Shown here: positions 1-64,000 of the stretch, piece by piece
Position numbering within the stretch: the stretch's first letter is position 1
Layout of the letters: the number at the start of each line of letters is the position of its first letter
Assembly (NCBI GenBank): GCA_965208905.1
Contig: OZ242365.1
Location: 1,792,001 to 1,856,000, forward strand
Direction of reading: 5' to 3'
From: Nitrosopumilaceae archaeon
GTDB taxonomy: Archaea; Thermoproteota; Nitrososphaeria; Nitrososphaerales; Nitrosopumilaceae
DNA length: 64,000 nucleotides
Program-made: the position numbers and the translations under genes
Notes under the pieces: model-generated
Told to the model about the DNA's origin: nothing
What the model saw: the letters and a program-made list of their open reading frames with translations, nothing else
The model's database searches: none

Positions 1-278
1 GCGGTGTGCCTAATGCATTCGCATACAACGCATATGATGCAGTATGGTTAGCCGGACTAGCAATAGAGAGGACAGGTAGTACTGATCCAGCAGACATTGC
101 AGCAATATTGCCACGTCTAGCAGAATCCTATGCTAGTGGTGCCCTTAGCTCTACAGAACTGAACGAAGCAGGCGATCTTGCCTTGGCCATATATGGTACA
201 TGGCGTCTTAATGCCGACGATTGGTTCGTGGAAGACGTAATACACATAAACGACGAGAGCGTAGTTCCGTTTCAATAA
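1..278 (+). CDS. C-terminal part of an ABC-type solute-binding protein (periplasmic binding protein type 1, branched-chain amino acid-like); begins before the window
   Basis: AYNAYDAVWLAG...LNEAGDLA motifs; paralogous to the C-terminus of 45451..46623 (YAAYDAVWLLG...LSPGGDLA). Confidence 0.75.
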   Translation, partial: GVPNAFAYNAYDAVWLAGLAIERTGSTDPADIAAILPRLAESYASGALSSTELNEAGDLALAIYGTWRLNADDWFVEDVIHINDESVVPFQ

Positions 279-417
279 ACCATAAATCTAATTTTTATTT
301 GTTTTTTATTCATAAATACTATTTCATATTCGCTATCTTTAGAGCATGATGTATATCCGTGGAATACAGCCGTCCTGTCAAAAATACATTTATACCTGAA
401 CCATATAAACGCAACAT

Positions 418-1410
418 ATGAAAACACAGGCTGGACTATTGGCAATTATGATTTTAACGGGCGCTAGTAGTTTGGCATTTGCTGATAATCACAACATTCC
501 CCCAATCACATTCTCTGTTAATGCCGAAACATATGAAGAAGGCGACACTATTACAATATCTGGTACAATAAAGGATGTCGACTCAGAACTGCTAGGTGCA
601 GTTGTTGCACAAATTATTAGTCCCACAGGAAATCGGGTTGGATTTAGTCAGACTGTAGTGGATGTAAACAGTGGTGACTTTAGACTGGATATAACTGCTG
701 GAGGCCCACTCTGGTCAAATAGTGGAGATTATACCATATTACTGACATATAACGCAAATGATGTTGAAACTACAATATCATACGTACGTGTTGAACCTGA
801 ACCAGAACCCGTACTTCCAAACTGTGGTGAAGGCACCATGCTAGTTGGAGATACGTGTGAAATAATACCACCTGAACCAGAACCCGAACCTGTGGTAGTG
901 CCGCCACCTCCCCCTCCTCCAGAGCCCGAACCTGAACCCGAACCTATAGTTTGTGGAGAGGGGACGCAACTGGTTGATGGTAAATGTGAAGTAATACCTA
1001 CAACTCCCAGTGGCGGGTCATGTCTGATTGCCACAGCAGCATTTGGTACTGAATTGGCTCCCCAAGTCCAATACTTACGGGAGATTCGTGACAACACATT
1101 ACTGAGTACTTCATCAGGAGACTCATTTATGACTGGCTTTAACCAACTGTACTATACAATATCTCCCCCGATAGCCGACTTGGAAAGAGAGTATCCCGCA
1201 TTTCGTGAACTTGTAAGTCTGGCAATCACGCCCATGCTAGCATCATTATCCATCATGAGTTTAGCTGAAGAAGGCTCTGAAGTATCAGTGCTTGCCTTTG
1301 GAATCGGGGTAATAGCGCTCAATGTAATCATGTATGTACTGGCACCGACCTTGTTTGGCGTTAAAGCATATAGGCTAATACGCACTCCCAAAACCACTAA
1401 AACCATTTGA
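418..1410 (+). CDS. CFI-box-CTERM thaumarchaeal surface protein with Pro/Glu-rich linker
   Basis: Signal peptide, Ig-like N-domain, PEPEPE/PPPP linker, CGEGT motifs, GGSCLIATAAFGTELAPQVQYLREIRD box, C-terminal TM segment. Confidence 0.9.
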   Translation: MKTQAGLLAIMILTGASSLAFADNHNIPPITFSVNAETYEEGDTITISGTIKDVDSELLGAVVAQIISPTGNRVGFSQTVVDVNSGDFRLDITAGGPLWSNSGDYTILLTYNANDVETTISYVRVEPEPEPVLPNCGEGTMLVGDTCEIIPPEPEPEPVVVPPPPPPPEPEPEPEPIVCGEGTQLVDGKCEVIPTTPSGGSCLIATAAFGTELAPQVQYLREIRDNTLLSTSSGDSFMTGFNQLYYTISPPIADLEREYPAFRELVSLAITPMLASLSIMSLAEEGSEVSVLAFGIGVIALNVIMYVLAPTLFGVKAYRLIRTPKTTKTI

Positions 1411-1429
1411 AATACAATAAAGGATACGT

Positions 1430-1712
1430 GAGTGGGAATTTGCCCAACATGAATGAATCTAGTCCTGCCTTTGCGCAAGGTACGCATTTAGTCAACGTAT
1501 ACATGACTTACAGAATGTTATGATACATCAGCAGCATGCCACACAACATAACCATTAAGCATTACGTCCCTAAACTCATCAAAGCGTAGATATTTTACAT
1601 TGGAATCTGTCTGATGGATTCTAGATAGAACATTGGCCAAATCCTGTGAAGCTGTGCCTTGCGCAAGCATCGACAATCCTAAAGCAAATACGGCTACCAA
1701 AAAACATCTCAT
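1430..1712 (-). pseudogene. Possible decayed secreted (cupredoxin-like) gene
   Basis: Signal-peptide-like start; GYVVWHAADVS*HSVS then GLDSFMLG in another frame loosely resemble the blue-copper 'VTW.N.D...HTVT...FDSG' pattern; interrupted by stops. Confidence 0.25.
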
Positions 1713-1851
1713 CCATATTCCAATGGACCGTCAATCTATCTCACTCGTGAAGTAATTTCAAATCATTATGTGAATTTTCATATGCGTATAATCCAAACAG
1801 AAACAATATACAAATGCCCAGTGATATTCTAACAAGCAAGATTGCGAATGT

Positions 1852-2643
1852 TTAGATATCTTTTGTTTTATGCTTTGTTGTCCTTTTGTAATGATGCTTG
1901 GCAATTTTAGCGGCTGCCGCACCGGCAGCTACGCCCCCGTCTATATTTACTACTGTCAATCCCAATGCGCAACTCTGTAGCATTGATGACAAGGCAGCTG
2001 TACCACCAGCTCCATACCCATACCCTACAGATACAGGCACTCCTATGACTGGTATGTCCACAAGTGAAGCGACCAGTGTGGATAGAGTACCCTCCATACC
2101 AGCAGCCACCACTATACAATCAACTTCATCTTTTATCATCTCTTTTAGTACGGGGAATATCCTGTGGAGGCCAGCCACACCCACATCATACTCGCATACG
2201 GTATCACATAACATTGCTTTGCATATTAGACGGGCCTCTTCAGCTATGGGTATATCCGATGTCCCGGCGGTCAAAATCCCAACTAGGCCCCCGGTAGGGG
2301 TTAGAGGCTTGCGCCACAACAGTATACTACTACAGTTCTGACCTACATCTATACTGTATCCAAGAGACTCTGCATATGAGACAATATCATCTAAAACATC
2401 AGATTTTATTCGAGAGATCATCAGTGAATCTCTTGTATGCCGTTCTATGATCAATTTAATGTCGGAGAGTTGTTTTGACTCTGCAAGTATTACTTCGGGA
2501 ACTCCACGGCGATGCGCCCTACCGATATCTAGACGAACCGAATTCTCCAACTTTTCTATTGAATGTAATGATAACATCTTTCGGGCTTGCGCAGAGTCTA
2601 TCTTGTGTAGTTCCAAAGATCTTAAAATCTCATCTAGTTCCAA
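1852..2643 (-). CDS. larB: Nickel pincer cofactor biosynthesis protein LarB (PurE-like)
   Basis: RRGVPEVI, TAGTSDIPIAEEA, DVGVAGLHR, AGMEGTL, PVSVGYG, VVNIDGG motifs. Confidence 0.92.
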   Translation of the reverse strand: MELDEILRSLELHKIDSAQARKMLSLHSIEKLENSVRLDIGRAHRRGVPEVILAESKQLSDIKLIIERHTRDSLMISRIKSDVLDDIVSYAESLGYSIDVGQNCSSILLWRKPLTPTGGLVGILTAGTSDIPIAEEARLICKAMLCDTVCEYDVGVAGLHRIFPVLKEMIKDEVDCIVVAAGMEGTLSTLVASLVDIPVIGVPVSVGYGYGAGGTAALSSMLQSCALGLTVVNIDGGVAAGAAAAKIAKHHYKRTTKHKTKDI

Positions 2644-2656
2644 GGAGTTATCAATC

Positions 2657-3571
2657 CTAAAGCGACAAGCCAGAGATGGCAGACTTTACATTGGTCACAC
2701 CGGCATCAAAGATGAACCGTTCATCCTCATTCAACTCTAATTCTACAATACTTTCGATACCGTTACGACCAATCACTGCAGGAACACCGATGGCCACATC
2801 AGTGTGGCCGTACTCTCCATCAAGACGTGTAGACACAGGTAGCACATTACGACGATCACTCATTATGGACTCTACTATTACGGATATGGCATTTCCAGGA
2901 GCATGTACTGTGGCACCTTTCAGAGCAATTACCCGTGCAGCTACACCACGTGTATCTGTCACCAGATCATTTGCCTCTTCTGATTTTATCAGGCTCATCA
3001 AAGGTATGCCTGAGACAGAAGCAAATCGTACGAGTGGAAGCATCTTCTCTCCATGTTCACCAATCACCAATGCGTGTATGGCGTGTCTGGAATAATTTGT
3101 CGTTTCATGTATGAATTGCTGAAATCTGGACACATCCAACATATTTCCCATACCCAACACCCTACTCCGCTCAAAACCAGTGACGTGTTGTATCACATAC
3201 GTCATTGGGTCTAGCGGATTTGTTACAGGTACTACTATGCAGTCAGGTGCAAATTTTTTGATATTTGTGGCTACATCGGTGACAATGCTTGCGTTCTTTT
3301 TTAGCAGATCCATTCTTGTCATGCCTGGTTTTCTTCCCGAACCAGCAACCACTACTATGATATCTGAGCCAGCCATGTCCTCGTAGCTGTTGGAACCACG
3401 CACCTTAACATCAATACCTTGTTCTGAGAGTGCATGGTTCAGGTCCATTGCCTCACCCTGAGGCAAACCTTCAACTACATCAAGTAGCAGTATGTCTCTA
3501 TCCACCCTCTTTAGTGCCGAGAAAAGAGCGGCACTGCCTCCAACCTTGCCGGATCCAACTATGGTAAGCAT
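2657..3571 (-). CDS. mdh: Malate dehydrogenase (LDH-like)
   Basis: [11 protein letters not shown] Rossmann start (ATG 3571), [22 protein letters not shown]. Confidence 0.93.
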
Positions 3572-3812
3572 GTCTGAATGTAACTGATTGGATGTAAATA
3601 AATCTAAGTGTACATGGCTGTACTGACTCAACTGTATACTTGAAGTGATATTGTTTTATTATGGGATATCTGAAGTTTGAATGCCTAAATGACCAACCAC
3701 TATATTTTTGATGTATAATATTGGGAACTATATGCGAAGTTAGCGCATAATGCGGCATGGCATTAGTAGTCTTTAAACGAGCCGATTCCCATATAATACA
3801 ATATGTCCCTCA

Positions 3813-4020
3813 AGTGACTCCCACATCAACATGACTCGTATGCAAGCGGGCTATGTGGGTAGGATACGCAACACTTAGGGTTCCTCCCGCAAAGTCGGGT
3901 GATTACACCCCCGCCATGCGGGATAGTCTGTCAGCCCAGTTGCTCCAGCAACCCTGTATGAGTGGTGTGGGACACAGTATTACATCCACACCACGACGGA
4001 CTTCGCCCAGACTGGCCGAA
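3813..4020 (-). ncRNA. Putative omegaRNA/right-end region of the TnpB element
   Basis: Overlaps and follows the tnpB 3' end; dense short hairpins (cccg/cggg, gggtg/caccc, cccgc/gcggg, cccacat/atgtggg); minus strand ends ...GGGAGTCAC, resembling IS200/IS605 right ends. Confidence 0.45.
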
Positions 4021-5466
4021 ACCTGACGACCATATCGTGATACGGCGCTTGTTCGCCGTATGTTCTCCACTGTATTGACATCGCGATCTACGCCAACTAT
4101 ATGGCAGCGGGTGCAGTCTTTTCTATGATAAGTTCCAGTTAGTATGGTTCTGCATGCAGCACACAACTTGGATGTGTTGTGTGGACGCATATGTAATGCC
4201 TCCACTCCCAAAAACCGGGACTTTTCATAAATTAAATCCGATGCCTTTCGCATCATGGCAGAATGTAATCTGCGACGCATGCTGCGTCCAAACTTTCCAC
4301 CCTTCTGCCAATTGTACGATATGTGGGTTAAATCCTCCAACATAACCAAACACCCGGATTGTGCGGCCCACTGTGCAATGCATAGTGCTATCACGTTCAG
4401 CACATGTTCGTGGTGGCGCATGGCTTTGGCTACCCTGCGCTTTTTAGCACTCTTTTTTGACTTTGTGTGGTTATGTGGTATGCTCAATACGCATCTGCTT
4501 CTTTATCTCGGCGACCCTCTTGTGTTTGCCCTCCCTCTTGAGTTTCCTGTATCTGCGTTTGAGTTTGCTGTGTAACTTGTGACCACCATGTGCGACTTGT
4601 TGCTTTTCTCTGCGTTCCTCCTCTTTCTTGTGTGTAATGCGCCTTCCGGTACGTGCCGCATATGTGATATTATCATGTGTACGTGTATACGTATTGTTTG
4701 CATCCTCAGTCTTTGCCTCCTCAATGGCCTGTATCGTATCGGATAGATCAAACTGTACCACCGTATTTTTATCACCTACGGTGATGTTCTTTTCATTAAT
4801 ATCCACGCCAATTACATCCCTTGGTGTGCCGCCCACACAACCCACATCCGTAAGCAACTCGATAATCTCTGACTTGCCGTGTGGGTGGGGTCTTTCAACC
4901 TCGGGCACTTTATTATGATATGTTATGGTGTATGTGGTTGGCGTAATCCATAACTTGCCCAACTCATTTTGTCTTATTTTACGTACCACATCTGAAGAGA
5001 TAGGAATTGCTATCATATGTGGGTGTTTTGATGAGCCAACATTTGCAATAGCCATATATCCACCCGCTATCGGATTCAGCCTCCAATTTTGGTTTTTTAA
5101 CTTTACAACCGGATTACAGAATACAGGTTCAGATACCTTCATGCCCTGTGCAGTCTTCGTATTGTACGTTTTATGGGCGGCAACCCCGTCCCGTATGGCG
5201 GTCTGCGTTATGGACGAATATACTTTGGGGTCAGGACCGCGCATTATACGATATATCAATGCGTTAACACCATAGGTATTCCTCCCTGTATTATTCGCTA
5301 TAATGTACGCCACTTCTGCTACCTTCCTGACATGTTCAAACACATGCCGCATACCCAAATTTTTTGTGTATGGACGTGTTACTGCCCTGCCATTTTTTAC
5401 AAGAGCCATCATACAGTACGGTTTAATGACGTATTTAACGCTATCCAATGACACATCAACCATCAC
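3903..5466 (-). pseudogene. tnpB: TnpB-family RNA-guided nuclease (IS200/IS605/IS1341-type), split by one frameshift into 4471..5466 and 3903..4487
   Basis: RuvC-I VIGVDINE, RuvC-II VMLEDL, TSKLCAAC..CTRC zinc finger, RuvC-III DRDVN; frameshift confined to about 4474-4502; no adjacent tnpA. Confidence 0.85.
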
Positions 5467-5626
5467 CTGACTTTGTGGGAGGAATCACACTTAGTAATTT
5501 GTATATAACTGGGCGGCAGAGAGCGCCACAATAGTACCCTATACTATTTGAGATCATTCTGACATAAAATAATGACTGTAGTAGAACCAACAGAGTTTAT
5601 ATGAATTTGATGTATCATAACACTCC

Positions 5627-6844
5627 ATGGTACTGGTAATAGACCCCCGGCAGGCAGGTATATCTGGAGACATGATGTTGTCTGCTCTTGTGGATATGCG
5701 GGGAGACGGTGATGCGCTATGCAAAAATATACAGAAATGCGCAAAGTACCTAGAAGGCTCAACAATAAACAGTATCCATTTTCAAAAGACAGCCCGCAAC
5801 GGTATGGCGTGTACGCAGCTAAAACTGAACATAACTGACCCTCATTTTAGACCTGCGTCCGAGATAATATCTGCTATTGAAAAGTCCGTAGAGTATCTGA
5901 AACTCTCAAAACCAGCAAAAATGTTTGCAGAGCGTACTGTGCATGCTCTGGTATCTGCAGAATCTCAAATACATGATACTACATTAGACTCGACAGAACT
6001 ACACGAGCTCTCCTCTGTTGACACACTGGTGGACATTGTTGGAGTGGCCCTGGCGCTTGATGGAATAAATGCATTTCAGAACAATGTGATTATTATGCCG
6101 GTAAATGTGGGTGGCGGTACTGTAAAATTTGCGCATGGAACAATGTATAATCCAGCTCCCTCCATACTAAATATATTATCTAATGCACAGATTCCGATAT
6201 TTGGCGGACCAGAAGGCACAGAGACAACAACTCCTACTGGTGCTGCTATTGTGGCAGGACTTGCGGGAACTACGATGCCGTTTTATCCCCATATTGTACC
6301 AAAGTATATCGGATATGGTGCTGGCTCCAAAGATGTCACTAACTTTGCCAACGTACTTTTATTGGTACAGGGTGATGACTACACCGAAACATCATATGAT
6401 ACAATATCTGTTATAGAGACCAATGTGGATGATATATCCGGTGAAGTTATAGGTGATCTAATATCCACACTCCTGAATCATGGAGCCTTGGATGCCACCA
6501 TTCATACCCGTATAGGCAAGAAAGGCAGACCGGTTCATGTAATTTCAGTTATGTGCGCCCATATCTTAGTAAGCAATATTACAGATGTACTTGTACGTTA
6601 CACAGGTACATTGGGAGTGCGCCTTACTACTACTCATAGATATACAGTACCAAGACAAGATGCGACCATTACAGTTACAATCGATCAAGCAGAATATACA
6701 TTTCGTTACAAATCCCACAAACACAGACAGACATCAGACTTTAAGATAGAGTTTGATGATATTGCAGATGCTGCAAAGAAGACAGGCATGAACGCCCGTA
6801 CAGTAGAGCGGTTAGTCAGGAGGCATATTGAAGAGAATAGATGA
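5627..6844 (+). CDS. larC: Nickel insertase LarC
   Basis: AGISGDMMLSAL, HELSSVDTLVDIVG, AHG..PAP, TPTGAA, IETNVDD, KKGRP. Confidence 0.92.
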   Translation: MVLVIDPRQAGISGDMMLSALVDMRGDGDALCKNIQKCAKYLEGSTINSIHFQKTARNGMACTQLKLNITDPHFRPASEIISAIEKSVEYLKLSKPAKMFAERTVHALVSAESQIHDTTLDSTELHELSSVDTLVDIVGVALALDGINAFQNNVIIMPVNVGGGTVKFAHGTMYNPAPSILNILSNAQIPIFGGPEGTETTTPTGAAIVAGLAGTTMPFYPHIVPKYIGYGAGSKDVTNFANVLLLVQGDDYTETSYDTISVIETNVDDISGEVIGDLISTLLNHGALDATIHTRIGKKGRPVHVISVMCAHILVSNITDVLVRYTGTLGVRLTTTHRYTVPRQDATITVTIDQAEYTFRYKSHKHRQTSDFKIEFDDIADAAKKTGMNARTVERLVRRHIEENR

Positions 6845-7610
6845 TATAGTGGAGTGGTTTTCAGAGACTCCATCAGTTATTGTGGCACTGTCTGGAGGGG
6901 TGGATAGTGCTTTGGTGGCATACGCCGCCCACAACTCGTCACACACCAAAGCCATGGCTGTGACCGCCGACTATATGACTCTGGCAGAGGATGAACTCAA
7001 ATCCGCCAAGAATGTGGCGTTGCAGATAGGAATAAAACATCACATAATTCAATACAGCGAACTGAATGATGAAGAGTTCACAAAGAACGATAAAAATCGA
7101 TGCTATCATTGCAGGACGCAGATGGGCCAGCGACTACGGGCACTAGCAGATGAAACAAAATACCATGCTATAGTGGATGGGACCAATGCTGATGATGTAT
7201 TTGATTATAGGCCCGGAATGCGCGCCATAGCTGAGCACGGCATACAGAGTCCCTTGCTGGAGCTTGGCATCAAAAAGTCACATATCCGAACATTGGCTCT
7301 TCAAGCAGGACTTGACGTGCACGACAGACCATCAAATTCATGCCTAGCTTCTAGGATACCTTGGGGCAGGCGTATTACGGCACAGATGCTGGCGCGCATA
7401 GAGATGGCAGAAAAGTATGTGAAAGATATAGTTCCTGTCGGCCCTGTCCGTGTACGAGACATTAATGGTACTGCGCGCATTGAGGTATCAAAAGATTGCA
7501 TACAACAGATTCACAGCCATGTGGATAGACTAGATGAGAGCTTACGTCTATTGGGATTTGACAGTGTAGTTATACGTGAATATGTCAGTGGAGGTGCTAA
7601 TACACAGTGA
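6828..7610 (+). CDS. larE: ATP-dependent sulfur transferase LarE
   Basis: PP-loop SGGVDS, RCYHC, DGTNADD..DYRPG, SCLASRIP. Confidence 0.93.
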   Translation: MKRIDDIVEWFSETPSVIVALSGGVDSALVAYAAHNSSHTKAMAVTADYMTLAEDELKSAKNVALQIGIKHHIIQYSELNDEEFTKNDKNRCYHCRTQMGQRLRALADETKYHAIVDGTNADDVFDYRPGMRAIAEHGIQSPLLELGIKKSHIRTLALQAGLDVHDRPSNSCLASRIPWGRRITAQMLARIEMAEKYVKDIVPVGPVRVRDINGTARIEVSKDCIQQIHSHVDRLDESLRLLGFDSVVIREYVSGGANTQ

Positions 7611-8761
7611 TATACATGGACAATGCTGCATCCACACCCATAAACAAAGATGTTGTGACTGTCATGCTACGCTACATGGAGCAGACGTACGGAAATCCCT
7701 CATCCATACACAGGGAAGGCAGAATGGCCAGGCGTGGCGTAGAGGATGCTCGAAGACATGTGGCTGATCTAATAAATGCAGACTCCTCGGAGATATTCTT
7801 TACGTCTGGAGGTACTGAATCAAATAACGCGATACTGCGCAACCCAAATTATAACAATATAATAACAACACAGATAGAGCACGACTCTGTACTAGAACCG
7901 TGTCGGTCTCGCGTAGCGCAAGAGAGTGACCGCGTAAACATAACGTATCTGCCGCCAGATGAGTTTGGTATGATATCGCCCGAATCACTAGAATCTGCTA
8001 TAACCAGGCATACGGATTTGGTCAGTATTATGACTGCCAACAACGAGGTGGGTACGATTCAGCCGATTGAAGAGATATCTGCAGTATGCAAAAAGTACAA
8101 TGTGCGCCTTCATACTGATATGGTACAAGCTGTAGGCAAAATACCCATAGATGTCAAGAGGATGGGTGTTGATGTCGCATCCATATCATCACACAAACTT
8201 GGGGGCCCAAAAGGAATAGGTGCTCTATACATACGCAATGGTGTAGAATTAAGTCCACTAATTTATGGTGGAGGGCAGGAGAAGGGATTCCGATCCGGTA
8301 CAGAGAACGTACCAGCAATAGTGGGATTTGGTCAGGCATGCCTTATATCTAAACAACAACTACAAAGCAATGCACAACACGTAAAATCCCTACGAGATGC
8401 AATGGTGGACGGCATAGTATCAAAAATATCACATGTGGCGTACAATGGTCATCCCCTGCATAGACTACCGGGAAATGCCCATTTGGCATTTTTGGGTGTC
8501 AACGGTGAAGATATGATAATCAAACTTGATGAATATGGTATAGCTGCATCCACAGGTTCAGCTTGCTCCGTTCACACACAAAAAGAGTCACACGTTCTTC
8601 GTGCTATGAATCTGCCCAATGATGTCATATCTGGCTCCCTGAGACTAACTTTGGGTCCTAACAACACAATGACCGATATAGATTCTGTGGTATCTACAAT
8701 AAAGAATGTCGTAGCAGAGTTGCGTCGGGTCTCACCACTTAAAGAAAAGTACGCATTCTAA
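7607..8761 (+). CDS. iscS: Cysteine desulfurase (IscS/NifS family)
   Basis: YMDNAAST, FTSGGTESNN, SSHKLGGPKG, STGSACS; GTGA overlap with larE. Confidence 0.92.
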   Translation: MIYMDNAASTPINKDVVTVMLRYMEQTYGNPSSIHREGRMARRGVEDARRHVADLINADSSEIFFTSGGTESNNAILRNPNYNNIITTQIEHDSVLEPCRSRVAQESDRVNITYLPPDEFGMISPESLESAITRHTDLVSIMTANNEVGTIQPIEEISAVCKKYNVRLHTDMVQAVGKIPIDVKRMGVDVASISSHKLGGPKGIGALYIRNGVELSPLIYGGGQEKGFRSGTENVPAIVGFGQACLISKQQLQSNAQHVKSLRDAMVDGIVSKISHVAYNGHPLHRLPGNAHLAFLGVNGEDMIIKLDEYGIAASTGSACSVHTQKESHVLRAMNLPNDVISGSLRLTLGPNNTMTDIDSVVSTIKNVVAELRRVSPLKEKYAF

Positions 8762-9533
8762 AGCGGGAGAGTATGGATGCGGTTACAATTCCGCCAATCA
8801 ATATGATAAAGACGGAGCTAAACTCGGGGACCACCTGAGTACCAACTATCATTATATCTGTGGTGTCAGCATCAAAATTTATGACAACACGACGTATATC
8901 CTGCCCCATGTCATCAACATGATCTCTCTGCACTCCGTTTACCAGTGTGATGTATTGCGCATCCCCTCCATCGTTATGTATGGAGTCTATATACTCCCGG
9001 GGCAAATCCAACAGTATGCGGCCACTCTGTTCTGCGTCTATGGATATCTGTATGGCCAAATTCTCGTAATCTACCTGCATACTATTTACATCTCCTCCAC
9101 GTATGGAATATGATACATCAAATGTCCCCCCACGTCCATCTGCCACCTCGAACATTCCCAGTGTATCTTCTATACTCTTGGTAGCATACTCAAAGTATTG
9201 ACTGGTGTTATCGTGACCATACCAAACACGAACGGTATACTGGCCATCGTGAACCCACTGTGAACCTTGCGTGTTCACTAAATAAGTAAATGTGCCATCC
9301 TGCGCAACATCAAACTGGTCTACCAATAGTACTGTGCTGCGATATAGTACCTGTAGGCGCATCTGCTCGTCAGGTAATGTGGTTGGCACCTTGCCGTATA
9401 CAACCATTGTGTCGCCGTCTTCGTATGATGTACTATCTAAGTTCAACTGAATACTGTTCTCTTGAGCTGCCACGCTACCAACACATGATGCCGCTATAAC
9501 GACAACTAAAATCATGAAGAGTGTGTTTGACAT
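8739..9533 (-). CDS. PEFG-CTERM-like surface protein
   Basis: Signal peptide; C-terminal GTQVVPEFS + TM + basic tail. Confidence 0.85.
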   Translation of the reverse strand: MSNTLFMILVVVIAASCVGSVAAQENSIQLNLDSTSYEDGDTMVVYGKVPTTLPDEQMRLQVLYRSTVLLVDQFDVAQDGTFTYLVNTQGSQWVHDGQYTVRVWYGHDNTSQYFEYATKSIEDTLGMFEVADGRGGTFDVSYSIRGGDVNSMQVDYENLAIQISIDAEQSGRILLDLPREYIDSIHNDGGDAQYITLVNGVQRDHVDDMGQDIRRVVINFDADTTDIMIVGTQVVPEFSSVFIILIGGIVTASILSRFRMRTFL

Positions 9534-9632
9534 TGCTATCAGAGATAAGGTCTGTTTATCATATTATAGTATTGCTAAGGGGTTTGGGAATTATCCAAAT
9601 AACTAAAATTCTACCGGCTGTCGGATATGACA

Positions 9633-10676
9633 TCTATTGTGCGGAAATTAGTTCGCCCTAACTTTAGACTGCCAACCAAAGAATATTTTAGTCTATATAG
9701 ATCACGCAAACCCATGAGAGTCAATCTGACACAGAAGCAGATAGATTATATCATTCGACAATGCAGGAAAGGTAGTAGTACATCACACATTGCTACAGAG
9801 ATGAAGATTAGCCAGAGACGCGTACAACAACTCTGGGCAATGTATCGTGCAACGGGCAAGATTCCCACACTACAAATGCCAGGCAGACCCAAGATTCCTC
9901 CCACCGAGGAGCAAACCAACGTCGTACTAGCAGCACATCGTATAATGCCAGCAGGCGTCACAAGGATCACCAAGTACTTAAATCACAAGGGCATACAAAT
10001 AAGTGAAAAAACGGTATACACAATCATGAAAGAAAACAATATGGTCACTCCATCTGCAGCAAAATCGCGCAGGCGTAAATGGATACGCTATGAGCGCAGA
10101 TACTCCAATGCGATGTGGCATACGGACTGGCATGCGATGAAAGATCCACGTTTTCAAGGCTACCAATTAATCACATATCTTGATGATGCGTCAAGATGTG
10201 TGGTTGGAGCCATGATATTCAAGGGGGCCACATCCGAGAACGCGGTAACAGTCCTGCAAAATAGCATTGTTGAGTTTGGAACCCCGGCCACCATACTCTC
10301 CGACAACGGATCGTGCTTTGTGGGTGTGAGAAGAAAGATTCCTGCAAAATCATGGACCCCCACTATATTTGAGGCAGAGCTGCTTGACCGGGGTATTGAG
10401 TTGATCAACACCCGCCCCTACCACCCACAAACAAACGGCAAGCTTGAACGGTTCCACCGCACCTTGGAAGAAGAACTATGTCATTTTGGCAGCCTAGCGG
10501 AGTTTGTCGCGTACTACAACGAGGTGCGACTGCACTGGTCTTTAGACATAAACAATGGCGAGACCCCGCTACAGGCATTTCACAACAAAAAAGTACCAGA
10601 TGATGTCAGGAAGAGTGACTTAGAATGGATGGAGAGGGACACCGATGACTAGGCGAAATAATTTCGACATAATACA
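9633..10676 (+). mobile_element. IS481-like insertion sequence with 16-bp target duplication
   Basis: Imperfect TIRs tctattgtgcggaaattagttcgcc / ggcgaaataatttcgacataataca; flanking direct repeat gctgtcggatatgaca at 9617-9632 and 10677-10692. Confidence 0.9.
9714..10652 (+). CDS. IS481-family (rve DDE) transposase
   Basis: HTH N-terminus; WHTDW, LDDASR, LSDNGSCF, HPQTNGKLERFH, YNEVRLH; apparently intact, 312 aa from ATG 9714. Confidence 0.92.
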   Translation: MRVNLTQKQIDYIIRQCRKGSSTSHIATEMKISQRRVQQLWAMYRATGKIPTLQMPGRPKIPPTEEQTNVVLAAHRIMPAGVTRITKYLNHKGIQISEKTVYTIMKENNMVTPSAAKSRRRKWIRYERRYSNAMWHTDWHAMKDPRFQGYQLITYLDDASRCVVGAMIFKGATSENAVTVLQNSIVEFGTPATILSDNGSCFVGVRRKIPAKSWTPTIFEAELLDRGIELINTRPYHPQTNGKLERFHRTLEEELCHFGSLAEFVAYYNEVRLHWSLDINNGETPLQAFHNKKVPDDVRKSDLEWMERDTDD

Positions 10677-11039
10677 GCTGTCGGATATGACATGTAATAC
10701 AGACGGCGCAAAGACGATGTCACCAGTATTAACATATCGTGCCGCGGTATATCCACATATGAACCGGCGACCGATTCAGCGCAAGCTGGACGGTGTGTGG
10801 CCGGGGATTGGATGTAGTGCGTCGTACAACTAGTCCGCAAGTTGTTGGATGCTGTCGTTGTACATGACGGTGAAGGGCGACGGCCTCAAGGAGGAGTGAA
10901 CAACCCATGTATAGTGGGGGACGCGCTACCTCCGGTTGAGCTCCCGGATGTGTCCAATTATATCACTGGTGCAGGGCTGCCGGAGGCGGCTCCGTGGGCT
11001 TTATACTAGTGGGACACACCCTAATGAAAAAGAAAACAA

Positions 11040-11885
11040 TTAGAATCGATTAACCAATCCAAGTTTAGATCTGGCAGAGACTACAACTACTGAGACTAGC
11101 GAGACTCCTAGAATCAGCGCAGCAATTGTGCCAAATTCTGGTATGACGTGAGAACCTACAAATTCAATATTCTCTGTATCAGCCAAAAAGTAGACTTTTA
11201 CTGTTTGCTCATCAATTTTGACATCGTTGGCCTCTTCACCGTTTACCATTACAAAGAATATATCGTCTATTACCTCAGAGGGAAAGTCTATCTGCAACTT
11301 GCCATCATCGTGGGCATATATGTCTAGTACAATTGAGTTGTGATCAGGGTTCACTATTGTTCCAGTAACCTCACCACCTTCAATCTCATATGGTATACAT
11401 ATCTCCTCTATGCTCAACATATGATTACCGCAACCCATGACAGGCTCCATCTTCTCTGACTCTATCAACTCAAACTGGACCTTGTTGTCCCGAGCAGTAC
11501 TGCCATACTGAGCCATTAGTGTGTATATTCCTGGATAAGACCAAGAGCTAGCAGCATATTCTGACTCAAAATCACCATTTGAATCCACATCCAACTGATC
11601 AACTAGCGCTAAGTTCCCATCAGGATCAATGACTTTAATGGTGATGGAGAATCCTTCGAATACGTTTGCTACATGACCAGTTACGGTAACAGTATCTGAC
11701 ATCATGTATGTACTACTATCAATCCACAGTGACAGTGGCACGGCTTGGAGTTTTGCCTCTTCTGCCATCTTTATGGGATCCCCTTCACATGTAGGACACG
11801 CTGGCTGCTGGGCCAAGGCAGATGAAGTTCCAACTGCTGCCAGAGTCAACATTACTGTAAATAACAATGTCATTCTAATTCTCAT
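11040..11885 (-). CDS. PEFG-CTERM surface protein
   Basis: Signal peptide; HVIPEFGTIAALIL + TM + basic tail. Confidence 0.9.
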   Translation of the reverse strand: MRIRMTLLFTVMLTLAAVGTSSALAQQPACPTCEGDPIKMAEEAKLQAVPLSLWIDSSTYMMSDTVTVTGHVANVFEGFSITIKVIDPDGNLALVDQLDVDSNGDFESEYAASSWSYPGIYTLMAQYGSTARDNKVQFELIESEKMEPVMGCGNHMLSIEEICIPYEIEGGEVTGTIVNPDHNSIVLDIYAHDDGKLQIDFPSEVIDDIFFVMVNGEEANDVKIDEQTVKVYFLADTENIEFVGSHVIPEFGTIAALILGVSLVSVVVVSARSKLGLVNRF

Positions 11886-12017
11886 ATTGAATATAGAGAG
11901 GAATCGTCTCTATTTATGTATAATTGACTATTTGGATAAACGATGTTTCATAATTTACCTATACTATTCGGCTCACCCCTGTCTCTGTGGGCGGAACATC
12001 GTATAATATAATAAAAA

Positions 12018-12851
12018 TTAAAACTTGGGAATTATGCTGAGTCGAGAACGCGTAGAAATTGCAACTACTGATATTATGGATATGGCTAAAATGAGTGCAG
12101 CTATGGTACCAAATTCTGGAACAACTACGCCATCCGCAACACCAACTACTGCTGATGTGGAATATCCTTCAATATCCTGCTCAGCAATAACAGTGTAATC
12201 TCCATCCTGTGACCATAGTGGACCGCCAATCTGAATATCTTTAGCAAAGAGTCCATGCTCATCCATGAGGATTTGATCAGTCATTACAACATTACCATTA
12301 GGAGCTAAAACTCTAATTATAATTGGCATATTAGTAACGTCGGTCTGGCCACTTATGGCTATGACATCCGAACCTTCCATGGCATCGGCAGTCAATACCA
12401 TGCCACCATCAAAGATCTCTGGGCCCACAAGCATGGTTGGCCTCTCAAAGTTTGACTCTATTGCTAATATGTCGGGAGTCGTGCCATCTGATATGGGAAC
12501 ATTTACCTCCAACTTGTACATACTGGCCTCTCCCTGACTGGCTATAATGCGATATAGGCCATCTTCGGTGAGGCCGGCAACATTAAATGTTGAAGCAAAT
12601 GTGCCATCACTACTCGGGTCAAGCTGATCCAACTTTACCAAATTATTGGTGGGCGATATATATCTGAGAATTACAGGGTCATCACGTATGGTCGTTCCTG
12701 TTACGTGTACTATTGTTGATCCATCATCGGCAGAAGCTACAAGTTCCATTCCCTCAGAGGGCATAAATTCGGCACTTGCAGGCAATACATAGATGCCCAT
12801 CATCAGTATGGATATGGTAGTAACTGCATAATACATAGATCTATTTATCAT
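12018..12851 (-). CDS. PEFG-CTERM surface protein with two Ig-like repeats
   Basis: Signal peptide; repeated L.A.A..GS..I...G.T domain; VVPEFGTIAALIL. Confidence 0.9.
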   Translation of the reverse strand: MINRSMYYAVTTISILMMGIYVLPASAEFMPSEGMELVASADDGSTIVHVTGTTIRDDPVILRYISPTNNLVKLDQLDPSSDGTFASTFNVAGLTEDGLYRIIASQGEASMYKLEVNVPISDGTTPDILAIESNFERPTMLVGPEIFDGGMVLTADAMEGSDVIAISGQTDVTNMPIIIRVLAPNGNVVMTDQILMDEHGLFAKDIQIGGPLWSQDGDYTVIAEQDIEGYSTSAVVGVADGVVVPEFGTIAALILAISIISVVAISTRSRLSIIPKF

Positions 12852-13324
12852 TACAAAGTTGTATTATTCATTCTATTTATGTTTTACACACAAATTTGTT
12901 GGATGTGCAATCCCAAAATTAGTTCTCCCTCTACGTGGCATCATACACCTCCCCCGACTGCTTGTCTACTATGGTGAATTCTTTAGGTGACATCTTGCGC
13001 ATAAACACCTTGGCAGGCGCCTCCAAATTGTCCCAGTCCAAGGACATGTAATGTCTGATGTGGTTACACCAGCGTATGATCTCACGTGTGTCTGAAAACC
13101 ACTATTTCCACTACAATTTCCTTGGTGCTTCTTCCAAGCTCCTTTTGCCGTATGATGTATCTTTGAGTAGATCAGGTTTTGCCATGATCCTGTAACGTTT
13201 TCCTCCATTCCATACGCATCGCTTACCGAGATCATGTCTTAAATAGCAAACTGGTTTCAGGACTTTAGATTGAGAGATCTACCTGAGAATTCATATTATA
13301 TAATGTGCAGTGTTATGTAATACT

Positions 13325-13855
13325 ATGAGAGGACTTGTCATGGGCCGCTTTCAGCCATTTCACAATGGACACATGGGCCTCATAAGAGAAGCACTTCAAG
13401 AGTGTGATGATATCATAGTGGCAGTCACTGGATCACAGTTCAACTATATTCGCATGGATCCGTTTACCGCTGGCGAACGAATAGAGATGATTCAAGCCTC
13501 GTTATTGGAGTCTGATATAGACCCTCACAGATATATGGTACTGGGTGTGGAGAACCAGCCCAACGTATACACGTGGCTTTCATATCTGAAAGCCGCACTA
13601 CCTCCATTTGATGTAGTGTATAGTGGAAATGAGTATGTTGCTATGCTTCTGGCAGATTCGGGTATATCGGTGGTGGAACCACAGATGATATCGCGCCAAA
13701 CACTGAACGCCACCTCTATACGAAACATGATGGTACAGAATAATGCTTGGCAGGATTTGGTACCAACTGCAGTCTGCCGCGTAATAGATTCTATAAATGG
13801 TATAGAGCGCTTAAAGACAATTTTAAAGTCGGATACGGACCCCACAACTCACTGA
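13325..13855 (+). CDS. nadM: Nicotinamide-nucleotide adenylyltransferase
   Basis: GRFQPFHNGH, DPFTAGERIEM, ATSIR. Confidence 0.92.
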   Translation: MRGLVMGRFQPFHNGHMGLIREALQECDDIIVAVTGSQFNYIRMDPFTAGERIEMIQASLLESDIDPHRYMVLGVENQPNVYTWLSYLKAALPPFDVVYSGNEYVAMLLADSGISVVEPQMISRQTLNATSIRNMMVQNNAWQDLVPTAVCRVIDSINGIERLKTILKSDTDPTTH

Positions 13856-13968
13856 TGGCCCACAGAGCATGCCCGGTCTGCCCATGCGGATCTAGAAAGT
13901 TCACAAGAGTAAAGTCCGACAAAGCCAGTGTATGTTGTGTAGTATGTGGCCGCATACTAAAGATCTAA
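13855..13968 (+). CDS. Putative 37-aa Cys-rich zinc-finger microprotein (MAHRACPVCPCGS...CCVVCGRILKI)
   Basis: ATG overlaps the nadM stop (TGATG); two CxxC knuckles. Confidence 0.55.
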   Translation: MAHRACPVCPCGSRKFTRVKSDKASVCCVVCGRILKI

Positions 13969-14372
13969 CTGCGCGAGAGGTGTATATGTACAATCTTCCA
14001 TTCTCTGTTAATCCTTACAAGCACAAATGTGGCACGACCATCTACTGATATGTGCTCACCGGTATAATTTTTGTTGTCCACCAGCATGCCGGTCTGTTGC
14101 AGCTCAAGTGCTACGACGGCTGAATCTCCAAATATACTGACCTTGGGATTTATCATTTTGTAATTGTAATCTGATATACTGACAAAGCGTAGCTCTTCTA
14201 ACATGAGTGTCGTTTTAAAGTCCTTCATGTCTAGTGGAGGTACGTCGCTGAAGCTACTAAAGCGTGTATCATCTAATTGTAAATTGTATAATGTGGCAGT
14301 ATCCTTTGTCCTTCCCACCTCAAAGAATGCCTCTATAACATCAAGAATTCTATTGGTATCTGTGTTTGACAT
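13965..14372 (-). CDS. Nuclear transport factor 2 / SnoaL-like protein
   Basis: C-terminal GRATFVL....WKIVHIHLS pattern. Confidence 0.85.
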   Translation of the reverse strand: MSNTDTNRILDVIEAFFEVGRTKDTATLYNLQLDDTRFSSFSDVPPLDMKDFKTTLMLEELRFVSISDYNYKMINPKVSIFGDSAVVALELQQTGMLVDNKNYTGEHISVDGRATFVLVRINREWKIVHIHLSRS

Positions 14373-14374
14373 GA

Positions 14375-14929
14375 CTACTGTAGTGGTATGGGTAGCATAA
14401 CATATACCTGTTTTATGCCCGAGTCGGTTATCTCTATTATGGGTGACATCTCTGAATTGAATGTTAATGCTAGTGTATAGTGGCTTGAGCCTATCTGTAT
14501 GGTATCTACACCTGTAACACCATAAATTGTGGATATCAATCCAGCACCTGTTAGGCCCGCCAAAGCTGGATTGTACGGGTCTGTTATATTTATCAATTCT
14601 ATACTGTCATTGGAGCTACCCACCGTTATAAAGGCTTGATCCCCACCAGTCAAAGACTCTGTGCTTTCAGGGTTGTGTATAAAGATCAGTGGTTGACCAC
14701 TCTGTATGGTGTTCATATATTTAACATTGAACGGGTCTATGATGTCGGCCAATGTAACTGTATTGGTACGATAACTTATGACTACCATGACAATCCTGTC
14801 TCCCACTTGCACGGTAGTGACGTCAAGGCTGGCTGTCGGAGATAACCGCCTGAGGGGCACCACCTGCAACACCGGCGACCCAAGCACGACAGCCTCTTGA
14901 CAACTAGGGCATATCGGCCGCCACCCCAC
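14375..14929 (-). pseudogene. Fragment of an LVIVD-repeat-like surface protein
   Basis: IELINITDPYNP, TIQIGSSHYTLA and TTVQVGDR repeat-like motifs; no credible N-terminus; abuts phnE. Confidence 0.5.
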
Positions 14930-15701
14930 GCTGCGACTTTACCACGTAGCGGTCCCGCAGCTTGACGCTTATCCAGTCTATCACCAGCACGGTGGCCAGT
15001 ACCACCAGCATGAAAAAGACAGCCTTTCCGTACTGAAGATACTTGGTATATGTGATTATGTAAAATCCTATCCCACCGGCCCCCACCAGTCCCAATATGC
15101 TGGTCTGTCTCACGTTATAGTCGAACATGTACAGCAGGTGTCCCAACAGATGGGAGGCAGACTCGGGTATCACCACGAACCGTATCAGCTGCAGCCGGGA
15201 GAGCCCTATGGAGCTGGCCGAGTCCATAGGATCGGCATCCACAGCCTCTATGGATTCGTACTGCAACTTGGCAACAAACCCCAACGTGTACATGGTAATG
15301 GCCAGTATGCCGGCGAACGGGCCCGGACCTACCATTATGATAAACAGCAGCGCCCACATTATGGACGGGAGCGTACGCGCCATGGCCAGCAGGCCCCGCA
15401 TGGGAACATACACCCACCTGCTGGCCAGGTTACGCGAAGCCAGGAGACTCATGGGCAGGGCCAGCGCATACCCCACCATAGTCCCAATAAATGCCATTTG
15501 GATGGTCTCTAGCATGGCCCACACTGCGTTGTATGCCATGTTATCAGTGACCGTGGTAAGCTCCACCATAACCTCCTCTATCAACTGCCACAACCGGGGC
15601 AGCCCCTCTGCGAACTCCACCGGGCTGGCCTCTATGTGCCAAGAGGCAGCAATCACCAGGGCAACGACCGCCCCGATCATCAGGTTACTTTTGGGAGTCA
15701 T
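14904..15701 (-). CDS. phnE: Phosphonate ABC transporter permease
   Basis: ETIQMAFIGT, RTLPSIMWAL, GPFAGILA, NVRQTSILGLVGAGGIG. Confidence 0.9.
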   Translation of the reverse strand: MTPKSNLMIGAVVALVIAASWHIEASPVEFAEGLPRLWQLIEEVMVELTTVTDNMAYNAVWAMLETIQMAFIGTMVGYALALPMSLLASRNLASRWVYVPMRGLLAMARTLPSIMWALLFIIMVGPGPFAGILAITMYTLGFVAKLQYESIEAVDADPMDSASSIGLSRLQLIRFVVIPESASHLLGHLLYMFDYNVRQTSILGLVGAGGIGFYIITYTKYLQYGKAVFFMLVVLATVLVIDWISVKLRDRYVVKSQRGVAADMP

Positions 15702-16527
15702 CGTACATCTCTAGTATCTCTTGAGTGGTCAGGTTGCCCGACTGAAAGTCCAGTATGTGGACATGGTCATGGTCGATGCCCATCTCCATTATTTTGCGTC
15801 CCTCCTGCATGACAGCCACCCGGTCAGCGTACTCCAGCGCCAGACTCATATCGTGGTGTATCATTATCGCAGTCAGGCCCGTGTCCCTTTGCATGACGGC
15901 CACCAAGTCCATTATATCCCTAGAGGTGACGCTGTCCAGCTCCGAGACTATCTCGTCGGCCAACAGAATGCGCGGATTCTGCATGAATGCCCGCGCGATG
16001 GCTACCCGCCTCTTCTCACCGCCGCTGAGCATGTACGCCTTGCGACTCTCCTTGCCGGACAACCCCACCATCTCCAGTATGCGGCGCGCCTCGGCCATAT
16101 CCTCCTCCGAATACCTCTTTAGGAGTGACTGCAGGGCGCCCATCCTAGGTAGGGCTCCAATCATCACATTATCCAGTACGGAGGAGTTGCGGACCAGTCC
16201 TAGACTCTGTGGTATGTACCCTATACGGGCCATTGCACTCTGAAATCTTCTGTTGTGCTGGTCCGGTCTGTGGCTGTCAACCATGATGGTTCCACGGTTG
16301 GGAATCATCAGGCCGTTCATGATCTTGAGCAGAGTGGACTTGCCGGATCCGGATTTGCCCACTATCGCATAGTTGGAGCCAGCCGACACCCTCATGTTTA
16401 TCTCTCGGATGGTCGTGCTGCGAGCATCATAGGATGCCCAGACATCCTCCATGCAGATTATGCAACTGTCTGGCTCCGCCTTGTCGATGTCGTGTGTTTC
16501 CGACTGTATGCTGGCATGATACGACAA
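15685..16527 (-). CDS. phnC: Phosphonate ABC transporter ATP-binding protein
   Basis: Walker A GKSGSGKST, LSGGEKRRVAIARA, LADE; next to phnE. Confidence 0.88.
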   Translation of the reverse strand: MSYHASIQSETHDIDKAEPDSCIICMEDVWASYDARSTTIREINMRVSAGSNYAIVGKSGSGKSTLLKIMNGLMIPNRGTIMVDSHRPDQHNRRFQSAMARIGYIPQSLGLVRNSSVLDNVMIGALPRMGALQSLLKRYSEEDMAEARRILEMVGLSGKESRKAYMLSGGEKRRVAIARAFMQNPRILLADEIVSELDSVTSRDIMDLVAVMQRDTGLTAIMIHHDMSLALEYADRVAVMQEGRKIMEMGIDHDHVHILDFQSGNLTTQEILEMYDDSQK

Positions 16528-16999
16528 CCTACCATTTTGACATGGTAGTGGTTTATAACAATCTTACGGCTTTCGACATCTAATCTAAAAGTGATCTGTA
16601 TAAATTCAAGACAGATGCGTACCATCCCCTCTACGAATGTATTTGTGCGACCCGTATGCCCGCACATGGCAGCACGACATGCCGAAACCACCACGACCCT
16701 CCGCCGGCCGGCCAACGGGACATCCCATCTGACATGACCCGTGTCACATATGACAGACGGCGGATACTACCCGTTCGTCCAGATGATGGGGGCTTCCTGT
16801 TGGTGCCAGTCCAGCAGTATGGCGCCTTGGGGAATCTATCGTTATGATTCTCTTTCGGCTATTACATTTGGTTAAAATGAAATTTATGATCTTAAACATT
16901 TAATATATGATCGACTGGATTTGATCTGTTATCTGTTTGTAGAATAAGACAGTAAGCTCTTACGCAACACTATATAAACACACAGAGAACGTTCTGTCA

Positions 17000-18088
17000 A
17001 TGAAACAAATTATTATAGCGTTGGCGGTTATGGCCAGTCTGGTCATAGTGCCTGCCACGCAAGCAGCTGAAGCTCAATCAATGTCCGATGTCGAGTCAAA
17101 GATACCTCAATATGTGAAGTTTCTGGCAGAAGGTTGGGTGGGCGGCTCGATCTCCGACGATGAATTCATAGTCGCGTTGCAGGATCTTATTGCAGCAGAT
17201 GTCATACCCCTCGAATCCCGCATAACAGGTACCGACTCGTTGACCATCGGATTCATTCCTGTAAAGCCGGTGGATTTCAGTGGCTTTGAACCCGCTGCGG
17301 AAGCATTTGCAGAGTTCTTGGAGAGCCAGCTGGGAGTTGATGTAGAGACAAACACACCCTCCAGCTACGAGCCCATAATAGAGAGCCTGAGGTTTGGTCA
17401 TATAGACGCAGCCATAATGGATACTGGCCCCGCATGCATAGCCATTTCACAGTCTGGCGCCGAGGTTCTGATGGCCGAGGTCGACAGCGGCAGGATATAC
17501 TATCAGGCCACAGTCTGGGTAAGCGCCGACAATGATGATGAGATAGAATCCCTAGACTATGTCCTAGACAAGAAGGTCTCCTTCACCAGCCAGACGGGTT
17601 CATCTGGATTCGTTAGGCCATTCGGCTCGCTGGTCACCGACGGACATGTCACCATCAATGGTGATGATGTTGTGGCCCTAGAACAGGCAATAGATGATGC
17701 ATTCGAGAGTCACGCATTTCCGGGATCCTATAGTGGAGCAGCCGAGCTGCTGGCCGCGGGCGTGGTCGATGTAGCCTTTGGTAACGATCGGCTCCCCTCC
17801 TACCTGCCCGAAGAAGAGCGTGGACTGATCAAACCAGCCCTGACACTTGGTCCGGTGCCCTCCCACGTACTGGTGGTGAGCGCGGACATGTCGGAGAACA
17901 ACAGAAAAGCACTGACTGATGCCGTTCTAAAGCTCAACGGAGGCCCGAATGCCCGTATTCTCTACGACCTATACAATGCCGATGCCATGCTGCCCACCAC
18001 AACCGATCACCACATGGCCGGCTTTTGTGACAATATCAATGATCTGATCGGCTTCGAAGACAGGCTACTGGACAAATTCCGTAACTAA
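17000..18088 (+). CDS. phnD: Phosphate/phosphite/phosphonate ABC substrate-binding protein with thaumarchaeal N-terminal motif
   Basis: Signal peptide; YEPIIESLRFGHIDAA, SQTGSSGFVRP, PVPSH; divergent from phnCE. Confidence 0.88.
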   Translation: MKQIIIALAVMASLVIVPATQAAEAQSMSDVESKIPQYVKFLAEGWVGGSISDDEFIVALQDLIAADVIPLESRITGTDSLTIGFIPVKPVDFSGFEPAAEAFAEFLESQLGVDVETNTPSSYEPIIESLRFGHIDAAIMDTGPACIAISQSGAEVLMAEVDSGRIYYQATVWVSADNDDEIESLDYVLDKKVSFTSQTGSSGFVRPFGSLVTDGHVTINGDDVVALEQAIDDAFESHAFPGSYSGAAELLAAGVVDVAFGNDRLPSYLPEEERGLIKPALTLGPVPSHVLVVSADMSENNRKALTDAVLKLNGGPNARILYDLYNADAMLPTTTDHHMAGFCDNINDLIGFEDRLLDKFRN

Positions 18089-18204
18089 CCTTACTTTTTA
18101 CGTTTTTAATATCATTAATTTATTTTCTATTCGTATAATATGATTAGAGACAGCTAAGCAATAAGCACCCTACAGATCCTGCCAGACACTCAAAAGTAAG
18201 AGTG

Positions 18205-18693
18205 TGGACGAACCGTCTCCTTAGAATAAATACGCTCATATCTTACCCATCTGTGCTGTTTGGACTTTGCGGGAGAGTCGACTACTAAACCCTCCGATTT
18301 CATTATGTTGTATATGTCACGGTATCTTGTATCTTGTCCCTCTCTTTTCAATCTCTTGGCAGTTTGCACATATCTTTCGAGATTGTTTTTGTGCGTATTT
18401 AGTACCGTATCATCGGATGGCGCCAAGCCTGGAGGTCTTCCGACGACGTGTTGAGCGTGAACCACTCCAGTCTTCAGATATTCGGCCCACAGTCACTGGA
18501 TGCGTCTTTACGTCACGTTCGGCTCCCTGGATACAGTTTTGGTACCTTTACCTTTCTCAAGTTGTTTTATTGCGTATCGTATTGATATGTCAGTCATCTT
18601 TGACTTCATTCTCCCATTTGATTTGTAAATCTTAATGTATTCTTGTTGTGTGCGCTTATCTTTACTTAAGCGACATGATTTCTGTTTAATATA
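18205..18693 (-). pseudogene. Degraded, truncated IS481-family copy
   Basis: MKSKMTDISIRYAIKQLEKGKG and IYNIMKSEGLV..SPAKSKQHRWVRYER fragments homologous to the 9714 and 63494 transposases; left-end-like sequence ending near 18693. Confidence 0.8.
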
Positions 18694-18743
18694 CGCGCCC
18701 AAGAAACTGACAAACTCTATTAAACATAAGGTACACGGCAAAC

Positions 18744-20399
18744 ATGATGAGAGACAAAGCTTTGATAACCAGTGCCCTCCCATATGCGAATGGGGAGATT
18801 CATCTAGGGCATGTGGCATCAACATATCTGCCCGCAGACGTTACCACCAGATATCTCAAAATGAAGGGGGTAGAGACATACTTTGTATGTGCATCTGACG
18901 ACTATGGCACACCCATTCTGATACAGTCTGAGAGAGAGAAGAAGACGCCAGAAGAGTACTCGGCGTACTGGAATAAGAGAGATCTTGAGGATTTTACTGC
19001 ATTAGACATTAACTTTGATCTCTTCTCACGTACCAGTTCAAAGGAGAATACGGAGTTTGTCCAGTATGTATTTAATAAATTAAACAAGGCCGGATACATA
19101 TACCACAAGGAGATAATACAATACTACTGTACTAATGACAAAAAGTTTCTTCCTGATAGGTACGTACAAGGTACATGTCCAAATTGTAATGCAACAAACC
19201 AGTACTCGGATTTATGCGAGAGATGTGGAAGCGTTCCTGAAGCTATAAAAGATCCAAAATGTGTACTCTGCGGTCAAGCACCCGTCATGAAACCTACAAA
19301 ACACTACTTTTTCTACCTGAAAAAATTTGCTAAGTCTCTAGAATCTTGGCTGGACTCAAATCCTAATCTGCAAACAGACATTAAAAAATATGTTAAAAAT
19401 TGGATAAAAGGCGGGTTGGTGGATTGGGATATTACACGAGACATAACTTGGGGAGTACCCATACCGCTATCTAATGCCACTGACAAGGTCTTCTACGGCT
19501 GGTTCGACAACCATCTGGCGTACATATCTACTACCATCAAACTACTAAATGAGAAAGGAATTGATGGTAAGGAGTTTTGGAACTCGGCGGACATTTATCA
19601 TTTTATAGGAAAGGATATTGTGTACCATCACTATTTATTTCTGCCTGCAATAAGATTGGGAATAGATGCAGAGTACAAACTGCCTGACTATATACCCACT
19701 CGGGGCCACCTTAGTCTGCAATCCAAAAAGATATCCAAGAGCCGAAATTGGTATATCGGCCTTCGGGACTTTTTAAAGACATATCCAGCAGACTACCTAA
19801 GGTTTTATCTGCTGTTCATAACACCACACTCTCAGGATGATCTCAACTTTGACTTGGATGACTTTGCTGCACGTATAAACTCTGAATTAATTGGAAATCT
19901 GGGAAACTTTGTAAACCGTTCATTGGGATTTACGACTAGAACATTTGGTGGTGTTGTTCCTGAACCTAACAATATGGACAGTGAAGATGAAAAAGCAAGG
20001 CAAGCAATAATGCAGATATCCAAAGATATGGATACACACATGGAGAGTCATCACACAGACAGGGCCCTGAAGAGATTGATGGAGTTTTCCGCACACTTCA
20101 ACCAATACTTTCAACATAAGGAACCCTGGAAAGATAAAGATGCTGGACGCTCTTGCATATTCTACTCTGTCAATGCTGTACACAGCATATCTCTGGCCCT
20201 ATATCCATTCATACCAAATGCAGCGGGCCGCATATGGAGACAACTTGGAATGAAACAAGACATAACCAGCAAGTCATGGAAGCAGATATCTACACTACCC
20301 ATAAAACCTGGCCATAAACTAGGAGATGTATCCCCACTCTTCAAAAAGGTAGACACCGATGATATAGAGCGTCAAAAAAGACGACTGCAAGAGCATTGA
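18744..20399 (+). CDS. metG: Methionine--tRNA ligase
   Basis: ALPYANGEIHLGH, Zn knuckles, FIGKDI, KISKS. Confidence 0.96.
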   Translation: MMRDKALITSALPYANGEIHLGHVASTYLPADVTTRYLKMKGVETYFVCASDDYGTPILIQSEREKKTPEEYSAYWNKRDLEDFTALDINFDLFSRTSSKENTEFVQYVFNKLNKAGYIYHKEIIQYYCTNDKKFLPDRYVQGTCPNCNATNQYSDLCERCGSVPEAIKDPKCVLCGQAPVMKPTKHYFFYLKKFAKSLESWLDSNPNLQTDIKKYVKNWIKGGLVDWDITRDITWGVPIPLSNATDKVFYGWFDNHLAYISTTIKLLNEKGIDGKEFWNSADIYHFIGKDIVYHHYLFLPAIRLGIDAEYKLPDYIPTRGHLSLQSKKISKSRNWYIGLRDFLKTYPADYLRFYLLFITPHSQDDLNFDLDDFAARINSELIGNLGNFVNRSLGFTTRTFGGVVPEPNNMDSEDEKARQAIMQISKDMDTHMESHHTDRALKRLMEFSAHFNQYFQHKEPWKDKDAGRSCIFYSVNAVHSISLALYPFIPNAAGRIWRQLGMKQDITSKSWKQISTLPIKPGHKLGDVSPLFKKVDTDDIERQKRRLQEH

Positions 20400-21136
20400 T
20401 CGTTCCACGTATTACCACTAGGGGATACTATGACCGTCGTACTGGTAGCCGTCTTAAAGAGAGAGATTATGGGGTATATCCACACGGTCTGTTCAAAGAC
20501 TTGGTAAATCTGGACGAGTTTGTAGTTGTGGTGCATGGTATGCGCAATAACAGTAGTGGGGCCGCATCCAAGGTACTGATTGCCACCAACACACTTACAG
20601 AGATGAATTACACAGGTAAAATCATAGGGTTTAGTTATGATGCCGATGTAATAGGCGGGCATCAAAGAGATAATTTGGAGGCGCTCCGGGTAGCCAGAGC
20701 AATAGCCACAGTGAATGGCCTCCATCTGGCAAAATTTATTCAAGACGTACGGTCCGAAAACCCATCTGTTCGGATTCGCATTATGGGACACTCGTTGGGC
20801 TCAGAGATTGTGATACACGCTGCGCAACACCTTGATGAGTTAAACAATTACCACTCCATAGATGCCGTATACTTGTTTGCTGCATCCATAGGCCGGGAAT
20901 ACTTGAACCGGCCATCGGTCTTGGAGTCTCTACAACATACAATACGCACAAAGTTGGTCAACCACTACTATACTGATGATGAAGAGCTAGCAATAGGCCA
21001 CAATGACGGTCACAATCCGTATCCTGTCGGACTGTTTGGTATACAGAGTAGCCTTGATATGATACAAGATGTGCAGGTCTCTCCTGCGAATCATCGTTTC
21101 TTCAGTTATATGGCAGTCTTACCTTCATTCCCCTAA
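20396..21136 (+). CDS. Alpha/beta hydrolase (DUF726/DUF900-like)
   Basis: VVHG and GHSLG nucleophile elbow. Confidence 0.75.
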   Translation: MIVPRITTRGYYDRRTGSRLKERDYGVYPHGLFKDLVNLDEFVVVVHGMRNNSSGAASKVLIATNTLTEMNYTGKIIGFSYDADVIGGHQRDNLEALRVARAIATVNGLHLAKFIQDVRSENPSVRIRIMGHSLGSEIVIHAAQHLDELNNYHSIDAVYLFAASIGREYLNRPSVLESLQHTIRTKLVNHYYTDDEELAIGHNDGHNPYPVGLFGIQSSLDMIQDVQVSPANHRFFSYMAVLPSFP

Positions 21137-21361
21137 GACTGTGGGCAAAAATCAACTATGAAGGCTTGTATAATGACCTAGCTGTATCTGCACTTTTTGA
21201 TATATCCATCATCAATGAACCATCAGGTTGGAGATATCTGCGTTTATGACCTTCATGTGTAGTTTGGGCTGGACCCAGCATTTTGTTACCGTTTCACCTT
21301 ATACTTCAGTGGTGAGTAGTACAGCAGAATCTTAAAAAGTGCTTGCGGAACAAAAATTCTA

Positions 21362-22231
21362 TTGGACTATGATTCGCTACATGACTTTATCAAACACAGG
21401 ATGAGGATGACTCACATCTATCAACCTGTGATGATCAAGACGTTGCTGCAACGGGAAGGTCGGGCAAGAACTGAGGATATTGCGAGAGCATTTCTTAATA
21501 CTGATACATCACAATTAGAGTACTACAAAACTATTACAAAACGCTGGCCGCACCAGACACTCAAGAAACATGGCATCATATCCTATCATCGTGAAGAGTA
21601 TACACTACTATTGAATGATATAACCCGAAAGGAGCGAGAGCGCCTCATTGATCTCTGCGAGCTGCGCATACAAGAGTTTATAGACAAGGATCCATGGATA
21701 CGAAATATTCGCAAGCTGGACAACAGTGCGATTCAGGGATCCATGAGGTATGACGTACTAGCTAGATACCGAGGGTTGTGTGCGGCTTGTGGTGCCAGTG
21801 GCACGACTACTCTGTTAGATGTGGATCACATCATACCCAGAAGCATGGGCGGGCCTACCATACTGGAGAATCTACAGGTTCTCTGTCAGCGTTGCAACAG
21901 GGAGAAACGCAACAGAGATGAGACTGACTTTGTGCTGTGGCATAACCGCCTAAAGTTTAGAAGAAAGGGGTGTCAGTTGTGTGATCCAAAAAACATAATG
22001 GCTGAGAACCACATGGCCAGCGCCATTGCTGTAGGCCAACATATAGTAGTGCTACCTAAAAGGCATGTGAGCTCTTTTTTTGAGATGTTGCTACCAGAGC
22101 GCAATCTCTGCTTCGCACTGGCAGACTCGGTTTTGTCCAAATCTGGTAAAACTGCATCCAAGATAACCATCGACCCAATTCCGCAGGATGGTGATATGCA
22201 CCACTGCCATATTGGAATAATAACTACATAG
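21362..22231 (+). CDS. HNH endonuclease with N-terminal helical domain and C-terminal degenerate HIT-like domain
   Basis: CAACG..LDVDHIIPRSMGG...NLQVLCQRCNREK; C-terminal CQLC...H.VVLPKRHV.SFFE...MHHCHI. Confidence 0.8.
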   Translation: MDYDSLHDFIKHRMRMTHIYQPVMIKTLLQREGRARTEDIARAFLNTDTSQLEYYKTITKRWPHQTLKKHGIISYHREEYTLLLNDITRKERERLIDLCELRIQEFIDKDPWIRNIRKLDNSAIQGSMRYDVLARYRGLCAACGASGTTTLLDVDHIIPRSMGGPTILENLQVLCQRCNREKRNRDETDFVLWHNRLKFRRKGCQLCDPKNIMAENHMASAIAVGQHIVVLPKRHVSSFFEMLLPERNLCFALADSVLSKSGKTASKITIDPIPQDGDMHHCHIGIITT

Positions 22232-22608
22232 AATTATGGTGTACAGTCTCTTGATGAGCACGCCCATCTAATCATTTATTGATGTCTAAAATTCGTTATA
22301 CATATGATCATCATGTTCGGATATGCAGAGGGTCTACATCAAACTCAGATTAATAATGATGTATCATACTTTTGCGCAAGTGACTTGATACATAATATGT
22401 TGCGCTGTTTGATCTGAACTGGTGCATTAACGGTGCCGAGAATAAATGGCGCTTGAGTGCCGCACCAACCTACATTCCTACTCTGCTGAAACACCTGTGT
22501 TCCCGCCCCACAGTACGACTGTGAGGCGGCCGCCATCTCCACTCTAAGTCACTTTTTCTAGGTTGCATATTTTTGCCACCTTGTTTTGACAGTTTACTTT
22601 TTATCTTG

Positions 22609-23619
22609 ATGGGAGAAAATAATGAGGTGGAATTCAGTAAGGTGGAGCCGGCCTACACCTCAAGGCACGGATGCAGGCTCGTGTGGCAAGGGGCCAACGA
22701 AGACGACTCCGACACTGTCATCCTGAACCGGGATGAGTTAGATTCCCTTGTAGATATTCTACAAAAAGACTCGACGGGGACCGTGGTACTGGAGGACCGA
22801 ATCAGCAAGATCCTTGTTAATTCAGATGTCACCCAGTTTTCCTTGCAGGGACACAAGTTGCTTGAGGCAGATACACTTCAGCTCCAAAAACAAGTGCTTG
22901 AATATGCCAAAATCCCGCACGAACCGCAGTACGTCTACATCAACTCAAAACAGTTCTACCCTTCGGTCTGGATGAGGAGGGAGGATGGAGAGGGAAAAGG
23001 AGAGACACGGCAGCCTGGAGACGGCTCTGGAGGACAGGCCGCCAGGCAATCTCTGCTGGACACCATACTCTGTTCAGAACCGAAAAAGACAGACATGCCG
23101 CGCCCAGAGTCTGATGTCTTTAGGATATTCGCAACGAGGAGATCCACAAGAAAGTTTGCAAAGATCAAGGTGGAGGACTGGAAGATTGACAAGATATTGG
23201 CCGCAGCAGACACCGCGCCCACCGCGGGAAATTTTCAGGGCCTGAAAATATTTTATATAAAAAATGGCAAGACAAAGGAGGCTCTCGTAGAGGCTGCCAA
23301 CAAGCAGTCATACGTCAATGCGCCGGTAGTGCTTGTATTCTGCATGGATCCGGCGCGGGTCAAGCTAAAGTTTCCCAAAGATATTCTGGAAAAATTCTCC
23401 ATCCAAGACGCGACGCTTGCAGCATCGCATGCGTTGATTGCGGCGGCGGGGCTGGGGTTGAGCTCAATCTGGATCGGAATGATCGACGAAGAAAAGGTAA
23501 AGTCGATCCTTGGGACCAAGTTAAGACCGTCTTCGATTCTTTGCATCGGGTATCCGGACAAGAAAAAGCCCCCAAAATCGAGGCGAAAACTGAAGGAATT
23601 AATTGAGGTTATAGAGTAG
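22609..23619 (+). CDS. Nitroreductase-family protein with extra N-terminal domain
   Basis: RRSTRKF, APTAGNFQ, QDATLA, GLSSIWIG, IGYP. Confidence 0.85.
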   Translation: MGENNEVEFSKVEPAYTSRHGCRLVWQGANEDDSDTVILNRDELDSLVDILQKDSTGTVVLEDRISKILVNSDVTQFSLQGHKLLEADTLQLQKQVLEYAKIPHEPQYVYINSKQFYPSVWMRREDGEGKGETRQPGDGSGGQAARQSLLDTILCSEPKKTDMPRPESDVFRIFATRRSTRKFAKIKVEDWKIDKILAAADTAPTAGNFQGLKIFYIKNGKTKEALVEAANKQSYVNAPVVLVFCMDPARVKLKFPKDILEKFSIQDATLAASHALIAAAGLGLSSIWIGMIDEEKVKSILGTKLRPSSILCIGYPDKKKPPKSRRKLKELIEVIE

Positions 23620-24400
23620 GTAGACCCAGCCCGCAAAGCCGGACGCTGCATAGTGCCGGTTATGAAACATGCCGACTGCAATCCGCTTCCTGATTTTTAT
23701 TCAGATAGTTTCCATGCATTTCCATGAATGATATAACTGACTAGACCGTAGATTATGTCTTGTATATTGCCTCTAGAGGCTGACTACCCAGTTCAAACTA
23801 CTTGAAAATTCCTCCATTCCCACTAAACTTGCAACATTCGTATCCCAAATGTTGAGGATATCTGATCTGGCCGTATCTGCCGTCTCATTGGCGCTTTGGC
23901 GGCATCAAAATGAGCGACAATGAAGCCGTATGGCGCATGGCCGGCTACATGATCAAGCCTGCCCTCGAATAGAGCCAGAACCGGACCATGACGTGCTATC
24001 CAAGTCGACGGGACGCCGCGGCACGGCCCGCACGGGGCGAAAACGTGGGTTGATGACCTGTGTTTTCACTCTGCCCAAATCATCTGCGTTTCCACTCTGC
24101 ATGCTTGATTGTGTCAGGCCTCAATTCCCACTTCAAGTGCCGTTAATACGCCCGTTCAGTTTGACCATATATTATGTACAATGACGATCTTTACCAATTT
24201 TTATTTTTGTATTTAAAATTACAAAATTCTGTGTCTGAAAAATACGATCAAAAATAATAATTATTCTAGTGTAAGGGAATACGCTCCAGTGAAACGATAA
24301 ATTATCATATGGTGAATAAAAGATAAATTATAGTAAGTAGTATTAAACATAACACAATGATGGTGTGTATGTTTTAAATGAATGGCATTAGTGCTCAAGC

Positions 24401-25675
24401 GTGGGGATCGATGTGGTAGATCTGTGGGTAGAGATAGTGGGCCTTGCTGCACTCATAGGACTATCGTCTTTTTTTAGTGGCTTGGAGGTGGCATTAGTGG
24501 GAACAAGAGATGCCAAGGTGAACCAGCTACGACAGAAGAAGATACGTGGTGCCGAGTCATTGTACAAACTAAAGTCTAACCCGGGTTGGATGATGGCTAG
24601 CGTCAATCTGGGAAATAATTTGGCAAATGTAGGCTCATCGGCCTTGGCCACAAGTGTAGCGTTGCGTATCTTTGGAGATGATGGCCTAGCCATTGCAATT
24701 GGTATAATGACACTACTCATATTGATATTTGGTGAGATCACACCAAAGACGTACTGTAACGCCAATTCTACCAAAGTGGCGTTAAGATTTGCTGGTGTTT
24801 TGTTGGTGTTTAGTTATGCGTTTTGGCCTGTTGTAAAGATGTTTGAGTTCATAACTAGATTTATGGTTAGACTGACCGGAAGTAGTTACCGCGCACCACC
24901 AATCACTGAAGATGAGATACGGGGCATTGTTGAGCAGGGACTAAAGGATAAGGCTTTAGAGAAGGAAGAGACAGAATTGGTTCATGGCGCCCTACTCTTT
25001 GATGATATCACAGTACAAGGTATTATGACTCCTAGAACCAAACTATTCTCACTGTCTACCAGAACACTACTCATAGATGCACTGCCACAGATAAACCACT
25101 CAACACACTCTCGAGTTCCCATATATGATAAAAACCCAGACGATATAGTTGGATTTGTACACGTGAAGGATATCTTAGTCGCAGTGGAAGAGAACTACAA
25201 AGTCAAGACGCTAGGTGAGATTGCACGAAAACCCGTCTTTGTATCACAGGAGAAGAAGGTCAGCTCCTTACTCAAAGAGATGAAGACTCACAAAATACAC
25301 ATTGCAATTGTAATAGATGAGCATGGTGGTGTAGATGGAATAGTCACACTTGAGGACCTTATAGAGACCATAGTGGGCGATATAGAGGATGAGACCGACA
25401 TGACTCAAGCTGAATCATACGAGATAATTGACAAACACACCATTGTGAGTAGCGGCGATATCCGAATATCCAAGATTAATGATATAATGAACACGTCCAT
25501 TCCCGAAGATGCCAACCATGTAACACTGAACGGAATTCTTCATAAAAAATTAAATGATATACCCAAAGCAGGTGACAGTATCAAGGTGAATGATGTGACC
25601 ATAAATGTAGAAAAGGTCACAAATAACAAGGCTGTAAGGCTACGTGTATCTAAACATCAAGCCGGCGCAAAATGA
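24401..25675 (+). CDS. CNNM/CorC-HlyC hemolysin-family membrane protein (DUF21-CBS-CorC)
   Basis: FFSGLEVAL, GNNLANV, FGEITPK, IMTPR, DEHGGVDGIVTLEDLIE. Confidence 0.92.
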   Translation: MGIDVVDLWVEIVGLAALIGLSSFFSGLEVALVGTRDAKVNQLRQKKIRGAESLYKLKSNPGWMMASVNLGNNLANVGSSALATSVALRIFGDDGLAIAIGIMTLLILIFGEITPKTYCNANSTKVALRFAGVLLVFSYAFWPVVKMFEFITRFMVRLTGSSYRAPPITEDEIRGIVEQGLKDKALEKEETELVHGALLFDDITVQGIMTPRTKLFSLSTRTLLIDALPQINHSTHSRVPIYDKNPDDIVGFVHVKDILVAVEENYKVKTLGEIARKPVFVSQEKKVSSLLKEMKTHKIHIAIVIDEHGGVDGIVTLEDLIETIVGDIEDETDMTQAESYEIIDKHTIVSSGDIRISKINDIMNTSIPEDANHVTLNGILHKKLNDIPKAGDSIKVNDVTINVEKVTNNKAVRLRVSKHQAGAK

Positions 25676-26697
25676 CGCTCCAGAATATGTTTACGCTGTT
25701 CCATATGAAAGAGTGATTCGGTGTGACGTACAGCATCTTTGTATGGCCTCTGCAGCATCATTGCTTGTAGCAGCATGTGATTTTCGGGTATCACTATACC
25801 GGTCTGGTCATCCGAATATGCTATTTGGACTGTATCTCCTCTGGATGCAGACATCTCTGTGTGTATGTGTACCATGTTTGTATCGGTAAAATTATACTTC
25901 ATTGTATTGGCAAAGTCTCTTATCTGTTTTGTATCGGCGGCGCCATGCAGTACAGCCACACCCTTCTCGGCAGCAAACAGTCTGTGAATATCATCTGTGG
26001 ATGGTGCTTCGCCCTGAAAACGTATATCCATTATGTGTAAGTGCATCTGCCTGGTGGGCACCTTTACGGATCGTACATACAGAGGTATCTCGTCCCCTAG
26101 ATATACACGGGCATCATCGGCATGATGTGGATTTGGTGTCAACTGTATTGTATCGGGGAACGACTTTGATGTCTGCTCAATGTCGGCCCAACGACGTATC
26201 AGTGTTATGTCTAGCCGTTTTATATCGTTGGTGTATCTCTCCCGGAGCGGTTCAATTATGCGTCCCAAACCCGTAACATTACAGCTACCCTGTATTGCAT
26301 CACGGCGCCCCAATGCCTCATCATAATTTACCCGAGAGTTGAATATGAAACTTGATACTGATTCAGAGCCAAACGCTGATTCGCCCCCCTGATATATCAC
26401 GCCCACATCATGTTTCTTGTAAACTTCTTTGTTGCGCAGACCTTGACCTCCCGGCGAGGCATCTATGACTATATCTGCCATATTCAGCGCAGACTGTATA
26501 TCTCCTGCTGCCTTACCGTTGAATTTCGATATGCTGCCATGCGGTACATAGACATCCAACCCTGACGATACAGCTCTATCGACTCCCGCATCTGGTGAGT
26601 ACTTTCCTACACCTACAACATCTATCTCTGGGTCATCCTGCAGAAAAGAGGCTATTCTACTTCCAATAGAGCCATATCCATTAACAAATACCCTCAT
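25657..26697 (-). CDS. gap: Archaeal type II glyceraldehyde-3-phosphate dehydrogenase
   Basis: VNGYGSIGSR, YQGGE, GSCNVTGL, RRWAD, IVIPEN. Confidence 0.88.
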   Translation of the reverse strand: MRVFVNGYGSIGSRIASFLQDDPEIDVVGVGKYSPDAGVDRAVSSGLDVYVPHGSISKFNGKAAGDIQSALNMADIVIDASPGGQGLRNKEVYKKHDVGVIYQGGESAFGSESVSSFIFNSRVNYDEALGRRDAIQGSCNVTGLGRIIEPLRERYTNDIKRLDITLIRRWADIEQTSKSFPDTIQLTPNPHHADDARVYLGDEIPLYVRSVKVPTRQMHLHIMDIRFQGEAPSTDDIHRLFAAEKGVAVLHGAADTKQIRDFANTMKYNFTDTNMVHIHTEMSASRGDTVQIAYSDDQTGIVIPENHMLLQAMMLQRPYKDAVRHTESLFHMEQRKHILERHFAPA

Positions 26698-27070
26698 TAT
26701 ATTCACTGCAAGGAATTGTACATTTAAGTGAAATGCCAAACTTTCATTGATCATACACCTCTTCAGAATAATCTGTAATCCCCCACTACTCCCATGAGTT
26801 GTGCGGTATATGGTTCTGTGTGGTGTGTGTCTCCCTGAATCTAGCGATCATATCTGTAAATGGAGATTTCCTGCCTTGTACTGTCGACACCCAGAGTTGA
26901 TACCGATATTACAAGTGACAATATCTACACATATTGCCTACAGCCCAAATCCTGATGAACCTTGCATCTGAAATGCTGTGCAGTATGCTGAATTTGGACT
27001 ATTGTCGCATTCCCTATCTCGCCTACAGAAGTCACAATATATAGTGCCATTATCTGTTGTTATATCAAGT

Positions 27071-27143
27071 GGCCTCCGTCGTATAGTGGCTAGTATAGGG
27101 GACTGTGGATCCCCGGACAGGGGTTCGATTCCCCTCGGAGGCC
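27071..27143 (+). tRNA. tRNA-His(GUG) with encoded G-1
   Basis: Acceptor GCCTCCG/CGGAGGC; anticodon arm GGGGA-CTGTGGA-TCCCC; T-loop GGTTCGATTCC. Confidence 0.95.
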
Positions 27144-27150
27144 TACACTA

Positions 27151-27498
27151 TTAAAATAGACCATACTTTGAGGACTCCATCTCTTCTTTTATGGCCAACT
27201 TAAAACGTGGCACTTGGTTCTTTATACGTGATTCCAGCCAATTTAGGAATTTTTTGTCATCGCCTTTACCCTTTAATGTGTTAAATGATGGACCCATCTG
27301 ATCTTTTAGTTTTAATATCAGAGATCTATCCACACTGGCCACAAAAAAGTGCCAACCCAGGGCAAACTGTGAATCGGTCACAACAAAACTGTCATAGTCA
27401 TGGACCATCTCTTCAAGTAGTGTTAGCTGGTGTATCAGGGCACGGCTGACTTTGTCATAGTCTATGGCTGAGACGTTGATGTTTAGTCTGCCTTCCAT
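27151..27498 (-). CDS. Conserved thaumarchaeal hypothetical protein
   Basis: Clean ORF in an operon-like run; protein-like composition. Confidence 0.7.
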   Translation of the reverse strand: MEGRLNINVSAIDYDKVSRALIHQLTLLEEMVHDYDSFVVTDSQFALGWHFFVASVDRSLILKLKDQMGPSFNTLKGKGDDKKFLNWLESRIKNQVPRFKLAIKEEMESSKYGLF

Positions 27499-27531
27499 AA
27501 TGATATCGTATGACAGCACTAAAAGATAAAT

Positions 27532-28275
27532 CTACGGGTTATAGTGCCCAAAATCTATACCAAAAAATCTACTCATAATTGTAGTGTATGTGCTCACCGA
27601 TTCAGGTATGTTGTCTTCGCATGTTACACCCAGCGAATAAGCAGAGTACCATATTGTAAGAGCTTGTAGTATTGTCAAAAATCGATCATTTTGAGCATCT
27701 TCGGGTTGAAGTGCCTTTGTGTAACGCTCGGCGTACTCCCACGCAGTCCCATAACTGATACATGACACACCAAAGACGGCTTGTATTTGAGACTTTATGT
27801 CTGGTGCACTGCGCAGTGGAGTCACATTAAGTACAAATGGAAATTGAACTGAATTCGGAAGGCAGCCCGGGAGAGGACCCCATATGGTAATTATGCGAAC
27901 ATTATCATCTAACTTTGAAAATCGTTGGGGCATGACATGGGTTATACTTGGGTCGGCAAACCAAAACAAAATTACATCTGAAGATGGAATGTCACACCAT
28001 CGTACATCTCCCACACGAACATCTGCATCATCACCCAGTGTGCGGCCAGCCTCCTGTACGCGAGATTCGTTGATATCCACACCGCATACATGAGCTCCGT
28101 ACTGTTTGGCTATCTGTAATGCATAACCAGAACCACATCCCAGATGGCAGAAGGTCTCGCCAGACTTTAGTTTGGCAAAGTTCAGTAGACGATGTATAGT
28201 TTTGTCCGGGAGCGATACATCATCTCCACTCATTATGTTCTTTGGCAGTGTGGCTATGTACTGATCAACATTCAC
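27532..28275 (-). CDS. Class I SAM-dependent methyltransferase
   Basis: HLGCGSG motif I, GVDIN; GTG start coupled to the upstream stop. Confidence 0.82.
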   Translation of the reverse strand: MNVDQYIATLPKNIMSGDDVSLPDKTIHRLLNFAKLKSGETFCHLGCGSGYALQIAKQYGAHVCGVDINESRVQEAGRTLGDDADVRVGDVRWCDIPSSDVILFWFADPSITHVMPQRFSKLDDNVRIITIWGPLPGCLPNSVQFPFVLNVTPLRSAPDIKSQIQAVFGVSCISYGTAWEYAERYTKALQPEDAQNDRFLTILQALTIWYSAYSLGVTCEDNIPESVSTYTTIMSRFFGIDFGHYNP

Positions 28276-28535
28276 TCTCGAATGGCCTCCAGTTTGGAGA
28301 CTGCTTGCCACAACTGGATTCTCACATATGATGGCAGATTGGGGTCTTGAGTTATGTCATCCAACTGACTTATGGCATTTGCAGCACGTACAGAAATGGA
28401 GTACTCTGTAGTGTTCAGTTCTGATAATAGATCAGTTAGGGACTTTTTTACTGTCTTGGGCGTGGATGGGTTCTTTGCTATTTGATCCAGAGTGTCTATT
28501 CCTTCTTGCATAGAGACGCGGTTCCTCTCGGACAA
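28272..28535 (-). CDS. UPF0147 family protein
   Basis: SVRAANAISQLDDITQDPNLPSYVRIQLWQAVSKLE; start codon uncertain. Confidence 0.88.
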   Translation of the reverse strand: MSERNRVSMQEGIDTLDQIAKNPSTPKTVKKSLTDLLSELNTTEYSISVRAANAISQLDDITQDPNLPSYVRIQLWQAVSKLEAIRE

Positions 28536-28536
28536 C

Positions 28537-28848
28537 TCATAACACCTCCACGTATATGTTACCATCTTCTTCATGTATGGTATATGGTGTTAGATCACGT
28601 ATTGGGGCTGGAAATTTTGCCAACTTGCCAGTGGTACAATCAAACTCGGCACCATGCCACCCACAAACCAGGTTATCTCCATCAATCTTACCTTCTGCCA
28701 AACTAGCTCCAGCATGAGTGCAGGTGTCATCGACTGCATAATATTTGCCATTAATATTGACTATGGCGATATCGCGACCATCAAGAGTCACCTGATTTAT
28801 ACTTCCTTCCGGGAAGTCTGATGCGGATCCTGCGAATATCTTTCCCAT
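28537..28848 (-). CDS. Rieske (2Fe-2S) ferredoxin
   Basis: CTH...CGWHGAEFD. Confidence 0.92.
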   Translation of the reverse strand: MGKIFAGSASDFPEGSINQVTLDGRDIAIVNINGKYYAVDDTCTHAGASLAEGKIDGDNLVCGWHGAEFDCTTGKLAKFPAPIRDLTPYTIHEEDGNIYVEVL

Positions 28849-29291
28849 GGAATTATTCAAATAAGCATTCTTAATATTTATTTAGGTAGTTTTTGCTGTG
28901 TCGCACAGAGATAAGCCTCCCAATTGCCTAATTTGGCACCAACAAGTATTTAGCTCCCTAATTAGAAATACCGTCTATGGATAAAGATGCGATCAACTAG
29001 GCATACGACCTATTGTGTAGTATCGCATCACAATGGTCCTGTTTGTCGTCATAACGATTGTGGGTATACTGTATATGCCACACCGTCTCAAGTAGTCGGT
29101 AAGCGGCGTTCACAGATGCCCACCGCGGTCCTGTGGGTGGGGCATAAGGCCCGGTATGTTGAGGGGTATTTACCTGTAGGACATACCCTGAATAGGTATA
29201 ACATTTTTAACTATCTGATACCGTATGATACCATGTCGTACAAAGATAACAAGCATGTCATAAAGACACTACGATATAGGAGCGATAAACC

Positions 29292-29906
29292 ATGATGTGG
29301 TTCAAAGTTCATACAAAACCTAAACTGCCGTGTGGCACAAGACATGAAAAACAAGAAGCAATTTCAGTGTTTTTTGACAAGTTAAAGAGGCGTTATGGTG
29401 AAAATTGGGAGGATCATATATCGAAATTCACGCCATACATTATGGAGTCCACCACACGCAAGTCAGTTATGTACTCACATAGTTGGTTAACGGGGGCCTC
29501 AACAATCACCATGATTGAACCGCCCATTGCAAAACGTGAAAAATTAACTCTCCAATATAGACAATCACCATTTGGACCAGAAGAATTTGGAACGTATAGA
29601 TATATCACCGTACGTTGTACGCCAGAACTTGTTAGTTGGGCAATGGATTATATCGATTTCTCTATTGCTGACAATCCACATTATAATGGATTAGTAGATT
29701 GTTTGGACTTAAATTTGCGGGACAATGGATGGATGGATATTGCTGAGTATTTGCGGGACAATGGCAAGATTATCGCCGAATATACGGCGAAAAGAAAGAG
29801 AGACAAGAAGGGCAAATATTGGTCAATGGGAGGGTACAGGTTTTATGCCCACACCCCAGATCAGGAAAACGTTTGGGATTGGGGGGTCAAACCGGCGATG
29901 CGCTAA
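29292..29906 (+). CDS. Orphan hypothetical protein
   Basis: 204-aa ORF with internal repeat LRDNGWMDIAEY/LRDNGKIIAEY; no family recognised. Confidence 0.6.
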   Translation: MMWFKVHTKPKLPCGTRHEKQEAISVFFDKLKRRYGENWEDHISKFTPYIMESTTRKSVMYSHSWLTGASTITMIEPPIAKREKLTLQYRQSPFGPEEFGTYRYITVRCTPELVSWAMDYIDFSIADNPHYNGLVDCLDLNLRDNGWMDIAEYLRDNGKIIAEYTAKRKRDKKGKYWSMGGYRFYAHTPDQENVWDWGVKPAMR

Positions 29907-29938
29907 TGACATGGTTTACAGTTGTTACAGAAGGCGGC

Positions 29939-30060
29939 ATGAACTCCGCCGCCCAAAAGGCTAGTAAAGATATGTTCGATTAAGTTTTGAACTCCTCATG
30001 AGGCGGCGTTTTGGCCCAGCAACATCATAGTGGTGAGACAGCCAACAGATGCATGGCAGT
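29939..30060 (-). mobile_element. IS200/IS605 right-end/omegaRNA-like relic
   Basis: Minus strand ...gccttttgggcggcggagttca; shares motifs with 46633-46652 and 10870-10900. Confidence 0.3.
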
Positions 30061-30115
30061 TCAGTGAACTTGAATATGTAATTCCCAAAAAAAATATGAT
30101 ACAAAAACTGTATGA

Positions 30116-31777
30116 TCATTTATGCGCAAAGACGGCTTGTTTTGCAGACTCTTTGCGCGCATAGCCGAATCGAACAAACTGTATCATGGTATAGTCGGGT
30201 ATGGTGGTAAAATGCGGTTCAACCATGCAAGAGAAGACTTTCAGACTGTCCACATCAAACTCTTCACCCGTAAATGGTGGCCGCGGTACGATAAGTTGTA
30301 TTGGTGTGGCACCAGAGACAGGAACCCAATGTATGCGAGGCACATCACTATGTGATGTATCTGACTGCATGGTTATTGTGCGATTTGTTGCATCTATACG
30401 AGCTACACCTAAACCCATCAACAAGACCGTACTGTTGTCGGCCACATCCAAGGCATTCAACATTATGCCATCAGCTGGATTCAACTCTCTGTTGTTATGC
30501 TTTGAACCGGGCAGATCCGGCAGGTGTACTGTCTCTGCTGTATTGGTGATAGAAAATGTCATATAATCTTGAACCATGTGTAGCCGGATAGACTCTGCAT
30601 CTATTATGCTACGATTGTAGGACTCTAATGTTTCAAACGGTGCCACCGTATCAGACTTTGTAAATCCCAAAGATAGTATGAATTTGCGTATGGCTTCGGG
30701 TCTAATTCCTCGCCGCCTAAGACCGGCCAGTGTGGGCAGGCGGGGATCATCATAACTAGATATTTGGCCTCTCTCCAAGAGTGGCTTTATCAGTCTCTTG
30801 GAGACTGGCATGTCTTTTAGCGCCAGCCTAGAGAATACAGTCATGTGAGACCTGCGCAGCCCCAATGAATCCTGTATCGAGTTGTATAGCGTATTGCGCA
30901 TCTCATACTCCTTGGAACGTAATGCATGTGTAACGCCATCAATACTGTCTTCGACAGATATGGCCAAATCATAACTGGGCCACGTTCTATACTTGGTACC
31001 TAGTAGCGGGTGTTTATCATGTATGATGCGAAAGAGTACGGGATCTCGCATGGTGGTGTTATCCGAAGTCATATCTCCACGATATCTGAGGACCGCCCTG
31101 CCAGGCTTGTATTTGGTCTGCATCTTACACCAACGGATATAGTTCTCTTCGGGTGTTATACGACTACACGGGCACGATATTTTGTTTCGACGGTTTTCAG
31201 AAGCCTTTTCACGACTACATTCACAGACATATGCCATACCCTTATGGATTAGTTCGGCAGCTTTGTTGTGTAGTAGTTCGATATCATCTGAGGTGTTCTT
31301 TACACTGGAGAATGAGACTCCCAGCCATTCAAGACCCACCTTTATGGCGGCGTAAAACTCCAACCGTTCCGCGGTAGGATTGGTGTCATCCATGCGCAGT
31401 ATCAATTTACCACCATACATCTTTGCATACTCATCATTTATGATGGCTGCCTTGGCGTGTCCTATGTGGGGATAGCCATTGGGTTCTGGCGGGAAACGTA
31501 ATGTTACATTACCATGTGTGGCACCTGGCAGTGGAGGCAATGATAATTTTTTGGTGTGTGTTTTACGAGCAGGTTTAAACTCCGTTAATTGAGATGAGTC
31601 CATACTGTTTACCTCCTGTACTATATGCTGTACTGTATCCATTATTTCCGCAGCACTGCGTCGCAAATCTGGACGGGCCCCCATCAATTTAGCCAAGACT
31701 ATCTTTGCTGTGGTAGAACCATGTGTTGCAGCACTACTTAGTGCTATTCTACGAATATCGTCTTCTGCACCATCCAA
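30116..31777 (-). CDS. gltX: Glutamate--tRNA ligase
   Basis: RFPPEPNGYPHIGH, RMDDTNP, GVTHALRSKE, QFVRFGY. Confidence 0.95.
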   Translation of the reverse strand: MDGAEDDIRRIALSSAATHGSTTAKIVLAKLMGARPDLRRSAAEIMDTVQHIVQEVNSMDSSQLTEFKPARKTHTKKLSLPPLPGATHGNVTLRFPPEPNGYPHIGHAKAAIINDEYAKMYGGKLILRMDDTNPTAERLEFYAAIKVGLEWLGVSFSSVKNTSDDIELLHNKAAELIHKGMAYVCECSREKASENRRNKISCPCSRITPEENYIRWCKMQTKYKPGRAVLRYRGDMTSDNTTMRDPVLFRIIHDKHPLLGTKYRTWPSYDLAISVEDSIDGVTHALRSKEYEMRNTLYNSIQDSLGLRRSHMTVFSRLALKDMPVSKRLIKPLLERGQISSYDDPRLPTLAGLRRRGIRPEAIRKFILSLGFTKSDTVAPFETLESYNRSIIDAESIRLHMVQDYMTFSITNTAETVHLPDLPGSKHNNRELNPADGIMLNALDVADNSTVLLMGLGVARIDATNRTITMQSDTSHSDVPRIHWVPVSGATPIQLIVPRPPFTGEEFDVDSLKVFSCMVEPHFTTIPDYTMIQFVRFGYARKESAKQAVFAHK

Positions 31778-32764
31778 TTAAAGACGCCTCTTTACTACAA
31801 AATCCAATAGTGATAACAGATTGTTATGGTGTTCACCCTGATATGTTTTCAGGGCGCGACGGGCAGCATCTGCATATGAGGCAGCCCGACTCCGGACAGC
31901 ATCCTCTATGCCTAAGCGCTGAATTATGGTGACGACGTTACGAGTCTGCTCTGCAGTGGACTGTTTGTTTCCAAAGACGCGCATTATGATGTCGCGATCT
32001 TTAGATCCTGCTAACTCTAATGCCATCAGTATGGGAAGTGACTTTTTACCTTCACGTATGTCGTTTCCCACCGGTTTTTTTGTAATGGATGAATCGCCCG
32101 CCACTCCGATTAAATCATCTGTTATTTGAAACGCTATACCCAAGTTTTGACCAAAGACTGCAGCATTCTCCACATCTGTCGATGTTGCATTGGCGCATAT
32201 GGCCCCCATGGCGCACGATGCCTCAAAGAGTGCAGATGTTTTTTTACGAATCATGAGTAGATAATCAGAAGGAGGTGGTATTTTGTCACTTGCACTCATG
32301 GATATGTCGAGCCACTGACCCTCACAGATGTCGACACATGCATCAGATATCTGACTGACTAGACTGGCGCATACTGTAGCAGGTAATTCGGCGTTGGCGA
32401 GTGTCTGGTATGCTTTAGAGAAGAGTGTGTCGCCAGCAAGTATGGCTAGTGATGAGCCGTATTTTTTATGTGTGGTATCCACGCCATGACGAGTATCATC
32501 ATTGTCCATTATGTCATCATGAACCAGCGAAAAATTGTGTATCATCTCAACAGTGCCTGCCACAACAACTGCCTGCGCAGCGTTACCTCCCATCATTTGA
32601 CATGTCTCCATCAACATGTATGGGCGAAGCCTCTTTCCACCATGCATTATAAGATGTGATGCAGCATCGTACAGAGTTGTGGGCGTGCCGGTGAGAGACT
32701 GGCGCAGATACTCAGTTATGGCATTGGCCACATCATCTGACGGCCTCATAGTAACAACCTCCAC
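31778..32764 (-). CDS. Polyprenyl (geranylgeranyl) diphosphate synthase
   Basis: GGKRLRP, HDDIMD, GQWLD, KKTSALF, FQITDDL. Confidence 0.93.
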   Translation of the reverse strand: MEVVTMRPSDDVANAITEYLRQSLTGTPTTLYDAASHLIMHGGKRLRPYMLMETCQMMGGNAAQAVVVAGTVEMIHNFSLVHDDIMDNDDTRHGVDTTHKKYGSSLAILAGDTLFSKAYQTLANAELPATVCASLVSQISDACVDICEGQWLDISMSASDKIPPPSDYLLMIRKKTSALFEASCAMGAICANATSTDVENAAVFGQNLGIAFQITDDLIGVAGDSSITKKPVGNDIREGKKSLPILMALELAGSKDRDIIMRVFGNKQSTAEQTRNVVTIIQRLGIEDAVRSRAASYADAARRALKTYQGEHHNNLLSLLDFVVKRRL

Positions 32765-33354
32765 TGCTCATCTGACATATGATGTCCAGTCATATGCATC
32801 ATCTTGGAGGCGACTTTGGGACTCTGCCACGCAGATATGTTGTAGTGTTCAGGTATGGTGTGACGCGGAAGTAGCGCCAATGCCAAAAGCATCCAGGGAC
32901 AATACTCTTGAGGTTTGGTAGAGTCGATTTGGGATGGTACTACAAACTCTGTTTTAGTGATTTCAGAAGGATTGGGATTGGGCGTGTCATGTATTGTGCC
33001 TATCAAAGTACCACATACCTCATTTTCAGAACCTCTATCGTCGTCGGACACATGATACTCGAATCTGAATAAATACTCCAAAGTGCAATGTATCCCCAAC
33101 TCTTCAGGTATACGGCGCTGGGCAGATGACACAAAGGTATCTCCGGGGTATGGGTGACTCGCTACTGTACCATCCCACTTGTTGGGCCATAGCATCTTTG
33201 TGGGGGAGCGCTGTGTGAGAAGCAATCTACCTTTGTCATCAAACAATAACGCCGTAAACGCCCTGTGCAGATGACCATCTCCAGTATGACATGACACCTT
33301 CTCTGCAAAACCCTGAGGCGTATCGTTACTATCTACCAGTATAAGATCACTCAC
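32746..33354 (-). CDS. idi: Isopentenyl-diphosphate delta-isomerase (type 1, Nudix)
   Basis: LHRAFT, QRS..K.LWP..W...ASHP, EELGI, ENEVC. Confidence 0.92.
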   Translation of the reverse strand: MSDLILVDSNDTPQGFAEKVSCHTGDGHLHRAFTALLFDDKGRLLLTQRSPTKMLWPNKWDGTVASHPYPGDTFVSSAQRRIPEELGIHCTLEYLFRFEYHVSDDDRGSENEVCGTLIGTIHDTPNPNPSEITKTEFVVPSQIDSTKPQEYCPWMLLALALLPRHTIPEHYNISAWQSPKVASKMMHMTGHHMSDEQWRLLL

Positions 33355-33359
33355 TACAT

Positions 33360-33824
33360 GATCACTTCCAACCTAACATGCTGTGCATTCCATGTATGTG
33401 ACTCCACTAGTTTTATCGACTTTGCCCCAGACATAAAATGGATATAAAGCTGCCATCTATAAAGTATTTACGTGGACGGATTTTTCGCCCAAAGTTGAAT
33501 GGTATCTGTGAGGTATCAGATACGATACAACAGTGTCTTGTATCGTATAATGCGGGAAGAACAGTAGGCGATGACATGCCCCAACAATAAATATTTGAGT
33601 ATGGCGGTATTGTACCCTCATCACACATCAGTGTGATGTATGCCAAAATATATCCGCCAATACAAGGATTGCACCTATTGCTGTATAGTTGGCTTAGACT
33701 AAAGTGTCAACACTCTGAGGTGAATAAACGTCGTAAATCATAAGGTCTAGAAAGTCCGTAATGTGTCGTATTGCACCGCTCTGGAGGACTGACAGACTAT
33801 CTCTAGGGGGTGATGTAGTATCAT
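33360..33824 (-). pseudogene. Probable decayed isopentenyl phosphate kinase remnant
   Basis: Sits between mvk and idi; ATG overlapping the mvk stop reads MIL...; fragments IPFNFG, KIRPR, IDG; multiple stops. Confidence 0.4.
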
Positions 33825-34768
33825 CCAACTTTGTGTAGTGCGCCTGTGGTCGCTCCTGTCTTGGTTATTTGAGCTACAAAAGAGTTGTATCCTGCATCTG
33901 TTAGTGCATTTAGTGTACTGTGAGCGTTAGTCTCATCCGATATGGCTACTATACACCCTCCCCCACCTGCACCAGTTATCTTTGAGCCGTATGAGTGGCG
34001 GTCTGCTATCTGTATCATCTGTCGTAAAGCGTTGTTTGAGATACCTATTCGCTCCAAGAGTAGTTGATTACTGCGCGCCAGATGGCCCAATTTTGGTATG
34101 TCGTTTATGCTATCTGTAACCATCTGAACCAGACTGTCGGCTTTTTTAGAGAGTGCAGAGAACTCTTTGGGGTGTTTTTGGGCTATATGGCGAACACGCT
34201 CTACCATCTCACCGGTATTGTGATTTATGCCCGAATCTGCTACTATGAGTTTTAGATCTTTGGGTATGGGAATACGAAGTTGCTTGGGTGGAGTATCCTT
34301 TACATACTCTACTATACCGCCATGGGTGCAAACTGCACAATCGGCACCAGATGAGTTTGGCTGTATGGTTCTTTCTGCGTTTATCGACACGTCTAATATG
34401 CTACGCTTTATATCTGATAGGGATAGTGCGGCGCCCGCCGTTGCCACACAACAGGCAGATGATGAACCTAATCCAGCACCAGATGGGAGATCCGAATGTA
34501 TGTTTATTGCTACATTGGTTATGCCCAATGACTGTGCTATATAGTAAAATGGTCTAGTACGCTTGTCCACAATCCTGTATGGTATATTTGGATGCAATTT
34601 GGTCGAGAGCATATTGGATTTTATAGATATCGTGTTGCGTCCCTGCCTTTGTGCAGTCACCCTTACCCTCTTGTCTATGGCGCATAGTATGGCCTTGGAA
34701 CCATGTACTACAAAATGCTCTCCAAACAGAATTATCTTACCGGGTGCTGAACATACTTGTCTTGCCAT
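33821..34768 (-). CDS. mvk: Mevalonate kinase
   Basis: APGKIILFGEHFVVHG, PSGAGLGSSSA, SGAD, KITGAGGGG. Confidence 0.93.
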   Translation of the reverse strand: MARQVCSAPGKIILFGEHFVVHGSKAILCAIDKRVRVTAQRQGRNTISIKSNMLSTKLHPNIPYRIVDKRTRPFYYIAQSLGITNVAINIHSDLPSGAGLGSSSACCVATAGAALSLSDIKRSILDVSINAERTIQPNSSGADCAVCTHGGIVEYVKDTPPKQLRIPIPKDLKLIVADSGINHNTGEMVERVRHIAQKHPKEFSALSKKADSLVQMVTDSINDIPKLGHLARSNQLLLERIGISNNALRQMIQIADRHSYGSKITGAGGGGCIVAISDETNAHSTLNALTDAGYNSFVAQITKTGATTGALHKVG

Positions 34769-35030
34769 TATAAGGAATATGTCAGTACGGGTTTATATCA
34801 CATGGTTTTTCCATACATCGACTAATCCACAGGTCCCCTACACCACCCATAGCGTGTATGACCAAGACATCGAATCATCAGATGCTCTAGTACCAAATCC
34901 AGGCATGATGTGTAGTGATATCTATATTCAATAACTCTATTTTGTCAGTATGTATCTGTGGACACACTAACCTTTGCGTTGATATCCATCTTTTGATGTA
35001 ACTGCATGTCATACTCTACCGTAATGCCTG

Positions 35031-35333
35031 TCAATTAGATTTCTGCGCCATCATCTTTGACAACTCAGATATTGCATCTAGCAGCTTTGCTCGAAGCTCT
35101 GCATCCGTAGTCGAGCCTAACTGTCTTGTCAGCTCAAGCATCTGCTGTTCTATACTTTTGATGCCCTCCTGTGTGACCTTGTCTTTACTGTCTGGTTCGG
35201 CTCCGCATGATATGCATAAAGCTTGACCTGATTGCAAGACCCGTACACCCGAACAATACGGGCATGGTTCTGCAAGTAATGTGGCGCCATGCAGTAGCAT
35301 ATCAGCAGCTCTCTTGAGACTATCCTGACTCAT
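35031..35333 (-). CDS. UPF0148 / SSSCA1-like zinc-ribbon protein
   Basis: ADMLLHGATLLAEPCPYC...CISC. Confidence 0.85.
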   Translation of the reverse strand: MSQDSLKRAADMLLHGATLLAEPCPYCSGVRVLQSGQALCISCGAEPDSKDKVTQEGIKSIEQQMLELTRQLGSTTDAELRAKLLDAISELSKMMAQKSN

Positions 35334-35374
35334 AATGTTTTAGACTTGCCATCTACGTTAATCTAAATGTTCTA

Positions 35375-35680
35375 CTAGCGAAGCGTATCATATGCGTTTT
35401 GTATGTCTGTAAATACCACAGATATGCTGTCTTTGTACGGAACAACCTTGATCAAAGGTTCCTCTCTTCGACCACGCTGTATCTTTATGGTTGTAGAGTC
35501 CTCACCCGGACAGATATCTGCAAACCATCGCATAGTCATCCCTTTTCCATATACGATCCTGTGAGCTCGTATACTCTCCACTACCGAGTTTCCCAAAGAT
35601 AAGCAGAATCGTCGTGCCTCATCAATGTGGGCCTGTGCTTCCAAGTTATGTCTATCTCGAAATATCTCAAACGAGTTCAT
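35375..35680 (-). CDS. Hypothetical protein
   Basis: 101-aa ORF; HRIVYGKGMTMRWFADI. Confidence 0.65.
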   Translation of the reverse strand: MNSFEIFRDRHNLEAQAHIDEARRFCLSLGNSVVESIRAHRIVYGKGMTMRWFADICPGEDSTTIKIQRGRREEPLIKVVPYKDSISVVFTDIQNAYDTLR

Positions 35681-35824
35681 ATGATGTGAGTTAAAATTAC
35701 ACTATACATATGAGTTTGTACATGATATGTGCTAACTAAACTACATTAGACTAAACTACGTAGACTAACTGGAAACAAAATGTGAAGTCATGGTTAATAA
35801 ATACGATAATTAGACCACTATTCA

Positions 35825-36934
35825 ATGAGGCTACTGGAGTTTCAAGCAAAGGAGTTGTTTGCAGAGTATGGCATACGTGTACCCTCAGGCCATGCGTCCA
35901 CCGACATATCTACAGCAAGGCAGGATGCAAAATCTCTTGGTTATCCATTTATCATAAAATTTCAGGCTCCAGTGGGAGGACGAGGAAAGGCGGGTGGAAT
36001 ACAACTGTGCTCTAACACAGATGAGTTTGAAATAAAGTATCCACAGATATTAGACATGACTATAAAAGGTGAACGTGCTCGCGCAATACTGCTGGAGAAG
36101 GCAGCAAATATTAAAAAAGAACTATATCTGTCTCTGTTTCTGAACCGCTCAAAGCGATGCTATACTGTAATTGCATCTGCAGAGGGCGGTGTGGAGATAG
36201 AGTCTGTAAAGGATCAAATCATACGTGAAGTAGGTATGGGTGACATTACAGATGATGTTGCCAGCGAGATAGCCAAAGATATGGGGTTGGAAGGTGATGT
36301 GATCAGTCAATTTGTCGATACGTTGTCCCGACTCTCACAGTTGGCGGTAGAGAAAGAGGTGGAGTTAGCCGAGATAAATCCATTGGCTATACTTGATGAT
36401 GGGAGTCTGGTAGCCTTGGATGGAAAGATGATAACTGATGATAATTCTAACTTTAGACATCCGGAACTACAAAAATACCGCGAAGAGTCCGAAGTTGAGG
36501 AGCGAGCTGAAAAGAGTGGATTCTCACTGGTGATAATGGATGGCGATATAGCCGTAATCGGAAATGGCGCCGGCCTTGTCATGTCTACATTGGACATGCT
36601 TTCAGATAGCGGAGGGAAAGCTGCATGTTTTCTAGACGTGGGTGGGGGCGCCACCACAGAGTCCGTATATGAGGCACTTACATTGATCAGCAAAATAGAT
36701 GGCATAACGGGAATATTGGTTAACCTGTATGGTGGAATCGTAAAGACTACCACTGTGGCATCGGCGTTCCTTTTGGCATATGAGAACAAGCTGATAGACC
36801 TACCCGTATTTGCCCGACTGAAGGGCGCAGAGTCTGACAAGGCCCAAGTAATGCTTGCTGACTCCAAAACCCAGCTATTTGACAGTGTGGAGGATGCCAT
36901 ACAAACCGCTGTAACGGAGGCAAAGTCCCGATGA
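35825..36934 (+). CDS. sucC: Succinyl-CoA synthetase beta subunit
   Basis: MRLLEFQAKELF, GGRGKAGG, EINPL, GNGAGL, FLDVGGG. Confidence 0.95.
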   Translation: MRLLEFQAKELFAEYGIRVPSGHASTDISTARQDAKSLGYPFIIKFQAPVGGRGKAGGIQLCSNTDEFEIKYPQILDMTIKGERARAILLEKAANIKKELYLSLFLNRSKRCYTVIASAEGGVEIESVKDQIIREVGMGDITDDVASEIAKDMGLEGDVISQFVDTLSRLSQLAVEKEVELAEINPLAILDDGSLVALDGKMITDDNSNFRHPELQKYREESEVEERAEKSGFSLVIMDGDIAVIGNGAGLVMSTLDMLSDSGGKAACFLDVGGGATTESVYEALTLISKIDGITGILVNLYGGIVKTTTVASAFLLAYENKLIDLPVFARLKGAESDKAQVMLADSKTQLFDSVEDAIQTAVTEAKSR

Positions 36935-37842
36935 ACATATTTGACATACTAAAGGGTACTGAAGGTGACTCAGATTATTGTAAAAAAGGAGTAATAGTGC
37001 AGGGTATTACAGGTGCATATGGTTCACTGCACACTAAAAATATGATGTCATATGGCACCAACATAGTGGCCGGAGTAACTCCTAGTAAGGGAGGTCAGAT
37101 ATTTGAAGGCATACCAATACATAACACTGTACAGGAGGCTGTTGATGCAACCGGAGCCAATATATCGATAGTGTTTGTACCTGCGAAATTCTTTAAAAAC
37201 GCAGCAATTGAAGCTCTAAACGCTGGCATAAAATTACTGGTAGCAATACCTGAACATGTTCCTGTCCGTGATACCATGGAGGTTATACGGCTAGCCAAAG
37301 AGAAAGGGGTAACTGTTATTGGCCCCAACACACCTGGCGTAATGATACCTGAAATTATAAAGATAGGAATAATGCCTCACATGCCGTTTAAGTCGGGAAA
37401 CGTAGCTGTAATATCAAAGAGTGGTACACTGCTATACGAAATATCTGATGCCCTTAGTGCTGCAAACTTTGGACAGTGTATAACTATAGGAATAGGGGGA
37501 GACCCGATAAATGGAACTAGATTAGTGGATGCATTTGATATGGTAAAAGATCTACCAAGTCTAGAGGGATTGGTGATAGTGGGAGAGATAGGAGGAGACT
37601 CCGAAGAACTGCTTGCGCAGCGTATAATGGAACTGAACTTTACAAAGCCTACTGTCGCATATATTGCTGGAAGGGCTGCGCCCAAAGGAAAACGGATGGG
37701 TCACGCTGGAGCGATAGTCATGGGAACTTATGGCTCAGCAGAGTCCAAGGTAAACATGTTCAACAAGGCAAACGTACCAGTGGCTAAACGTCCCACGGAA
37801 GTACCAGTCTTGCTAGCTGGTAAGATGAAAGAATTCGTTTAA
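36931..37842 (+). CDS. sucD: Succinyl-CoA synthetase alpha subunit
   Basis: VQGITG, IGPNTPG, SKSGTL, GEIGG, RMGHAGA. Confidence 0.95.
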   Translation: MNIFDILKGTEGDSDYCKKGVIVQGITGAYGSLHTKNMMSYGTNIVAGVTPSKGGQIFEGIPIHNTVQEAVDATGANISIVFVPAKFFKNAAIEALNAGIKLLVAIPEHVPVRDTMEVIRLAKEKGVTVIGPNTPGVMIPEIIKIGIMPHMPFKSGNVAVISKSGTLLYEISDALSAANFGQCITIGIGGDPINGTRLVDAFDMVKDLPSLEGLVIVGEIGGDSEELLAQRIMELNFTKPTVAYIAGRAAPKGKRMGHAGAIVMGTYGSAESKVNMFNKANVPVAKRPTEVPVLLAGKMKEFV

Positions 37843-37875
37843 AATATTAGTAGGTATAATATCACTACAAGTATA

Positions 37876-38043
37876 ATGCCAGTTACTGACCCTGAAAAGA
37901 AACGTATAGCCACTCAGGCCTTACTAAATATGCGTATATGTTTCAGATGTGGCTGCCGTAATGATATGTTGGCAACGCGCTGTCGCAAGTGCCGAAACCC
38001 ACACCTACGTTTAAAGAATCGTAATCTAGGCGCCAAGAAGTAA
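37876..38043 (+). CDS. rpl40e: 50S ribosomal protein L40e (absent from the supplied ORF track)
   Basis: MPVTDPEKKRIA...ICFRCGCRNDMLATRCRKCRNPHLRLKNR. Confidence 0.93.
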   Translation: MPVTDPEKKRIATQALLNMRICFRCGCRNDMLATRCRKCRNPHLRLKNRNLGAKK

Positions 38044-38087
38044 TCAATTTAGAAAGAAATAAGTTCATTATACTTTGAACTATATGT

Positions 38088-38179
38088 GGACCGGTCGTCT
38101 AGCCTGGTTTGGATGACGCACTCACACTGCGTAAGGAGAGATCCCGCAAAGGTCGTGGGTTCGAATCCCATCCGGTCCA
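38088..38179 (+). tRNA. tRNA-Val(CAC) with a 17-nt non-canonical intron (38134-38150)
   Basis: Acceptor GGACCGG/CCGGTCC; anticodon arm ACGCA-CTCACAC-TGCGT; BHB-like tgcg-taa / cgca-aag; splicing restores the AGGTC variable loop. Confidence 0.9.
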
Positions 38180-38217
38180 CTATTTTCAAGTACTTAATAT
38201 AGTTTCCATGCATACTA

Positions 38218-39605
38218 GCGGACAATAGGATCCGATAGATTTTGAGTGCGATGACCTGAATCAACGAATTTGTCCCATATACGATGACCCGCGGTGTGAC
38301 CGACCGAAACATTAAGATCATGTATACATTCCCGTACCTACATGGCACGAAGTAAACCAGAAAAGATTCCCGCCGGAGACTAATGCTTCCCGGACGTTCC
38401 AGAAGCAGAACTGGAATCGATGATTGCAGCCATCCCCAGCTGCAAGGATATGCCCAAAGAACTACTCATACTGACGGTTGCCCTCAAAAGGAAGAGGCAC
38501 AGAAGCATCAGTGGGATATATAGGGAGATGGGCCGGCCATACGCCACCGTCTACGGCTGGCTGCTGCGCATGCACGAGCGCGGGCCGTACGGCAGGATAG
38601 ACAGGACATCCCCCAACAGGAAGAAAATACTGGACGAGGACACCTGCCGCTTGATCCTGGAGTGGGTGTCCGCATCTCCCCAGGACTACAAGTTTGAGTC
38701 CGGTATCTGGCAGGCATCTATGATCATCAGTATGATTCGTGACAAGATGGGCATAAATATACATCCCAGAACGCTGAGGCGGACACTGTGACGCGCAGGC
38801 ATATCGTTCAGAAAGCTCAAGATCCGTCCCGCACAACTCTGCATCAGAACAGGAGCAGGCCGAGTTCAGCAAGAAGACTCAGTGTATAGTTGACCAGCAG
38901 GCCGCCGGACATGTAGTCTTGTATCAGGACAAGATGACTCTCAGGCTGGCGGCAGTATGTATCCGGGGATGGATACCGCGCGGGACCAGTCAGACCGTCA
39001 AGATAGGACTCTCCAAAAAGTCGATCAAAGTGTTCGGTGTTCTATATCGGGCCAGACTACACGTTATGTCCGCAGGAGCGGCAAACTCGACAACATTCAA
39101 GATCTTTCTGGAGGCACTATATCAGGAGTATGGCAGGGTGACATTCATCACTGACAACGCCTCATATTACAAGTCGCGGTACGTCCAGAACTACCTGGAG
39201 TCAACCAACGGAGATGTCGTGTTAATACACCTCTCGCCCTACACGCCCCAACTGAACCCGATTGAGGTCCAGTGGAAGGTGATCAAAGAGCGGCTAGCCT
39301 GTAGGTCCTTTGCGACTATAGAGGATATAGAGAAGGCCGTCATCCGGCTGGTCGAGACTGGAGAGGTGCGGCCGTCAGGATGACTGGTATAATCACTGCG
39401 TGAGGCCCAGAATATCTAGTGTGCGACGGCACGCCGCCTACTCCCACCTTTAGCCATGTCTCTGAACAATCACATGTTCGTTTACATGTAATCGGCCACT
39501 GCCGGTTCTTCCCGTATGTCTGACCGAACTGAAAACATAGGACTTTGACAGATACCGCACGGGAGCCGCCTTTCGCCTGATGTATTATCGGATCCTATTG
39601 TCCCC
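38218..39605 (+). mobile_element. IS630-family element with inactivated transposase (38420..39383)
   Basis: Inverted match actagcggacaataggatccgata / tatcggatcctattgtcccctagt (23/24, including flanks); TA duplication in a CTAG target; HTH plus DNASY..S and PYTPQLNPIE motifs; in-frame TGA at 38789 and a frameshift. Confidence 0.88.
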
Positions 39606-39772
39606 TAGTGTGGGGTAGGTTGTGATGTGCCCAGATCTAAAGATTCCGGTTGGGTATGTATGAAATTGTTTGGTGGTGGAATCACAGGTTAGTTAGGAAA
39701 GTGGCCAATTACACATACTGTCTAATGAATACATACAAGGACAAATGAGCACAAATGAGCACATAGTAGACT

Positions 39773-42700
39773 TTGTGCTTATACCTACGGTTGCATATTG
39801 AAACTTCGAAGTGGTGGTATTGCAATCTGGAGGGCCTAAACATGAGAGGGCCGATTAAGTTACACGATACGCGGGGTGCGCATGCCACATCTTATAGTAT
39901 GTCACGCCTCTGCCTGTATGCCGTATGTGCCGCAACGTTACTTTTGTCGCTTAATGTAGTCTTGGGCGCCGGAGAGGCTGGCCTTGATGTTGCGCATGTC
40001 AGCGACGACGTGTATCCCGTCGCTGCTATAAAGATCAACGACCTCACACCAAACGGCCCCGTCCTAGCCGACCATGATCTCTTTGGCATATCAGAGCATC
40101 TATGGGGGGGTCTTGTGACCGTCCCAGTATCGACAGAGGCCTGGGCGGATACGGATCCCTTTGTCACTACTTGGAAGACCACCAGTCCGGGCGAGTCCAT
40201 AACCATTCCGACGTACGTGGCGTTCGGGAAGCACACGATAGACTGGGGAGACGGCACGGCGCCGACCACTGACTGGCTTGATCAAACCCATGTCTACGAG
40301 GAGCCGGGAACCTACACGGTCAGCATAACCGGTGACTTTACGCAAATCAGGCTCTACGATGATCGGGTCAATGCTGAAAAACTGGTCTCCATCGACAACT
40401 GGGGCGGCGTGCAGTGGGGGACGATGGACCATGCGTTTGGTGTAGCATCGAACATGGTGTACAATGCGACCGACGCCCTGGACTTTTCGGCCCTGACGAA
40501 TCTACAGTACATGTTCTATTCGGCCACATCCTTCAACGGCAACATATCCTCCTGGAACGTCTCGTCGGTGACCAGTATGAAGGACATGTTCAACAACGCC
40601 GACTCCTTCAACCAGGATCTCTCCGATTGGGATGTCTCCAGCGTGGAGAACATGCACGGGATGTTCTTTGGTACCGCATCCTTCAACGGCAACATATCGG
40701 CCTGGAACGTCTCCTCTGTAACCGACATGAGTAATATGTTTACCCTGTCCGACTCCTTCAACGGCAACATATCGGCCTGGAACGTCTCCTCTGTAACCGA
40801 CATGTCCGAGATGTTTCTCGGTGCCACATCCTTCAACGGCAACATCTCCATCTGGAACGTCTCCTCTGTAACCGACATGCAGGAGATGTTTTACGACGCC
40901 ACCTCATTTGATCAAAACTTGGGCAACTGGTACATCGTGCTTGACAGCGAGGTCATCCACTATGACGACGCGCCGGGAATAATTGGGAGTATATCGGCGC
41001 AGAACCTGTTCCTCGACGGACAGAATGCCACATACGGCATCGCAACCGGCGGGGACTCGGGCTCCTTTGAGCTGGACGGAGCTGACCTCAGGCTGAAGGA
41101 GATGCCTACCAAGGAATCATACGCCGTCACCATAAACGCCACCGGGGACTTTGGCTCGGGCAACTCCAAAAGCATAGTGGTAAAGGTGCTCGGATTTCCC
41201 AACTCGCCCCCGACCGTCTCGGCCGGTGACGACCAGACCGTCCAGGAAGGCCAAGCCGTCACCCTGTCGGGGACCGCCTCTGATCCCGACCCCGAGGACA
41301 CCCTGACATATATCTGGTCCCATGACCACCCCACACTGCCCATCTCCTTAGCCGACCCCAACTCGCTGTCCACCACCTTCACCGCCCCCAACGTCGCCGC
41401 CAACACCACCATCACATTCACCCTGACGGCCACCGACCAGCAGAACGCCAACGGCACCAACACGATGACTATCACCATCACCGACTCGGCCAACTCGCCC
41501 CCGACCGTCTCGGCCGGTGACGACCAGACCGTCCAGGAAGGCCAAGCCGTCACCCTGTCGGGGACCGCCTCTGATCCCGACCCCGAGGACACCCTGACAT
41601 ATATCTGGTCCCATGACCACCCCACACTGCCCATCTCCTTAGCCGACCCCAACTCGCTGTCCACCACCTTCACCGCCCCCAACGTCGCCGCCAACACCAC
41701 CATCACATTCACCCTGACGGCCGACGACGGCACCGACACCTCCTCGGATACCATGAACCTGACTATCGCCAACATCTCCCCCGCCTTGCCGCCCCCCGCA
41801 GCCTTTGTCACCACCTGGCAGACGACGACCAGTAACGAGTCGATAACCATTCCCGCACGCGGCACGTACACCATCGACTGGGGCGATGGGACAACGGAGG
41901 AGGGAGTCAGCGGCAGCTGGACGCATACGTATGGCGAGGCGGGAAGCCACACCATCCGCATATCCGACGGAATCGAGAAATTCAGTCTTGCCGGCAGCGA
42001 AGACGCGCACAAGCTGGCATCGATTGATCAGTGGGGATACGCCAAGTGGACGTCCATGCACAAGGCCTTCCAGGGGGCATCAGGCATGACATACGGCGCT
42101 ACTGACGTACCGGACCTCTCCGGCGTTACGGACGCACGGCGCATGTTCGAGGGTGCCGCCGCGTTTGACGGAGACCTGTCCGGGTGGGACGTATCAAGCG
42201 TCAAGCACATGTCGTACATGTTCAAGGAGGCCCGCTCCTTTGACTCGGACCTGTCCGGGTGGGACGTATCCGGCGTGACAGACATGGCGGGGATGTTCTG
42301 GAAGGCCCACTCCTTTGACTCGGACCTGTCCGGATGGGACGTCTCATCCGTAACCGACATGTACGCAATGTTCCACCACGCCCACTCCTTTGACTCGGAC
42401 CTGTCCGGATGGGACGTATCCGGCGTGACCGGGATGGCAAACATGTTCAGCTACACCCACTCCTTTGACTCGGACCTGTCCGGATGGGACGTATCCGGCG
42501 TGACGACCATGTACGCAATGTTTGCGGGCGCAAGGTCCTTTGACTCGGACCTGTCCGGATGGGACGTATCGGGAGTCGCCGACATGGCGGACATGTTCAG
42601 GTCTACCGGCGCATTCAACTCGGACATATCCAGATGGGAGATCCAAAGGGACACCCGCATCACCGCCATGCTGTATCGCGCAGACGCCTTTGAGCAGAAC

Positions 42701-44491
42701 CTCGGCGAGTGGTACATCATAATGCAGGACACCTCCATCAGGCCGGGAGATGTGCCCGGCATAGTTGGGTACGTCACCACCCTGAACCCATATCTGGACG
42801 GCCAGAATCCGTCATACAAGATAGGTACGGGCGGGGATTCCGGGCACTTTGAGATGGAGTCTAACGCCCTCAGGCTAAAGTCGGTTCCGGAAGGCAGCGG
42901 GCCGTATACCGTGAACATAACATCTTCTGGCGGCTACGGAACAGGCAACTCGCGGACGCTCGGGATAACGGTCTCAGATTCCGCAGGACCCGCTCCTACC
43001 GGCCCACGCGACATAACCGGACTCACGCTTGCAAGCACGGCCCCGGGCACCGCCGAGGTATCCTGGGATGCTCCGGCCAGAACGCCCGATGGCTACCGTG
43101 TGTCATGGGCCAAGGTGGGCGAGTCCTACCTGGCCTGGAGGAACTCTGACGGCAACGCCTTCCCCACATCGCCCGGATACACCATCATGGGCCTGGAGGA
43201 GGGCGAGGCCTACAAAGTGCAGGTGCGCGCACGCTACAGCGACGGCGGTCCGGGGCCCTGGAGTGGCGAGGTCACCATCACTGTCTCTGCCAACACCCCG
43301 CCGACCGTCTCGGCCGGCCCCGACCAGACAGTCGCCGAGGGCGACACGGTCGTCCTAGCAGGCACCGCCTCCGACGCCGACGCCGGCGACACACTGACCT
43401 ACCTGTGGTCCCAGAACCCATCCTCCCCGGCCATCGCCTTTGCCAACGCCACCTCCATATCGACCACTTTCGCCGCCCCGCAGGTCTCCTCCAACGCCAC
43501 CATCACCCTCACGCTCACGGCCACCGACCAGCACAACACCGCCGCCTCCGATACGATGACCCTGACTATCACCGATGTTCCCGACACCACCCCTCTTGCC
43601 AACAACCACGCCACCGGATCTCCGGCCATCACCGGTACTATCCAGGTGAGCCAGACGCTTACCGCGGACACCTCGGACATCTCCGATGCTGATGGCATGA
43701 TCAACGCCACCTTCGCCTACCAGTGGCTGTCCAACGACGGTGCTACCACCTCCGAGATCTCCGGCGCCGCTTCCTCCAGCTACACGCTGGCCGCCAGCGA
43801 CCAGGGCAAGACCATTCAGGTGCGCGTTACATTCACCGACGATGCCGGCAACCCAGAGTCGCTGACCAGCGTCGCCACTTCCCAAGTGGCTCCGACAGTC
43901 CCCGGATCCCCGAGCATCTCGTCTGTCTTGCCGGCCGCCAGGGGCGAGCTGAGCATCTCCTGGCAGGCCCCCATATACAACGGCGGCAGCAACATAACCG
44001 GATATATCATCCAGTGGAAGGAGGCCACCGGCAGCTGGAGCAACTCCGCCGATGTCTCGGAGGCCACCACCACCGACTCCCACTACACCGTCACCGGCCT
44101 GACCGACGGCACCACCTATGCCGTCCGGGTCATCGCCACCAACCAGGCGGGGGACGGCCAGCCGTCATCCGAGGCCACCGCCACACCGCGCAATCCGCGC
44201 CACATCACCGGCTTCACCCTCAGCAGCACCCAGCCCGGAACCATTCAGGTCGACTGGAGCGAACCCGCCGAGGATCCCACCAACTACCGCGTCTCCTGGG
44301 CCAAGGTGGACGAGCGGTTTCCGACCCTAGCCGCCTCTACCGGCTACGCGTTCCCCGACAGCACTTCCTATACGATAACCGGTCTGGAGGAGGGGGCCGA
44401 GTACAAGGTGAAGGTGCGCGCCCGGTACGACAGCGGCGGAAACGGCGCCTGGAGCGATATACTTACCGCCACCGTCGCGAGTTCCAGATGA
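39773..44491 (+). CDS. Large surface protein: two DUF285 (BspA-like) repeat blocks, PKD/Ig-like and FN3-like domains; true start probably 39842 or 39899
   Basis: 25-aa FNGNISxWNVSSVTDMxxMF and FDSDLSGWDVSGVTxMxxMF repeats; IDWGDG; PTVSAGxDQTV domains; SW.AP..NGGS.ITGY; visibly GC-rich. Confidence 0.9.
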   Translation: MCLYLRLHIETSKWWYCNLEGLNMRGPIKLHDTRGAHATSYSMSRLCLYAVCAATLLLSLNVVLGAGEAGLDVAHVSDDVYPVAAIKINDLTPNGPVLADHDLFGISEHLWGGLVTVPVSTEAWADTDPFVTTWKTTSPGESITIPTYVAFGKHTIDWGDGTAPTTDWLDQTHVYEEPGTYTVSITGDFTQIRLYDDRVNAEKLVSIDNWGGVQWGTMDHAFGVASNMVYNATDALDFSALTNLQYMFYSATSFNGNISSWNVSSVTSMKDMFNNADSFNQDLSDWDVSSVENMHGMFFGTASFNGNISAWNVSSVTDMSNMFTLSDSFNGNISAWNVSSVTDMSEMFLGATSFNGNISIWNVSSVTDMQEMFYDATSFDQNLGNWYIVLDSEVIHYDDAPGIIGSISAQNLFLDGQNATYGIATGGDSGSFELDGADLRLKEMPTKESYAVTINATGDFGSGNSKSIVVKVLGFPNSPPTVSAGDDQTVQEGQAVTLSGTASDPDPEDTLTYIWSHDHPTLPISLADPNSLSTTFTAPNVAANTTITFTLTATDQQNANGTNTMTITITDSANSPPTVSAGDDQTVQEGQAVTLSGTASDPDPEDTLTYIWSHDHPTLPISLADPNSLSTTFTAPNVAANTTITFTLTADDGTDTSSDTMNLTIANISPALPPPAAFVTTWQTTTSNESITIPARGTYTIDWGDGTTEEGVSGSWTHTYGEAGSHTIRISDGIEKFSLAGSEDAHKLASIDQWGYAKWTSMHKAFQGASGMTYGATDVPDLSGVTDARRMFEGAAAFDGDLSGWDVSSVKHMSYMFKEARSFDSDLSGWDVSGVTDMAGMFWKAHSFDSDLSGWDVSSVTDMYAMFHHAHSFDSDLSGWDVSGVTGMANMFSYTHSFDSDLSGWDVSGVTTMYAMFAGARSFDSDLSGWDVSGVADMADMFRSTGAFNSDISRWEIQRDTRITAMLYRADAFEQNLGEWYIIMQDTSIRPGDVPGIVGYVTTLNPYLDGQNPSYKIGTGGDSGHFEMESNALRLKSVPEGSGPYTVNITSSGGYGTGNSRTLGITVSDSAGPAPTGPRDITGLTLASTAPGTAEVSWDAPARTPDGYRVSWAKVGESYLAWRNSDGNAFPTSPGYTIMGLEEGEAYKVQVRARYSDGGPGPWSGEVTITVSANTPPTVSAGPDQTVAEGDTVVLAGTASDADAGDTLTYLWSQNPSSPAIAFANATSISTTFAAPQVSSNATITLTLTATDQHNTAASDTMTLTITDVPDTTPLANNHATGSPAITGTIQVSQTLTADTSDISDADGMINATFAYQWLSNDGATTSEISGAASSSYTLAASDQGKTIQVRVTFTDDAGNPESLTSVATSQVAPTVPGSPSISSVLPAARGELSISWQAPIYNGGSNITGYIIQWKEATGSWSNSADVSEATTTDSHYTVTGLTDGTTYAVRVIATNQAGDGQPSSEATATPRNPRHITGFTLSSTQPGTIQVDWSEPAEDPTNYRVSWAKVDERFPTLAASTGYAFPDSTSYTITGLEEGAEYKVKVRARYDSGGNGAWSDILTATVASSR
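41199..41722 (+). repeat. Tandem duplication, 291-bp period, 233 bp identical
   Basis: 41199-41431 matches 41490-41722 (NSPPTVSAGDDQ...FTLTA). Confidence 0.9.
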
Positions 44492-44599
44492 TGGAACCGT
44501 CACCATCTACGGCATCCGCCGCGCAGCCGGGGCAGTCCCAGAAGAGGACCATTCGGAGAGGCGGTGGGGCAGTGACCTACAGCCGGACAGCCCTAGGTA

Positions 44600-45411
44600 G
44601 GCCTGCTCGTCTTGATACCAGTACCATCTCGAACCATATTTCACACGTTTTTTCCACTTTTTGTGGTTAGACTCGTGCTCTTCTTTTGTCAGATGCGCAA
44701 ACCTTCTCAGGTCTGTAATGCCATCGCCTAGCTTATACATGACGGCCATGGTTCTGTCCCTGCTGACCCCGCCGGAGCGCGTCGTTGCATTATGGTTTAT
44801 CCGGATGTAGGGTATGATGCCAAGCCGTTTGCATGTATCAACTATCCTACGCGAATCAAACCCACCATCTGCGCGCATCACTATCTTTTGTGTCCTACAC
44901 GAATCACTACTGTTTTCTGTAGATTGATTTGCGCCTCCGCCTTTGCTATCCTGTATACACGCATCCAAATCTGTATTCTCCAGAGCCATACAGGTAAGAC
45001 TCTCAAACTGAGGTGCTTCTCCGACTGTGTCATCTGTCACGCTAAATCCAAGTATCTCCCGAGTGTCTGTGTCTACGACCAGAGTTAGTCTGATGAATCC
45101 ATGCCGTACCTTGTGTTTAAACCGGATATACTCGCTTCGAGCAGTCGGACTGAGTCCAGTACCGTCTATTACCAGGTTCAACAGGTCCGTTCCGTACAGG
45201 TCTATTCCCGGTCAATTTGGACTCCTACAGGTAAGAGTGTACGACCCAGGCAACAACTTGTCTTAAATACTTGACAATAACTGCTGGCGTAAACGTTCCA
45301 TTATCCTCTAACTAATGGAATATCACGTCATGCGTATTTGACCATCATACAACAGCACGCATCCAAAAATGCCGCTTTTGGAAATTTTAGGCGGGGTTAT
45401 GATACTAACTC
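44600..45411 (-). pseudogene. IS5-family transposase remnant
   Basis: VIDGTGL, LVVDTDT..IL, ADGGFDS, WKKRVKYGSRW, then truncated; end-like ggggttatgatactaactc near 45394-45411. Confidence 0.8.
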
Positions 45412-45450
45412 AGAATCTGTAAAACCTTAAAAGTATATTAGAGTGGTAGT

Positions 45451-46623
45451 ATGACGAGCTTGGTGCATACTGTAGGTTACATGTGTCTAATTGTGACATT
45501 ATTGGGTACAAGTATTGCGTATGCTGATGATACCGTTACCATAGGTGGAGTCTTCAACATATCCGGATGGGCCGAAGGGGAGAAGAGCAAGACTGCAGCG
45601 GAGTTTGCCGTCAACGACTTTAATGAGTATCTAGACATGATTGGTGCAGACTGGGACCTCAAGATGCGGATCGAAGATACTCAAGACAATGCCAATATAG
45701 CACTCAGCAAGCTTCAAGATCTTCGAAGTAGTGGTGTAGACTTGGTGGTGGGGGTGGCATTCAGCCACTTTATCAATCTGGCGTATAACTACATTCAGAC
45801 CAACGATATACTGGTCATATCCCATGCCGCTCAGGCTGCAAATCAGGAGATTGATGATAACGTATTCCGTTTAGTACCAAATGATGGACAACAGGTACCG
45901 GCCATAAGCGCTGCCGCTCAGGATGCAAATGTAACCACACTGATTACGATATCCTACATTGGTTCATGGGGTGATGGAATAGTGGATGGTGTGGAAAGTT
46001 TCTTTGATGGAGAGGTTGTAAAACTCCTACGGTATGACTATGAGACGGCAGATTATTCCGCCGTGGTCTCATTTCTAGATGCAGAAGTGGCTAAGCTGGT
46101 TGATGAGCATGGCGCTGATAGCGTGGGAGTTCTGTTTGTGGGTGGTGATGAGATCCTACAGATAGCGCACCAGCTGAAGCTATATGAAAATTCCCACAAA
46201 GTAAGATGGTTTGGTACAAACAATCAGGCAGGGCAGTCCTACTTTCATTCTGATCCCATCATGCGTGAGTTTGCTGAGACTACCAAGTTTACTGCCGTAC
46301 GATCCATCCCTGCCCAAAGCAACCCGATAGGCACTGCACTAGATGAGCGCTTTATTGAAAGGTACAACTCTACAGCAAGCATATACAATTATGCGGCGTA
46401 TGATGCGGTATGGCTGCTTGGTATGACCATACTACAGACTCAGAGTACCGACTCTTCAACATTAATCAAAGCCATTCCGGCTGTGGCATTACACACCATT
46501 GGTGCGTCGGGCCATTTGGAGCTAAGTCCTGGTGGTGACCTAGCCAATGCCGCATTTGAGATATGGCGGTTCCAAGATGGTGTATGGATCACATACGCAG
46601 ATTATATACATGAACCAAGATAG
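45451..46623 (+). CDS. ABC-type solute-binding protein (type 1 PBP, branched-chain amino acid-like)
   Basis: Signal peptide; AVNDFNEYL, DNVFRLVPND, WGDG, VRWFG, AAYDAVWLLG. Confidence 0.88.
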   Translation: MTSLVHTVGYMCLIVTLLGTSIAYADDTVTIGGVFNISGWAEGEKSKTAAEFAVNDFNEYLDMIGADWDLKMRIEDTQDNANIALSKLQDLRSSGVDLVVGVAFSHFINLAYNYIQTNDILVISHAAQAANQEIDDNVFRLVPNDGQQVPAISAAAQDANVTTLITISYIGSWGDGIVDGVESFFDGEVVKLLRYDYETADYSAVVSFLDAEVAKLVDEHGADSVGVLFVGGDEILQIAHQLKLYENSHKVRWFGTNNQAGQSYFHSDPIMREFAETTKFTAVRSIPAQSNPIGTALDERFIERYNSTASIYNYAAYDAVWLLGMTILQTQSTDSSTLIKAIPAVALHTIGASGHLELSPGGDLANAAFEIWRFQDGVWITYADYIHEPR

Positions 46624-46632
46624 AGTGTAACC

Positions 46633-47050
46633 GTTCAACTCCGCCCCAAACTGTTAGGCCCCTTCAGCAGGAGGGCCGACTATTATCACTAGACTCTAGA
46701 TATACTTAACAGAAGACCACATATTTCATAAAGGTCTGTGTTTACCGCAAGGCAAAAGTACGTAGACACTTTAATGCACAACCTATACGTAAAAGTGTTC
46801 ACGAACTTAGGGTCTGTTAAGATATAGGTACCCATAATCCCCTGTTGATTTGGGTACCTGGATATGATCAACATAGCTCTGTCCTCTCTTGGAGCGGTTC
46901 ACCTCATCTAGCTGGGCTTCCCAGTCTGGGCCCATCTTGATCACGAGCACCTACCAAGAGCCACACTTCTAGCATCTTCTCTGCTGGTGACCGCTTGGGC
47001 TTGCCGTACCGGATGGGATTGATCGTTTGGTTCTTCTGTTTAATTATGAT
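46633..47050. ncRNA. Highly structured intergenic segment (candidate ncRNA or omegaRNA-type relic)
   Basis: Stems ggccc/gggcc, cttaacaga/tctgttaag enclosing agacc/ggtct and gtgtttac/gtagacac (with cc-GCAA-gg), aggtaccca/tgggtacct, ctggg/cccag. Confidence 0.4.
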
Positions 47051-47233
47051 CTTTAAATTCATACAGCGCGCTATATGCTAATTGATCTGGCGGCCCGTAG
47101 GAGTCTGCGATGCCGACCCGCAGCCGATAGGAATGCGAATTATGAGACGTTGCCACTCGGAGAATAATATTTGGTGCCACACTATACAGTCTACAAAATA
47201 TTAATAGAAACCACAGGTTGGTATATGTAAATC

Positions 47234-48442
47234 ATGAAACCAACATATGATGATATAGTCCGAGCTGCCGAGAGTCGGGGAGATGATATTCGCGTTACGC
47301 CCCTGGTATACTCGGACACCTTTAGTAAAATGAGCGGCTCGCAGGTATATCTAAAAGCAGAGTTTCAGCAAAAGACCGGCTCCTTTAAGATACGAGGCGC
47401 CCATTACAAAGTACAGACACTTACTAAGGATGAAAAGTCCAAAGGCGTAGTAGCTGCCTCAGCAGGAAATCATGCTCAGGGGGTGGCTTATGCATCCCAA
47501 AAGGCAGGAATACAATGCACTATTGTGATGCCAAAGACGGCCTCGCCTGCAAAGATATCTGCCACCCGGGAGTATGGGGCTAATGTGGTACTGCGGGGTG
47601 CCAACTACGAGGAGGCTAGTAAGCATGCGCAAGAGATTGCAGATAATACAGGAGCTACGGCAATACATGCCTTTGATGATCCTCATATAATAGCCGGTCA
47701 AGGAGTCATAGGACTTGAGATAATGGATCAAACGCCAGATGTCGATGAAGTATATGTTCCCATAGGAGGTGGAGGTTTGGCTGCAGGCGTACTGCTGGCA
47801 ATAAAACAAAAAAACCCCAAGACGCGTATAATAGGAGTACAGACACGTTCATTTCCTGCAATGCATAAATCACTAATGAAGGGAATCGTAACAAAGGTAG
47901 GAGATCGTACCTCGATTGCTGATGGTATAGCGGTGCGGGTGCCAGGCAGTCTAACCTTCTCCATAATAAGAGAGTTGATTGATGATATCGTACTAGTCAG
48001 CGATGCAGATATTGAAAAGACGATGTTTTTAATGTTGGAGCGCGCAAAACTACTGGTGGAACCAGCTGGCGCAGCTGCACTAGCATATGTGATAACAAAG
48101 TGCCCATCTCCAAACAAAAAGGTCGTATGTATAATGGGCGGTGGAAATGTGGATATGTATCTATTAGGTCAGATTGTAGATAAGGGATTGGCTGCCATGG
48201 GTAGATTACTCAAGGTATCTATGATACTACCAGATAGGCCCGGCATATTCAAAGAGATAATGGATGAGATAGCCGCCGCCAACGCTAATCTGGTTGAAAT
48301 GGTGCATGACCGGCTTAGCTCCGCCATTGAGGTGGGTACAGTATCAGTAACTGTTAGTTTGGAGACGGAGGGTCGGGCAAGTACCGAAGCGCTAATTCGG
48401 GCACTTAGAACAAAAAACATACAGTTTCACATATTGACATGA
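47234..48442 (+). CDS. ilvA: Threonine ammonia-lyase with ACT domain
   Basis: QKTGSFKIRGA, SAGNHAQG, PIGGGGL, VEPAGA, LPDRPG. Confidence 0.92.
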   Translation: MKPTYDDIVRAAESRGDDIRVTPLVYSDTFSKMSGSQVYLKAEFQQKTGSFKIRGAHYKVQTLTKDEKSKGVVAASAGNHAQGVAYASQKAGIQCTIVMPKTASPAKISATREYGANVVLRGANYEEASKHAQEIADNTGATAIHAFDDPHIIAGQGVIGLEIMDQTPDVDEVYVPIGGGGLAAGVLLAIKQKNPKTRIIGVQTRSFPAMHKSLMKGIVTKVGDRTSIADGIAVRVPGSLTFSIIRELIDDIVLVSDADIEKTMFLMLERAKLLVEPAGAAALAYVITKCPSPNKKVVCIMGGGNVDMYLLGQIVDKGLAAMGRLLKVSMILPDRPGIFKEIMDEIAAANANLVEMVHDRLSSAIEVGTVSVTVSLETEGRASTEALIRALRTKNIQFHILT

Positions 48443-48449
48443 TAGTATA

Positions 48450-49076
48450 ATGTTCATACAAAATGATCCTGCAGAAGGACCGGGTCTTTTAAAACAACTA
48501 TTCAAAGATGATGGTTTGGACTATAGCGTAATAAAACCAGATGAGCCCATACCCAATGTTACACATGACATTCTAGTGATACTAGGCGGACCACAGAGCG
48601 CCAATGATAATAGTACAAGACTTCGAGATCAAGAGCGATTAATACGATACTGCCACAAAAGAGATATTCCTGTGTTGGGCATATGTCTGGGCGCTCAACT
48701 ATCGGCGCGATCGTTGGGTGGTCGTGTATACAGAGGCGCACAACTAGAGCTGGGATTTTACAACAATGTCATACCCGATACTAATTCTATACTATTTCAG
48801 AATGCTGACATGCCGTATTGGGTGTTTCATTGGCATCATGATACGTTTGATATTCCGCCCGGTGGGATTAGACTGGCAAAGTCTCCGACATACGAAAATC
48901 AGGCATTCATCTGTGGCAGTGTGTTGGGTTTACAGTTTCATTTGGAGGCAGATCATACCATGATATGTGAATGGATGAGAGACTCTGGCGGCATCAGTGA
49001 TGCTGATTTTATACAGTACACACAAAAGAACCTGACAGCATTTTATAAAAACTACAAGCGATTATTTCGCATATGA
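48450..49076 (+). CDS. Type 1 glutamine amidotransferase
   Basis: LGGP, GICLGAQ, QFHLE. Confidence 0.88.
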   Translation: MFIQNDPAEGPGLLKQLFKDDGLDYSVIKPDEPIPNVTHDILVILGGPQSANDNSTRLRDQERLIRYCHKRDIPVLGICLGAQLSARSLGGRVYRGAQLELGFYNNVIPDTNSILFQNADMPYWVFHWHHDTFDIPPGGIRLAKSPTYENQAFICGSVLGLQFHLEADHTMICEWMRDSGGISDADFIQYTQKNLTAFYKNYKRLFRI

Positions 49077-49227
49077 TGTACATATCTGATTAATTTGGTC
49101 TATCAAACAGTATGTGGATTATACAAAATTATACGGCTCTCTGTGATTCGAACCATGTATGCTGATACATATGCGTGGTCACCGTATCATCGTGCAATGC
49201 TAAATAACAATTTTGTAACATCGTAAT

Positions 49228-49554
49228 ATGGCTCGACAACTCAATCTAGACAGTTGGCAGTTAAACCATATATTGGCTCTTCTAAACAAAGGAGTTGATA
49301 TATACAAACGAACAAACAAACCCATTGAAATATATCGTAAATCATTAGAGGAGCGTGATGACTGCTATGAAGAAATGATATGTACCATTATAGATGGATA
49401 TGTGTTAGAACAGAGGGTGGCCTCGGGCGGACCAATGCCACCACAATTTACCTACCAATCAGTATACAGTGTTAAAGACTATCCAAAAATTTTACTAAAA
49501 AAGAACAAAGAGCGACTTCACAGTATTGTTGAGACTCTGGAATCTTTAGAGTGA
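49228..49554 (+). CDS. Hypothetical protein
   Basis: 108-aa ORF preceded by an AT-rich promoter-like region. Confidence 0.65.
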   Translation: MARQLNLDSWQLNHILALLNKGVDIYKRTNKPIEIYRKSLEERDDCYEEMICTIIDGYVLEQRVASGGPMPPQFTYQSVYSVKDYPKILLKKNKERLHSIVETLESLE

Positions 49555-49566
49555 GAATTACTCTAA

Positions 49567-50622
49567 TCAATACTGTATAGTTCGCGCATACTCATCTATC
49601 TGCGCAACAAGTGTATCATACGGATCTTCCATCTCAGACAATAAACAATCTGCTCTCTCTACAAACACTCGCTTATCTTTGGATAATATCTCTGAGGATG
49701 CCTTTATGATTTTATCTGGACTTTTAGCTCGTATTAGAGCTCCCCGGTTTACCAAATACTTCTCATCCATATTTGGTACTGCATCATATGACACAACTGG
49801 TACCCCCCGCAGTACTGCCTCAGTGGTCATTGTTCCACCAGACCCAATCAGCAAGTCACATCCTGCTAAAATAGCTCCACTATCAAAAGAACTCTCTAAA
49901 GTTACTGCGACATCCGAGTATTTTTCCTGAAGATGTTCTGTCTGCTCAGAATATCGGGTAGATATGACAATATTACAGTCTGAAAAATTGTCCACTATGG
50001 AGTCTAATATTGCTTCCATATCTGTGTGGCTTTGCACATATGATGCTTGTGTCTCGTATGTGCGAAACAGTATGGTCTTTTTACTGTCTGATAGACCAAT
50101 CGATTTTTTGTCCCAAATGAAGGCAGGCTTGTTGCGCACTATAAGAAATTCATCCATTGCTGCATATTGTACTATGTGATTATGCTCAAGACCATACCTT
50201 CCAAAAGACTGTTTTGGTATATGACCAGGTATTAGTAATTTATTTAGAAGTGGAACTGCCAGTCTGCAGACGCCTTCGGAGTGAGGGGCGTTACAAAACG
50301 CAATATGATGTATGCCAAAATTAAAAGATATCAGTGATGCTTCCGGTGAGCAGAAACTAACTGTTATGTCTGGCTGAAATTCATCTATTAATTTAATTAA
50401 TAATTTTGCTCTCATTAGTGACGCATCGAGTTTTTTTTCGAGTTCTTTACCACCATACTTTCCCACAAGCGTAGGGTGTAGATTTCGGATACGTATGAGA
50501 TCTGTAACTTCCTTATAGTCTCTAGATGTAAAGAGGATATCGTGTTCTGACTTGGCCCGCTGTATCATGGACTCAAAGAATAACAACTGCTTTGGTGTTA
50601 AAATATCAAACCATATCTTCAT
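49567..50622 (-). CDS. DUF354 family (GT-B glycosyltransferase-like) protein
   Basis: MKIWFDILTPKQ, GKYGG, GSGGTMTTEA..GVP. Confidence 0.88.
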   Translation of the reverse strand: MKIWFDILTPKQLLFFESMIQRAKSEHDILFTSRDYKEVTDLIRIRNLHPTLVGKYGGKELEKKLDASLMRAKLLIKLIDEFQPDITVSFCSPEASLISFNFGIHHIAFCNAPHSEGVCRLAVPLLNKLLIPGHIPKQSFGRYGLEHNHIVQYAAMDEFLIVRNKPAFIWDKKSIGLSDSKKTILFRTYETQASYVQSHTDMEAILDSIVDNFSDCNIVISTRYSEQTEHLQEKYSDVAVTLESSFDSGAILAGCDLLIGSGGTMTTEAVLRGVPVVSYDAVPNMDEKYLVNRGALIRAKSPDKIIKASSEILSKDKRVFVERADCLLSEMEDPYDTLVAQIDEYARTIQY

Positions 50623-51032
50623 TGTGTTGTACTTTTAGTGCCATAATTACTACCTATATAGTATATCTCACATGCACTGTATACACTTCTTGAGGGAGTT
50701 AAAGTGCATTATATGTCATTTTAATCTAAAAGTGACATATGTCGGTAAGAAGCGGACGCATAATGTATCCTCGAATAAATCCACACTATTAATAAAATCA
50801 TATTGGTTAAAGTGGGATGACTTGTACATTTGATGTTCTAATGTTCAGACTATCTGCATAACAGAATGTGTGGGACAGACGTAGTTTAAATGCCACGTAA
50901 TATAATCATGCCAACTTGCCCATCTGCATATGTAATATGTGCAGATATGGGGTAAGGGGCCAAGTACGTGCTTTACCTTTTGAGAGTGTACAAAATTATT
51001 GTATAATATAGGGCTAGCGTACATAACAATTA

Positions 51033-52388
51033 ATGATGTCATCACTACAAGAGACACTAAATAATGTCAACTCGTACGAGTCTCTCATAGAGGTTTTTGG
51101 CTTAGGATATGTGGGATTTCCGCTGGCCGTCAGGTTGGCAAGCATGGGAATGAACGTTCGAGGTGTGGATGTGGATGAAAATAGGGTTAACCGGCTAAAC
51201 CGCAATGAACTACTGGAGACTGAACGTAATCTAAAAGGATCATTTCTGTCTGCCAAAACAAGCGGCCGATTACGCATTACCACCAAACCGACACCATCGG
51301 AGACTGCAAAGATTGGAATTATATGCGTACCAACGCCAATTCCTACCAAATCTATAACGTCCAACATACATGTGAACTCGTCCATCAAAAGCTTCTTAAA
51401 TACATGTAATACGGGCGATATTATAATAATAGAGAGTAGTGTCGAGGTGGGAACAACAGATAGTGCCCGTACCATGATTGAGGCTGCTGGGCATAAGGTG
51501 GGCAAAAATTTTGGCTTGGCGTTCTGCCCAGAGAGAATAGATCCACAAAATACAAGATGGACGCTGGAGAACATTCCCCGTGTAGTGTATTGCTCGGATG
51601 ATACAACATTTAAAATAATTAAAATAATTTATTCTAATGTCAATAATTCAAACCTGATACGTGTCTCCTCTGCCAAGACCGCCGAAGTGACAAAGTCGTT
51701 TGAGAATGCGTTTAGATTAGTAAATATATCATTGGTCAATGAACTGGCTATACTGTGTGATCATCTACAGATAAATGCCCGGGAGGTCATTGACGCTGCG
51801 GCCACAAAGCCCTTTGGATTTATGCCATTCTATCCTGGCGCCGGAGCTGGTGGCCATTGCATCCCTAAAGATCCTAGATTCTTGTTGGAATCATCAAAAA
51901 AATTTGGTAGTCAATTTACTACCATACACAATGCCTTGGAGATAAACTCGTATGTTCCCATATACATATCAGAACACGTAGATGATATTATATCAAAAAA
52001 TAATCTGACAAAATCAGTTCTGGTATGTGGTATGTCATACAAGCCAAATATTGAAGATATGCGCGACTCGTCCGGATTTAAAATAGTCGATAAATTTATT
52101 GATAAAAAATATCATGTCGGCGTGTATGATCCCTTCTTTAACAACGAACTGCTTGAAAAATACCTATACGAAAATAACATGAAAAATAAAAAGTTTGAGA
52201 TCATACATGATATAAATACAAATCTAAAGTTTTCGTGCTTATGTATCACTCAGCACCACTCTCATTTGATATCGTTCTTACAAGAGATATACTCCAAGGG
52301 AGTCTTTCCACTGGTATATGACTGTCAAAATAAGTTACGTAAAAACAAAAACTCAGCTAGTATGTTGCAATGCCTAGGTGACGCCTAA
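51033..52388 (+). CDS. Nucleotide-sugar dehydrogenase (UDP-GlcNAc/ManNAc DH family)
   Basis: GLGYVG, CVPTP, FCPER, AEVTKSFEN, GGHCIPKDP, YKPNIEDMR. Confidence 0.92.
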   Translation: MMSSLQETLNNVNSYESLIEVFGLGYVGFPLAVRLASMGMNVRGVDVDENRVNRLNRNELLETERNLKGSFLSAKTSGRLRITTKPTPSETAKIGIICVPTPIPTKSITSNIHVNSSIKSFLNTCNTGDIIIIESSVEVGTTDSARTMIEAAGHKVGKNFGLAFCPERIDPQNTRWTLENIPRVVYCSDDTTFKIIKIIYSNVNNSNLIRVSSAKTAEVTKSFENAFRLVNISLVNELAILCDHLQINAREVIDAAATKPFGFMPFYPGAGAGGHCIPKDPRFLLESSKKFGSQFTTIHNALEINSYVPIYISEHVDDIISKNNLTKSVLVCGMSYKPNIEDMRDSSGFKIVDKFIDKKYHVGVYDPFFNNELLEKYLYENNMKNKKFEIIHDINTNLKFSCLCITQHHSHLISFLQEIYSKGVFPLVYDCQNKLRKNKNSASMLQCLGDA

Positions 52389-52455
52389 AATTACTGTATG
52401 TAATATTGTACAATAGATGCATTAAATTAAAATACAAAAAAGGTACTAGCATATT

Positions 52456-52701
52456 ATGGACAAAGAACCAACATACGTTTTGATACAGTGTAATTTAGGC
52501 GCTGAGACCGACATTATTGAAACAATAACAAAGATGCCTAATGTAGTAGAGGTGAGAGGTACATATGGCACATTTGATATATTTTGTAGAGTGGTGGCCA
52601 CATCCACAGAGACTGAAAAAATTGTAGAGCAGATACGCCGAATATCTAATATTCAATCTACAACTACCCTCAGAACCATACTGTCTCAAGGCGGTAAGTG
52701 A
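52456..52701 (+). CDS. Lrp/AsnC ligand-binding domain protein
   Basis: YVLIQC, V.EV.GTYG.FDI, IR.I..I.STTTL. Confidence 0.88.
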   Translation: MDKEPTYVLIQCNLGAETDIIETITKMPNVVEVRGTYGTFDIFCRVVATSTETEKIVEQIRRISNIQSTTTLRTILSQGGK

Positions 52702-52937
52702 TGATAGAGAAAAAGTTTGACAAAGAGAAACTATACAATGATATTGTTCATTTTTACATGGATAAGAAAGGATACCCGCCTGATAAGGCAAACCGTATAG
52801 CACAAAGGGTGGTAATACGAGAGACCAATAAGAGAAGATGTGCCGTATGTGGACATATGAATCATGATCACATTGCAAATACCAAGGCATGCCTATACGT
52901 TGACTGTCAATGTACACACTTTGTCAAGAGGTCATAA
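52698..52937 (+). CDS. Small thaumarchaeal hypothetical protein with Cys/His cluster
   Basis: CAVCGH...H...C...C.C..F; coupled to the upstream gene. Confidence 0.7.
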   Translation: MMIEKKFDKEKLYNDIVHFYMDKKGYPPDKANRIAQRVVIRETNKRRCAVCGHMNHDHIANTKACLYVDCQCTHFVKRS

Positions 52938-53901
52938 CCATTAGGGGTTTGGCATTAAATCCAAGATTCTTTAGATGATCTGCAAATTCAGATACAAATC
53001 CATGTATGGTGTATATGTTTTCGGCACCTGATGCTTCCACCATCTCTGTTAACTCGTTAAAGTCGCAGTGATCGCTAAGCTGAATGGAGTAGTCAGATCC
53101 ATTTGTGTATGGGAACCTATTTGAATTTGCCCAGCCACTAAATGATACAGTTATGGCACCATACTTCTTCATTTTTAGAATAAAAGGAGATTTTGCGCTC
53201 ATTTTAGGCGCAATCATGACCCAGGGCTTTTTGTCCAAGAGTCCCTGTCTTTGAGCTTCTGTGTGGCCCAAAGCAGGTTTTAGTGGCACATTCCATTCCC
53301 TATGCATATCGTTGATTACCTTTACTGAATCATGATAGTATAGCGGCTCCCAATGGGAAAACATCTGAGATATTGTCTGCGCCTTCCCTAACTCATACCC
53401 CATCAGGACTACCGGTATACCTCTAGAATACATCGTGGATATCAACTCGTCTACCTGAAGACGTATTTGGTGTATGGGTGGAAAGACAAACTCGGGAAGT
53501 CCAAACGTACACTCGGTGATTAACGTCTTGCATTTTGGTATACGTGCGCCCTGCAAGAATCCCCGGTCTCGAGTGCAGATATCTCCTGTGTAGAATGTAT
53601 CGCCAAATAATATGCCCCGGGAACCAAATATGTGACCGGTATCGTACAGAGTACAATCTTTGATATCTTCGGTGTGATTACCAAAGTCCCTGCCTCTGTG
53701 TGATGCTAACCGCGCAGTATACTTTGACGCTAAAAGCGTCCCGCCACCAGAAGAAGGCAAATGATCAATGTGTGCATGAGACACAAAATTTATTCCATCA
53801 GAAGCTGTTTTTGGATCAAGCAGTATGGTAGAACCATTAGATGTGCATAACATGCCCCGAGGGGTCATCTTTATTGTATCCAATGTGCTTTTGCTTCCCA
53901 A
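52924..53901 (-). CDS. Metallo-beta-lactamase / beta-CASP-like nuclease
   Basis: SHAHIDH, GHIFGS, YTGD, ECTFG, LGKAQ, SDHCDF, HG. Confidence 0.88.
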   Translation of the reverse strand: MGSKSTLDTIKMTPRGMLCTSNGSTILLDPKTASDGINFVSHAHIDHLPSSGGGTLLASKYTARLASHRGRDFGNHTEDIKDCTLYDTGHIFGSRGILFGDTFYTGDICTRDRGFLQGARIPKCKTLITECTFGLPEFVFPPIHQIRLQVDELISTMYSRGIPVVLMGYELGKAQTISQMFSHWEPLYYHDSVKVINDMHREWNVPLKPALGHTEAQRQGLLDKKPWVMIAPKMSAKSPFILKMKKYGAITVSFSGWANSNRFPYTNGSDYSIQLSDHCDFNELTEMVEASGAENIYTIHGFVSEFADHLKNLGFNAKPLMVMTS

Positions 53902-54104
53902 CTTAGTTATAAATCACCAACTTATCAAATCGTACACACAGGTTGTTTCCAACGTTACGCCTGCATATGCTTGTAATAAAGCCAGTTTAGGCGTGAATCT
54001 TCAATAGACCTGAGTATGTATATCAAATCAATACGCAGATAAAATACGGACGCTACGTAATTCATATGACAAAGATAATTATCTTGCGACTATTATCGCA
54101 CATC

Positions 54105-54389
54105 ATGGTAGTAATCATGTTGGATGCAAAAATAAAACCTGGCATGCTTGATGACTTTAAAAACTGGATTACCGAATCAAACAAAGTAATATCGAAGTTT
54201 GATGGCTTTGTCTCCCGAAGACTACTTGAGTCAATGGATGGCAGCCATCGTGTCCTTGTGGAGTTTCAGACCCACGAGCAACTCATAAGGATGAGCCAAA
54301 GTCCAGAACACCAAACAGTACACAAACAAGGCCAGGAACTTAGAGAGTCAGGCCCTACTCCCACAATGTACAAAGTAATAGCAGAATAA
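54105..54389 (+). CDS. Antibiotic biosynthesis monooxygenase (ABM) family protein
   Basis: IKPG..DDF, DGFVSRRLL, SPEH. Confidence 0.8.
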   Translation: MVVIMLDAKIKPGMLDDFKNWITESNKVISKFDGFVSRRLLESMDGSHRVLVEFQTHEQLIRMSQSPEHQTVHKQGQELRESGPTPTMYKVIAE

Positions 54390-54711
54390 TTCCAAGATTG
54401 TATATTTTTTGTTTTTTCAGAGATGTATCCTGACAATGGACATAACCGCGTACTACAACTTGGTTGATGTCTTTGAGTGTTATGTATATGCAACATCACT
54501 GTGAGTTATGTGCTCATATACCTGAGATGGCAATATGATGTGTAGTGCTACGAGTTCTGATATTTTCTGCCCCTGCCAAGACTACAAATTCTGAAAAATA
54601 TCTAATCTTTCTACGTTTGATTATGCGGCAAGTGTCATAGTCACATGTCGACCTGTACCATACAGTAGTACCTGCCATGTTCAGGCCTTTGAAAGATAAA
54701 AAAAGCGTATT

Positions 54712-55005
54712 TTATAGTGGTATGGTTCCAATATCGTCTTTGTCTACCCCCTTCCATAGGCCAATCATGCCTTCTGGCTCCACGGGCTTTACTGATGTTA
54801 TACGTTGCATCTTGATGTGATCTGGATTGGGGGGCATCCACAACATTGCCATGTAATCGCCAACATCACCTGTCTTGTTTGGGGACGCATCCGAAATGTT
54901 TTCAGTAGCAATACCAATTGATTCCAAAGCGGCTACGGCTTTCTCGCGCAGATCAAATCTACCATGCGTAAACAGATACACCGTCCTACCAGAGTCTATA
55001 TCCAT
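54712..55005 (-). CDS. Conserved thaumarchaeal hypothetical protein
   Basis: YLFTHGR.DL, YMAMLWMPP; clean ORF. Confidence 0.7.
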   Translation of the reverse strand: MDIDSGRTVYLFTHGRFDLREKAVAALESIGIATENISDASPNKTGDVGDYMAMLWMPPNPDHIKMQRITSVKPVEPEGMIGLWKGVDKDDIGTIPL

Positions 55006-55207
55006 AATGTGTCATTATATGGTAGCATAAATCAACCTTTGCCAATATATGCAAACTAAACTGGCTTACTAAAAAGATCACATAACAAATCATGGTTGGA
55101 ATAGAGTTGCGTCCTTGACTCAAACTTTGTCAGTTGATATGTATTTGTTTTTTGATGAGCTGCAAATCACCGAAGGATTAAATTAGTACACAAACGACAG
55201 ATAAATC

Positions 55208-55501
55208 GTGAAGATATTCACTATAGGTAGTAAGTCGTTTGTGACAAGCTTTCAGCTAGCAGGTGTACCCGGAAAGATAAGCGAACACCCTGATGGCGTA
55301 CTTGAAGAGATAAAGACGTTAACTGATGATCCAGACGTGGGACTTGTCCTAGTTAGTGATGATGTGACCAAATCTATAAGTGATGATTTAACGCGCTTGC
55401 GTGCCGAGAGATCCGCACTTGTATTTGCACTTCCAGCAACCGGAAGTGAAAAGGTCGATGTGGACTATAGAGCGATGCTCAAAAAGATTCTAGGCGTTTG
55501 A
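55208..55501 (+). CDS. atpF: A/V-type ATP synthase subunit F
   Basis: IGSKSFVTSFQLAGV, DVGLVLV, LKKILGV. Confidence 0.88.
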   Translation: MKIFTIGSKSFVTSFQLAGVPGKISEHPDGVLEEIKTLTDDPDVGLVLVSDDVTKSISDDLTRLRAERSALVFALPATGSEKVDVDYRAMLKKILGV

Positions 55502-56544
55502 TTATGAGACATGCGGTTACCAGCGGTTCTAACAGTGTGGATGTTGTAGATGCTCCATCACCAACACCCAAACCAGGAGATATGGTTGTACGTATGGCAG
55601 CATGTGGCGTATGTGGTTCCGATGTCGAAAAGATATATGGTCAGTATAGTCAGCCATCGACAAGATTAGGACATGAGACCTCAGGTGTCATAGTATCAGT
55701 AGGTGATGGTGTGAAAGGATTCTCCGTAGGAGATAGGGTCTTTACGCATCACCATGTTCCATGCTATGACTGTTATCTATGCAAGCACGGCAGCTCTACA
55801 CGATGCTCGCACTACTCCAAGTCAAATTTACTGCCTTGTGGCTTGGCTGATGAGTATATAGTGCCAGCCTGGAATGTTCAGCGGGGAGGTGTTTTGAAGA
55901 TTCCCGATACGATGTCATTTGAGCAGGCTGCCATGATAGAGCCTTTGGCCTGTTGTATACGGGCTTGGTCCGGGTATGATCATAAATCAAACAACGCTGT
56001 GGCAATATTTGGAGTGGGCGCCACCGGGATGCTACATGTGCTGCTTGCTCAGAATAAAGGATTCTCGAACATATACTGTATAGATATGAATCAATTTCGC
56101 CTAGATTTTGTCAAAGATGTACTAGGAGCAGAGATAATTCTTGCGCATAAAAATACATCATCAGATATATTGTATAATACAGAACAGCGTGGGGTTGATC
56201 TAGCCATAGTGTCCACAGGAAGTATGGCGGCCTTGGAATCGGCCATACATTCTGTGCGGTATGGGGGAACAATCATGCTATTTGGCGTTCCTTCCAAGGA
56301 CGCCACCCTACAACTGAATATGGATTATGTGTACTCACGCGAATTAAAGATGTACTGTAGCTATGCAGCTTCAGATAACGATACAAGAGAAGCACTACAC
56401 CTTATATCTGAGGGTCTTGATGTTGATTGTCTGATAACCCATCGATATGATCTTGTTGATTCGCCCAAGGCATTTGAGCGGGCGCGGAGCGGTCATGAGG
56501 CTGTAAAGATCATAATAAAAGGTCCAGAGCACAAAGACATGTGA
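55498..56544 (+). CDS. Zinc-dependent alcohol/polyol dehydrogenase (MDR family)
   Basis: CGVCGSD, LGHE, CYDCYLC...C, IEPLAC, GVGATG. Confidence 0.9.
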   Translation: MIMRHAVTSGSNSVDVVDAPSPTPKPGDMVVRMAACGVCGSDVEKIYGQYSQPSTRLGHETSGVIVSVGDGVKGFSVGDRVFTHHHVPCYDCYLCKHGSSTRCSHYSKSNLLPCGLADEYIVPAWNVQRGGVLKIPDTMSFEQAAMIEPLACCIRAWSGYDHKSNNAVAIFGVGATGMLHVLLAQNKGFSNIYCIDMNQFRLDFVKDVLGAEIILAHKNTSSDILYNTEQRGVDLAIVSTGSMAALESAIHSVRYGGTIMLFGVPSKDATLQLNMDYVYSRELKMYCSYAASDNDTREALHLISEGLDVDCLITHRYDLVDSPKAFERARSGHEAVKIIIKGPEHKDM

Positions 56545-56692
56545 CTACGTTCTGTATATGTTAGTAAATACTCTGTTGAATGTGTATAGTGCATTACCCC
56601 ATACAATACGCAAGATGACAGTAAAGGTTACCACACACGATATGATGTATATGGTACAAAGATTTAAGAAAAGTAACTCAAGTGTCAAAGAC

Positions 56693-57481
56693 ATGGATTG
56701 GGGATTACAGAACAGGCTTTCACGTATAATACGACAACCTAAAAACCGCGCCCTCATGTTGGCTGTAGACCATGGATACTTTTTAGGACCCACCGCGAGG
56801 CTAGAGGACGCTCAAAAAACAATTGCCCCATTACTGGAATATTGTGACTCCCTGATGTTGACCCGGGGAATACTGCGAACATCGGTCTCTCCAATTACGA
56901 ACACGCCCATGGTTCTTCGTGTATCGGGCGGTTCTAGTATAATAGGCAAAGACTTATCCCGAGAGGATATCACCGTAGATATCAAAGATGCCATACGTCT
57001 TAACGTATCTGCAATGGCAATGTCCATATTTGTGGGTTCAAAGTATGAGTATCAGACTATAGTAAATCTAGGACGACTAGTCAACATATCTTTGGAGTAT
57101 GGTATGCCGGTACTAGCAGTAACTGCCGTGGGCAAGGATATGGGTAAAGATGCGCGATATCTGTCATTGGCATGCAGGATGGCTGCCGAGCAGGGTGCTA
57201 ACATAGTAAAGACATACTATTGTGAGAACTTTGAGGAGGTTGTGGACTCTTGTCCTGTCCCAATAATAATAGCTGGAGGCAAAAAGATTCCTGAAAAAGA
57301 TGCCATGGAACTTACGTATAATGCCATTCAGGCTGGTGCTGTAGGTGTAGACATGGGCCGAAACATATGGCAATCGGACAACCCTGTACCCATGATTCGA
57401 GCCGTACAAAGTATAATCCATCAAGATAATGATGCAGATGCCGCTTGGGAACTGTACAATCAACTAATACAAGAAACATAA
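56693..57481 (+). CDS. lsrF: LsrF-like class I aldolase/thiolase
   Basis: MDWGLQNRL, LAVDHGYF.GP, VKTYY, AGGKK, GVDMGRNIWQ. Confidence 0.85.
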   Translation: MDWGLQNRLSRIIRQPKNRALMLAVDHGYFLGPTARLEDAQKTIAPLLEYCDSLMLTRGILRTSVSPITNTPMVLRVSGGSSIIGKDLSREDITVDIKDAIRLNVSAMAMSIFVGSKYEYQTIVNLGRLVNISLEYGMPVLAVTAVGKDMGKDARYLSLACRMAAEQGANIVKTYYCENFEEVVDSCPVPIIIAGGKKIPEKDAMELTYNAIQAGAVGVDMGRNIWQSDNPVPMIRAVQSIIHQDNDADAAWELYNQLIQET

Positions 57482-57759
57482 TACTCCCTAAAGAGCGACG
57501 AATTACGACTCATCAAAAAATCACCACACATTTACGGCCAGACTCTGGTATATTTTGCCTCCTAAATACTCTCCAATATACTAACTTTTTTTAGATATGG
57601 TTGGACCATTTTAGGGTATATCTGGTCTTGGCATGAGGAACTACTGAAAATTATTTTAAAAACCTGGCGGTATGATGTCTTGCGCACAACTGTGTCATCT
57701 ATGTTACCTCAATAGAGCAAAACATCCGTTATATTCTGTTTCTGTAAAAAAACATGCCA

Positions 57760-58311
57760 CTAAACCCTATGTAACTGACTCTCAGTTACTATCCAATTCA
57801 TGGGTGCATCACTTGGGTTTGATGGTATCTTTTTTACAACCTGCTTGTCCATCGTCACACATATGGTGACCGGACAGTTCTTTTGAATATATCTGTCATA
57901 ATACCCATGACCGTAGCCTAGCCTTATACCCGAGAGTGTTGCACCAACTGCCGGAACCAACAAAATATTTGGTCTTCCTGTCATGCATGTCTCTCTAGGT
58001 TCCATTATGCCAAATATTCCAGGTATTAGGTCCTTTATTCCATGTACATTTTTGAATACAATTACATTATTTTGTATTGCTGGCAAGAACACGTTACGCC
58101 CAGAACCAAGAAGATCTTGAATTATGCCACTAGTCATTACCTCACTACCTATGGCATGATACACACCAACATTGGTGATATCATCAAACAGAGAACTACC
58201 TCTTAGTATATTTCGTATACTCTCACTAACAATCTTTAACATCTCATGTGAGGTTGCATCTCGCCGTTTTAGTAACACTTGACGCAAGGATTCCCTGCTG
58301 GGATCACGCAT
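57760..58311 (-). CDS. 5-formyltetrahydrofolate cyclo-ligase
   Basis: FGIMEP, LVPAVG, RLGYGHGYYDR. Confidence 0.9.
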   Translation of the reverse strand: MRDPSRESLRQVLLKRRDATSHEMLKIVSESIRNILRGSSLFDDITNVGVYHAIGSEVMTSGIIQDLLGSGRNVFLPAIQNNVIVFKNVHGIKDLIPGIFGIMEPRETCMTGRPNILLVPAVGATLSGIRLGYGHGYYDRYIQKNCPVTICVTMDKQVVKKIPSNPSDAPMNWIVTESQLHRV

Positions 58312-59152
58312 ACTTTGCTGCCACCACAGTATTTTTTAGTAGCATGGCGACGGTCATTGGACCCACGCCGCCGGGAACCGGAGTAACATGGGATGCCTTC
58401 TGTATTATGTCGTTGTAATCCGCATCGCCAGTCAGCTTGCCGTCTATACGATTAATGGCCACATCTATAACCACAGCGTTGTCCTTTATCATGTCGGCAG
58501 TCAGCATAAACTTATCCAGATTTCCAACTCCAGTTATTATGATATCGGCCAAACTACAAATTTTTTTAATGTTTTGGGTTTTAGAGTGACAGGTGGTAAC
58601 TGTGGCATTTTTTTGCAAGAACAGATGGTATAATGGTTTGCCCACCAAGACACTTCGATTTATTATAACCACATGTTTTCCCTCTATGTTGATATTGTAA
58701 TGATCTAGCATGCGCATTATTCCAATGGGTGTGCACGCCACCAGTCTGGCACGACCTGCGGCTAACAATCCTGCACTGTGTGGCGTTAGACCATCCACGT
58801 CTTTTTTTGAGGATATTTTTGATATTATATCATTGGTGTTTATGTGATCTGGCAGTGGCATCTGCACTAATATTCCATGTATTTTATCATTGTTGTTGAC
58901 ATCTTTTATTATATCTTCGAGTTGTTCTTGTGTCACCTCTGCTGAAATTTTGTGGTCTTTTGTCTGTATGCCACATTGAGCACAAGCCATGTGCTTGTTG
59001 CGCACGTATACTGCAGATGCGGGATCATCACCTACTAAGATTGTAGCCAGACAGGGAGTTATGCCTCTTGCCTTTAGGTCATTAACGTCGGATATCACCT
59101 CTCTTTTTACTTCATTGGCTACTGCCAATCCGTCCATACGTGTGGCCATCAT
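58304..59152 (-). CDS. folD: Methylene-THF dehydrogenase/cyclohydrolase
   Basis: VGDDPAS..YV..K, HGILVQMPLP, KDVDG, TPVPGGVGPMT. Confidence 0.95.
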   Translation of the reverse strand: MMATRMDGLAVANEVKREVISDVNDLKARGITPCLATILVGDDPASAVYVRNKHMACAQCGIQTKDHKISAEVTQEQLEDIIKDVNNNDKIHGILVQMPLPDHINTNDIISKISSKKDVDGLTPHSAGLLAAGRARLVACTPIGIMRMLDHYNINIEGKHVVIINRSVLVGKPLYHLFLQKNATVTTCHSKTQNIKKICSLADIIITGVGNLDKFMLTADMIKDNAVVIDVAINRIDGKLTGDADYNDIIQKASHVTPVPGGVGPMTVAMLLKNTVVAAKYA

Positions 59153-59418
59153 CACATCGATACAGCATAAGTGACAATTAAAGCCTATGGAATTTGTTAG
59201 ATACAAATACCATGGAGTGACGACTGACCGTACCTTTTAGACTTACATCACTGAATTGTATTTTATTTGCGCCAGTATGTATGTTGTATAACGGCAGAAT
59301 TATAATGTACAAACAACAAAAAATAACGGAACTGGTGCATCTTGGTGACCTAGTGTGTGGTGGTGCGTGGGTGACCTGAGTTGAATTACTCAAATTAAAA
59401 TGAAATGAAAAGGGGGAT

Positions 59419-60663
59419 TTATGCTGTGGATTTAGTTGCGGCTTGAATGAGTGTCATCCATTTGTTGTTACCTTCAACGGTAATACCTGCGGCCTCTGCT
59501 GGGGTTATTTGATTCGGTAATCCCAAGTGGGGTTTTACAAAATTGTGATATAATCGCAGTCCAGAGATTATGCCAGAGTCTTCACGCTTAAGGCCACGGC
59601 ACACTTTCTCTCTATGTCGCAGTGTTGCTCCGTTGAATGATTCCATTTGGTTGTTATGATGTATGCCGTCAAACGCCACATCATGAATGTGTTCTGTATC
59701 TTTGTGTAGGAAGTTCTTTGCCTTGTATTGTTGCTTCCATGCATGATGGAAGTTAGCCGCTTTATCACTGATTAATGTGGTTGGGACTTTGCCTGTTACT
59801 TTTTTGGCTTGTTTAAACATGGGTGCCACATCATCATTGCCCTTGTGTTCTGCTACCATCTTGGCTATCCAGAAGCGTGTCTCACTGTCTAGCATGGCGA
59901 ATAGGTACTTTCTATTACCCTTGATTTTCAGATATAACTCATCGGTACGCCATTGTTCACCAACTTGGGGTTTAATCTTGTCAACGAAGGTTTCCATCAG
60001 TTCTGCGTATTGTTTGCCCCATCGTTGTATGGTAGTGTGTACTACTGTAATACCAACCATCTTGAGTGTATTGGCCACCTTCCGTGAGGATAATCCACTA
60101 AACAGGAGATCTACTGCTTGAGTGATATGTTCAGGTGATGCCTGCTTCTTTTCAAATCCTAGGTTTTGGATAAATCTCCTGCCACACGTCCTGCACCCGA
60201 ACTGTTGTTTGCCACGCTTAATACCCTTCTTGATAATATCAGTTGAGTCACAGAATTTGCATTTTGTAAGGTCAACAACCTTGATAGTAGTGGTAACTTC
60301 CTCTTGGACGGCTGCCCTCATTCGCTTGCTAATTTCGATTGCATGAGCGTGCTTGCATACAACACCCCTGTACATTGAATCGGGACAGGAACAAACCCAT
60401 CCTGATTCTGTATGTATCACCTCATAGACTTTACTAGAGGATTGACTTCTTACAGTATAGGTTGTATCATCTATTCTGGTTATCTGATTAGGCTTGCCTG
60501 CTATCTGCGCACCCCGTGTGATTCTAGCCGCCTGACCGGGGCTATGGTTCTTATGGGGTGATAAGATAGTAGGCTCAGAGTGCAATTTGCTCTTCATTGG
60601 GATGGTCGAGATCCCTCTGACTTTCTTTTCATCATCGCCATACTTTGTTATTGTTTTATTCAT
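59419..60663 (-). CDS. IS6/IS240-like DDE transposase with N-terminal SWIM finger and Zn ribbon
   Basis: CSCPD..CKH (SWIM), CKFC..CRTC, HTH, WRTDE / ISDK / NNQMES catalytic motifs. Confidence 0.88.
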   Translation of the reverse strand: MNKTITKYGDDEKKVRGISTIPMKSKLHSEPTILSPHKNHSPGQAARITRGAQIAGKPNQITRIDDTTYTVRSQSSSKVYEVIHTESGWVCSCPDSMYRGVVCKHAHAIEISKRMRAAVQEEVTTTIKVVDLTKCKFCDSTDIIKKGIKRGKQQFGCRTCGRRFIQNLGFEKKQASPEHITQAVDLLFSGLSSRKVANTLKMVGITVVHTTIQRWGKQYAELMETFVDKIKPQVGEQWRTDELYLKIKGNRKYLFAMLDSETRFWIAKMVAEHKGNDDVAPMFKQAKKVTGKVPTTLISDKAANFHHAWKQQYKAKNFLHKDTEHIHDVAFDGIHHNNQMESFNGATLRHREKVCRGLKREDSGIISGLRLYHNFVKPHLGLPNQITPAEAAGITVEGNNKWMTLIQAATKSTA

Positions 60664-60673
60664 GTATGTTATT

Positions 60674-60721
60674 AACGGTACGGTTATTTAACTGTTGCCA
60701 AAACCGCACGGTTTTTATATA
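60674..60721. promoter_or_regulatory. Divergent promoter region with two near-palindromic boxes (consensus AACCGTACGGTT)
   Basis: aacggtacggtt at 60674-60685 and aaccgcacggtt at 60702-60713, each abutting a TATA-like run. Confidence 0.6.
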
Positions 60722-60741
60722 GACATGTCTGTAATGTAATA

Positions 60742-60930
60742 ATGACGCGATGGAAAAAGAACGAGACAGAGTTCAGAGTCAAGATGCACCATTATAAGAA
60801 CAGGGACGGCTCCGGCACATCAAGTTGCCGGATTCCCAGTCCTATAATTAACTACATGGGAAAGCCCAACGAATTGATATTTGTGATCAATAATAAGACG
60901 GGGGAGGTAGTCGTAAGTGCAGGTGACTAA
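60742..60930 (+). CDS. Small AbrB/MazE-like DNA-binding protein
   Basis: 62 aa; CRIPSPII..MG..NELIF......VVV swapped-hairpin-like pattern; divergent from the transposase. Confidence 0.6.
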   Translation: MTRWKKNETEFRVKMHHYKNRDGSGTSSCRIPSPIINYMGKPNELIFVINNKTGEVVVSAGD

Positions 60931-61978
60931 AACACTGGCGTATGAACCAGATGCCGTATCTGACTTTGACCTGCTTATGGGCGATTCGGCAGACGTACTG
61001 ACACGATTTCCGGATAATTCGATCAACTGCACCGTCACGTCCCCACCGTACTGGGGACAACGCGAGTATGACACAAAAGACAGCATCGGACATGAAGGTT
61101 CGTTTGATGAATACATGCAACACTTGATATGCGTGTTTGACCAAGTGTATAGGGTAACGGCAAAAGATGGGTCGTTGTGGCTCAACATCGGGGACAGATA
61201 CCACAACAAGAATCTCATGGGTATGCCTTGGAGGGTCGCGCTTGCCCTGAAGGATCGGGGATGGATACTGCGCAATGACATAATTTGGAACAAGGTACGC
61301 ATGACTCAGAGCGCAAAGGACAGGCTCCGTGACCTGCACGAGTATGTGTTTCACTTCGTCAAGAATCCAAAATATTACTATAACAGGAAGGCTATACTGA
61401 TCAAGCACGACGAGAAACCCAAAAGACGTAACGGTAGACTTGTGTCAATCACAGGTACAAGTGGGATCCGTTACAGGGAACAGATACGACTGTCAACGCA
61501 TCTCTCAGACACGGAAAAACAAAACGCAGTTACGGCATTGGACAATACACTACACGACATGGCAGACGGCAAGATTGTGGATTTTCGCATGGCCATACGC
61601 GGACAACAAAGAACGTCACATGGTTCCAGTGAAAAGATCAGTGGTAGAGCAAAAGAGATAGAAAAGTACGGATTCTATGTCATATCGCAGAGTTCGGAGG
61701 GATACATGCCTACCGACTTGTGGAGTATCGTACCGGAAGACACACACCGAAAAGACATACACTGCGCGGTATATCCAACTACCCTCTTGGAGATCCCGAT
61801 AAAGGCGACATGTCCACCGGGAGGACTCGTACTAGATCCGTTTACGGGAACTGGTACTACTATAGTGGCCGCCCTCAAGCACGGCAAGCGTGGTATAGGC
61901 ATAGACGTGAGTAGCGCTTATCTTACACATGCAGAAAACAGGATAAAGACATTCCAGCAGACGGGACTAGAATGTTGA
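60917..61978 (+). CDS. Beta-class amino-DNA methyltransferase (probably m4C)
   Basis: Motif IV TSPPY precedes motif I LDPFTGTGTT; GSLWLNIGD, IIWNK, HEYVFHF, HCAVYP. Confidence 0.92.
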   Translation: MQVTKTLAYEPDAVSDFDLLMGDSADVLTRFPDNSINCTVTSPPYWGQREYDTKDSIGHEGSFDEYMQHLICVFDQVYRVTAKDGSLWLNIGDRYHNKNLMGMPWRVALALKDRGWILRNDIIWNKVRMTQSAKDRLRDLHEYVFHFVKNPKYYYNRKAILIKHDEKPKRRNGRLVSITGTSGIRYREQIRLSTHLSDTEKQNAVTALDNTLHDMADGKIVDFRMAIRGQQRTSHGSSEKISGRAKEIEKYGFYVISQSSEGYMPTDLWSIVPEDTHRKDIHCAVYPTTLLEIPIKATCPPGGLVLDPFTGTGTTIVAALKHGKRGIGIDVSSAYLTHAENRIKTFQQTGLEC

Positions 61979-62812
61979 GACCGGATCACTTTTGTTTATT
62001 TTTGCCCCTATGATTTTTTTGGCGTCCTCATAGTTGATGAGCAGGTTACCATCAACTGCAAACGAGAACAAGAGATCAACCCACCTCGTGGCCATAATCT
62101 TCTTTCTGCGTATGCGGTATCGTTTATCTTCTTCTACAAGTGAGTACAGGAAAAACATGAATGTCTCAGTAGAGTAGGACTTGATCTCATGCGTTTGTAT
62201 CTTGAATTTCGATGTGAACTGCTCCCACAACTCGTCCTGCATGACGGCTATATATGGCATCTTCCATTCGTCGAACAACTGTCCCTTGAAGATAAACTGT
62301 GGTAGAAATCCCTTGAAGGACGCAAGCGTATTTAACCCAAATGTGTAACTTTTTTTGAGCCTATCATTTAACAGGTCATCTATCGCAGTCGCAAATGATC
62401 CCGTACCCGTTGTGGCATCGGACTGTATCTCTACCCCTATGAACCTGTTTGGGTCTCTGACCGGTGTTAATATCCAGTCAAGATTACCGTAATCAAATCT
62501 CTCGTTGTCTGTCTTCTTTGCCAGTTTGACTTCGTTGCGTGCGTCAGTTTGTACCTCGGATCCCCAAATAAAGTCTCGTATTTCGTGCAGTATCTTATAA
62601 TCGTCCTCATAAAATCGCCGCGGGCAGATGATCCTGTTTCTGTCTCCCAGACATGCAGAACAGTTGCCGTATTTCGATGCAGTTCGGTTGGGCTTGTCAC
62701 ACTGGACGATGCGCCTGTCAAACGGACACCCATAATCGCGGTTGCGAAAGCGGGCCTTGGCCACGTCTGAATCGAATTTTTCGCCAAACGCCTCCAACTG
62801 TCTATTTGTCAT
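61967..62812 (-). CDS. NotI-family restriction endonuclease
   Basis: CPF...CDKP...GNCS...IICPRRF Cys4 pattern; GNLD..GVEIQ catalytic core; convergent with the MTase. Confidence 0.82.
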   Translation of the reverse strand: MTNRQLEAFGEKFDSDVAKARFRNRDYGCPFDRRIVQCDKPNRTASKYGNCSACLGDRNRIICPRRFYEDDYKILHEIRDFIWGSEVQTDARNEVKLAKKTDNERFDYGNLDWILTPVRDPNRFIGVEIQSDATTGTGSFATAIDDLLNDRLKKSYTFGLNTLASFKGFLPQFIFKGQLFDEWKMPYIAVMQDELWEQFTSKFKIQTHEIKSYSTETFMFFLYSLVEEDKRYRIRRKKIMATRWVDLLFSFAVDGNLLINYEDAKKIIGAKINKSDPVSTF

Positions 62813-62929
62813 GAAATATGTTGACTGACTTGTTTATAATATATCTTGAGAGTGTGTGATATAATTCCCGGGGATTCCTAGGTCACCCACGCACCACCGT
62901 ACAACAGGTCACCAAGATGCACCAGTTCC

Positions 62930-63371
62930 GTCCGTTGGCAGGGTTCATATCTATGTGTTTGATCCAAACTCTGTCGACCCGCTCCAGTTCGGCACGAATA
63001 TGGTCTATTGTCATATCTGCCTCAGTCAGGGTCAGGGCGGTCTGGCCCACGTATGGCATACCTGCTCCATGCGCCACTATCTTTAGGGTGGCGGACTCTA
63101 CCACAAACGGAAATATTGTATTGGGGTCTTCTGATCCAACCGATGTGATCACATCAAACGCACCAGTACCCTGCTCCATATACAGTGTAAGTGTCTTGTT
63201 CACTTCTGCGTGAATTTGAGACTCTATGCTGCTTAGGTCATATCTAGTACGTTCCTGTGCAGCCACATCGGTCGTCAGTGCGGGAAGCGTTAGCGCTACG
63301 AGCACAACCAGCATCATTACAAAAACAAACGACTGTTCACCGGATATATTTAACAAGTCCAGATTTCTCAT
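62930..63371 (-). pseudogene. Secreted Cache-like domain protein truncated by the transposon
   Basis: Signal peptide, FPFVV....IVAHG, W..H...NPANG; reading frame runs into the TIR and stops. Confidence 0.7.
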
Positions 63372-63412
63372 GTCACTGTAGCATAAATCTTTTTGTGTAC
63401 AGGATTCGCTTT

Positions 63413-64000
63413 TCTGTTGTACAAAAATTAGGTTCGACTAAGTTCTGGTTGCAAGCAAAGGAATACTTCACGCTTTATCGATCACGAAAAAAGATGAAAA
63501 TGACAAAGTTGACGGATAAACAGATACGATACGCCATAAGGGAACGTGGTAAGGGTAAGACGCTTGTTGACATAGCAGACGATATAGGTGTAACACCACA
63601 ACATGTAGGACGACTATGTGCAGAGTTTACAAGAACAGGACAGATACACGTGCAACAAAAGCCAGGCCGGCCAGTCCACCCACCACCGTCGGCAGAGGAG
63701 GTCCGAACCGTGTTGAACAAACATGCAGAGGAAGATGTAGGCATCATACGAACAGCAAGGAGGGTCAGAAAAGACAATCCGAATATAAGCTATGCCACCA
63801 TATATCGCATAATGAAAGAACATGGACTAGTCACATCATCTGTAGCAAAATCCAAAAAAAGAAAATACGTTAGGTATGAGCGCAAATATTCCAATGCCAT
63901 GTGGCATGTTGACTGGCATATAATGAAGGATCAACGCTTTGCAGGGCTCAACCTAGTCACATTTCTAGATGATTCATCAAGGTGTATAACGGGTGCTGCC
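63413..64000 (+). mobile_element. IS481-family element running off the window; transposase ORF open from 63494 to the end
   Basis: Left end tctgttgtacaaaaattaggttcgac resembles the 9633 copy; RYERKYSNAMWHVDW, FLDDSSR. Confidence 0.88.

Follow-up and report, generated by a model that had tools for sequence, protein, structure and literature searches.

A probable unit transposon related to IS6 carries a restriction-modification pair in a sponge-associated Nitrosopumilaceae archaeon

DNA transposons that carry cargo are a mainstay of bacterial genetics. Tn3-family and Tn7-like elements combine one transposition module with exchangeable passengers, often for defence, between inverted ends. For archaea, a survey of thaumarchaeal mobile elements left passenger-carrying DNA transposons undetected, according to the sections drawn on here (Krupovic et al. 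2019, PMC6563490), and the corresponding sections of a 2026 survey of archaeal insertion sequences do not treat cargo (PMC13343696). IS6 elements, as described in two overviews (PMC7986276; PMC6807381), measure 0.7–0.9 kb, up to about 1.7 kb, and hold one gene, for a transposase of 213–254 aa, between ends of 14–20 nt. A single member with one passenger gene, ISDsp3, is named in the cited part of the 2021 IS6 review (Varani et al., PMC7986276). Long clostridial IS6-like elements make up clades h and i of that review and VII and VIII of Harmer & Hall 2019 (PMC6807381). Bacterial restriction-modification (R-M) units with imperfect long inverted repeats and an 8-bp duplication are presented in the relevant sections of Furuta, Abe & Kobayashi 2010 (PMC2853133) as single cases with no working transposase assigned; one such unit also has a transposase-like gene, and no archaeal unit with long inverted repeats survived the authors' screen. 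Sponge symbionts are described as enriched in transposases and in R-M systems (PMC7848895).

The locus analysed here belongs to a sponge-associated ammonia-oxidising archaeon (Nitrosopumilaceae). The element spans positions 59328–62929 of the window (the whole stretch of DNA that was analysed, 64,000 nucleotides) and comprises 3602 bp, with four intact genes between inverted ends. Its parts and immediate flanks are:

59320..59327, no strand: left flanking 8-mer AAAATAAC, one copy of duplication 'a', with its twin to the right of the other genomic copy
59328..59377, plus strand: left terminal inverted repeat, 50 nt, on the transposase-stop side, tip GGAACTG
59419..60663, minus strand: transposase, 414 aa, with SWIM zinc finger, 4-Cys zinc ribbon, HTH and IS6/IS240-type DDE domain
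60664..60741, no strand: divergent intergenic region, 78 bp, between the transposase gene and the small ORF and methyltransferase genes
60742..60930, plus strand: 62-aa protein from a conserved family of small proteins that lacks a Pfam model, overlapping the methyltransferase start by 14 nt
60780..60791, no strand: inner 12-mer equal to the terminal-repeat core, in right-end orientation, without the tip
60917..61978, plus strand: type II DNA methyltransferase, 353 aa, N6/N4 class
61967..62812, minus strand: NotI-family type II restriction endonuclease, 281 aa, convergent with the methyltransferase gene, 12-nt overlap
62880..62929, minus strand: right terminal inverted repeat, 50 nt, 46/50 to the left repeat
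62930..62937, no strand: right flanking 8-mer GTCCGTTG, one copy of duplication 'b', with its twin to the left of the other genomic copy

A repeat search returned only one long inverted pair, 59326–59377 and 62880–62931 (52 nt at 92%; left against right end, blastn E ~1e-16), the runner-up within a 7-kb region being 22 nt long. Because identity to a second genomic copy begins and halts exactly at 59328 and 62929, these positions were taken as the true ends, leaving 50-nt arms that mismatch at four positions. An earlier note, made from the sequence of this locus, had described 50-nt terminal repeats (46/50) around four apparently intact genes, and repeat pair, translations and domain matches all agree with it. 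Both tips read GGAACTG, with the GG start and the G at position 7 that are found in IS6 (PMC6807381; PMC7986276, as far as drawn on here), and the left repeat consists of two sub-repeats of ~21–25 nt, each ending in GGTGACCT. At 50 nt and two sub-repeats, the ends exceed the IS6 range of 14–20 bp, and 3602 bp with four genes lies outside the IS6 norm (~0.8 kb, transposase gene only). With a single transposase gene and nothing but a 50-nt repeat at its right end, the element is not built as a composite of two insertion sequences. Its machinery is unrelated to that of Tn3-family and Tn7-like elements: it has no Tn3-type transposase or resolvase and no TnsABC, its duplication is 8 bp and not 5 bp, and its host is archaeal and not bacterial.

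The second copy, 3602 bp long and 100% identical, lies at genome positions 1337692–1341293, 0.51 Mb away, and identity between the two copies ends at the repeat tips. Empty target sites, for which the earlier note had proposed to look, were found. Site 'a' is empty in the sister genome G005, where both flanks overlap on a single AAAATAAC, and contigs of the independent sponge metagenome runs X1 and X2 show both 'a' and 'b' without an insertion. The metagenome evidence consists of bridging Logan contigs; missing cover of the element interior in X1 and X2 was not counted alone. A search of G005 did not find the element, the best match (71%) being to the transposase part only. The empty site carries one 8-mer, which gives a target duplication of 8 bp, the length described for IS6 (PMC6807381; PMC7986276, in the parts cited). 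Since the two identical copies stop exactly at the repeat tips and both target sites were seen empty, the distal end is a working one, as the earlier note had it, and the same evidence bears out its view of a single-transposase unit over a two-copy composite. A second inverted repeat upstream of the transposase gene, which it had named as the finding that would speak against this, is absent, the sole inner match being the tipless 12-mer.

That 12-mer bears on a reading we consider very unlikely, in which the mobile entity is an ordinary insertion sequence of ~1.45 kb, formed by the transposase gene and an inner end upstream of it, the distal repeat is a relic and the R-M genes are trapped neighbours. 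The 12-mer matches the end-repeat core at 12/12 positions, 117 nt upstream of the transposase start, but lacks the tip bases, and matches of this length were reached in 11 of 500 shuffled sequences; it is possibly a relic inner end, a binding site or a chance match. In one paralogue, L041, a second, inner inverted pair spans 1633 bp around the transposase gene, and a cargo-free relative in another genome, L060 (1295 bp), is bounded by 54-nt ends with an 8/8 duplication; this locus, however, has a broken transposase frame that lacks the SWIM part. Against the short insertion sequence stand the duplicated unit itself, which runs 3602 bp to the outer tips, outer junctions that abut the 8-bp target copies, the empty sites, and the size of the 15 insertions that show an 8/8 duplication in other genomes (each at least 2.8 kb). 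We conclude that the 3602-bp segment is very probably an autonomous unit transposon, belonging to a Nitrosopumilaceae family related to IS6 and carrying an R-M pair and a putative AbrB-like gene. These three genes lie between the ends and are copied with them.

The affinity to IS6 shows in the DDE domain as well as in the tips and the 8-bp duplication. The transposase matches PF13610 (DDE_Tnp_IS240) at 55 bits (cut-off 27) and NF033587 (IS6) at 101.7 bits (E 4e-29) over profile positions 1–202, the whole profile; this score falls below the curated cut-off of 125 bits that NCBI sets for this IS6 equivalog model. All 14 family members that were aligned share, without variation, the DDE triad (D241/D300/E341), the four SWIM residues (C91/C93/C103/H105) and the cysteines of the zinc ribbon (C135/C138/C157/C160), and a PDB sequence search with the transposase gave chance-level rows only. 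With its SWIM and zinc-ribbon extensions the protein is far longer than IS6 transposases (414 aa against 213–254 aa in the overviews, as cited: PMC7986276; PMC6807381). Compared by description only, as given in the sections cited, the clostridial IS6-like clades resemble it in an N-terminal zinc-finger extension, with a further domain and about 450 aa in clade i, whereas their elements are bacterial, 1.2–1.8 kb long and cargo-free. The transposase may bind the two sub-repeats of each end, and the 78-bp divergent intergenic region presumably holds promoters.

The methyltransferase matches PF01555 (E 5e-48) and PADLOC MTase_II (9e-72). An SPPY motif is visible in its translation, and the placing of this motif IV before motif I suggests an m4C methyltransferase. 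The endonuclease matches PF12183 (NotI) at 26.2 bits (cut-off 22) and PADLOC REase_II (4e-9). Most of its 63 homologues are 281–289 aa long and align over 94–100% of the query, eight being shorter pieces; it was found in none of the 30 relatives searched, and a PDB sequence search returned chance-level rows only. The two adjacent full-length genes are a complete type II R-M pair of predicted enzymes; like that of the transposase, the activities of both are deduced from sequence. Such a pair would guard against foreign DNA and punish loss of the element.

The 62-aa protein gave no match in a Pfam search, and none of the 48 members of its family matched any Pfam model at E <= 0.01, PF04014 included; the paralogue in L039 alone matches PF04014, at E 1e-4, below the cut-off. 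A word-index search with the protein found only itself, and its homologues were gathered by a full HMMER search. The predicted structure (pLDDT 91.8) has the element order beta-beta-alpha-beta-beta. When compared with 48,161 chains, it reached Z 2 with 11, ten of which read as the AbrB-N/MazE/SpoVT-N fold class from entry titles; 5itj (histone-like), 7xi6 (C56) and 1n0e (UPF0040) are entries that we take to belong to this class. SpoVT was the best match, at a low Z of 4.2 (rmsd 1.9 over 44 residues). Foldseek against the PDB gave nothing at E <= 0.001, and an Atlas search gave sub-0.9 leads only. An AbrB/MazE/SpoVT-like fold is tentatively predicted from the model. The earlier note had cast this protein as the regulator in an architecture of transposase, regulator and exchangeable cargo, but it is no general component of the backbone: the family occurs in 3 of about 11 element types of the genome, and also at six genomic places away from any transposase or R-M gene, where its neighbours are housekeeping, TnpB, IS630 and SMC genes. 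These six copies, together with a small ORF of the G005 element that is unrelated to the 62-aa protein, rule it out as a transposon or R-M component.

Relatives of the element were found in this genome and beyond it. All 11 paralogous transposase loci in this genome adjoin methyltransferase or restriction genes. Perfect 8/8 duplications surround elements of 3360, 8983 and 3688 bp, and four of the eight repeat-bounded paralogues (E4, E5, E11 and E12) are without a direct duplication, the best match there being 5/8. In many paralogues the R-M genes are split or truncated, and this speaks against strong and lasting selection on the cargo. A 10.26-kb element occurs twice in G005, and a separate 8/8 duplication flanks each of the two copies. 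A census of other Nitrosopumilaceae genomes covered 53 of 79 loci; the other 26, where the transposase match was short or ran off the end of a contig, were omitted. Duplications of 8/8 were present at 15 of the 53, around elements of 2831–12099 bp (14 distinct elements). At 22 loci no repeat pair lay within reach, and of the 31 repeat pairs found, three (487, 590 and 1398 nt) were rejected as ends, their lengths pointing to other repeated elements. Terminal repeats of the relatives measure 26–87 nt, mostly 48–87, and their tips read GGTTCTG, GGGACTG or GGCTCTG. A family of 2.8–12 kb elements with 40–87-nt ends of two sub-repeats compares with the 0.7–0.9 kb and the 14–20-nt ends given for IS6 in the sections cited above.

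Cargo varies between ends of the same kind, among paralogues as well as in other genomes; homologues with such differing cargo were what the earlier note had named as support. Its phrase 'exchangeable defence cargo' stands as to exchange and is too narrow as to defence: methyltransferase or R-M genes are present in 8 of the 14 distinct elements, the others carrying toxin-type, protease or surface-protein genes, and non-defence cargo among relatives comprises surface proteins, a protease and Fic. These alternative cargoes also weigh on the reading that the copies arose by segmental duplication or R-M-driven mobility, with the transposase gene a bystander, for which the bacterial R-M complexes offer a precedent in having long inverted repeats, short duplications and, in the account cited, no clear transposase (PMC2853133). 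Here the transposase is intact and its DDE triad invariant, the 8-bp duplication and the GG/G7 tips are those of the transposase family, and the same transposase and ends without R-M genes (Fic, protease or surface-protein cargo) also show 8/8 duplications, all of which makes a bystander role hardly credible. The archaeal element shares imperfect long inverted repeats and an 8-bp duplication with the bacterial units, as far as these are described in the sections cited, and differs from them in that it has a dedicated, intact transposase, occurs in several identical copies and belongs to a whole family whose cargo changes.

How the unit transposon moves was judged from its borders, to which two further features belong:

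62579..62929, no strand: duplicated stretch, recurring with 100% identity immediately beyond the right tip of the other copy
62932..63371, minus strand: N-terminal piece (146–162 aa) of a secreted repeat-protein gene split by the insertion

The window copy (A) is flanked by a and b and the other copy (B) by b and a; the 8-bp flanks are swapped. The 644-aa remainder of the split secreted-protein gene lies to the left of the other copy (genome 1337690–1335756); joining B-left to A-right gives a single restored reading frame, and in four relatives both pieces lie in one ORF, at most two codons apart. Fused to the other copy is 351 bp of a third one, and in the metagenome a 351-nt unitig has higher depth. 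At this repeat, 62579–62929, a transposon end has been joined to a target that lies within another copy's endonuclease gene. Flank exchange between copies is also described for intramolecular replicative events of IS6 and IS26 (PMC6807381; PMC7986276, as far as cited here).

In the sequence of events that we propose, one copy would at the start have occupied the folD intergenic site ('a') and another the secreted-protein gene ('b'). One copy would then have transposed into the endonuclease gene of the other, swapping the flanks and leaving the 351-bp end fragment at the other locus, and the matching tandem junction at the window locus would have collapsed through recombination. The whole segment would move by an IS26-type replicative, cointegrate-forming route, with host recombination resolving the products; we rate the chance of this route as about even. 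The exchanged flanks, the end-to-internal junction and the end fragment are compatible with it, and can likewise arise from an ordinary nested insertion and subsequent homologous recombination. A unit transposon that moves by cut-and-paste or simple insertion, with swapped flanks and fragment arising by nested insertion and then recombination of identical copies, is a possible, if doubtful, alternative. In most of the family, insertions are single and their 8-bp duplications direct and ordinary, and the genome is rich in recombinable identical repeats, for example an insertion sequence with eight copies identical to 588 bp at the window's edge; by derivation, recombination of a nested copy with a second copy yields exactly both observed junctions. 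Cut-and-paste requires one event more than the replicative route, and the studied relative IS26 is reported to form cointegrates rather than to move as a discrete unit, its direct duplications appearing after resolution by recombination (PMC6807381; PMC7986276, in the parts drawn on). For that reason ordinary duplications are no argument against replication.

The two copies are in direct orientation, which on one circular chromosome cannot be reached by one replicative or recombination event without further rearrangement. The flank pairing depends on the original assembly, as no Logan contig bridges the 3.6-kb repeat; with the opposite pairing, the duplications of both copies would be ordinary ones and the genome would form two separate circles, one of 0.51 and one of 1.70 Mb. 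Cumulative GC skew, considered with regard to a separate 0.51-Mb replicon fused by the element, was noisy, with no break at 1.34 Mb. In G005 the contig C2 is only 88.6 kb long, and gene order around the site varies among relatives.

The element is part of a large family in which cargo of this kind travels within single units. This family is apparently unpublished: literature searches, whose scope excluded supplements and ISfinder, found no description of it, consistent with the earlier note, which knew of no described family with this architecture. Tentatively, and with slightly more doubt than conviction, we propose the broader view that the element is a member of a large undescribed Nitrosopumilaceae family of autonomous transposons with cargo, which would be the first DDE unit transposons with passengers on record for archaea; that it is mainly through these that sponge-associated ammonia oxidisers acquire and reshuffle R-M systems, other defence or toxin modules and host-interaction surface proteins; and that a replicative jump between copies re-joined the chromosome around a 0.51-Mb segment. 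The family would illustrate one path from insertion sequence to transposon, and its compact archaeal transposase and end pair is a candidate genetic tool. If the proposal is true, it would provide a physical link between the separately reported transposase and R-M enrichments of sponge symbionts and explain why both occur (PMC7848895, as far as cited here). A dedicated IS6-type transposase with long two-part ends and swappable R-M, toxin or surface cargo would offer a mechanism for defence-gene flux in globally important nitrifiers.

A repeat search over window positions 57000-64000 returned a sole long inverted pair, 59326-59377 and 62880-62931 (52 nt, 92%), the second-best pair in that stretch being 22 nt. 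Whole-genome comparison fixed the ends of the IS6-like element at 59328 and 62929. All 3602 bp are repeated at 100% identity at genome positions 1337692-1341293, with identity halting at both tips; the window itself is genome 1792001-1856000, on a single 2.21-Mb contig. The inverted ends and four genes described in the earlier note were confirmed: the 50-nt arms mismatch at four positions and enclose the genes below.

Genes of the element (window 59328-62929)
Transposase: 414 aa, minus strand; PF13610, and the whole NCBI IS6 profile at E 4e-29
Small ORF: 62 aa; no Pfam match
Methyltransferase: 353 aa; N6/N4 class, SPPY motif; PADLOC MTase_II 9e-72
Endonuclease: 281 aa; NotI family; Pfam 26.2 bits against a cut-off of 22; PADLOC REase_II 4e-9

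Residues 135-166 of the transposase form an IS1/IS1595-type zinc-binding domain. In an alignment of 14 family transposases, the DDE triad (D241, D300, E341), the SWIM motif (C91, C93, C103, H105) and the four-cysteine ribbon (C135, C138, C157, C160) were invariant. Judged from sequence, the cargo genes look whole, because most endonuclease homologues match the query in length and coverage: the majority of the 63 are 281-289 aa and cover 94-100% of it, with eight shorter pieces. Both bacteria and other archaea are represented among these homologues, one of which bears the name NotI family restriction endonuclease. A search for the endonuclease in 30 relatives found it in none.

The flanks of the two copies were compared. 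The other copy has identical ends, and the last eight bases of its left flank are GTCCGTTG, the 8-mer that also directly follows this copy; AAAATAAC, the 8-mer preceding this copy, comes after the other locus. As the 8-mers are traded between loci, each represents a target duplication, one copy of which now lies at each locus. The empty sites that the earlier note had proposed looking for were recovered. At site 'a', the folD intergenic target, flank proteins of the sister genome G005 and of this genome are 98-100% identical. In G005, folD adjoins the gene found to the right of the other copy, AAAATAAC is present once, and both flanks overlap on that 8-mer; the element was not found in G005, where the best match (71%) covered the transposase part only. 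At site 'b', within a gene for a secreted repeat protein, a single long minus-strand frame reappears once the left flank of the other copy is fused to the right flank of this one. The 644-aa and 146-aa gene pieces share one ORF, at most two codons apart, in four relatives, a comparison that taken alone is only supportive because these are paralogue-level matches (42-63% identity). In contigs from X1 and X2, independent sponge metagenome runs of another study, this copy's left flank runs directly into the other copy's right flank, and the left flank of the other copy directly into the right flank of this one; in those populations, then, neither site is occupied. Contigs from the likely source runs, X21 and X24, confirmed every assembly junction and carried a 351-nt end piece at raised depth; no contig spans the element.

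The split gene at site 'b' comprises window 62932-63371 and genome 1335756-1337690, both on the minus strand. Its product is one of a very large set of paralogous secreted proteins made up of ~120-aa repeats; this genome has 23-24 matches and same-genus relatives have as many as 48, and the family was found in just 2 of 21 other genera searched. Farther right, a different insertion sequence begins at window 63412-64000 and continues past the window end. Its ORF, 63257-64000(+), gave weak Pfam rows alone (HTH_21 and HTH_32, below cut-offs), the N-terminal pattern of rve-type transposases at other loci, and seven other places in the genome match the 588 bp of it within the window at 100% identity.

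The arrangement at the other locus bears on the history of the two copies. There, a full copy is followed directly by a second copy of window 62579-62929 (100% identity) and then by the 'a' duplication, an order indicating that the right tip of the transposon was joined to a site inside another copy's endonuclease gene. A replicative jump is the simplest account. One copy would have resided at 'a' and one at 'b', and the 'b' copy would have jumped replicatively into the 'a' copy. One product would then read b-flank, full copy, end fragment, a-flank, which matches the other locus as observed; the second would read a-flank, partial copy, full copy, b-flank, and recombination collapsing its tandem would leave the clean copy in the window. 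The flank pattern is the one described in the IS6 literature for intramolecular replicative events, in which every copy retains one of its old flanks and gains a new one (PMC7986276). A simple nested insertion, with later recombination involving the second copy, also fits and yields the same junctions, so the replicative route is not proven; we give it about an even chance.

The two copies lie in direct orientation, at 1.34 and 1.85 Mb, so that excising both and re-joining cognate flanks would produce circles of 0.51 and 1.70 Mb; this outcome applies to the flanks paired as assembled. Further rearrangement is one possible explanation, and a plausible one given the many identical insertion sequences in the genome and the poor local synteny among relatives. 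Other possible explanations are a fusion of two replicons, a cointegrate, or mis-pairing of flanks in the assembly. GC skew did not decide between rearrangement, replicon fusion and mis-paired flanks. Solitary right-end-like sequences, with no transposase nearby, also occur at genome 741917-741960 (95%) and 1938415-1938464 (82%) and are probably relics of lost copies; the former is also a loose end in source-run contigs.

The genome holds 13 transposase matches at E 1e-60 or better. Beyond the two identical copies, 11 paralogous loci (52-82% identity) were annotated, and at all 11, DNA-methyltransferase or restriction genes lie on the side where the transposase gene starts. Their cargoes, several of them split or truncated, are as follows.

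Cargo at paralogous loci
D12 methyltransferase with a HaeIII-family endonuclease
Methyltransferase-HNH fusions
Eco57I-like type IIG enzyme
Type ISP and type III systems
MmeI fragments
SIR2, Panacea and PDC-M32 genes

Inverted repeats of 38-61 nt, each with two sub-repeats, bound eight of the 11 loci, over spans of 3.4-15.8 kb. Perfect 8-bp duplications flank three of these eight (3360, 8983 and 3688 bp); a direct duplication was absent from four, seven of the eight having been examined. The 8983-bp paralogue (L041, genome 1100773-1109752), which has its perfect duplication at the outer ends, contains a second, inner inverted pair around the transposase gene (motif ATTTCCACTCCG, span 1633 bp), and may show how a short insertion sequence grew into a transposon. 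The same motif borders the transposase genes of two other loci, L044 and L045. The 6.4-kb paralogue L043 carries both genes of PDC-M32, a candidate defence system, at 5082-6607 (genome 1372983-1374507; PADLOC E 2e-111 and 5e-47), together with a methyltransferase-HNH fusion.

Relatives were also found in other genomes. G005 carries a 10.26-kb relative twice at 99.96% identity (L088, 1883-12143; L090, 1953-12217), each copy with its own perfect 8-bp duplication; these copies carry two large surface Ig-like proteins, a nested insertion sequence and no R-M genes. A third G005 locus, L089, shares just the first 3803 bp. With one genome taken per species, a profile-based scan picked up 79 loci; apart from one weak Thermoplasmatales match, every one belongs to Nitrosopumilaceae or other Nitrososphaerota. 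Among the 53 with near-full transposase matches, an inverted pair was present in 31 and perfect 8-bp duplications in 15; the latter represent 14 distinct elements of 2831-12099 bp, none below 2.8 kb. The earlier note had envisaged exchangeable defence cargo. Tabulation showed that cargo does differ between relatives, but that it is not defence alone: methyltransferase or R-M genes occur in eight of the 14 (for example D12 with R.HinP1I, MT-A70 with MunI, and an EcoRI-type methyltransferase with GmrSD-HNH), and the cargo of the remaining six is different in each case: a Panacea-domain gene, Fic with a receiver domain, a matrixin-type protease, a cyclase-like gene, surface proteins and unknowns. 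A cargo-free relative of 1295 bp, L060, has a broken transposase frame. A protein search returned 1229 transposase homologues at E 1e-10 or better, the majority unnamed; two were named 'IS1/IS6 family transposase' and 'DDE-type integrase/transposase/recombinase'.

The 62-aa protein encoded between the transposase and methyltransferase genes is 47% and 41% identical to same-position small ORFs in two paralogous elements. A profile search of 1.84 billion representatives gave 74 relatives (17 with E 1e-10 or better), mostly 56-65 aa; Pfam models matched none of the 48 members aligned. The AlphaFold model (pLDDT 91.8) has the order beta-beta-alpha-beta-beta, and only 11 of 48,161 chains reached Z 2 against it (top Z 4.2). 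We read ten of these 11 as swapped-hairpin proteins (AbrB, MazE, SpoVT, VapB or their relatives), three of the ten presumptively. The label 'AbrB-like' is thus fair as a description of the predicted fold, although weakly scored. The predicted fold is confident by pLDDT, with low Z scores. We rejected the protein as a dedicated part of the element, as six further genes of this 62-aa 'MTRWKK...' family lie in unrelated contexts in this genome (713474, 1007054, 1191520, 1472891, 1473152 and 1946973; two in tandem).

According to the IS6 review, the family has ends of 15-20 bp; its transposases measure 213-254 aa and are extended by zinc fingers in clostridial clades, and one member has a single passenger gene (PMC7986276). 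Harmer and Hall define GG and G7 tips and argue against placing archaeal elements and the long clostridial ones in IS6/IS26 proper (PMC6807381). Furuta et al. describe R-M units of bacteria that lie between long inverted repeats and have 8-bp duplications, and found no archaeal case (PMC2853133). Sponge Thaumarchaeota are enriched in transposases and in R-M systems, two enrichments between which the covered text of Haber et al. draws no link (PMC7848895). No description of this transposon family was found in the literature covered, including parts of a 2026 archaeal IS survey (PMC13343696); supplements and ISfinder lay outside that scope. Krupovic et al. describe thaumarchaeal insertion sequences as one- or two-gene elements and state that passenger-carrying transposons were undetected in archaea (PMC6563490). 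Very probably, the element is a genuine unit transposon, active recently, that combines an IS6-type transposase with R-M cargo.
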